Assembly (NCBI GenBank): GCA_977016875.1
Contig: CDRNST010000198.1
Location: 1,116,001-1,180,000, forward strand
Direction: 5' to 3'
Source of the DNA: Pavona decussata
Taxonomy: Eukaryota
DNA length: 64,000 nt
Below the pieces are notes generated by a model. That model saw only the letters and a program-made list of their open reading frames with translations, had not been told where the DNA came from and searched no databases. Positions 1 through 64,000 of this stretch are shown here, in pieces (the stretch's first letter is position 1; every line of letters starts with the position of its first letter). The translations under genes were made by a program, and so were the position numbers.

Positions 1-600
1 AGTTCACGTTGAATCTCTGTTCGGAATGTCTCAATCGCCTCAGAAATTCGGATTTAGTTTTGAAGAGAAACGATGGTTTTCCGTGGCGAAACGTCACCTC
101 AAAAATTCGTAATACTGGAACACTAATTCCTTTTGTTTTCGGAACAAAAATATATCAGTCGTTTCAAGAGCGAAAAAAGGTCATCTGGCACTTTCGAAAA
201 ACAACAGCAGCTACGCTCGTAAATTCAAGGAAGATTTTGTTTGGTTTTGTTTGAAACTGTGTTAGCTTACAGTAAATAGATAAGCTTAAAGGAATATAAA
301 ACGATCTGGGAACTCAATGAAATGTTACCGTTGTCTGTCCCTGTTTCATTTCATGAAAAGCCAAAGTATCTTAACCCGGGTTAAGTTGGTTATTTACAAT
401 TGTACTTTGATACGTCAGGGCATACTATCTCACTTAAGAAAAAGGATCAAGTTTGAAAAATCCAGCACGATTTCAAGTAACCATTTGAGGTCTTACTGAT
501 GTACACTGCACTTCCTGTCGGTAACACCTCTGGTTAGACGTACAATAGATCTGCAATATTTACCGGCTTACAAACCACAACACCAGCAGCCTTGGCGACG
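1..600 (+). repeat. Duplicated upstream region shared with ~9487-10075 (upstream of copy 2)
   Basis: Near-identical sequence, e.g. agttcacgttgaatctctgttcggaatgtc ... gatgtacactgcacttcctgtcggtaac in both places. Confidence 0.9.
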
Positions 601-644
601 TTTAAGGCGACGTTTAAAGCAAATTTTAACGCTGATTTCCAATA

Positions 645-1068
645 ATGGTGAGATGCACTACTGTAATCTTAGCGCTTGGGATAATCGCTGTCGTTTTTAC
701 GCCTTCAAACGCCTGGCGTCGTCGTCGGAGGCGCAGACGTTGTTCCGCCACGCATTGTACAGTAAGCAGTTGGACTGGTTGGAGCTCGTGTACGCGACCT
801 TGCAGAGGAGGACTGACCACTCGTATGCGGCGAAAAAACTGTAACGGAATCTTGTGGAGGGGGATGTGCCTATCACCTAAGAGAAACAAGAAGATGCAAT
901 ACAAACTGCTGTCCTGTGAACTGTGTATATTCATGGAGTCCTTGGAGCAAGTGCTTGGGGTGTGGGATGTCAAGCCATTCTCGGACGCCAGTTATCCAAA
1001 GGCACAGTTCGTGTGGCGGAAAAGCCTGCCCTGCAAAACAGACCAAGGCTTGTAACACTGGCGTGTGA
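645..1068 (+). pseudogene. Secreted poly-Arg / 2x TSR (thrombospondin type-1) protein, copy 1, with one +1 frameshift
   Basis: Signal peptide, AWRRRRRRRR, then WTGWSSCTRPC. Removing one A from the A6 run at 833-838 (A5 in copy 3) restores ...KTVTESCGGGCAYHLRETRRCNTNCCPVNCVYSWSPWSKC...CGGKACPAKQTKACNTGV*, colinear with intact copy 2. The extra A could be a homopolymer sequencing error. Confidence 0.8.
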
Positions 1069-2101
1069 GTATCATTTGAGTTTTTCAGCTTGTTGTATAT
1101 TAGCATTTTGGGTTGAAATCTTAATGTTACTGTTTAACATGTAAGTGGATGTGATATTTATTTTTTGAATGTGACAAACATTTAACGTTCCGAGCCGATC
1201 GAAGAGCAATATTACAGAAAAGACGCGTAACTTGAGCACAATGTCTTTGTGAAACGAATTTTATCAACGGAGGAACGTGTTTCGTGTTGGTTTGTTGATA
1301 GGAGTTGTTGGCGATGATTTATGTGAGAGTTACCTGAATAGTTTGGGTGCTTTTTTGTCAAACTGAAGGGTTTTGATAAGGTTCTAACAGTCTTTCAGTC
1401 TTTCTTTGGCAATGGACGGAATTCTTCTTTTTTTTTTTCCAATAGAAATAATGCAATTTCTGCCGCTTGATATTTGAGTAAAATTTTGCGAGACGCGCAT
1501 TCTTTGAAAGACCATTAACTATTCGGTTTACTGAGGACATGAGGACGGTGACAGTGTCACGGTCTAATTGATCCCAGAATGTTAGAATACAAACCCCATT
1601 GCATACACAATGTGGTTTTCTTATCATCGACTGGAACGTGTACTCTCTGTTGACTCACTTCAACATTATTTTCTGAAATAATTTATGTATGGATAAAGTT
1701 CTTAAGTTAAGGACGTTCAGTTCCGATCAGCCTAAACCACAAAATTAAAAAGTCTACAAAACGAGTGTACCTTGCCTGCGCACAGGTGTGTTGGGCAATG
1801 TTGTTTGCACGATTGCCGGCAAAGTTTTGGCTTTAGGATAAAGTTCTGACGGTGATCACCTAAACCTTCCTCCCAGGTCACTGTTTGAGGGATGAGGGAA
1901 GAAGGGAGGTGTGCTCCCTTACGCTATACAACGTAATGAGGGGCCACGATTTCAATGGAGTCTTAATATTCTGGCAAGTTTCGGCTTAACAAAGTTCCTC
2001 GCACATCGAGGGGGCGCGCCCCCTCGATGTGGGAGACGGTAAACAAATTCAAACCAGAGCGGTCAGCGGTAGTTTTTCTCAGCTTTACATCTGCTGCAAT
2101 T

Positions 2102-2980
2102 ATGAATGAAGACCTGGATAACATGGATTCAAATGAAAGAAGGCCTACGCGTAAAAGACAACGTGATAATGGCTCTCAAACTGACGAGGAATCTATCGTG
2201 GACAGCGGCCATTGTTGCGACGCCTCGATGTACATGCAGAGAATGGAGGCCAAAATCGATCAACTTTTGGCCTTACTGCCCGAATTTGAAGCTCTGAAAA
2301 CCCGTTTAACAGAGGTAGAACCTGAAAACAAGGAATTGAGAAATGCGTTGGATTTTAATGGAAGAGAACTAGCTGAATTGAAAGCTACTGTGGCCTACAC
2401 GTGCTCCCAGATAGCAGTAAACCGAGAGGATGAAAAGAAGCTGAAGGCTGAAGTCCATAAGCAAAAATGCCGGAATATCAAATTGGAGGCGTACACACGT
2501 AGAGAGAATATAAAGATCTTCAACCTTCCGGAAATTAGAGGTGAGACACCCAGTCATACAGAAGAATTAGTAAGATCAATGTTTGAAGAAAAAATGAATA
2601 TCTCGAAAGAAGATGTAGATGACATCCAATTTGAGCGTGTCCACCGTTTGCCGACTCGCAAAAACTCCGTTAATCCTGCCAAGCCTCGACCAATAATTGC
2701 TAAATTCAGCTTTTACCAAGACAAACAGTTTGTTTGGTCTTCAGTCAAAAATTTGAAACATACTGGAATTGGACTTTCTAATGATTATCCCAAAGAAATA
2801 GATGACATTCATGGAAAGTTATACCCGGTTCTGAAAAATGCTAAGCGAGAGAAACAACAAGCCTTCTTCAAGGTTGACAAATTAATAATAAATGGTCAAG
2901 TTTACAGAGGAAAGGAAACAGAAAATCGTCCCTACTACGGTGAAATAATGAGCAGTGCTCACGCAGATGGAGAGCTGTAG
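2102..2980 (+). CDS. LINE ORF1p (coiled coil plus RRM-like domain)
   Basis: Heptad-rich segment followed by RRENIKIFNLPE, FERVHRL and PRPIIAKF motifs typical of L1-type ORF1. First ATG inside the element is at 2102. Confidence 0.85.
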   Translation: MNEDLDNMDSNERRPTRKRQRDNGSQTDEESIVDSGHCCDASMYMQRMEAKIDQLLALLPEFEALKTRLTEVEPENKELRNALDFNGRELAELKATVAYTCSQIAVNREDEKKLKAEVHKQKCRNIKLEAYTRRENIKIFNLPEIRGETPSHTEELVRSMFEEKMNISKEDVDDIQFERVHRLPTRKNSVNPAKPRPIIAKFSFYQDKQFVWSSVKNLKHTGIGLSNDYPKEIDDIHGKLYPVLKNAKREKQQAFFKVDKLIINGQVYRGKETENRPYYGEIMSSAHADGEL

Positions 2981-3306
2981 TGACTAAATGCGCGCCAGAT
3001 GTTTGATTTCTGTATCTGTGTCTATTTTTTTTGTATTTTACTCAGTTCGTTGAATTAGTGTCGTACCATTCTCGCTTTTGTTAGTTGTACTTATTTTTAG
3101 GTGGAGTCTGTTCTATCAAGTGTTCAGGTTTAGTTGCATCTGTGACGCTTTTTTTTTCGTATCTTATTTGTTTTTGATCTTTCAACGTCCCCTGTTCTAT
3201 GTTTTTGGATTTGCATTTACATTTACCACTTCGGATACTTCATTAGCACTTTTCCTTTTTTTTCCTTCTTCTGCGGTCTCATTAGTAACACCTTTGGGGT
3301 TATAAA

Positions 3307-6300
3307 ATGACTGAGGCGCTCAAATTACTATCGCTAAATGTAAGGGGCATAAGTAACTTTAAAAAAGAAGAACAATTTTTACTTGGTGCCGGAAACGCGC
3401 AGACATTTCTTTTCTGCAAGAAACCCATTCTACAGCAACAGTAGAAAATCAGTGGAAAAACGAATGGGGTGCAGAGCTCATTACTTGTCATGGCAGTTCA
3501 AATTCCTGTGGTGTTGCAATTCTAATTAAGAAAGATGTTGATTGTACTATACACCAAAAAATTTTTGACCCTTTGGGACGCTATATTGTTCTAAAAGCTG
3601 AAATCAAAGATAAGATGTATGTGCTCATAAATGTATACGCGCCAAACAAGGATAAAGATATTGTTGCCTTCCTCAACAAACTACTTATTACAGCACAAAA
3701 TGTGGATCTAGATTGTGAAAGTAACATCATTATTGGAGGCGATTTTAACTGCCCCCTAAATCCTGCTATTGATAAGAAAGGTGGCATTCTCATTGAACGA
3801 TAATCCGTGACATCCTGTATCGATTGCTTGAAAAGTGAACTTGATTTAGTAGATATTTGGAGAATTAAAAACCCAGATACTAGGAGCTTCACATGGAGTA
3901 AAAAATCTCCTCGAATCTTTTGTCGTCTTGACTATTGGTTAATTTCGAATAACTTAACCGATTCGGTACAACTGACGGATATAATTCCAGCAATTAGAAC
4001 AGATCATGATGCGATCTTTTTAGAGATTGGCGAAAATCTTGATCATGTGGGTAGAGGACCAAGTTACTGGAAGTTGAATTGCTCTTTACTAGACGATGAA
4101 GAATATATTAACAGTACAACCGAAATGATTCCAGTGTGGATTGCAGAAGGACGGGAAGAACTTTCCGACGATCGGTGTGTGTGGGACTGGGTTAAATATA
4201 ATATACGAGCTCATGCTATCCGTCACTCCAGTAGAAAGGCAAAGCAAAGAAAGGAAACGGAAACAAAACTCCAAAATGAACTAAACGTAACAAAGCAAGC
4301 TTTCGAAAGCAACCCTAGTGATTCTAATGCTACTTTGTTTGATGTTGCTCAGAAAGAACTAGAATATTTTTATGAAGAAAAAACCAAAGGAATCATTGTA
4401 CGCGCACGTGCTAGATGGCACGAATACGGCGAGAAGAGCACAAAGTACTTCTTAAATTTAGAAAAGAGAAATCATGTCAAGAAGCACATACGTAAATTGT
4501 ATGTAAACGACGAAATTAAAACAAATCCACTCTGCATACTAAATGAGGTAGAACAATTTTACTGCGACTTGTACAAGAGTAAAAACAATCGTCCGGATAT
4601 TGAAAATGAAATCGATTCCTTTTTAAATAATTTAAATATACGCAAACTCTCTGAAGAACAGAAAATCTCCTGTGAAAGTAAAATCACTTCAGAGGAATGT
4701 TTTCGTCTTCTTGATACCTTTCAAACTAACAAATCTCCAGGAAACGATGGAATTCCAATTGAATTTTATAAAAAATTCTGGCCTTTAATCAATGATTGCT
4801 TCATAAGGTGTGCAAATGAATGTTTTGAGAAAGGGGAGTTGTCCCATTCTCAAAAGCATGCGATTATCACGCTTATTGAGAAAAAACGAAAAGATCGTTC
4901 TCTTATTGAAAACTGGCGCCCCATTTCTCTTGTGAACGTTGATGCAAAAATACTGTCTAAGGTAATTGCATCGAGATTAAAAAATGTTTTGCCTTATATC
5001 ATTCATCATAATCAAACAGGGTATTTTAAAGATCGTTTCATAGGTGAAACCATCCGTTCCATCTATGACATTATGGATTGGACTGCCAACGAAAACATTC
5101 CCGGCTTAATGATCTTCATTGATTTCCAAAAGGCATTTGATAGCATTGAATGGGATTTCCTTTTTAAATGTATTGAAGCCTTCAATTTTGGTTCTGATTT
5201 TCTTCGCTGGGTAAAACTGTTCTACAACAACGTACAAAGCTGTATTATGAACAACGGCATAACTTCAAAATCCTCTCAACTTGAGCGAGGTGTCAGACAG
5301 GGTGATCCTCTTTCTCCCTATCTTTTCATTGTAGCGGTGGAAACGCTAGCTATTGGCATTCGTGAAAATCCAGCTATAAAGGGTATTACCATTGGGAAAG
5401 AAGAGACAAAATTGTTACAATACGCAGATGACACAACAGCAGTACTCGCTGACACCAACTCAGCCACGGTACTTTTTCAACTGCTGGATTTATTCAAAAT
5501 TATCTCAGGACTCGAGATCAATAGCACAAAAACCGAGGGTTTGTGGATTGGCTCTTCTAAAAGAAATAAAGCAAAACCGTTAGGCATTAAATGGCCAAAT
5601 GAGCCGATAAACGCCCTGGGGTGTATTTCACGTATGATCCAAAATTACTGAAAGAAAAGAATTTTATTGAGCGATTAGATAGCATTAAAAAACTTATTAA
5701 TATTTGGTCCTCAAGAGGTTTATCTGTCTATGGTAAGGTGACAATAATCAAATCCTTCCTTATTCCGAAGTTTGTTTATGTGTGCTCGGTACTACCTACA
5801 CCTAACGAATTAGTGAAACAATTGAATCAACTGTTATTTAAATTCCTTTGGAATGGCACGGATAAGGTAACACGCGTTTCGGTAATAAATGAATACGAGG
5901 AAGGTGGATTAAAAATGATCAATTTAGATTGCATGATAAAGTCCTTAAGGCTGGCATGGTTAAAGCGTATTTTTGAAGGTCAGAATGGAACGTGGAAAAC
6001 CTACCTACAGCACTTGCTAGAACCGATGGGAGGTTTTTTCTTCTTAAATTGTAACTATGATATTAAGGATTACAAAATCTCTTCTAAGTTTTATTGTGAA
6101 CTACTTTCTTGGTGGTCAGATTTTCGTGACTCTTTTGCCTCCCAGAGAGACTGGCAAAATGTTATTTGGAATAATAAAGAAATTCGCATTGACAAGAGAC
6201 CAGTTTTCTACAAAAATTATTTCATGGCAGGATTGATCTTTACTCAAGATCTACTTTTCAGTTTAAATATAGAAGACTCTTTTTGCCACTGGTCGCATAA

Positions 6301-7027
6301 GATTTCCAAAACTAACTTTTTGCAATGGGCTGGCCTTCGACATTCAATACCTTCTTCTTTAAAAATTACTTCTCCCTGTCCATCTACAGCCTCTCCATTA
6401 TTTTCAATTGATGACAACATCTTTGATGTCACAAAAAAGAAATCAAAGGACTATTACTCATTACTTGCACGCAAAAAAGCACGGCCTCCTAATATCGTTC
6501 GTAAATTGCAGAATGATTTTAATTTGTCGTTTGATCAGCTGAGAGAAATCTTCACTCTGCCACATTCTGTTGTGTTTGAATCATACGTGAAAGGTTTTCA
6601 GTTCAAAGTGATCAACTCTATTTTATACACAAATTCTAAATTATATAAAATAGGCTTCAAAACGGATGATCTGTGCTCGTTTTGCAAGGCAGAATCTGAA
6701 ACCTTACACCACCTTTTGTATCAGTGTCCCTTTGTTAGACAGTTTTGGAATGATTTTCAAGATTACTGGCACCAACTCTCAAATCAGCAAATTCGTCTTA
6801 CTCTTCAAGATGTTTTATTTGGAATTATAACTAAACCATGCCGTTTACTTAACCTACTGAATTATTTTATAATAATTGGGAAACTGTTTCTATGGGACTG
6901 CAGAAGAACCCAGATTCGACCCAAAATCCAAGGATTTCAAAGTAAAATAGTCATAAAATATGAAACCGAAAGAAAGATCAATAACACAAAATTCTTTAAG
7001 AAAAAGTGGGTACTAACCCCAGTTTAA
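3307..7027 (+). pseudogene. LINE ORF2p (APE endonuclease, reverse transcriptase, Cys-rich C-terminus), disrupted
   Basis: SLNVRGI, FLQETHS, NVYAPN, GGDFNC, RLDYWL, TDH; RT motifs WRPISL, DFQKAFD, GVRQGDPLSP, YADD; C-terminal CSFC..ETLHHLLYQC. Frameshift near 3395, in-frame stop at 3801-3803, frameshift near 5620. Confidence 0.93.
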
Positions 7028-7318
7028 TGTGAAGAATTACATTACACATAAACTTTTGTGTGGTATTTTCATTCATAAGTGCAACTGTAACCTATCGTAA
7101 GTCTCTTTTTTTTTTCTTACTTCGTTAGTAACAACTTTTAATTTAATTTTAATATTGCAACTATTGTGTAACTGTATATTGTAAGTGTTAGTAGAATTAT
7201 TTAAGTATTGTTTCTATTATGATAGTATTCGTAGTAAATTTGAGTGAATTGTAATTCATTGTAAGTCTAAAAAATAGTCATACCTTGTCAGTAGAAGAAT
7301 TTAATTTAATATTGTAAC

Positions 7319-7360
<42 letters not shown>

Positions 7361-10151
7361 TTTTTTGTAATTTAGGTTAGTATCTTAAGTTGGTATGGTT
7401 AGTATTGTAAGTAAAGTTTAGTATTCTATAGTTAATAAAAAAAAAATAAATAAATAAGAAAAAAAAAAAAAAAAAAACAAATTCAAACCGCATGACCGGC
7501 TCTCATTACAGGACATCGAGAAAACTCCTTGATCTGATTTTATTTAGACATGCATGTAACCACACTCTCATAGAAGATAAGATAACCCTACAATACAACG
7601 CCGACAGTTTGTAGAAATTATTCTTCATCAACATGCGCTACTAGCTAGTGCAACTAATGACACTTAAGGCCTTCATTTACTGTCGGCAAGCCTTGTAGAA
7701 AAAAATATGGGTGCGTTTAGCTGAACTTGTAACACTTCTGATCGGTAATACGCCCCGGAATGTTTCAAGATGTTTATAGGTAAGCTAGTAAGACATCACT
7801 CAAATTTGCAATCAAAGTAGCGAGTGTTTGTAAAGAAAACATTGATTGGTTCATTTCGCTTTACCAGTTTAATGAGCCGTGAAGGAAAGAGCGCTTGAAG
7901 ATCGAGAATTCACAAAAGTGACTAAAAAGGGTTTGAGTGCGAGGGGTTCACTCCACCAGAGAAAAAAATTGAAATACGATGGAGTGTCTCATAAATGATA
8001 GAGGTATATTTGTAGTCAGTGACGCATATAATATACACTTCTGCATTTGCCGGCACACGATACAGCATTAACTATCCCGGCGAGCTACGAAGAAAGTTGC
8101 TTACCTTATGTCTGAGAAATGTTTAAGTTTCCGACATTGCTTCCCTGATTCAGCTGTTACTTTTTCGGTAACCTGAGTAACAGGCCTTCCTAAGGGGAGG
8201 GGGGAAGAGGAGAAAAGGACATCTCTCCCCCTCCCTCCCCCCTCCCGAAAAACCGGATAATCAGCAGTGCTATTTAATGTACAATTACCTAGTCACGCTT
8301 CTCTGTGATCAGAAACGAGCTCTGAAATTTTTCATCATATTTATGGGACCTAGTGTAACATTTTTTTTAAGTTTAAACTTAAACTTGTAAGAAGATAACC
8401 TCGTTCCAAGGGTCTTACCTCTTCTTGTCCCCTGGAGCGAGAGAGAGACTCTCTCTCGCAATGCAATGCAATACAATGCAACGTGATGCAAGGCAATACA
8501 AACTACTTTTATTTAATAACCACGTTGCACCTAAGAGCTACAGGGACTATAGATGAACGTGGAACAAATCTAATAATAAAAATTACAAAAGAAAAACTAA
8601 CAAATATAAATATATGAATCAATATAAAAAAAATATATATTACTTAAGACTACATCCTAATTAAAAATACCTATATTTCTACCCAAAAATTTCTGTTCGC
8701 AGTAAAAATACCCACAATTTCCATTTACCGGCAGGCTTCCCATTGGAGCTTTTTCCCGCGCTGAATGCTTACATAGTCGGAACGTTAGCAAAGCGATGTT
8801 TCTGCTTTTCTTGCTCGTATTTATTCTTGTTGCATTTGCCTCTCTCGTACAGCATGATATCATAAAATCATTTTCTTACCTCTTTTGCTGAAACAATTGT
8901 CCATAATTCAGCGGTTCGCTGTCCTCATTTTAGTCTCGCCCAGAATTTCTAATGAAGGTAAGAACATGTATATGTACAAGTTTGCTATGCGGCAGAAAAA
9001 TTGTTGTGTTTGTAAGCGTATAATATCTCGCCAAGAAGTTCTGTTTGTGATTTCCATCTTCGCTTAACCCATCAATTGCATAATGAAAACATCATAAAAT
9101 CAACAACCAGCGATAAAGCTGTCAAATTGCTGTCTAAACACGATATTTCATCGGTTGGTTCATCTGGGGAAACTGATCGACCCTACTATCCATCTAGGGC
9201 TCTGTCAAAATAAATTGCTATTGTCATTCTTGACGTAACCATGGAAATTTGGCCAAGCTACAAAACCGCTTTCCTCAGGTAAATTTATTATACATTTTCT
9301 CGGGTAAAATTGGCTTCCTGTAACCACGGAGTTTTACACGTAGGTGTTCGCGCAGATGAAATCTGGTAATACACACAAGCCAATAAAGTTTAGTGTAACC
9401 TTAATTCGGTTAATTAGGTTTTATTCTTTCGACGCAATCCATGCACGTGATCAGCTGACACGAACCTGGCGACTTCAATCATTTCAGTTCACGTTGAATC
9501 TCTGTTCGGAATGTCTAAATCGCCTCAGAAATTCGGATTTAGTTCTGATGAGAAACGATGGTTTCCCGTGGCGAAACCTTACCTCAAAAATGCGTAATAT
9601 TGGAAAACTAATTCCTTTTGTTTTCGGAACAAAAATGTGTCGTTTCAAGAGCGAAAAAAGGTCAACTAGCATTTTCACAAAAACAACAGCAGCTACGCTC
9701 GTAAATTCGAGGAATGAGATTAACTTTTGTTTGTTTAAGTTTGAAACAGTGTTCGCTTAGAGTAAATCGATAAGCTTTTAAAAGAATATAAAACGATCTG
9801 GAAACTCAATGAAATGTTACCGTTGTCTGTCCCTGCTTCATTTCATGAAAAGCCACAGTATTTTGACCCGGGTTAAGCTGCACTTTGATACGTCCGGGCA
9901 GGCTAGCTCGCTTAACCTAGGATCAAGTTTAAAAAGACCTGCACGATTTTTAGTAACCATTTGAGCTCTTACTGATGTACACTGCACTTCCTGTCGGTAA
10001 CGCCTCTGGTTAGACGTACAATAGATCTGCGATATTTACCGGCGTACATACCATAACACTAGCGGCCTTGGTGACGAAGGAAGTTCGTTGAATTGTCGAA
10101 AAAGAGCAAAAAAGACACATTTGAATCGGATTTCAAAGCCACTTTCCAATA

Positions 10152-10571
10152 ATGGTGAGATGCGCTGCTATCATTTTAGGGCTTGCAACCGTATTCGTCG
10201 TCTTGACGCCTTCCAGCGCCTGGCGCCGTCGTCGTCGTAGTAGTTGTTACCCGAGGTATTGTAGAGTTAGCAGCTGGAGTATGTGGAGCCCGTGTAGTCA
10301 GTCTTGCGGTGGAGGAGTGACTGCTCGTACGCGGTGGAAAACTAGAAGGGAGTCTTGTGGGGGAGGATGTCCGTATCACCTAAGAGATACGAGAAGATGT
10401 AATACAAACTGCTGTCCTGTGAACTGTGTATATTCATGGAGACCTTGGAGCAAGTGCTCGGGATGTGGGATGTCAAGCCATTCTCGGACGCCAGTTATCT
10501 ATAGAAGCAGTTCGTGTGGTGGCAGAGCCTGCCCTGCAAAACAGACCAAGGCTTGTAACACTGGCGTGTGA
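10152..10571 (+). CDS. Secreted cationic protein: signal peptide, W-poly-Arg, two TSR (TSP1) domains; copy 2, intact (139 aa, possibly a first exon only)
   Basis: Hydrophobic N-terminus ending SSA|WRRRRR; WSMWSPCSQSCGGG..R.R; CCPVNC; WRPWSKC; CGGRACP..CNTGV. Confidence 0.88.
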   Translation: MVRCAAIILGLATVFVVLTPSSAWRRRRRSSCYPRYCRVSSWSMWSPCSQSCGGGVTARTRWKTRRESCGGGCPYHLRDTRRCNTNCCPVNCVYSWRPWSKCSGCGMSSHSRTPVIYRSSSCGGRACPAKQTKACNTGV

Positions 10572-10621
10572 GTATCTTTTGAGTTTGTTCAGATTTTGTC
10601 TTAAGTGTTCTGTATTGAAAT

Positions 10622-10796
10622 NNNNNNNNNNNNNNNNNNNNNNNNNNNNNNNNNNNNNNNNNNNNNNNNNNNNNNNNNNNNNNNNNNNNNNNNNNNNNNN
10701 NNNNNNNNNNNNNNNNNNNNNNNNNNNNNNNNNNNNNNNNNNNNNNNNNNNNNNNNNNNNNNNNNNNNNNNNNNNNNNNNNNNNNNNNNNNNNNNN
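10622..10796. other. Assembly gap
   Basis: Run of N. Confidence 1.
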
Positions 10797-12749
10797 TATT
10801 AAAAGTTCCGAGCCGATTAAACAGCATTTGTCATAGAAAATGCGCGCAAGTTGAGCTTTTACAATGTCTTTGTCTAATGAATTATATCCACGCAGTGGCG
10901 TAGAATGTTTCGTGTCGGTCTGTTGGTACGAGTTTGATTTGGGTGGAGTGGAAGTAGGTCCTTTCGTCAGCAGATTTCAATAAGGTTACGCAGCTGCAGT
11001 TTACCGTTACGTTCTTTCATTGTCATTCTTCGGCATCGAATTTGGTTTCTTCATATACAAACATGGTAAGTTGTATCCTGTTTGTAAAGGGTAGATTTTA
11101 CCGCGAATGAAGTGGTCTTTCCACTCTTTCTTTATTATACGAATGTCGAGGATGAATTGGCCGAAACGTTTTAAGAACGTCTCAAAAACATGCCCAGGCT
11201 GAGGATTGGTAAGGAAGTCTATAGTTTGCTATTTAGTTTGAAACGTGACAAGTTTCAAGGTCTAATAAATGTTTACGTATCGTCCAATTTAGCCCTAAAC
11301 CTCATAAACCTCATATAGCGACACATATTGCGTATTTTTTTTATCATCGGTTGGAACATGTACCAAATTATCCATTGAGTCACTTCCTCGTTATGTACTG
11401 AAATACTGTACCATCATGGTAAGTTAAGAACACTGTATTTAAAACCGTGAGAACGTTTTTCCGCATTGTTTGGTAAAATGCTGTGCCATGTCAGTTGACA
11501 CCACGCTGTTAAGCACGTTTTCACGCTCAAAATTCCAAAAACATGACGAAAGAAAGTTCAGTTGCTGCTCTGGCTCCACCTCATCAAAACCACAGAGTTT
11601 CTTTATGCGTTCTCATTAAGGAAGAGCATACCTAACCTTGCATGATCGCTGCGCTTTCGATGTTGTTAGCGCGAACGTAAAGTTCCTGAGCGAGAGTAAA
11701 GAAGCGGTTAACCACCGAACGCAGGCAAACGCAGGCCTTCGTGACACCCACAAATGCGGCCTGAATGTTCATCTAACTTTCCGACCTGCCATTTTTTTTT
11801 TCACACAGTGAAAAGGTTCATGCCTTGACACAGCCGCCCGCTTTATTTATGGCTTTTATAGTTTGTTTACAAAGCTGTCAAAAGTTCCCTGTGCAACTTG
11901 TGTCAGGAAACTGAAACCGTTTGGATAAATATATGTTTATGAGTTCTTGATCTCCCGCAATATCGCGATTACAAACATTGGGGCTCAAGTGCCTCCACGT
12001 ACAATCACTTGGTAAGGTTTTGGCGGGAGTAAGGAGTGAAGTTCCTTCACTCAAAGGTTTCGATCCAGATAACCATCGGAGCGTGCGCTTAAGGTCGTAT
12101 GGACTAGACGGTATGATCTGATTGGCTTACCAGCGGCCAGTCACCCGTCAGCGACTGCCGTCCGACCGTCAGACCGTTCAAAAAAGCTTCTTGTCTGATG
12201 TCTGATCAAAGGCATGTTAAAGTTTTCACAAATTTAATAGCACAGGCATCATTTTCTAAAACTTAACATCGCTTCTCTGTGTTGTCTTACTTCTTGGGAG
12301 CTCTCTAAAGCAGTCAGAGTAGAAACTAGACAACATTGCATATAAACGCTATTTGCGCGGACGTACTAAGACATTTTATTTAGCTTTGGTTTAGTGAATC
12401 GTGGTGCATACAAGGTCAGAAAAATACTGTTGTGGATCAAGCTAGTCGGTACACAGGAAGGATAGCTAGTGTAAACCTTGGTACGCTACATTCCTTCCCC
12501 GTTTAAATAACAAGCGGTAACACTATAAACATAATGCGAAAATAATTATGAGACATAGCAAACGGTCCTAAGGTGTTAGCGTTCCAGAGTGTCTCCGATA
12601 TTTTAACCCACTGTTTCATGTTAGCACAATGATCCAAGTAACAAGGAGTAAACTGTTATATTTAAGTCGTCACTGTTAGTGCCCTTGAAAGTTACATACA
12701 GCAGTTAATGAGTAAACTTGGTGCCTCTCTGTGGCTCTACAACTTGCTA

Positions 12750-24905: not shown

Positions 24906-27900
24906 TTATTTCTTCTGCGCCGGAGTTGGGAGAACAAGCGGCTGCGCCAGTTTTTGCTGTAAGAAAAAATAAACCATAATTTAGAATTTCTGCGCGAGTT
25001 TAAAGGGAAGACTATCACCTGTTTTTAGTGTCATTGAAAAGCCAAAAGACATGCAGTCGAACCTCCCGTAAGCGACCACCCAGAATGCCAAGATTTAGTG
25101 GTCGCTTACGAGAATCGAACCGCAGGGGGTCTCTTCTGGGAGCAGGTCTGACACACCTAATTATTCGAAGATATTTTACTGCGTATATTTTCCTGGTTAC
25201 ATTACGATCAAGGCCAGGTTGTCACTAAAAGTTCCTCGTAAACTCTGAGTGTAGCGTGGTACATGCAGCGGACATAGAGATCAGATCATGTGTCGAGTGG
25301 TCGCTTTCAAGCGGTTAAAAGAAATGAAAACTTGTAATGCTGTCACCTCAAAAAGGTGGTCGCCGTCCCTTATAAGAGGTGGTCGTTTACGAGAGGTTCC
25401 AACTAAAGGGCTTTGACTGGGAAAAACATGGTGTTTTGTTTTAGGTGGTTGCTTATGGGAGGTGGTCGCTCACAAGAGGTGGTCGCACATGGAGGTTCGA
25501 CTGTATTTGTATGGATCGAACAATAAAATAATGGTTTTTGTTACCAATAACCCTATTAGTGCACAGAAACTAGTATCATTTATCTTTGCCTGTAGATGGC
25601 TGGGATGGAAATGGATTGCAGCTTGCAATTTTTCATTTCAAGTTCTCCATGTATAATTTGGAGAAATCGCTTAAAACTGCTTACACTTTATTGTTCCTTG
25701 GAGAAAACATTTCATATTTCCCACCCGGTGCAAGAGTAAGAGAAATAGGTTGTTTGTGAATTATTTGAGTAGTTTTTATCGCCATACGGAAAAACCTAAG
25801 TGATGGCCCTCTTATCAGACAAAGTTACTTTCCCCCAAAGGACGTTCTTGATAACTTCCAGGACCCAGAAAATACCCCCCTCCCCGAGGGATTCAGCTCT
25901 GTATAGAAAGACAACTCACCTGTAGCAATTCGACATTCCTTCGCGCCGCATCGTCTAGAATGGCAGGTTGTGATGGGCTCAAGTGAGATGCGGTGTTCAG
26001 ATGGAAGGTCTGCAAAGAACAAAGTAGTATAGTGCAAGGAAAGCAATTACGGACGTATTAAACATTTGGGACTGTTCCGGAATAGAAATACCGTATTTAT
26101 ACGGTGACTGTTGGTCCCTGCTTCTAGGGGAAAAGGGACAGCGCAGTGGTGAGAGCACTCACCCCCCACTAATGTGGTCCGGGTTCGATTCCCGAACTCG
26201 GCATCGTATGTGGGTTGAGTTTGTTGTTGGTTCTCGTCCTTGCTCCGAGAGGATTTTCTCCGGCTACTCCTGTTTTCAAATCTCTTCATAAACCAACATT
26301 TCTAAATTACAATTTGATCTGGAAAGTGTCCCCAATTAGTGGTCTGCGCTAAATACATTGAAATATTTTTAACCTCCCTGGGCGCTTATTTAATTTTGGG
26401 CCCATGAGGGTGGGCGTTTATTCGAGGGTTAGAGCTTATTATTCTCCCAACACTTTCATCAAGCGAGGACATTTTAGAGAATAATAAAACAAGGGATAAC
26501 AAGTTCATTTCGCTCCAATAAGACAAAACAAAGTTCAAAAGCTAACATGAACAAGCCATAAACAATACATAAGTTCATGGGACACAAGAATTCACCTGTC
26601 GATTTCCAAGCGGAATAAGAACTTCGGCATCTGTTGCAAGGGGTCCATGGTTGACTATTGGTGATCCACTTAAAGACATGATTCTGTGAAAAAATAAATA
26701 TTTAAATAAATAATATACCAGCCGTCACCTAGACCACCTACACCAACGCAAACCAACCGGCTATACCAGTCGTCACCTACACCAACGCATTGATGAGCAT
26801 CGATTCTCCGCCATCGGGAAGCACCTGAAGAACGATGACCAAGTTGACACAATTGGCGACCTGACAAGCAACTTCATCATCCTAAAGAAATGTCAGGGAA
26901 AGCTTGATTGCTTAATCTTTGAAATGCTGTGCATCCGCAAGAAGAAACCGAGTCTTAACACTCAGTCAGACTCCATTCGCGCGAAACTATTTGTCTAACC
27001 CAGTGAACGGACATAAAGTCTCACTTTACAACACCTCACTGAATGAACACCAGACAGTTACTTTTAGTCTTAATTTAATTTATTCTATTTCACACCTTTA
27101 GTTTCTGTAGAAATTATCTTTTCTGTTGCATTCTTTACTTGATAAATGGTGTTTTTAAAAGATGACACCGAAACGTCGTTCCGTGTTTTCGCCGTATTCT
27201 TTTAGTCAATTAAATGAATAAATAAATAGATAAATAAATAAATACAATAAATAAATAAAAAAAACAGAAACGAACGAACGCTTTAACTGTATTTGTTCCA
27301 TGCTAGCCCATTATCAACGAGGACCCCAAACATACCTAGAATCTAAGAATTTTAGGTGGACCCACGAAAAGCATTTAAGATAACGCTCCAAATGTTGTTT
27401 TCTGTTTTTCCAAGGTCAATGTCCTGCCATAGAGGTGATGTTTGTGTCGCTAACAAAGTTTGATCAAATAGAAGAAAGATCCTGGCAATTGGTACACAAC
27501 TGCTTAAGTTGCGTACTAACTGCGAGGATCTTTCATCTGCAGACTCATATACAGTCAACTCTCTCGTAAGTGACCACCCTTGGTGCACGACAAAGTGGTC
27601 GCTTACGGGAGGTGGTCGCTTACGGGAAAGATCAATAAAATAAGCCTAATGCTAATGCTAAGCCTAATTAATTACCTTAAAATATTACCCTCTCAGCTAA
27701 AATTAGGCAAATTGAAACTAATTTATTTGATTTTTTCACATCTATTCATTCTTCTGACGAAACTTTGTGTAACATTTTGGAATTATGTCAAACTTCTGGC
27801 CTAAAACGTGGTCGCGGTCCCTTAGAAATTTGAGTGGTGGTCGCTTACGAGAGAGCTCTTGAAACAGTATTTAACTGAGAAACAAAACGGTTGTTTACGA

Positions 27901-30900
27901 AGTGGTCGCTTACGGGAGGTGGTCGCTTACGAGAAGTGGTCGCTTTGAGAGAGTTGACTGTATTTACACTCAAAGTGTGATCTGTTTGTATTCTTGGCCT
28001 GAATTTTCAGTTAAAGGAAGGTGCCTACTTTTGTTACTGCGCATACGTTCTGCTTTCGTTACTGCGATAAATTCTTTACAGTTGTAGCAGTACCAGCTTG
28101 ATTAACCCCTCCCCTGCGGGTACGTACGCCTCTCGTCCAAAAGGCGATTAAGACAACTGACATTATGAACACTGTATTCTCAACAGTTTCTCGCTAATTG
28201 GCTGAAACAAAAAAAAAACAGTTTGACTTTGATAACGGTAGTGTACAAGTCTCACTCACCTTTCTCCAGCTCTCGGTTCTCGTAGCAGAGCGGGGGTCAA
28301 TGGCAACCTAAACACACGTGGTAATCATTGTAAATACTTTTGACAGTTTATACTGCGTTGATATCAGCCTAGCGTTACTGTAAGGGCCATTCGTTTATCG
28401 CATCACAGCGAAATGGAAATGAAGTCACTCAGTCATAAGGATTTACAATTCGTTGACAATACAAAAACATTAGGGAGCTTAAGCAACGATGACGGCGACG
28501 GCAACAAGAACGTAAAAAACAAAAAAAAACAAAAAAAAAAAAAAAAACAATGGGCGCAACAGTTGGTTAGGGATTAAGGCTAGGGCTTAACCATTTCAGT
28601 TTTGAGAGGTGTGGGGTTGGGCACTTTTGCATGAGAGGACGCAGTGGAAGTCTACTGTAAGTACGAGGTCACGCAGAGATTTAATCTTTGCGGTTCCGTG
28701 AGGCGTCTGTAATCTCATTCAATATGACAGAGAATGAACGGCTCATGTTATTCTCACTTCTTTCTTTGCGATCTGGACAGTGTTTTTGAATATCGTAACT
28801 CGATACAAAATTACCGCATTACTCCTCACATAAGAAGATGGCGAGGATAAATTCGAATTAAATAAGTCTGTGGCCTGCCAGTGCTTATGTACGTACCGTC
28901 TAATGAGAGGTACCAAGCAATTCTTGATCATACCAATCAAATATTATATATTTATACCTTTAATTATATAAAAGGGACGCGTCGGCAAAATACCAAGATT
29001 GTATGACGCTTTGCTTGGCCACGTACTTTGTTTTGTAATGAATCAACAAGATCGATTTGCGCGAATTTCGCTGCAATTGTATGGTGAAAAAAATATTAGC
29101 CTTAATGTCGTACGATGCGTCCTGTGCACAAAGCTCGGAAACTAATCGCCATCCTTTTTGACCGGGCCTTTAGATCTACTAGTTGTACATTCACTTCCGG
29201 AACACAACATTCCCAACTAATGTTTCTATTGTTTTGCGATAAGCCGCTGGCTTTTCAAATTTGGATAATAACTATCACTGTGTGGAATTGCGGGCACATA
29301 TACAAGCATCTTGAAATGCGATCGCGTAATTATATTACGGCACTGTTTAGCGGGAACGAGAACGAAGCGCGCCCTTCCGAAATTGTGATCGATCATGCCG
29401 ACGAAAGTCGCGTGGAGGTTCATTAGAGGAAAAAAAAGGAAGATGCGCAAAGCAAGAAATAAAAGGAAGCAATTGCTAAGAGCCGCTAATGAAAGCGAAG
29501 CCGGACAGATGCGAAGACAAAACCTGAGAGACGTATTCTTCTGCTTTGGAATTGGCGCGTGTTAATTATGCGAAATGGTAGGCATTGAAGTAAAGGAAAT
29601 ACAAGGGACAGAACCAAGGTAAGTCTCGCTTAGTCAAGAAGACGTAAGTTATCACAGAAGAGCATTTGCCTAGACAACCACAATTTTGAATATTCACGCT
29701 TAACATAAACACGACCAACATGATCTTGCATTGTGCATCATCCGGGTTATTGTTCCGGGGGTAGGCGCCATAACATTCATAGTGTAGCAGAGCGGCCCTT
29801 AAAATTTATACTCCTGAACTTACAATGAAATGGAGCAATCCATACTCACTTTCAGAGCAGGGGGCACGACAAATTCACTTTGTGCTCGAAATGTCCAAAT
29901 TGTAGATGTATTTTCACACCAGACAAAACCATAATGAGGGGACTCTATAGAACACTTTTATCAGTGAGGTCAGTATTTTAAAAAAAATCAATAAAAAACA
30001 CGCAACTATGTAGCTGGTGAGGTAATGAAGGAAGTGACTATATAGCAAACTCGTAAAAATAATTAAATGCAAAATAAAAAAATGCACAGCCAATGTCGTG
30101 GTTGATATCGTTGTCATGCCCTCGTGTAACAAAACAAATAACGCTAATACACCAACTCAGCCTTTAATTTTTTATCCATGAGAACGGCGGGTGTCCCACC
30201 TGATACGGTCTGATGTAACGTAAAAAACGCTATACAGCAATTCAGCCTTTAATTTTTTATCCATCAGAACGGCGGGTGTCCCACCTGATACGGTCTGATG
30301 TAACGTTAAAAACGCTAATACAGCAATTCAGCCTTTAATTTTTTATCCATCAGAACGGCGGGTGACGCACCTGATACGGTCTGATGTAACGTAAAAAACG
30401 CTAATACAGTAACTCAACCTTTAATTTTTTATCCATCAGAACGGCGGGTGTCCCATCTGATACGGTCTGATGTAACGTAAAAAACGCTAATACAGCAATT
30501 CAGCCTTTAGCTTTTTATCCATCAGAACGGCGGGTGACCCACCTGACACGGTCTGATGTAACGTAAAAAAAAAACGCTAATACAGAAACACAGCCTTTAA
30601 TTTTACATGGTATGATGTGACAATGCGGTCACCAGTGTAGCCAGGCATCGGTCAATTGATATCGATCAGAATGGTGGATACCCCCCCCCCCTCCCCCCTT
30701 ACATACACGCTCTAAAATAACATGAAGTAATTTATTTCCACAAGACTGAAGGTTGTTTCTCCTTGTACAGTTTACTATAGCATCGTTAATATGATGGAAC
30801 AAGACAGAGGTATTAATATACATGTAACTCCTGTCGCGCGTGACTTGTAATGGGCGTTTTCCTCGCGTTTTGCGCTCGCCCGCGAAAGACACACGAAAAA

Positions 30901-32666
30901 TAACGCTTGTTCTGCGGGGCCAGTCTGATGTTTCTTCTATGGAAAAGTTCGTGTGCATTTTGCTTTCGTCTAAAAGTTAACTTTTTTTCCGGTGCAAATA
31001 TCGTACTCAATTTTCGGGTTCTTTTAGTCTCTTCGAAAAATCGCGAGACAATTAGTGTATCTGGTATCGCAGATTATAAGTGAAGAGAGACAACTAGTCA
31101 CAACATTAACAGGACCGCTCGCCAAATGCCATGGGATCTGATAATTTTGTCCACATAAGACTCCCTTACCCGGCGCAACTTTTTTGTTACAAATACGATA
31201 ATACTTTAAAGTAAATTTAAACTAATAGAGAGCAACTGTTTACTATGGTAGTGCCATGAATATGCATATTCTTCAAGATTCACCTTAATTAATGCATTTG
31301 TCATTGTACTGTGTTGACATAACACTCGTGCGATCACTTTTTTCAGGATTTCACTCCCAAGCTCACGATGTCTTTTTTTATGTTTCTTCTAACCGTGTCT
31401 CAAGGTGATTTAATAGCGCGCTTGATTTATGTCTGCCCTCTTGAATATACTCCGGGAAAATGTTGCACTTCATTTCAGAAAACGTATCATTTGCTCGATG
31501 ATTAAATTTAGATCATATTCTTTCGGCATACAATTTTGTGGTCTCAAAACAGAATAATCTAGGAATGCTTGTAAATTCTGCACCACGTTACTCACAGTAG
31601 AGAACGCCTGTGTCCTGTTATGCGCGTGATTGTTTCGTAATCGAAACCGTATATTTACACTGTCAAATAATTTGCAGGATCCCGTTACAGCATTTCTTGC
31701 CTCTCTTTCCCTCTCACGTCTTCTCTTTTTCCTTCCTCTCTTCTGCCTTAACCTTTCTTCATGAGTATCTCTGCGCCAGTAAATGGCCCGCCTTTGCGAG
31801 CTATTTTAGTCGGCCGCGTCCGCCACTTCGAGTAGCGCAATTACATTGTACATTTGCATTTACTCTAATTTCACGTCACGTTTTTATTTCTTGGCACTTC
31901 TTGATGTGACATGTAGTCCAGATCATATTCCTATACCCTGAATGTTTTGTTTTCGATTTAATTACATCCTCCATGACAAAAAAACAGATTACGACACCTT
32001 GCAAGTCCCAAAAGAAAAGAAGCCGGGTGAGTCTTAATTTGAGGAATGTTAGGAATGCTAGTAGATTCTACTAGCATTCCTTTGCGGAACTTACAGTCGA
32101 GCCCGCCTGCGTCCTGTCATGTTCAAATTCTGAAGACATTAACAAGGAATTCCTTTTTTGTTTCCCGGAGTATTTTCCATCTTACGTTTGCGTTTGCCTT
32201 TGGGATTCACACGTGTGAAATACAAGCGTAAGTAAATGAAAAAAATTACATTTCTTGCGTTGGCGCTTGCGTTTGCGTTGTGGTAGTTCACACATGTGTT
32301 TGCTTTTTCTTGCCCTTGCACTTGCGTTGCTCGTGTAAACCAGCCTCAAGTCTTTTCGTGATATCAAAAAGGAGAGATCACTTACATTTTATAGACTTGT
32401 TTTGGGCACTACGCCTTCCTCACAAAAAAATGGTAGTAAAAATAAAGTGATAACGGCTACCTCGTTTCCCGCAAAAATGACACTGGGTCATTCGTGCATG
32501 CACTCCTTCTCTTTTGGCGGGAAAATCTCGTACCCAAGCTAGCATCTAAAGGTCTCTAATATTGACTTACCGAGGATCAAACTTTGGCGTGACCAGTGGT
32601 ATGTGACTATAAGGCACTGCTCGTGCAGCTGGGGTTACAAACTGTGCTTTGGACTGCAATCGTTTG
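24906..32666 (-). CDS. CDCA8: Borealin/CDCA8-like gene, C-terminal exons: 32666-32571, 28307-28260, 26683-26596, 26009-25920, 24956-24906
   Basis: Five exons with AG/GT boundaries and matching phases splice to KRLQSKAQFVTPAARAVPYSHIPLVTPKFDPRLPLTPALLREPRAGERIMSLSGSPIVNHGPLATDAEVLIPLGNRQTFHLNTASHLSPSQPAILDDAARRNVELLQQKLAQPLVLPTPAQKK*. This resembles the Borealin TP(R/K)FD.R...R.P..GE...S..GSP motif and C-terminal dimerisation helix. Confidence 0.8.
25054..25503. mobile_element. MITE (Tc1/mariner/pogo-like ends)
   Basis: TIRs cagtcgaacctcc / ggaggttcgactg, TA on the right flank, internal gtggtcgc repeats. Confidence 0.75.
26133..26362 (+). mobile_element. tRNA-derived SINE
   Basis: gcgcagtggtgagagcac ... 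gggttcgattccc Pol III boxes followed by a body; a 3' fragment of the same family lies at ~34433-34560. Confidence 0.75.
26716..27260 (+). mobile_element. Penelope-like element 3' fragment (end of GIY-YIG endonuclease)
   Basis: Degenerate translation HLHQRIDEHRFSAIG.HL...FIILKKCQGKLDCLIFEMLCIRKKKPSLNTQSDSIRAKLFV*, followed by a UTR and a (taaa)n tail. Confidence 0.75.
27552..27960. mobile_element. MITE with TA target-site duplication
   Basis: ta|cagtcaactctctc ... gagagagttgactg|ta; internal gtggtcgcttacg repeats as in the 25054 element. Confidence 0.85.
30140..30603. repeat. ~86-bp tandem repeat, ~5.3 copies
   Basis: Unit aacgctaatacagcaattcagcctttaattttttatccatcagaacggcgggtgtcccacctgatacggtctgatgtaacgtaaaa. 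Confidence 0.95.
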
Positions 32667-33092
32667 CTGAAAGAAAAATGAGAGAAACATGAGATTAAGG
32701 GAACCATGAGCAACTTAAGCAGTAACTATCAATGTTAAGCAAAGAAAAATGTAATGTCTATACCATTTTTGATAAGAACCTTTAATTTTGGGTCTGAAGG
32801 TTGAACAATATTAATTTTTTGTTTTGTTTTTTTGTTTTGTTTAGTTTTATGTTTGTTTTTGTTTTTTTTTTGTTTTTGTTTCCTTTTTTTTTTTTTTTTG
32901 CTGTTTGAGCCTGAAAAGGTCCTTATGATGCTTTTTAAACTTTATAATGTGGCGTTTCAATGAAGCAACGTGTGTGTCACCGGAAACTTATAGACCAGCA
33001 TTACTCGCCGCGATGTGGTATCAAGTTGCTTGTGACATGGTTACGCTGCATACTCTAGTGCTTGGCCCAAGACGGCATGCCAACCAACTCAC

Positions 33093-35498
33093 AGTAGATT
33101 TGGACTTGTGAAAACTAGTGAACATAGAGGTTTGCAAAGTGACATAATGAATGGGTTAATGGGACTAAAGTCTATAATAAATAAGCCGTATTCACACTAC
33201 TTATTTTAAACAACAAATAGTCGAATTAAAAACCTTCTTAACCGACTCTGCCTGGAGTGTTCTTAGCATGTTCTTAAAATATCTTGGCCTCGCTATTCTT
33301 ATATGTATATATAAAAAAAAATGACTGTATGCGGCACTGCTGTATCGAAAGTAGCCCGCATATTTCACCAAAAAAGGCCACGGTTCTATTAGTCAGTTCA
33401 ATACCTTTGGCGAACATGGTCATGTTTGAAACTCTTTCTGCAGTACACACCTAAAAATGCTACAGTTCAAATTTAATATGCTACCAAAGCAACTTAAGAA
33501 CGATGCCTCTTGATACAGATGTATTTTTGCACAGTTTATGACTACGCGGGAAAAGCAGATCTTATCAAGGGTTACTGGGATCCAACTTAAAATTGGGGGC
33601 GACCACACATTTTTCAGAGCAATGATCATTCTAAAATGCTTTAAAATACAAAACAATGTACTACATTTTCATTTTTTTATATTTTAATTAAGGCATGATC
33701 ATCTCTGAAATTTGAGTGGCTACCCCCCATTTTATCCTTGGGTTTCAATCGCCTTTGATAATGTATTATTTTCCCGCGCGGACATAAACCACGGAAAATT
33801 ACCTTTGAGTTAACATGTATTTTCCTTAAGAAATAAGAGGTCCTCGTTTCCTCCATTTTCGAGATCTTCCTCGTGCATCTCTCGATCGGTCAAAGGAACA
33901 GGAGTTTAGCAGCAACTTTTTTTTAAAGATATTGGCCACAGACGTGCGTAAATTTAGCCTTATTCACACCAAAAAAAACCGTCAAAATTTTCTGTCCACA
34001 CCACTATTTTTTAAACCGTTTTTCGCAGCAATGATTCACAAACGCCACTGCCTGTCTATGGAGCATGCGTAGAAGCAATCTCGTGCCCAGAGTCCTCAGG
34101 CTCTTTGGCCAGCGGCTAGTCGCCTGGACAGTACAATTCTGTCAGCGTGGGTCGTCAGCGTTAATGTTTTGCGTCACGTTAAAAATTAAAAAAAAAAGAC
34201 ACAAGGCGGTTGAAAGAGTATAAAAAACAAGGCTCCTGTTAGCCAACTCTTGAATGCAGAGGTTAATGGTGGTAGTCGTAAAGCGGTACTCACATCAAAC
34301 TACGCTACAAAGATTCGTGGATGCCATGCCGCATTGCGGAAATGCATTATGCATAAACAATTAAATTACACACGCACTCTGATTCCTTTTGCGCAAAGGT
34401 CGACGTGTGCGTTCTTTTGGTGATTTTGCGTGGTTACTCCGGTTTTCCCTCTCCTCAAAAACCAACATTTCCAAATTTCAATTCGATCTGGAATCTGAAG
34501 GCCACAGGTTTGTCAGTCGTAACAGACTGTTAAGTGTCCCCCTTATGAAACAAAATTGATTTATTTATTTTAGTTATTAAATTTTAATTTTTTTTTTATT
34601 TGAATTTTCCCAATACAGCAGTACAACAGTGCTTTTCAAGTAAATACAACGGAAAAAATGCATTAAAAAGTCCACTTGTCTATTATTTTATTTTTAACAC
34701 TTGTTCTGGGTACAAACATATTTTTCCGTTTCATACTTAATATTTAACTACAAAACTATATATATTTGGTGGTACTTCAATCCTTCTGCAACTCCATAAT
34801 TTATTGGTATCCGTAGATCTAGGGAGATCATGGATCATAAATAAATAAATAAATAAATAAATAAACTGTAGACTAAGATTGCATGCTGAAGGAGACCAAA
34901 ACTAAAACCGAGAAATAATTAAGTTCTAGATGAGAAGCATAGATCAACAAAATTATTTTCATTTTGCAGGAGGGATAATTTGTATAAGGTGTTTTGAGCG
35001 AATGGGGACCACGGTCCTCTCTGCCGTCAGTTTTAGTATACTGTTGTAAATCTAATGTTTCAGTGGGCGTCCGTCCAGGATGAAAGGAAAAGCCGCTACC
35101 ATTTGTTCAGAGTGGGAAATCTTCGGAGGCTTTCAATAAAGTTTTCAATAATATATAGCTCACCAGGGCTTTATATATAATACTAGTATTAATCAAAGAT
35201 TAGGGAGTGCGTTCGATGATCTCGATCCCAGGCTCTCTCTCCTTTGTGATGTCGTCCGCCCCTGCAAAAAGATCTGTGGGGGAAGCCAGATACGCGTCCC
35301 AAGATCTATCCATTTATCCAACCAACGTTCTCCCATACAATCTCGACCGGCCAAGCCAATTAGGAGTGCGTTCTTCCTAGGTCAAACGCAATTAAAGCGA
35401 AACACTGATTAAGGAAGTTAAGTGCCCGTATTCAGTCTAGCGAAACTCAAATTGAGACTTTCCAAGTGGCGTTCGCAGTAAATGCCCTTTGCCCTTCC
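33093..35498 (-). CDS. Candidate additional upstream Borealin-like exons (35498-35451 and micro-exon 33114-33093)
   Basis: Phase-compatible and encode KGKGHLLRTPLGKSQ-F-FTSPNL-L. The donor after 35451 reads TTGAGT instead of GTGAGT. Confidence 0.45.
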
Positions 35499-35884
35499 CT
35501 AGGAGAAAGGTATGGCCTTCCATTCCAAAAAGCTGCAGAGCTAGATTGTATAGCAGAATAAAGAAGTATCATAAGAACGCAGTACTGCTCGATAGCTTTA
35601 ATATGAATATTCAGCAAAGCCGGAGTTAGAGTTCAATCAGTGACTCAAACTCTGGATTGAAGAATGTTCTACAGCATAACGAACACCAAGTGGGAAATTA
35701 TTGCGCTGTTATAGCTTTGAGGTCACAATAGCCATTTATTTAGAACATTCAACTTTAGGAATGCATTTGCACAGGAGTCAACATACCAAACCACCATGTA
35801 CAACACAATAAACAGTTGGTACGAGTTGTTCGAAGTACGACTACTGTTAGTCCAAGCCAATTAGCGCTAGCATGAGGACTTAGG

Positions 35885-36130
35885 CTATGTTCACACTTGG
35901 CTCTCGAGCACGCTCGGCACGAGTACGATTCTTGCTGGGCGCTAATGTGAACGCGCCCTTTTATCAAGTGTCCACGCCAGAATTCAGACTCGATGTCCGT
36001 TCCCAAATACAAGGTCGAGGTGAGGCCTTGTATTCGGGTACTGAAGTAGTTAACGATTCCCTGTGTGCACGCGTTTGGATTTTTTGTCCGGTGTTCAGGC
36101 ACTAATGCTCGGGTACCAAGTGTGAACATG
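35885..36130. mobile_element. Probable MITE
   Basis: Inverted ends atgttcacacttgg / ccaagtgtgaacat. Confidence 0.55.
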
Positions 36131-38549
36131 ACGTTATACGTCAGGTTTGTTCACAGTTGGCTCCAAGAGGTGCTTGCATGATACCGGCGCGACTTTCATT
36201 CCGTTACAAGTTACCTCCGGTTCCCTCTTTGGGGCCTCTATTCGTTTACAAGATAACAACAACAAAAAGATTTCATACCGAAGCGAGTCATACCGGTGCT
36301 AGTTCACCCCGGTTACTGTACCAGAGAAGGATTTTCATTCCGGTACGAAACCTTATTCTGATGTCATGTTAAGGCGGTACATCTGTTCTTTCCGGCATGA
36401 AATCACTCTCCGAGGAGTCATGGAACGGCTAGCGCATGCTTAGTCATCGACATCCAACACAAGATGCCGTCCCAATCACAAATTTGTTTATTTAAACACA
36501 CTTCGGCCGGCGTGAAGTGTCCCTTAATGTAAACACGATATGAAATCATTATGTGTTCCCATTATGAAAACTCGCACCGGTTCGAGTTTTCACATGTAAA
36601 CAACCCGTATGTACTAATTGTGATTCGGTAAACTTGGCCCAGTACTGACAGGAATGAACTACTCAGTATTCGCTTCATGTGAATGCTGGTCACACACAAG
36701 TGAGAGCATGGTTGTCACTCATCTGGATAAGGAAAAACATCCATGAGTTTTCAATTGCCACAAGACAATTTCTCTGACCTTTCGAGATAAATCCTTTGGC
36801 GATAAAACTAACGCTAGGCTCGATTACCAGTCGCTGTTCAGGAAGGAGCGACGGAAATCGAGCCTAAGCTGACGATCGACGGTGTTATATTTTCTGAAAA
36901 GATGCTACCTTTGCCAGAAAAGAGATACTTTCAGTTTACGACCTAGTTCTCTTTTACAATAATTTTTTTCTGGCTTTTTAGAGACCTTGAGGCAAAATTA
37001 TAATTTCCCTGCCTTGATATTTCCCCTGATATCGAGACATAACATCGATGGCATAGTAACCAGAACCGTATTTATAACTGGTTAGTTTCTTTTTTGTAAA
37101 CATCATACTTTGGTATCCCATTGCATTGCATAAAAATATAGATATACACACTTGTATTTACATTCAGTTTAAGCTGCCAGTTCGCGACGTTTTGTCGGCT
37201 GAAGATGGGCCAGAATCATTTCAAAGCTGGGAAATGTGCGGTTTAATTACTCAGTCGTTGTAATCTCCTTAGTTACTGCTGTCAAATTAGCTAAAGTTAC
37301 TATACTTGTTAAAATCTTAGGGACGTATATGTGTAAACATGAAAAGGAAGGAAGACAAAGGAAATCTTAGAGAAAGCGCCTACAAGGATGAGCTGAAAAG
37401 CAACGTTAATATTGAACTTTGTAGGCTCTTGTCATTAATTAATTGCACTATAGTATTATGTACCTCACCTTTTTGCAATGCGTAACACCTATGTATGAGT
37501 GAAAGCGTATACACTCGATTGAAGAAACTTTGCCAGATAAAAGGTATAAACCATGAAGGATAACACCAAACAACCTTCTGAAGAGCTTCTTTCCTTCTCA
37601 TGACCTTTTTTTGAATTCTTGTTAGAAAATAAAAGGACGCGCATTTTATTTAGGTCTTAAAATTTACATATTTCTAGCAGACAAAGGAAAAACAAAACAG
37701 GGAATATTCGCATGCTAATTAAATAACCCCTAAATTCATTCAGTTCGCTTTGTTTATGATTCACACTTTGAACGGGACACTGACGTTTCTTCAATCGAGT
37801 GTGTATATAGAATATTGAAGAGAATCAGCATTGTTTGGCTGCAAAAATCTACCCACAAAAAGCAATAAAAATGTCTTTTTTGACTTTCCATGAGCTGTAA
37901 AAGAATGAAAGCAATGAACAGTCGTTTTATATTTCATTTAACCAGCGTCTTTTTCCGCATCCAGCCTCAAGATTGAAAGCGGGGATTTTCCCGGTGACGT
38001 AATTGACAACATTTAAAAGGTGCCATCCCCTCCCCCCCCCCCCCCCCCCCCCCACTTCCTGAATGATGTATTGCCCACAAGGGGAAGAGGGAAAGCTGAG
38101 CAATTCCGGCTAGGGCATTTGAACACAGTCGAGATGTTCAGTTCAAATGTGCTGTGTATCAACAAAAAGACTTACTTTCCCTCATTGAAATTTGTTTATT
38201 CCTCTAAAATTGCCAAAATTTCCTTTTACGGGTAGATATGTTGATGTTAAATCCTTGTTTTTAACCAGTACAACTAACACAGTGATGTAAGGCCAACAAT
38301 ATTAGGGGGTCTTTCGCGGCATCCTTCGAAATTGGCAAAACAAACGACAACTTAACATCAACGACTGCTCCAAAAAGGGTGACAAAGGTGGTAACATGTT
38401 AACTTTGCACGACTCTCAGAAAAACATGACCGCTTTCGATCGGCTCTTTTCCGCACCTTCCGGTAGAATTCGGCCGTTTTGTTCGCAAGGCGTTAAATTT
38501 CAAAACCGCCGAGTTATCGATCTCGGATTGACTTCTTGATATCCCCCAC

Positions 38550-38805
38550 GTGCTTACCATTTACATTGAAAACCCGGAAATTCCAGTTAGAAAATCAAAT
38601 GGCATACGCATCATTCCATTTAGCGTACTTCTGAAATTATGGGCTTCTGGTCAAAGTGATGCATTTCTATTACTCCAATTGGGATTTACAACTGATGTTC
38701 ATACATTTTGCATGCTATCCATCTTCTGTTAAGACAAGCTAAATCATTTCGTATTTATGCCGGCGGAGAATTTCCATCCAGATGGTTTGCGTAAATGGTA
38801 AACAC
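38550..38805. mobile_element. Probable MITE
   Basis: Inverted ends gtgcttaccatttac / gtaaatggtaaacac. Confidence 0.55.
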
Positions 38806-41800
38806 TCCAGATACGCTATTTTCGAACGCGGCTCTAAGCGCCAAACTTTAAATCTCAAAATTAAGCGTCAAACTCAAAAACTAAACGAAATAAGCGAATG
38901 AAAGAAGGAATGTAAAGGGCCGAACTAAGGGCTTCGGTCTGAACATACATAGCAGTAACCAACTAACTGTCTCATAACAGAATGGCAATTAATCAGCGTG
39001 GTTGCGCCTCTTAAGGTAATGTTACACGGCACGATGTATGACTCAAAATTGCTGCCTTAAAAGTTTTTATCGTGTAACAGCGAGGAACAACTTTTTAGGA
39101 CGCAATTGTGTTGAGGCTACAAACTGCAAGCTTTTGACCTGTCTTCAAGAACAAGCAACGCGTTTCCGCAACAAAATATATTGGTATTGGTTTACCCGCG
39201 CGCTACATTCTTAAAAGTTGTTTCGCGTAGCATGACCTTTGGCTTAGGAAACAAATAAATTAGAGTGAATTTATTTCAAAGCTGACCCTGTTTCAGATAG
39301 GCGCATCAATAAACCCCTTACAAATCACCCCTTGGAAATGGCATTATTTTAAATCTCTGAGATTTAATAAATAAATAAAAAAAAATTGATCTCATGTCAT
39401 TGAGCGTTTTTAAAATAGTCTTGTTTATGTAACATTTTTCTAACGAATAAACTTTTAAATATAAATAGCTATTAAATTTCTACCCAGCCAACGCCCGATT
39501 TTTTTTTTATTTCTGCCCCATCATAACGCAAGTCAAAGAGTATTTTCAAACTGTGACATTATAGCACATGACAAACTAATTTCGGTTTTTTAGAATGAAG
39601 ATAGAGTTCTGTGAGATTTGAGGTTCATTTAAAAATTTTTGAAGCAAGCAAACGTTATACAGTGTCAATATATCATAGTATAGAGGTAAGCACAACTTTA
39701 AAACCATCTTATGCATGTGAACTGTATCGCTTACAATTTAGCATTTTTTAGGGGAAGGATATTAACAACGCAGTTAGACAATCTCATATAAGTATTTATT
39801 GTTAGAGGTTGGTGTATTGCTGTAGCTTTGTGTTCATCTTTGACTGACTGGATACAAAACATAAGGGGATTAAGCTCGATTAAATCGTAGAAAGTATTTT
39901 ATAAGTTGACTAAACACGATGTTCCACGTACATCTGCACGAGGACTGCCGAACGAGTGGGAATTGTTGTCATCTGAGAAAAACTGGATTTTTTCAATAGT
40001 TGTGACCCAGTGCTATTAAGTATAAAATGGACGATTGAGAAAGCTAACTAAACATTTCCTGTGAGTGTTATTATTTTATGCGCATGCATTTTTCCCTGAT
40101 CTTTATTTGTGCTGAAGAAACAAGATTTTTTTTTTTAAATAAGTCAACAACAACATAAATAAGTCCGTGTCTTGAAGTTGAAAAATACGATTGACTGTTT
40201 CGATTTCTCTCATGGAACCACTGAATTCATTGAAAACCCGGAGTTTGAGGTTGTACCGTTATAAAGCGAGAGATGACGAGATTAGTACAAATACTATAAT
40301 TTGTATTGCATGGGCTTTATCTTCACAGTTTACAATAGAGTCGTAAGATGATATTTCTGTTTTAATACTTTTGGATCGAAGAGGGAAGTCTTACCAAATT
40401 GTGAATTATTTTACCCGAAACTGAATGGAACTTGCGAGCGTCAGCTATTTAAATTTAGATTTAGACTGAGAATAGTAAGTTCATGGCCTTTTGTTTTGTG
40501 GATCAGAAACTGGCGAAGAAAGCACAATCCGGAAAACAAATGCAGTACAAAATTTGGCATTAACAGTGTAATACTTTTGCACACCTATGTTATAAAATTC
40601 AACCCGTTTTATCGGGACAAAAAATTTCTTTGCCAATTAAGACACTGCGCCGGGTAAAGATTATACATCACACACTGGAATTTTCTTTGACGCCATAACC
40701 CGGAGCTCTCAGCGGCTAGCTCTTCGGTTTTCAATAAACCAGAATTGCAAACTAGCCGAATTTGAATCTCTTTTGTATGTGAGGGGTTATTTGAAGTTGA
40801 ATGTCGTGCCGGCTTACAAGGGATTGGCTTTGTTTTTTCAAGCGACTTACACCTAGAACACATTTCGGAAAACGCTTAGTTCTTCAGTTTCCACTGTGGA
40901 ATGTTCTGATGTCCGTACGAATTCAGTGACATGTCGGCTCTGCGTTTTAAGATATTTTGAAAGCCTTGATGCAAGCTTCGATAAAACTCCGCGAGAAATT
41001 TTTCGCAACCCAACTTTCCAATTTTTCAATCTCTTTCCTCGTGAGAATTGTAATAATGTAGTTTTCACCTATGACGTTGTAAGACGTGATCAACTAATTT
41101 TGGTTTCTCGGAATGAAAATACGTTTCCCTACGTTTGAAGTTTACTTTAAAAAGTGAGAATCGTCGAGTGAGAATAATTCTTGATTCCTTAGTATCCGCA
41201 ACACATTGTTAAATAAATACTCTTTGAAGTTTGAAGAAAGCACAGCAATAAAGTCACCATAAAATCCTATTTCTCGCGTGGCGTATGCAATTTAACAGTT
41301 TAGTGAAGAACGATCGTTTTAGACAACGAACTGGCCGATGTGTTTTACATTAAACTGGATGCAATAAAAAAATTCATTCACTCTTGTTTTCTAGGTGAGA
41401 AACTGCTTATAGAAGTATAAATCGGTTAAAAAAAGCTTTTCTGTATTTTCTTGGTAGTTATCAGTAGAAGCAAATTTATGCGCTTTGATGAGTTGAAGAG
41501 AAAGAAGCTTATATGCAAATGAATTAAATGCACTGTAACTTTTCTGCACTAAATGGCACTAACCAAGTAGAATACTGCAACAAGTTTTATATAAGACCAC
41601 GAATTTTCAAATAACTTATTGGTTTTAATGAAACCAGAAAAATAAAACCCCTCAAATTGCACCCGTCGTTAACATTTTTTTGCGGAATGTCCATAATTGA
41701 ATGTTTCTCAGGTTCACAAGAGTTTTTTTTTTGCTACACCTAGGAGGGATATAGGAATACATCGAGTTTCTTTCCTACCCGAGTAATTTCTCATGTCAAG

Positions 41801-43929
41801 AATTCAGCCGCATCTTTCTGTGCATTTTCATACCAGATTAACGCCTCAGTCATGAATTCCAGCCAACGACCTAAATGTCCATGCCATGCATTATTTTTAT
41901 TTTATTACCAATGATGTCGTACAAGGAGATGAGATGAAATTTTTCTCTGAATAAAGATGTAGCTCCAATCCGTGTTTTTTATGTTCTAATTTCAATATAC
42001 CATGCCTGGCCGAATTAACTCCAACACAGTTCATCATTCGCAATATATAGACACTTGAAGTTTCCTGAAAGTACAACTAAGAAGGCATGTTTTGTATCGG
42101 CTCGTTTCACAGTTTAAACAAGAAGGACAAGAAAAACGCGGCTAAAAAAAGCTTGATGTTTTTCATCTTGGACCGAAAAAGGATTGTTCAAATTATTTTT
42201 TCTAAACCTATATGCATTACGAAACTCGTTGCATTTTGTTTCCTGGTTTAAAATATTGATCAAGGAAGTGTAATCCAAGAAAAAAAAAAAAAAGAAAAGA
42301 AAAAAACATATATTGACTATATATATATTGCTGTTGTTTGTTTTACAAAAAGCAAATATATGTGCTCTAAAGTGAACTCCGCATGCGAAGAAACTCATAT
42401 GCAAATGATTGATAGTAATTCCACAGTATTGGGCAAAACTAACTGCTCATTAGACTACTGTAGTCCAGTCATTTTATGAAGAAAATTCGGTCAACCTGCC
42501 ACTAATTGCAACAGAAGGTATTTCAACGGTTTTAGACTCAGAAATGTATCGTTAATAACATATTAAAAGTCCCAAAAAATCCCATTTGGGGAAGTTACCA
42601 AAAAACGGGATTTATTGCGAAGCTCTGAGAACCGTTTAACGACGGCATGGTAACGAGGCTGACTTATGCATTTCTTTATAACGCTCGTGTAAAGATCTTT
42701 AACTTAATAAAATGGAATGAAATTTCGTGTTTAAATATTCAATTTAATGGGTTCGTTATACAGGAGATATTGTTTTGGGGAATATAAAAAGCTGTATCAG
42801 CGAAACGCTTAATGCATTGTTTTGTTTTTGTTTTCAGGTTTACCCTTACCGAATTGATTTCGTTTATATTAAAAACAATTAATTTTTTTTAAATATGTTG
42901 AACATTATTGTGGGAAAATAAAACTTTGCAGGTTCACAAGAAGTCGGTCTTGCCGGATCTGGCGCCTTCGCTATTACACATGCACGTACATTTCACTCCG
43001 GAGTGTTTGTGCTTACCTTGCACGTTTGTTATATTTCTGTCGAGCAAAATAGCTAGAAGATGTGATTCTGCAATGTTCAGTTCAGGTAAGACACACCTAA
43101 GAGTACCTACAATATTCTTTAGTTCTTATAACAATAAATTGAATTAAATACACTTTTAGATCAATCTTTCTTCACACTAAACATGTGTCATCAAAAAGGG
43201 TCGACCCGCATGAATAAATAAAACATGCACAGACACCAAGATCATTAAAACGATGCTCTCACACGAATTTTAAAGATACAGACACGCAAATCCTATTAAT
43301 TGCGATTCTTTAGAAAAAGACATTGTATACCTGCGGAATATTTAAATCAGATTTCCGATATTTACACAACGGAAAACATGCAAGAACACATCAAGTTCGA
43401 TCAAGTGTCCAGTGTACGAGATTCCGATGTCAGATATTCTTACAAAGCATTTTCCTAAAAACAAAGTAATTTGATAAACATTTATTAATTAAAACTTTAG
43501 ATATCAAAGCAATCAGTTAACTAAAACAAGTTAGGGGCTGAAGCTGCCCCATAAAGCGCCCAGTCACGTTTTATTTTCCCGTACAATTTGTGGTCTGTAA
43601 TAATTTTTTTCCCGCGAAACTCCCAAGCGGATTTAAGTCCACTGGAAATTGCATACAGACAAATCTTGCACAATCATGTCGTTAAACCTGTGCTAGCTAA
43701 ATTTTCTGCCGTGCTACAAACCTGTTCCGAAAGGAACGATGAGTGGGCAGAAGTGGTACAAGCCAGAATATAATTACATGTTCATGATTTGCCAGCGGCC
43801 GATGCCAATTATCATCAGGCGCGCAGCGTGAACTTTAGGACCAAAAAGCAAATCACAATGCTATTTGCCTCAGAACAGCCTGATCTTAAGAAAAGAAATA
43901 TTGGACGAATTGCATGAAAACCCGTCAAA

Positions 43930-45020
43930 TCAGGGGCGTACCCAGGGGAGGGTTCCAGGGGTTCCGGAGCCCCCGTAAACGAAACCAGCTTTTGCGCGTA
44001 GTTATAGAAAAGGAGGCTGCCAATGCAATGAAAACACCGCTTGTCGGTCTACAACATGGGTCGAAAGGCATCGAGCATACAAGGCATTTTTTGACATGTA
44101 CCTTCTATCGTTAAGACGCATGAGGCCATCTCCCATGAACGACTGTTCCAAAACCAATACAGCAACACTCCATGGAACTGGAATGGCAAAAGTCGAAATA
44201 AAGCATGTTCGCTTTTAAATGCCGTATTGAGGTTTCCCTTCCTCATCACTCAAGTTACTGCTATGAAGGGCTGATCGTTGGTAAAGCCCCTGAGCAATTA
44301 GGCTACAGAAACACGACATTGATGTGTACGAGGCATACCACCAATTTGATGACCTCAAAAGCGACCTCAAGCTATATTGAGAACAGGTTGACAGCCAGTT
44401 TTAACAATGGCTTGAGAGAGCTCTTACTCTTGCAAGGAAAGTCGGGATCGAACCTTCTATTCCAAGGCCAACAGGAGCATTGTGGAGGCAACGACGCCCA
44501 AAGAGTATTTCAAGAGGGCCCTTGCAATTCCCTTGCTAGATCACTTAATAGCTATTCAGAAGGACATACTGTCTTCGCTTCTCTGCGTTGTTTCGAAGCT
44601 GCTGGTTTCTCGAGAACACGATCAGCTCAAAGATGCTATTCAGTTTTATCGCCTCAGGTCACCGACTTTGAACTCCACCGTTGCGCCGAAAATAGCTGCT
44701 GCATGACCAATGTTCACTACACAACGCGGTTAAAGCTCTGGCTAAATGCGACCATGATTTCTATCCCAACACTCACAAGTTGTTACAAATGCAATGCACC
44801 CTGCCAGTAACCTCTTCAGAATGCCAATCTTTTAGTACTCTACGCCGATTGAAGGCTTACCTACAGGCAACTATGTAGGGTGAACGAGAGTTTTCCCTTG
44901 CTCTCATAAACATCCACTATGACCAGGATGTTGACGTTGATGTTGTCATTGAACGTTTTGCTCAAAAACACCCGCAACGCGTGTTTCTCGCTGGCCTTCT
45001 GTCTACTGATTGAGAAATAA
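43930..45020 (+). mobile_element. Degenerate hAT DNA transposon (transposase relic)
   Basis: hAT-like end caggggcgtaccc; fragments EYFKRALAIPLLDHLI and TLPVTSSEC..FSTLRRLKAYL..TM...LALINIHYD...VIERFA (hAT dimerisation domain) broken by stops and frameshifts. Confidence 0.8.
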
Positions 45021-47990
45021 TAACAGAATACTAAAAAAAAAAAACTGTACAAGAGCAGAACGTACTAGTTGACACGTCAAGAAATGCTTCTTCTAGTGAC
45101 ACGCATATCATGCCTTCTGAACGGCTGTATAATTGAACTGCCTTGAGTGACTGATTTCCGACGAGTTGGAAATTGAAATGTGCGTACGTCTTTGTAAAAT
45201 TTTATTGCGAAAGCATATTTTATTTTTGTCAGACATATTTTTTATCAGTTTCTTTGAAAACTAGTTGTGCCTAGTAGCTGCGCACTGTTGGACGATAATG
45301 AAATGTTATAGTGTTTCTTTAGTACAGACCTTTCTGAGTGAAATTTGAAATACTGTATGTCTTTGAACTAGAAGGACCGATTATGAGTTTGATTGAGCTT
45401 ATACAAGTATTTAGTTAAGTTATTTACAAGGTGAAAGTTCAGAGAAATACCTGAAAAAAATTGATCAAATTTGGATGACTTAAGGGTATTTCTGGCGATA
45501 AATAAGCAGAATAAAACCAACTTCTGGTTTTTAGCCTTGATTCCATGACGCACCAAAGCGGGAGTTATAAGTCATTTAACTTTTGACATGTTCCCCTGCT
45601 TGGAGCCTTTGGGACTTTTAGTATGTTCATCTAGAGACCATTCCTTAGCGATTGGCGAAGAGAAAACTTCTGTTGCAATTAGTGGCAGGTCCAGCCACAA
45701 AATGACTGGACTACTGTAGCAACAGTAAGCTTTAAAGAAGGTAGACAAATAATCGGTTCAGTTTTTCGGATTTTTGGCAACTAGACTTTAGGCTTTTCGC
45801 CACGAAATGTTTTTTTCTTTAACATGAAAACAAACCAGTTCTGTTTGCATCTGTGTTGGAATTTTGCGCCGGGTCCTAGTTAGATAAATGTCGTGCTCGT
45901 TTACATGAGTTACCGCTTTGTTTTTAATTACACCAAGAAACAATTTTAGAATAAAAAAATAAGTTATATGTTCTGATATCAGGAATTCAGTAGCATGTAT
46001 CTCTGTATTTTATAATAGCAAATCTTGTAATAATCAAAGATTAGGGAGTGCGTTTGATGTCACCAGGCTCTCTAGCCCTTTTGGTGATGATGTCATCCGC
46101 TCCTGCAAAATCTGCGGGGGATGCCAAATACGCGTCCCAAGATACACTCATTCATTCCCCCTTACAATCTCGACTCCAATCTGTATTAAGAGCGTTTTCT
46201 TTCGAACGCAATTAAGCCTGGACAAAACTCAGTCAGTATTTACCGGAACAACGCACCGAGTTGTATATTTTCACCTCTTACGTCATAAAATGTGTTGAAT
46301 ATTTCGGCGTCTTGGAAATAAAGATATGGTTCCTTGGTTTTGAAATTTCACTTTTCAATGTAGGGTTTATAGAAGAAAATGACTCAATGATTTCGGTTTC
46401 TCAGCATGAAACTATAGTCATTCCATTTTTTTTTTTTTGTTTTTTTTTTTGAAGTTTCACTTTTCAATGAGAAGTTTTGTCGAGGCAAACAACTCATCGG
46501 TAATACATAATGTGTCAAAACAGAAAAAGTTTAAGGTAACGCAATTATAAAATTAGGCTTTGTACGCAAACTATTTAGATTCATGTGTAATTCAACATTT
46601 TAAAGAACGGCAAGAATTAAAGGGTGCAGCTTTATCGGTATCTATCCAATCAAACCCTGAGTTTTCATGTCCGCCCGACGTTGTTCGTGTTATAGTTAGT
46701 TAATTTATTGACGTCCTATGAGGTAATATATAACGTGATCTATTTTGTATTCTGAGAATAGTTTTTGAAGCTTACTTCTCGATGCAAGATGCGTCAAATC
46801 CGATCACTACTGAAAACTGAGTACTGTATAAGATAAGTAATCAAACATTTTAGAGGAGAAAGATAACAATAACGCATTTACACAGACAGGGGATGAATAT
46901 ATCACCTAGTTGTGCTAATTTTGTTATCTGAAACTGAATTCTGAGTTAACGTTGTTTCCAGAATTAGAAACTATTCACAGACGCATAATTCGTAGCAAAA
47001 CTTTGGTCGACTAAAAGCTTTTTTTCCGCTGCGAACTAAAAAGAGAAAAACTAATACGGACTGTCGCTTGATCGTAACACTTCCATAAAAAATAACGAGC
47101 GTAGAAATTCCTTAAAACGGCCGTGACGTCACTCGGTCTTTTTAACAAACAACAACATTAGACGATCCTTGACTTCGAGGAGTATTCGGTTTCCTTCTCG
47201 AACGCAAATATACGTATAACCAAAGACCGACGCCCATGAAAACAAAACCAAAAAAAACGTAAGGCGTTGGCTGGGAAATACATGTACTCACGAAACTTCG
47301 TGGTTGTACACCGAAACTCAGCTCCTTCTTCATTGGAAGCCATTTAGAACAACTTAATACTCCCCTTTTGTGTTCTGTGAACAAAGTATAAGAAAAGTTC
47401 AATTCGTCTTAAACCATGAAACCATTTTGTTCGTTAACGTCTTTCATTATTAATAAGTTTGTACTACGGTATCCTCAGATTGTGTGACCTAGCAAAGGCA
47501 ATGCTGTTTGTCCTTTTGTGATCTTTGGTCGACGGTTTGATTTATTTTGTTCTCCTTTTCTCTATGAGAGGAACACACCAGTGTAGTTAGGACTCCAAAC
47601 AAGCGTTGTGTCATAAAATCTCTCCTATATCTGAGTTCGTGAACGTGAAATGTTCAATTTTAAATTTATGCGCGTAAGACCTCCCTATCTACCCTTTACC
47701 CACCCCACCTCTCTGTTGTGATACTATAACGTCTATAAGGTTTTTTATACATTAACTTCTATTCCTTGAGGGTAATTAATAAGCCGCCCATCCTTCGTGT
47801 TGGGTGAATGTTTTGTCCCTTTGAACCACAACTGTTTTGTTTTTCATAAAACCACAACTGTTTTGTCGTAATAAAACTGCAACTGGTAACTAATCTTGAC
47901 GTATAACATTTTCTGCTGTAGGGAACCATCCTGGCAAGTTACCAAGATGTAAATCATAACTTGGAATACTGAGGTAGGTATTAATTTCAT

Positions 47991-48167
47991 AAACCAAACT
48001 GATTGCAGGGCTGAACTACAGCAGAAGGTCAATTTATTTGGGCCAATATTTCAACTAGTACCACTAGTCTTCTTACTATGGTCCTGAAGACTAGTTGTAC
48101 TAGTTGAAATATTGACTAAAGTAAATTGCCCGTTGCCGCAGTGTCAGCCCTGCAATCAGTTTGGTTT
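47991..48167. repeat. Long imperfect palindrome (~177 bp), probable foldback MITE
   Basis: aaaccaaactgattgcagggctga / tcagccctgcaatcagtttggttt, with inner arms caatat..tcaactagtac..ctagtcttc / gaagactag..gtactagttgaaatattg. Confidence 0.85.
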
Positions 48168-48663
48168 CTTTACGGGTAAAGTGACGTCTGGCACGTGCAT
48201 TTCTAATACAAGAGCTCCTACAACGAATATTATTCGGAACAGTTTATTTGTGCGTCTTGGGGTCCCCTGTGTTTAAAAGCTTCGTATTTGTTTCGTCCAC
48301 TATTTTAGAATTTTATCCCAGTAAGCCTACCTGGAATAAGAATTTTTTCCGCATCTTAGGTATTGGGGGTGGAGCGGGCAGGGGCCTTGCCCTATCCGTA
48401 ATAACTCCGAAAGTTTTAAGGCTGTGGCAATGGAAGTGGGAGTGTAATGGGAGACGATGGCCTCAAATCACGTGACATTCCGACATGATTTCCAGAAGGC
48501 GGTCATCTTGGTCCTGTTCATTTTTCTTCACCTTTCGATCTCACTGGTGTATTCGTAATACAGCCATTTTTGTTTGTTTGAATCCAGCAACAGTAACTTA
48601 CAAACTAAATGAACGTACAAACATTCGCTCCATAGCGTTTTGAGGAAGAGACTTCCAGCATCC

Positions 48664-51600
48664 ATGGCGAGGAGTGCAACCAAAGCTGCAGGTGAAAGTG
48701 ACGTCACAGCAGCTGGTGAGAAAACGCTGGATTTTGATGACGTCACTTTAAGAGGTGGGAAGAAACATGTTACAGTCAAGGGAAGGGTTGCAGACAAGGG
48801 AAGGGCATTGCGACGACCAATAGAACATTTTCCCGACATTTTCTCTGTATAGCCGAAGCCGTTGTTTGGTTTTCTTCGTTTAAAACAACGTTCTCCTAAC
48901 AGGGGATGGTAACTACCATTTCTGGGAGTTTTGTGTTCTCCAAACGATTCTACAATTCCTTACTCGTACCAGGCTCCTCATTGTTTCCCGAGAAGAGAAT
49001 AAGCCCCACTTTCCCTTTCCCAAAACTAAGCTCCCTCGCAGACGCTGAGGAAAGATTTCGTGACGAGCCAAAAGAGCGTCTGCGAGGGAAGATATCCCAG
49101 AACTTACTTATTCTAATTTACACAAAATTTACGGCAATTTGACAATTTCACTAAGTTTCATGCTTCCGCCTCTAACCGCCACTCCGCTCCCCCATCTCGT
49201 CCAAACGGTCAGATCACGAAGTTGTTAAATTCGGACTTTTAGCCAATGAATGAAACTTTTCATTTGCTTTCTTTTAGCCATAGCAGAGGTTTACAACACT
49301 GAAGGTTATGAGAGATACAGGCAGGAAGATCTCAGCAACGCAATTCACTTCTACACGGAAGGAATTAACGTGAACTGTAAGGATGAAGAACTGAAGGCCG
49401 AACTGTACAGCAACAGGTCGGAAGCGTACTTTTGCTTGGGTGAGAATTTTTTTATTGTTTAGAATTTGCCTAAGTAAGGTGTTTTAATATCGCAACCTTA
49501 AAGAGCACTTTATATTGAAACTTCACTAATATGCAACCTCTCCTCTCATTTCTTTTTCTGAATCTCTTCTTCAGGAAATTGTAAAGATTCGTTAAATGAT
49601 GCTAAGGTTGCCACTGAGTTACAGCCATCATTGGTGAAAGTGATCGTGAGAGGTAAGATTTCTAAAAAAATTAACTCTATTTTAATCGAGGAGTTGGTAG
49701 TTTGAGGAGTGTGCTGCGAGAAATTTCAAATCTGAAACACCGTTTAATGTACATTCGTTGCATTTATAGCGATTTAACCATCATAAAGTAAAAAAAACCC
49801 GTTTATATAGATGTTATATGCAAAAGTTTAGAAATGCGACTTCAAAGACATTTGTGAATTGCTTTTCTTGACGGCCAAGTTTGCCCAGGATAATACATCG
49901 AGAGTTGCCTTGCCTCGGCGTCTTAACAGTGAACTTTAGTAATATTGTACGAACCACCTTATTTTAAGAGAAAATTAAGTCAGACTAACATTATTCTGCT
50001 TTATTAGGAGCAAGTGCCTGTGTTCAACTGAATCAGTTTGAGGAAGCCATCACGTGGTGTGAAAAAGGATTAGCCGTATCTTTTATTACAGATGCTACAA
50101 CGAAAAATATTGGTCAAATTCAAACTTTATCATTTTCCTTCAGTCCGGCTTTTATGTACAACCTTACGCAACACTGATCAGAAAAAAAGATTGCTTTTTC
50201 ATGGCTACATATTGTAATGTTTCTGTTTGTCTTAAATTCTGGAAGAGGAAACTATGTAAACAAATGGTCAAGGAAATAAGACACCTTATCCATATAACAT
50301 TTTGGCTTGTTTTTCAGTTTGGTCAACTATTGTAACCTTTAAAACTATTGCCTTAGAAGTCTTGACTTTTTTAAGATTGACAAGAACAACCAGACGTTGT
50401 TAGAATTAAGGAGCCAATCTGTCAATGAACAGAAAAAGCTACAAGAAGTAGGCGGAGAGGACGATGCAAATGAATCTGACATCGCAACTGCTACTGAGAA
50501 AACTCTGAATACTGATGATGAAACCACTTTAAGAGGTGATGCCGAGTTTTAGTAATAATATCAATGATCATTCATGGTGCGAGAGCTTTAGAAAGCTTTA
50601 TTGGGAAACTGAAGGGTCTAAAACGAAATAGCTCTTAAGGAGTGTTCACTATATATTGTTGGGAGTGCAGGGATGGCATTTCGTCAGCCCGTCTTGTTGA
50701 AAAAACATATGACCTCCTCTCACTTCTTTCATTATTAACAATGGAGCCCAGTTTGTAAAGGATTCGTGAATCTGATCCCAGGAACTCAAGAAAGGCCCTG
50801 AAGGGAGACAGTAAGATTGCCCGACATTAAGGCTAGAAAATCACGGTCTGCAAAGGGTGTTAACTGTGTTCTTTTAAATGACTTACATACAGTACGACGA
50901 AATCGATTACTTTAGAAGAAAACTAATCGAAACTGCACAAGTAGTACCTTCATTGGGAAAACTGATGCATAAGTTTCTAGCTAGTTAAGACACTTTTTGA
51001 AACTTTACTCAGAACAATGCAAAATGCCTTTTATTCTCCTTCATTTTAGCAAAAGCAGAGCTCTTCAAGAACGAGGGCAACGATGAATTCAGAAAAAAAG
51101 ATTTCAGCAATGCCATATTGCTTTACACCAAAGGAATCAAAGTGAACTGTAAGGATGAAGAACTGAACGCCAAACTGTACAGCAACAGAGCAACAGCACA
51201 TTTTAATCTGGGTGAGAAGTTTTGAGATTTTCAATGTGTATTTTCATAATGTGTTCCACACACACAAAAACAAAATTAACAGTTATTTATGTTCAATCGC
51301 GCACACATCAACACAGTTTATTTCTTTTAACGATTTTCGCGCAGGTAACTTTCATATTTCACGGAGGGATGCAGAGATTGCCATGAATTTACAACCGTCT
51401 TATGTCAAAGCGATTGTTATAGGTAAGAGACACTAAAATCTTCCTGCAGCCTTTAATCTGCTACTCATTCTAACTCAAATTTATATAACTTGTCATCCAA
51501 TCTCGATTTTCTTAACATTTTGAGTAACATCTGTATCGATTAATTTACACTCAGCAATTTAACGAGCATTAATTAACCAGGTTTTGTTATTTAATCAGTA

Positions 51601-54600
51601 TGTGGATTGGGTAAATTTGTGGAGGCAATCAGTTATTTCAGATGTGATTTTGTATGTATATCATAAAGAATCACTGTAAAGTCAGTTTTGTTACAGTACT
51701 TTTCTTGTTTTATAACTAATTCGTGGAGGCATGATGGTGATCCATCATGTTCCAAGTAAAATAACAAACTGATATAATTTTTTTTTAATTAGGCGCAAGC
51801 GCCTGTGTTCAGCTGAATCAGTTTAAGGAAGCCATCACGTGGTGTGATAAGGGATTAGCAGTATCCTTCTTAGTTTGCAATAGCAAAAAATTAGGTACTG
51901 ACAAGGATAAACTCATTTCAGAAAATAAGTGGATTGTGACGTCGTTTTCTGTGTATCATAAGAGGCTTTCTTTTAAAAAGTGGCACTCCAAGAGGGATCC
52001 AAGTGCTGGCAACGAGGGCATTGATATTTTGACATTAACAAATGACTCTCTTAATTAAAAAAAATTCTTTATTCACACTGCAGCCTTTTAAAACATTCTT
52101 TTGAACCTTTCTTCAGGCCTTTGACTATTTGTTCTTTTTTTTAAATGAAAGAACGGAATGCGTTAGGTCGAAACTTAGCCTCGTACACTGAGACGCAAAG
52201 GCAATGTTTTGAAAGTCAGTGTTAGACCATCTGCTATGGATTTTAATCGAGATAATGACCACTCATCATTATTGGTATTTCTCGTAAAGGTTTTGAAATG
52301 GTTTTTTGGCCTTTGTTTTTAACGGACTAGAAATCTTGACTAATGTAAGGTTGACGAGAACAAACAGAAGTTGTTGGAATTAAGGAGTAGGTCGGTGAGC
52401 GAGCAAAACAAGCTTCAAGCTACTGGGGAAGAGGCAGGGAAGGATCCGTCTGAAACGCAAACAGTAAGTTTGATAAACAATAACAATAAGCTTTTCAGAT
52501 TCCATAGCTGAGAAAGTTCACAACGACGCCTCAGAATCTATTTAAAACAAGAAGCTGTTTTCAGCTTATACTCGGGCCATGTTTGACTGCGTGGTGCGTA
52601 AGCTTACAGATCTTTTGGAAGTGATAACCTCCAGCATCGTTAACTCCCCCAAACCGATAGATACAGAGATATAGTGAGGCAATAAGTAACCACCAGATAG
52701 AATTGCATTTCTTGCAGTCAGAATGAAATACAGGGGAAAACGACATTTGTCATGCACAGAAGAAACAATAAAAATAGACACATAAACAGATTAAGTTTCT
52801 TCGCGTCTGTTCATGTGACCCCGGGTCAATTGGCTAAAAATATTAAGACTTTAGCCTTCATAGAGAGAAATACCTCGCAAATTCTTAATGACTTCTTTAA
52901 ATCATTTCTGTCCAAACCTGTAAATATCCGGACTTGAACAATGATGACGGAAAACGCTTCAAAAGTTTGCGTTTTAATACAATGCCAGTGATCACCACAA
53001 GATTTAGTAGAAAGCGTAGAACACTTTTAATTGAATGTGACCTTCACACGCACACAACGATCATATCATACCGGAAATTGCTGTTAGAGTGATCAATGCT
53101 TGGGGTCATACAGATATTTATATGACTCTCGGTTCGTATTGAAACATAATCAATGTCTCCAAATCAAAGGTAAGAACGTAAGGATTAATGCCTGGGAATG
53201 AAAGCATCCCGGTATGAAGCACAAGGTATTCTACTTAAGAAATGTTTTCTCCTGTATTTTACTCGTACTGCAAATAATGCAATTTTATCTGGTGGTTTCT
53301 TATTGCTTCACTATATCTCTGTATCTATCGATTAACGCATAAGACTTCGTGTCATGAGTTACGTTATCGGTTGCGTTCTTTGTAGTCCGGCCGTAAGGTG
53401 CCGAGTTATAATTACGTGGGATACCCTAATGGGCATGCCGCGTCTAAAAATGGGTTCCGAGCAATCGCGAATCCCAAAAAAATTAAAAGAATTTGATAAC
53501 GTGACCAAAAACTTGACTCGTGCCGCACGAGTACAAAAAAAAAGGGACGGAGAACTTAACTCGTGGTCCGAAGTCTTATCTCTCGGCCCATCGCGACCAA
53601 AATAAAAAATAAAAATAATAATTTGATAACGCGAACGAAAACTTACCTCGTGCCGCCTTACGGCCCGAGTAATGATCGCATGGTCGATATTTCCAACTGA
53701 ACGATGTTTCGGCGTTTTTTGAACAAATGAAACTAGTAGTACTCATCAGTACTGCTAGTATTTTTGTCAACCGAAGCCGCAAAGAGAAAAGTAAACATGA
53801 TGCGAAAACAGTAAAAAGTTTTCATCGATTTCTTCACCCTCACTTATTCAAAACCAGCGATCAGACGTTCTAATCCTCGATTTGTTGGCTAGTTGTTTAA
53901 TTCTCGGTTTTCACATGACGTCACCAAATTCTAAAATTCAAAACTGGGAGGCCTACAAAATTTTTTACCTCCATTCAAGGAAAGATTACCTAAAAATATG
54001 TCTGTTCACAATTTCTTAGCTCGATGTCGTGCTTCCTTTTGAAAATGGAACGGTTTCAATTTCTGAGTTTCCATCGTGCGTGACATAAGGAGGACGGCCG
54101 TGACAGAGCTTTTCCGTATCTTAAAAATGACTCTTCGGGTGATTTTCAGCATTCTAAACAATTTAAGTTTGAGGAGAAATATTAATCTAAACATTCGAAA
54201 ATTCACAAGGGCAAACAAACCTCTTTTCTGGCAAAAGTGAACTCCAGATGTTTTTTCGCATTTCCGGCCGCCATGTTTGTGTCCCTCTGAGGGACACAAA
54301 CATGGCGTCTCCATACTAAGCTCTATAAATTTATGTGGAACATTTTGTCAAATAACTCGAGTACAGGATGCCGCACAGACCTGACACTTGGACAGATGCC
54401 TTATTTATTTATCCTCTATACCATGTCAATTTCTTGACTTCATTCATGGAATGATTTCGATTTTTTTTTCAATGGCGTGACAGTGAAAACCGAGAATAGA
54501 GTCCGCAGGATCAAAAAAGCTGCTGCTCTCATAATATTGGCGCGAAAACATGACGCGCTCTTCAGTTAATTAATTTATTCCACGTATCAATCGTATTTCG

Positions 54601-57600
54601 TATAATTACGTCGTTCCGCAAACTCATTCCTCCTTTTAACCTCAACGCTTAATAAACATCTGAGATTTCTTGTTGTTGTGTATCGTCTTTTCGTCTGAAT
54701 TCACAATAATTGAACTAAGCCACCACGAATATAGTTAATAAACTTGATTGGTTCCTTTTTTTATCAACTTTCACCGCCACTGCCACACGTACTTGTATTC
54801 CTCGTCTTAAAAAACCTTCTTTCTAAGCATCAGAGGAAAGATTGATATTTCTGTGCTGTATCCTCGTTTTTTCTCGTTTGAAAAGTTAGGAATTGAACAT
54901 TTTGTTGTGCTGGCTAAGAACGTAACAAGTTCTTTTTGTAGAACTCGGACCTGTAACCGTCTTCACGAAAGATTTATATTGTGATCAACAATAGTTTCTT
55001 AACTGGCTGAAAAAAAAAAAAAGCATGAATCGCGAAACAAAGCCAATTTGAATGAAATCTAGGCTTTATGATGGTGGCTTGTTAAAACAAAACATTCTCC
55101 ACATTAGGTTGCTTCGCTTTGCCCCTATGCCCAGAGAAAAACAAACAGGTTTCAAAATACTTAAAATATATATCCGTCATCATAAAGTGGTAATTTTGTC
55201 TCAAGGAGCGAAATGTTCGCCTCATTTAACTAAGGTAAAAGAATAATAGGAAGTGGTAAAATGAAAATATAAAAGAAAGAACGCAAACTTGCAATGCAGT
55301 TGCAGTTGGATCACAATTCACCACTTCAGAAACGATCTCCTAATTAACCTCTGTTAAAACTTGGTCCCACTTTTAAAATTGAAAAATTTCAGTGTGTTTA
55401 ATTGTCTATATTTCATTTGTTTTTCTCTATTTGCATAATATAAAGACGATGAACCATGACTGGTTTTCCTGCCCGCCTTGTATTGTTGATGTATAACGGC
55501 AGTGACGACGATGATGATGATGGCAATTAAGATTAAAATTCTTAGTAAAAGTGTACTCGTTTCCTCCAGTACAAATCACTGAAGTAGATTCAAAATTAAT
55601 TACGCTTTGTAAGATTTGACAGCGAGGAGACTAAAGTTCAACAGCAAGTTTAAAACACATGATAAGCAAGCAACTTTTTTTATTTCCATTTATTCCACAA
55701 GTATGTTTATGTTTGACAGGAAAATGGCAGAGATGCAAATGACTGCTGTGAAAAAAGTGGGAAGGATGGTAATAACATCCCCGAAAATCTCCAAGCAACA
55801 CTGCAATACTATGAACGTGAACTTAAAATTGCAAAGGAAACGGGAGACAAATTACAAGAAGGGAAGATTTGTTGTCATCTTGGGAACGTTTATTACAGTC
55901 ATGAGGATTTCAAAAAAGTCATTCAGTACCATGAACGTTGCCTAGAAATCGAAAGAAATATGGGAGACGTCTCAGGTGAGGAAAACGTGTATGGTAAGCT
56001 AGGAAACGCTTATCACGGACTCGGAGATTTCAAAAAAGCCATTCATTACCATGAACGATGCCTAGAAGTCGCAAAAAAAGTGGGGAACGTCTCAAAAGAA
56101 GGAAGGGCGTATGGTAATATAGGTTGCGATTATCAGGGACTCGGAGATTTCCAAAAAGCCGTTCACTACCGTGACCTTTGCCTAGAAATCGCAAGAATAG
56201 TGGGTGACGTCTCAAGTGAAGGAAGGGCGTATAATAATCTAGGCAACGATTATCACGGACTCGGAGATTTCAAAAAAGCCATTCACTGCCATGAACTTTG
56301 CCTAGAAATCGCAAGAAAAGTGGGAGACGACTCAACTGAAGGAGCGGCGTATGGTAATTTAGGAAACGCTTTTCAGGGACTCGGAGATTTCAAAAAAGCC
56401 ATTCACTATCATGACCTTTACCTAGAAATCGCAAGAAAAGTGGGAGACGTCTCAAGTGAAGGAGCGACGTATGGTAATCTAGGCAACGATTATCAGGGAC
56501 TCAGAGATTTCAAAAAAGCCGTTCACTACCATGACCTTTGCCTAGAAATCGCAAGAAAAGTTGGAAACGACTCAACTGAAGGAGCGGCGTATGGTAATCT
56601 AGGCAACGATTATCACGGACTCGGAGATTTCAAAAAAGCTATTCACTACCATGAACTTTGCCTAGAAATCGCAAGAAAAGTTGGAAACGACTCAACTGAA
56701 GGAGCGGCGTATGGTAATCTAGGCAACGATTATCACAAACTCGGAGATTTCAAAAAAGCCATTCACTACCATGACCTTTCCCTAGAAATTGCAAGAAAAG
56801 TGGGAGACGTCTCAACTGAAGGAGCGGCGTATGGTAATCTAGGGAACGATTATCACAAACTCGGAGATTTCAAAAAAGCCGTTCACTACCATGACCTTTC
56901 CCTAGAAATCGCAAGAAAAGTGGGAGACGTCTCAAGTGTAAGGAAGACGTATGGTAATATAGGCAACGATTATCGGGGACTCGGAGATTTCCAAAAAGCC
57001 ATACACTACCATGACCTTCACCTAGAAATCGCAAGAAAAGTGGGAGACGTCTCAAGTGAGGGAACGACGTACGGTAATCTAGGCAGCGATTATCATAGAG
57101 TCGGAGATTTCCAAAAAGCCATACACTACCATGAACGTTGCCTAGAAATCGCAAGAAAAGTGGGAGACGTCTCAAGTGAGGGAACGGCGTATAGTAATTT
57201 AGGCAATGATTATCTTTATGTCGGAGATTTCCAAAAAGCCATACATTACCATGAACGTTGCCTAGAAATCGCAAGAAAAGTGGGAGACGTCTCAAGTGAG
57301 GGAACGGCGTATGGTAATCTAGGCAACGATTATCATGAACTCGGAGATTTCCAAAAAGCCTTATACTGCCACGAACGATGCCTAGAAATCGCAAGAAAAG
57401 TGGGAGACGTCTCAAATAAAGGAACGGCGTATTGTAATCTAGGCAGTTGTTATAGCAAACTCGGAGATTTCCAAAAAGCCATACACTACCATGAACGTTG
57501 CCTAGAAATCGCAAGAAAAATGGGAGACAGAGACTTCATTGGTTATGCGTTTAATAACCTTGGAGCTGCCTTTCAATCAATTGGTTCTTTATGCCAAGCT

Positions 57601-59022
57601 GAAGAATGTTACATAAACAGTATAAAGACGTTGAATGATGTAAGGCGCAATCTTGCGTTTAATGATGACTTGAAGGTGAGCTTGCGCCATTTGTACCAAA
57701 AGGTATATGCTAATTTACGGCGTTTGTTTTTAGTGCAAGGTAAGGTCGTGGAGGCTCTCTTATGTGCTGAGCATGGACGTGCACAGGCTCTGAATGATCT
57801 CATGGAGTTCAAGTATGCATCCAAAATCACCCGAGCCGAATCTTTTACAGAAACAAAAACTATAACTGACATTTACAGTTATCTTCCTTCCAATACAGTT
57901 TTCATTGCGCTCGTGGACCAAGGAGTAATTTTTTGGGTTTTACAGAAAGAAAAGGATGTAAAGATAAGAGGAAAACGGACCCCCGATGGCCAAGTTGATG
58001 CCGAGGATTTCTTGGATACCACACTGAAGAAAATTCGTGGAAGAACTTTTGTCAAATGTGAAGATCGTTCACTGGACATAGCCAAAGATGACAATCTTAC
58101 AGATGCGAGATCCTCTCCCGGGAAAAAGCAAAATCAATCTTCCAGTCCCCGAAATAGTGCCTTAAGTTTACTATATGAGACCATCGTGAGTCCTATACAA
58201 GATCTGTTACTTGGAAATGAAGTAATTTTCGTTCCCGAGGGTCCATTGTGTTTGGCTCCTTTCGCTGCATTCATGGACTCAGATTCCAAGTACCTCTGCG
58301 AATCTTTCAGAATCCGCGTGATTCCATCGCTGATGAGTTTGAAATTGATAGCCGATTGTCCCGCTGATTACCACATTAAGACTGGGGCACTGATCGTGGG
58401 TGATCCTTGGATACAGGACGTTACTTTTGAGGGGACGAAGTTTCCGCAACTGCAATTCGCACGAAAAGAAGCTCAGATGATTGGGCGAATACTTCACACT
58501 ACGTCGCTAATTGGAGAGCATGCAACGAAGAATGAAGTATTGAAACGACTCTCCTCGGTTTCTTTGGTGCACATTGCAGCACATGGGCGAATGGAAACAG
58601 GAGAAATTCTCTTAGCACCAAATCCTTCACCGGTATCACGGACTCCTATCGAGGAAGACTTCCTTTTAACAATGAAAGATGTGCTGAATGCTCAGATGCG
58701 AGCAAGGTTGGTTGTGCTGAGTTGCTGTCATAGTGCCCGTGGGGAGATTAAGGCTGAGGGTGTGGTGGGCATCGCACGGGCATTCTTGGGTGCTGGTGCT
58801 CGGTCTGTTCTGGTGTCATTGTGGGCGATTGATGATGAGGCTACTATGGAGTTCATGAGAATATTCTACCAGCACTTAATGAAAGGTGAAAGTGCCAGTG
58901 AAGCTCTGAACCAAGCCATGAAATCCATGAGAGAATCTGACGAGTTTAGTGAAGTAGATTACTGGGCTCCGTTTGTACTCATTGGTGATGACGTCACACT
59001 AGAATTGGGCAGACAAGAGTAG
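48664..59022 (+). CDS. TPR-CHAT protein (TTC28-like family) with two N-terminal TTC4/Cns1-like TPR modules, ~1427 aa. Exons: 48664-48754, 49278-49439, 49575-49652, 50008-50075, 50376-50535, 51050-51211, 51345-51422, 51793-51860, 52350-52463, 55720-59022
   Basis: All ten exons have AG/GT ends and join in frame (4284 nt). TTC4-like motif [30 protein letters not shown].. occurs twice; 40-aa TPRs (AYGNLGN.Y..LGDF.KAI.YH); CHAT motifs [55 protein letters not shown]. Confidence 0.9.
53900..54497. mobile_element. Non-autonomous DNA transposon in intron 9 of the TPR-CHAT gene
   Basis: TIRs attctcggttttcac / gtgaaaaccgagaat. Confidence 0.75.
55981..57540 (+). repeat. Coding tandem array of 13 x 120-bp TPR units (plus degenerate flanking units)
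   Basis: Exact 120-nt periodicity with no indels between units. Confidence 0.97.
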
Positions 59023-60424
59023 CTGACCTCCTCTGTGAGTAGATTGATGAAAGTTTGAAATAAAAGAATATACTAACAGTTGATCTCCTTTAACTTTTTG
59101 GAAAAAACAGATAAGAGATCCCTTCCCCGTTATATGTTTCAAAGGTGTTGAAAAAAAAAAAAGAAAGAAAGAAAACTCAAAAACTAAGGAAAAAAATACT
59201 CGGTCGCTAAAACACTATCTTGCATATTCAATTTTTAGCCCTCTAAAAAGTATTGTACATTTGTTGTTGTTACTCAAATTTGCCTTCCTGTTGTTTTTGC
59301 TTTTTAGCTGCTGAACGCAGATCTGTGATAAAAGAAGAAAAGACCACAGGACCATTTGTTACGGCTTACGTCATGAAGAAAACGTCATGAAAAGAAACTC
59401 GCACAAGAGACTGTAAATAGCTTGTTGATTTTAAGTATCGTGTGATTTTGATTGTTTAAATAGTGGAGAGAATTTCTTTCATTTTATTAGAATTGTTTTC
59501 AGATAAGGAATACAGTGGACTCTCTATAAAATTGCGAATTATTTACCTGACCAAATTGTGTTAGCATTTTTTGCCGAGAAAAGTTTGTGCTGAAAAGCAA
59601 TATTTTAGATTAAATCTTATAGTTTAGTCTCTTTTTCTGCTTTGCTTCTTACTTTGAACATTAATAAGCAAACTGGTAGAAAAAAAGAAAATTTGTATCT
59701 AAAAAAATTCAATACAATAAGTGTGTAGATAAAATTTTTTCTTTACTACCGGCATACATTACTCATATGCCTCATTCTATGGAACTGTTATTTTCTTTTC
59801 TCGATTTATAAGAGCTTAATACTGTGACTTGGTGATCAACGACATTTATTTGAGAAATTATAATTACTAGAGCATAGGAATAGTAAGAAGAGAAGCAAAA
59901 ACCAAAAATATAAAAAAAATAAAAAATAAAAAAGCAAAACAAAACAAAAAACCAGCAAAAAAAAATCACAAAAGAAAACCAAGCAAAAAAAAATTAAATA
60001 TCCTTGATTTAAGCTGTAAGAATGAACTCTTAAACGTAAGAATTACTGTTTCGTGGTGCAATTGAAACATTGTTTCTCTGTATTTGTTTTAAATAAACTA
60101 CGAGTGCTGGAAATCACATAAGAATAGTAAAGAGAGCTTAGTGCTCAGAAAGTTTCAATCACAATGTTTTATTAGAAATTGGATATGCAAAAAGCTGAAT
60201 TCATTTCATGCCTGAGCTCCGTTTGTTTTAGATTTTTAAAGCGGTGAAATTACGATCACAAGTGGAGCGACGAATTAAGATTTATAAGACTGCAGATGAT
60301 GGTGAAGTTTCTTCCAATAGTTGGCGCTCCAAGCTTTAGTTAGGTGTGTAATGTTAGTAGGTACCAACTAGCTGCTGGTTACCTAGACACAAAAAAGCAT
60401 CTCCATCCGTAAAGTTTAGTTTTA

Positions 60425-62198
60425 GGGACCGTTCATTTTTTATGAGCATGGGGGGGCTGGTGTGATTTGGGGGGGGGGGGCCACGAGAAAAAAAATGGCA
60501 CTAAAGGGGGGGGGCTACCAAAAAAAATTGAGTGAAAGAGGGGGGGGTCACCAGAAATAATTGGCTAGTAGGGGAAATTGAAAGTGGCTCAACACAGAAA
60601 CGGATGAAGAAATTGAATATTATTTCAATTTTATTTAATACGATTTTCCTAACCACTTTTAATTTGTTTTAATTTGTACATACTGAGGTCGAAATCTGCA
60701 TTTTATATCAACAACAACTGAGGAAATGAAGCATATCTGTTGGAAAAGCAATAATGAATATAAACTGAAGTAGACACCTATGTTTGTACAAGTTCAAATT
60801 AATATAAAAACGTAGCAGTCTCACTATTGAATCATCCGTGGGGGAGTAGTTTTCTACAAAGTGGTTGTACTCAAAACTATATCAATAGATTGCTTAATGT
60901 TCTGTTTAATAGTACTTACTTTTATAAAGACTGTTGATTAGTAAATTATTTGAACCCAGGAGTATCAGTAGACTCAGTAGTATGCCTAGTGTGAACTTCC
61001 AGATTAGTTTTTAATAATAGAACTGTTGTTGGTGACTTTAGTTGATGGTAAATCTGAGCCGTAGGCCATCTTCAGAAAAGCTTGTAACTGTCATTTTTAA
61101 TAGCAGTACTTTAATATCCAGGCGCGTAGGAGGGGGGGTTCGAGGGGTTCGAACGAACCCCCTTTGAAGATCAATAATGGTGGAAGCAAAAGCACAATGA
61201 GGAGGTTGAACAACTACATGAGGTGTACCATGCGAGAGAGTAGAATGTCCGCCCTAGTTCTAATGCATATCAAATATGATATGCCTGTCAATCTTGACGA
61301 GATAGCCAATTTGTTCGAAGGCCTACACCCGTGAATGATGCAGTTTACCAGCTTGGTGTATGACTATCAGCAGATTGAATAGTTATCAGAACTTGACAGG
61401 GCGCGGAATGTACATTGAACTTTCTTGTTTAAATTGAAACAATTATGCTGTAGAAATGATGTATATAGCTTAAAAAGCTGCTGTAAAACAAATTTGTGAT
61501 TTGCCTAAAATGGGTCTCAAAATGCAGGAAATGAGGTTTCTGGGAACCTAGATTTTCAAAAATTTCCGGGGGACCATGCCCCCGGACCCCCCTAGTGAGC
61601 AAGATTTGGGGCTCAACAAACACCCCTATCTAACCCTTACCTACGCGCCTGATATCTGTGTCCGCTGTTTATTTCTGTTTCATATGACTCGTAATCGTTG
61701 ATTGGTATGCTTCAATCCGTATTTTGTTAGTCAGATCTGTACGTGTATTAATTGTTTCTACTCGAAGAGGAGTAATTTCACGTTAACCATTTGCTTGATT
61801 AATTTTTATAGTTCCTTTGAGAATCTAAATGGAAATTTAGGGTTTGCCGTAGCCGTAAACGTGTTCCTATCTATAAAACGTTTTTTTAAACAAGAGAAAT
61901 CTGTACCTAAGCAGAGAACGGTAACTTTTTAATAGTACTGTAAAGAAATCACAGTAACAATTACATTTATCTTTGATATAAACAGTACATAAGCGTTTTG
62001 TTAAAGTTAGGAGTATGATTTGTTTCTGGTTGGGCGGGAGGTGGGGGGGGGGGGGGGGGGTCATCAGAAAAAATAGTTTCTGCTGGGGGGGGGCCATGTG
62101 GAAAAAATTGCATGCTAGGGGGGGGGTCATACAGTTTCGTAGTGGCAATTAACCAAATTCCACCAGCCCCCCCATGCTCATAAAAAATGAACGGTCCC
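60425..62198. mobile_element. PIF/Harbinger-like non-autonomous element (TTA TSD)
   Basis: tta|gggaccgttcattttttatgagcatggggggg ... cccccccatgctcataaaaaatgaacggtccc|tta; absent from the other copy of the host repeat near 22515. Confidence 0.88.
61119..61651 (+). mobile_element. Internally deleted hAT element with a 5-bp TSD, nested in the Harbinger-like element
   Basis: atatc|caggcgcgtagg ... cctacgcgcctg|atatc; residual transposase C-terminus RRLNNYMRCTMRESRMSALVLMHIKYD at ~61200-61330. Confidence 0.85.
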
Positions 62199-63683
62199 TT
62201 AGTTTTCAATGTTAGAAAAAACTGGATTTTAGTCCTCGATTGCCGACTTGATTGGCCATCATGTCAGTTTGAAATAGTTTTCCTTTTCCTTAGTAAAGAG
62301 AAAATCGATTATCTGTACTCCTCAATTTCCCAGATTATTACTTCGAGTTACTGAATTCTTGAAAATATTACCGAGTCGAGATTTGTGAAAACATGCAAAT
62401 GTAACTCGGTGCTAGTAAGAAAGGCGCAGCCCCAGAGAGAGATATTATCAAGTTTTAACTGCAAATACCATACTACGTTTTGATGTAGGATAAATAATAA
62501 TTTGTAGCACGATGAGAAAGAGTAACGTAGAAGCTCAAAGCAGCCATGTTTACTGCAATTAGTTTAACGTCTTCTCATTGAACATTGAATATTTAAAATT
62601 AACGCCCAGTTTAACCTCGCAACAACAAAAAAAGTATTTTGAGGTATGTGCAGGAGTAAGGAAGCGAGATCGAAAGAAACTTGGATAACGGTCGGGATAG
62701 ACCTTGATGAAACTACAAAATTTGCCAAGTTTATTTCGTAATTTAATTTAATTTAAAATATGCCGGCTGTAACAAATAATCAGTTTACTTCCTCTAGACA
62801 ACCGAGGTGGATCTGTAATTTAGAAACTTGGTAACCATGAAATTTGTAAATACTGTTTAGATCAAAATGCAAAAATTCCACGATGAAAACGTGACAAAGG
62901 AAAGCCTGGCAATTTACCCTTTTTTACGGTTACCATCAGAAATATCGTTAGAAAATAAAATTGGCAATTATAGTAAAAGTCTAACAAGAAATTTACTAGG
63001 TGCGTTCAAAGAAGATTTAAAAATTTTTAAAACTTTCGATATGGTAAAACAAATTTTGTGTGCTTTAATTTGCGGTGGGTGTAAAATCTACATTTGGCTC
63101 ACTCTTTTTTGCCACAAGATCTAAAAAAAAAGCCTAAGTTTTATGAACATGACCTTTTGCTGAATTCCAAAGTAAACACAGTGTGGTATTAGGCCCTGTT
63201 TACATGGAGGGAATAAGATCCTAGTACTAGGAAAGTCGTAGAAAGCGAAACAACTTTTCATTTGGTTAACATGCAGGAATTTTGATCAGGGTGGTTGCCA
63301 AGTGGAATGGGAAAAGAACAAAAATTGTCGGCCCTTAGCAGCTGAACGCTCGGTCGCCACCATGTTTGTTTTTAGATCGTAGCGGTAGGACCAAGTACAA
63401 CCCTTTGCATGGAAACTGAATACAGAAAACATGTGGCACTATTTTGATCCACCTTCTAGGATCTTCCTCTCCTCATGTAATCAGCATCTTAGATGAAAAT
63501 GTTTCTTACGTACAGATCACATTGTAAAAACTACATAATAGAATATTTTAATGCTTAATTTAGGGTGGTTATTCAGTGTCCGTCGGCACCTATTTACAAG
63601 TGCATTTCAAGTAAAGGAGATCGTTTTTCGCAAGTGCGCTCAATCTCTCTTTTCCCTAACCATGGTACGATGTCAAAACTTTA

Positions 63684-63901
63684 TTAACCCTTTACAGTGT
63701 AAGCCCTAGTTCCGGTAATCAGCATCAAAGTTCTCCTTGTAATATCCATGCTTATTCAACCCCTCAGGTCATGAGAATTAAGGATATGATCACCCTAGGT
63801 GAATTTTCTTGATAGTTAATGACTTCTCCTCAGTACATTTACAAGAAAATTGTGGGGCAAGGCAGGAGATTGTTCTCTGATTTAAGGGATTAAAGGGCTA
63901 A
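63684..63901. mobile_element. Probable TTAA-flanked MITE
   Basis: ttaacccttta ... taaagggctaa inverted ends. Confidence 0.45.
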
Positions 63902-64000
63902 CAATAAATTGGTTTTTCACACGTGCGTAGCCTGATTCTGAATTTCAATACTTCAACTGTCGCATTATTTCAAATAAAATAAGATAAGAAAACAACAATA

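Follow-up and report, generated by a model that had tools for sequence, protein, structure and literature searches.

The 120-bp tandem array in the terminal exon of a Pavona decussata gene probably encodes the unit-shuffled, groove-diversified middle of an LGN-type TPR superhelix that lies upstream of a CHAT protease in a member of a multicopy coral family. The gene is a member of the published, massively expanded stony-coral TPR-CHAT ("TTC28-like") family, of which the genome yielded at least 483 candidate loci at first look; 86 of these were scored, all with E below 1e-144. This locus is one ordinary member, and the result for it is mostly confirmatory. The reports on the family (PMC12314368, PMC9145168, PMC6208414) cover copy expansion and TPR length rather than turnover at the level of single units or codon-level selection on the groove.

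Gene structure and the CHAT domain

Within the window, as we call the whole stretch of 64,000 nucleotides analysed, the terminal exon codes for about 15 LGN-type TPR units of 40 residues and then for an intact CHAT (caspase-like) domain, arranged from 5' to 3' as a short lead, the TPR array, a helical linker and the CHAT domain (Table 1). The open reading frame begins right after the splice acceptor. Among the 20 fetched paralogs, nearly every one with a frame extending that far starts in the same manner. A Pfam search with the 1100-residue product returned TPR_12 (E 4.9e-114, 8 stretches) and CHAT (E 2.5e-59). The gene is eukaryotic and intron-containing, in a genome of 602 Mb. As judged from the sequence, the donor at 52464 may be joined to 55720 in phase 0 as a candidate splice, and a block reaching to approximately position 52484 is conserved upstream of the paralogs. 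For the open reading frames of the candidate upstream exon, Pfam gave TPR matches below threshold only and no NACHT or NB-ARC match. The window also holds two runs of N (10622-10796 and 23505-23640). The exact protein is encoded on ENA contig ERZ25073805 (9063 bases, 0 mismatches against the window), the only other assembly found to hold the gene and probably derived from the same source.

Table 1 Features of the TPR-CHAT gene in the window (positions are those of the window)
Feature	Position	Strand	Remarks
Candidate upstream exon end	52371..52463	+	Donor CA/GTAAGT at 52464, read from sequence
Splice acceptor AG	55718-55719	+	Precedes ORF start at 55720
Terminal exon and ORF	55720..59022	+	Uninterrupted 1100 codons and TAG stop
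Unit 0, diverged first 40-residue TPR unit	55843..55962	+	Position conserved among paralogs
13 core 120-bp (40-codon) LGN-type TPR units	55963..57522	+	Array of the preliminary description, in coding register
Units 6-8, youngest copies	56563..56922	+	94-96% identical; groove residues almost alike (identity matrix, nearest neighbours, groove strings)
Degenerate capping unit closing the array	57523..57642	+	Position conserved in paralogs
CHAT domain, residues 815-1090	58162..58989	+	Pfam PF12770, E 2.5e-59, profile positions 4-289 of 289
Predicted catalytic His955, motif HIAAHG	58582..58584	+	Family conservation and alignment to 8rot_B
Predicted catalytic Cys1003, motif LSCCHS	58726..58728	+	Family conservation and alignment to 8rot_B

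The caspase-like His/Cys dyad is intact and predicted to be catalytic. His955 is the same in all 61 family members compared, and the conservation of Cys1003 among them is at least 90%; in an alignment with the solved CHAT protein 8rot_B the two residues match the HG and the Cys of that protein, respectively. The anti-sigma factor DdvA (8rot, 8rw5) and human separase were whole-chain fold matches. Like the coral protein, Craspase Csx29, DdvA and separase join TPR or helical repeats to a caspase-like CHAT protease, and in those proteins whatever is bound by the repeat or by a partner gates the protease. The prokaryotic TPR-CHAT proteins differ in that their sequence similarity to the coral gene is marginal (E 3e-4) and that the coral gene has no CRISPR or sigma-factor context; they and separase are, moreover, single-copy proteins without a repetitive, fast-evolving array. 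A type III-E CRISPR Craspase (gRAMP/Cas7-11 locus) was rejected as an identification, given that the gene is eukaryotic and intron-containing and that a PDB sequence search returned no Csx29 chain at E 0.01. Fungal and bacterial gasdermin-adjacent proteases, some of them CHAT proteases, are fused to TPR, WD40 or ANK repeats with a presumed sensor role (PMC12881547); they share the fusion of repeats and protease, a likeness to the coral gene by analogy alone.

Turnover of whole repeat units

Tandem Repeats Finder reported a single array (55906-57528; period 120, 13.5 copies, 88% matches, no indels), and the 13-unit TPR array of the preliminary description was thus real, its units lying in register at 55963-57522. 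The 13 core units are 78-96% identical, and their protein identity averages 72.9% (range, 55-92.5%), with values of 87.5-92.5% reached only by the adjacent units 6-8. The farther apart two units lie in the array, the lower their identity (Spearman r = -0.57, permutation P = 0.0002). Diagnostic variants are shared by neighbours, as had been noted: the 12-mer gttggaaacgac is confined to adjacent units, at 56560 and 56680, and an ATA codon for Ile at unit codon 27 appears only from 57001 onward. The idea that synonymous sites are nearly fixed had to be abandoned. Of the 13 units, 7 contain an exact copy of the 27-nt motif cited for it and 11 an exact copy of the 20-nt motif, third codon positions are variable in 20 of the 40 codons (first positions in 20, second in 18), and the pairwise synonymous difference among units amounts to a median pS of 0.17 (dS, 0.20).

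Comparison with the paralogs showed that whole 40-residue units are gained, lost and exchanged as the array evolves. Length differences between paralog open reading frames come in exact multiples of 40 residues, and the paralogs contain 100%-identical two-unit blocks as well as duplicates offset by 7 units; in some of them (L038, L040 and L041) the arrays include units that are 97-100% identical. Edge units are positionally conserved across paralogs, whereas internal units are shuffled. Unit 0, for example, reaches no more than 72% identity with the other units of its own array but 92.5% with the unit that comes first in paralog L032. This turnover, whether by unequal crossing-over, by replication slippage or by conversion, takes place between in-register repeats, and its timescale is that of the tandem gene duplications (dS of about 0.1-0.3).

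The preliminary description had called the array homogenised and had attributed its diversity to unequal crossover as in fungal receptors. Under such a scheme, frequent crossover within the array would homogenise the 13 units and shuffle hypervariable codons, with allelic repeat-number polymorphism as the outcome. The gradient of similarity between neighbours, the young units 6-8 and the near-identical units of L038, L040 and L041 are as this scheme expects, and in the fungal model repeats evolve in concert inside single genes as well as across genes (PMC4986451). The units of this array are, however, no closer to one another than to the units of 20 paralogs (mean nucleotide identity, 83.4% versus 81.2%); the nearest relative lies inside the array for only 4 of 14 units, an equal or nearer one being found in another gene for the other 10. 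The mean protein identity is also below the fungal threshold for "highly internally conserved" repeats (>85% identity over at least 100 residues; PMC4986451), and the median pS indicates divergence as old as the gene duplications. We therefore consider fungal-style concerted evolution to be quite improbable here: gain and loss of whole units stood up, and homogenisation specific to this array was not seen. Homogenisation across the family was likewise rejected. Unit-to-unit dS between distant paralogs (0.26-0.32) is only slightly below the corresponding CHAT dS (0.30-0.35), a gap too small for a claim of concerted evolution between paralogs.

Selection on helix-A codons

An a-priori groove set was defined as unit codons 8, 11, 15, 18 and 19, which correspond to canonical TPR positions 2, 5, 9, 12 and 13. 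For this array alone, the groove set yielded dN/dS values of about 1.8-2.5 (P of about 3e-4 to 1e-3). A dN/dS of 1.84 was obtained for the groove set and of 0.60 for the remaining codons, and a minimum spanning tree assigned 36 nonsynonymous and 4 synonymous changes to the groove and 64.5 and 37.5, respectively, to the other codons (Fisher P = 0.001; P = 2.5e-4 in a Poisson test against neutrality). Family-wide, 121 disjoint nearest-unit pairs gave omega values of 2.0-2.5 at codons 8, 11, 18 and 19 (P of 1e-5 to 8e-11) and of 1.47 at codon 15, TPR position 9 (P = 0.0075). Tree-based counting, which shares with the other counting schemes the neglect of within-unit recombination and transition bias and depends on a poorly resolved tree of 120-nt units, gave omega values of 1.6-3.0 at codons 5, 8, 11, 15, 16, 18, 19 and 33; weaker fast signals were present at codons 5, 12, 16 and 33.

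Replacement thus outpaces silent change along a helix-A stripe (codons 8, 11, 15, 18 and 19), and purifying selection acts on the framework residues and on the protease. The remainder of the unit has a dN/dS of 0.5-0.6, units overall 0.76, and the CHAT domain, compared with paralogs in a MAFFT codon alignment, an omega of 0.25-0.57. The variable positions of the preliminary description were correctly listed and correspond to unit codons 8, 9, 11, 15, 16, 18, 19 and 31-33, and the expected excess of dN/dS above 1 was concentrated at the predicted groove sites rather than scattered, both in this array and family-wide. The E/D and R/L sites that it lists at helix-B codons 31-32 have a dN/dS below 1 and represent old unit-type markers rather than fast sites.

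TPR positions 2, 5, 9, 12 and 13 are the most variable and least constrained in TPRs generally (PMC1261162), so that selection, as opposed to relaxation, can be argued only from the amount by which replacement exceeds the silent rate. Neutral drift of groove residues under relaxed constraint, in a redundant and NAHR-prone family and without diversification driven by a ligand, would account for this general variability and for the high overall dN/dS of the units, and the family sits in copy-number-variable regions for which hitchhiking has been proposed (PMC12314368). We nevertheless regard drift as an unlikely sole explanation. Two counting schemes place omega significantly above 1, and not close to it, at four to eight codons, and omega is also above 1 in this array taken by itself. 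Given that unit dS (0.20) is not depressed relative to CHAT dS (0.10-0.19, a similar value), the excess lies in dN. NG86 is conservative under transition bias.

The predicted peptide groove

The register of the unit relative to the consensus TPR is unambiguous. In the AlphaFold2 model the core units have pLDDT values of 86-94, helix A comprises unit residues 3-20 and helix B residues 23-40, and all fast sites fall in helix A, on one face. The helical moment of omega is strong in helix A (P = 1e-4) and absent in helix B (P = 0.83). The expected concave location is in keeping with this: TPR positions 2, 5, 9, 12 and 13 are concave-face positions (PMC1261162), and we infer from register, helix assignment and homology that the fast stripe lines the predicted concave groove. 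The middle units 4-8 of this array share nearly the same groove residues, and given this near-uniformity the groove diversity of this particular array is modest.

LGN/GPSM2/Pins is the closest natural solved structure to this array by sequence (E 1e-57), and the best Foldseek matches were LGN-peptide complexes (TM, 0.83-0.92; rmsd, 1.5-2.7 A; identity, 34-36%). The two share 40-residue units with Leu-Gly-Asn triplets, and LGN holds peptides in its inner groove, where the Asn of the triplet (unit codon 15) forms hydrogen bonds with the peptide (PMC3438535). Of the 13 units, 9 carry the L-G-N triplet and one more has I-G-N; unit codon 15 encodes Asn in 10 of them. LGN differs in consisting of 8 diverged TPRs and GoLoco motifs with no protease, and in being a single conserved gene with fixed partners; Pfam found no GoLoco motif in the 1100-residue coral product, the COOH-terminus of which is the CHAT domain.

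The coral family and fungal NLRs

The product has the architecture of the family, a TPR_12/TPR_7-type array at the NH2-terminal side and a single COOH-terminal CHAT domain (PF12770). Family copies occur in tandem clusters, one every ~21-25 kb on contig C198, and at least 4824 relatives were found, the named ones being from the corals Oculina, Stylophora, Montipora, Acropora and Porites. Hundreds of copies in tandem clusters, with highly variable TPR length, have been described for Acropora, Montipora and Pocillopora (PMC12314368, PMC9145168, PMC6208414). The species studied here is not among the named ones, and the best named matches are 50-62% identical in CHAT.

Earlier annotation of the family rests on similarity to TTC28 (PMC9145168), and stop codons are present in 4 of the 86 scored paralogs, as might be expected if these genes encoded a housekeeping scaffold like human TTC28/TPRBK, acting in the cell cycle or cytokinesis, with redundant or decaying copies. 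We consider this very improbable. Most metazoans have 1-2 such genes, whereas the coral copies number in the hundreds and form lineage-specific tandem clusters (PMC12314368), and acroporids possess a canonical TTC28 orthologue separate from the expanded group (PMC9145168). Intact frames, purifying selection on CHAT and groove omega values above 1 are, moreover, unexpected for a conserved scaffold or for pseudogenes.

The likeness to NLR-like proteins that had been suggested for this array did not extend to domain content. Pfam gave no NOD (NACHT or NB-ARC) match in the 1100-residue product, and the gene is therefore not an NLR. With fungal NLR/STAND proteins that carry TPR, ANK or WD repeats (Podospora nwd/HNWD and Pa_2_10340), in which repeats evolve in concert within and between genes, it shares tandem repeats within one exon, variation in repeat number (here among paralogs), the exchange of repeats both inside single family members and from one member to another, and positive selection on TPR helices at positions of the concave face (PMC4986451), the last of these being found in this array as well as family-wide. 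It differs from them in that the effector is a COOH-terminal CHAT protease rather than an NH2-terminal death or enzymatic domain, and in that its 40-residue units average 73% identity and belong to an animal, not a fungus.

A possible sensor-protease repertoire

In the mechanism that we propose, the 120-bp array, which encodes the middle of an LGN-type TPR superhelix in the same exon as the downstream CHAT protease, changes through exchange of whole units between in-register repeats. The fast helix-A stripe would line a concave groove that holds an extended peptide ligand, as in LGN and TPRs generally, and unit shuffling together with point diversification would therefore equip the family with binding grooves of many kinds. 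With each of these grooves targeting or gating the protease fused to it, the family would amount to a germline-encoded repertoire of sensor-proteases. As far as sequence can tell, the pattern fits such a variable-sensor role.

Corals lack adaptive immunity, yet must tell apart pathogens, symbionts and neighbouring colonies, and the TPR-CHAT family, itself already published, is among their largest lineage-specific expansions. We suggest, tentatively and with more doubt than confidence, that stony corals may run a non-NLR germline repertoire of several hundred sensor-proteases, in which direct binding of a non-self or symbiont-derived peptide by the TPR superhelix would activate the fused CHAT domain, with the groove diversified by whole-unit shuffling and positive selection. 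If so, the protease might, for instance, cleave a death or pore-forming effector, and the family would be an animal equivalent of the repeat-shuffled receptors of fungi and the TPR-CHAT switches of prokaryotes. A fast-evolving groove beside a constrained protease thus leads to a testable hypothesis, namely that a variable binding module has been linked to a caspase-like output, and the analysis names the residues to mutate or to compare between colonies.

Gene structure and family

The array of 120-bp TPR units lies in a single uninterrupted reading frame that encloses the interval first described and also encodes the protease domain. The frame begins directly 3' of a splice acceptor (cut between TTTGACAG and G), and the same start point was found in almost every one of the 20 fetched paralogs with a frame that extends there. 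In the product, Pfam detected an extended TPR_12 array (E = 4.9e-114) and, at the C terminus, a single CHAT domain (E = 2.5e-59), and Tandem Repeats Finder reported one array with a period of 120, 13.5 copies, 88% matches and 0 indels. The predicted catalytic His955 was invariant in 61 sequences and the predicted catalytic Cys1003 was at least 90% conserved in them; both residues line up with their counterparts in 8rot_B, a CHAT protein of solved structure, and whole-chain fold matches included DdvA, a TPR-CHAT anti-sigma factor, and human separase. The gene was shown to belong to the coral TPR-CHAT family and to be intact; the array is a real feature, and the gene is unexceptional in this known family.

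Features of the TPR-CHAT gene, its surroundings and selected paralogs (window positions unless indicated)
Feature	Position	Strand	Description
Reading frame	55720-59022	+	uninterrupted
Tandem Repeats Finder array	55906-57528		period 120
First unit	55843-55962		diverged; coding register
Core units	55963-57522		n = 13; coding register
Cap unit	57523-57642		degenerate; coding register
Variant gttggaaacgac	56560; 56680		sole occurrences
CHAT domain	residues 815-1090		C-terminal
His955	58582-58584		predicted catalytic
Cys1003	58726-58728		predicted catalytic
Candidate 5' exons	48640-52484		same gene
Short ORFs	49250-49462; 51118-51225		co-chaperone-like TPR
Upstream block	49245-50648; 51016-52484		present twice
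Plausible intron donor	52464		CA/GTAAGT, cut after 52463; phase 0
Plausible intron acceptor	55719		TTTGACAG; phase 0
Compared intron sequence	54495-55702		
Tandem array	12755-13634		period 30, 29 copies
Tandem array	24178-24684		period 106, 4.8 copies
Tandem array	30136-30604		period 86, 5.4 copies
Short arrays	60472-60563; 62052-62130		32-33-bp unit
Paralog L038	G000:C121:1033500-1040580		in-frame TAA
Paralog L045	G000:C198:1558920-1565950		1493 residues
Paralog L046	G000:C39:1814100-1821140		1493 residues

The short ORFs among the candidate 5' exons matched Pfam TPR_2 at E = 1e-4, below threshold, and both copies of the upstream block match the same upstream segments of paralog loci L032 and L035. 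A plausible intron separates this region from the terminal exon; the compared intron sequence shares 77-83% identity with the equivalent intron in several paralogs, and whole genes including introns have therefore been duplicated. Elsewhere in the window are three further tandem arrays and, downstream of the gene, two short arrays whose unit starts with a nine-G run and holds an A run, possibly part of a dispersed repeat.

Among named proteins, the nearest relatives come from stony corals (Oculina, Stylophora, Montipora, Acropora and Porites); a search with the CHAT half of the protein found at least 4824 relatives. The genome that contains the window (602 Mb, 1180 contigs) yielded 483 first-look candidates to the same query; all 86 that were scored had E < 1e-144, only four of them containing stop codons, and copies on the window's contig (G000:C198, window at 1116001-1180000) are spaced at about 21-25 kb. 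Expansion of TPR-CHAT genes is already published: Acropora has 276-304 and Pocillopora effusa 362, in tandem and in non-syntenic regions, with TPR lengths of 31-3832 residues (PMC12314368), and earlier notes concern Montipora (PMC9145168) and Pocillopora (PMC6208414). No codon-level or unit-level analysis was found in these three reports on the expansion.

Turnover of repeat units

Units of the array share 78-96% DNA identity, and the 13 core units have a mean protein identity of 72.9%. The preliminary description had called the array homogenised, with synonymous sites nearly fixed, and both statements went too far. Its two motifs are exact in only 7 and 11 of the 13 units, respectively; variable codon positions out of 40 number 20 third, 20 first and 18 second; and the units differ from one another by 0.17 at synonymous sites (dS 0.20). 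Mean identity was 83.4% inside the array versus 81.2% to paralog units (282 units from 20 paralogous genes), and the nearest relative lies in the same array for only 4 of 14 units. The variable residues that it listed were recovered at unit codons 8, 9, 11, 15, 16, 18, 19 and 31-33, as were the variants shared by neighbours, gttggaaacgac being confined to two sites and ATA at unit codon 27 appearing solely from 57001 onward. Unit identity declines with distance along the array (r = -0.57, permutation P = 0.0002), adjacent units being 88.3% and non-adjacent units 85.1% identical. The listed helix-B differences (E/D and R/L, codons 31-32) had an omega of 0.5-0.7 and look like old unit-type markers (ERC versus DLx) that follow lines of descent through the array.

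Comparison with paralogs showed that the array evolves by whole-unit turnover. Differences in open-frame and protein length among paralogs are exact multiples of 40 residues, and their arrays contain between 7 and 26 units, perfectly in register. A two-unit block is duplicated with 100% identity in paralog L041, and units 95-99% identical recur 1 to 17 units apart in L040, L031, L035, L042 and L047. Edge units keep their position between genes (the first unit and its L032 counterpart share 92.5% identity), and the position of internal units is not conserved. Median pS among the array's units was 0.17 (range, 0.04-0.34) and dS of the CHAT-coding part was 0.10-0.19 to the nearest paralogs and 0.30-0.35 to more distant ones, so that the units date from about the same time as the local gene duplications; units 6-8, at 94-96% identity, are of later origin. 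These patterns speak for turnover of whole units through unequal exchange and lend no support to strong array-specific concerted evolution. The mechanism put forward in the preliminary description has partial support. The sole other assembly copy of the gene is identical over 9 kb.

Homogeneity among units is highest in paralog L038 (mean identity 90%, several units 100% identical), which may be a recently expanded copy, now broken. The TPR-CHAT genes L045 and L046 lie on different contigs and carry arrays of 23 units that are almost identical; the pair reflects either segmental duplication of very recent date or redundancy in the assembly (haplotig).

Tests of selection on predicted groove codons

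The groove set was taken from the literature before testing. TPR positions 2, 5, 9, 12 and 13 are concave-face, ligand-contacting and most variable (PMC1261162), and HMMER alignment to consensus TPR proteins placed them at unit codons 8, 11, 15, 18 and 19. Within the array, Nei-Gojobori dN/dS was 1.84 for the groove set, 0.60 for the rest and 0.77 for the whole unit. A minimum spanning tree gave 36 non-synonymous and 4 synonymous changes in the groove compared with 64.5 and 37.5 in the rest (Fisher P = 0.001; Poisson versus neutrality, P = 2.5e-4). Among 121 disjoint nearest-unit pairs from 20 genes, omega was 2.48, 1.97, 2.00 and 2.14 for codons 8, 11, 18 and 19, respectively (P = 8e-11 to 1e-5, Bonferroni-significant), with weaker signals at codons 15 (1.47, P = 0.0075), 16 (1.39, P = 0.028) and 33 (1.44, P = 0.012) and values of 0.0-0.9 for most framework codons. 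FastTree with parsimony counting on 252 distinct units gave Bonferroni-significant omega values of 1.6-3.0 for codons 5, 8, 11, 15, 16, 18, 19 and 33 and about 0.05-1.3 for the remainder. All of these counting methods leave recombination out of the model. The CHAT domain, as a control, had an omega of 0.25-0.57 at comparable dS, and the excess therefore lies in dN rather than in a deficit of dS.

The codon-level check proposed in the preliminary description thus revealed an excess at groove codons both in the array and in family pairs: a stripe on helix A evolves faster than silent sites, and framework and protease are constrained. Units 4-8 of the array have nearly the same groove residues, so that its own diversity is modest and statistical power comes mostly from the family. 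This groove-specific replacement excess is the most interesting element of the locus, and it is a property of the family, not a peculiarity of this gene.

Structural position of the fast codons

An AlphaFold2 model based on 61 family sequences had a pLDDT of 86-94 across the array, with unit residues 3-20 forming helix A and 23-40 helix B. All codons with omega > 1 lie in helix A except codon 33. On a 100-degree helical wheel, the fast codons occupy one arc and conserved residues the other, and the helical moment of omega had a permutation P of 1e-4 for helix A and 0.83 for helix B. The best structural matches were LGN/GPSM2 TPR domains with peptides (TM 0.83-0.92, rmsd 1.5-2.7 Å, 34-36% identity); these domains also ranked first among natural proteins by sequence (E = 1e-57). 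LGN binds peptides in its inner groove, where Asn of Leu-Gly-Asn triplets hydrogen-bonds the peptide main chain (PMC3438535); this Asn corresponds to unit codon 15 of the coral array. Register, helix assignment and homology suggest that the fast stripe lines the concave groove.

In the repeats of fungal NLR proteins, the concave TPR face is under positive selection, the number of repeats varies, and exchange takes place both inside a gene and from one gene to another (PMC4986451). The likeness to these proteins noted earlier holds for evolutionary mode and not for class membership: the coral gene falls outside the class because Pfam found no NOD domain in the product or the candidate upstream exon ORFs and because identity among its units falls short of the 85% criterion of that class. 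We infer that the groove would provide a variable ligand-binding surface, which may target or gate the attached protease.
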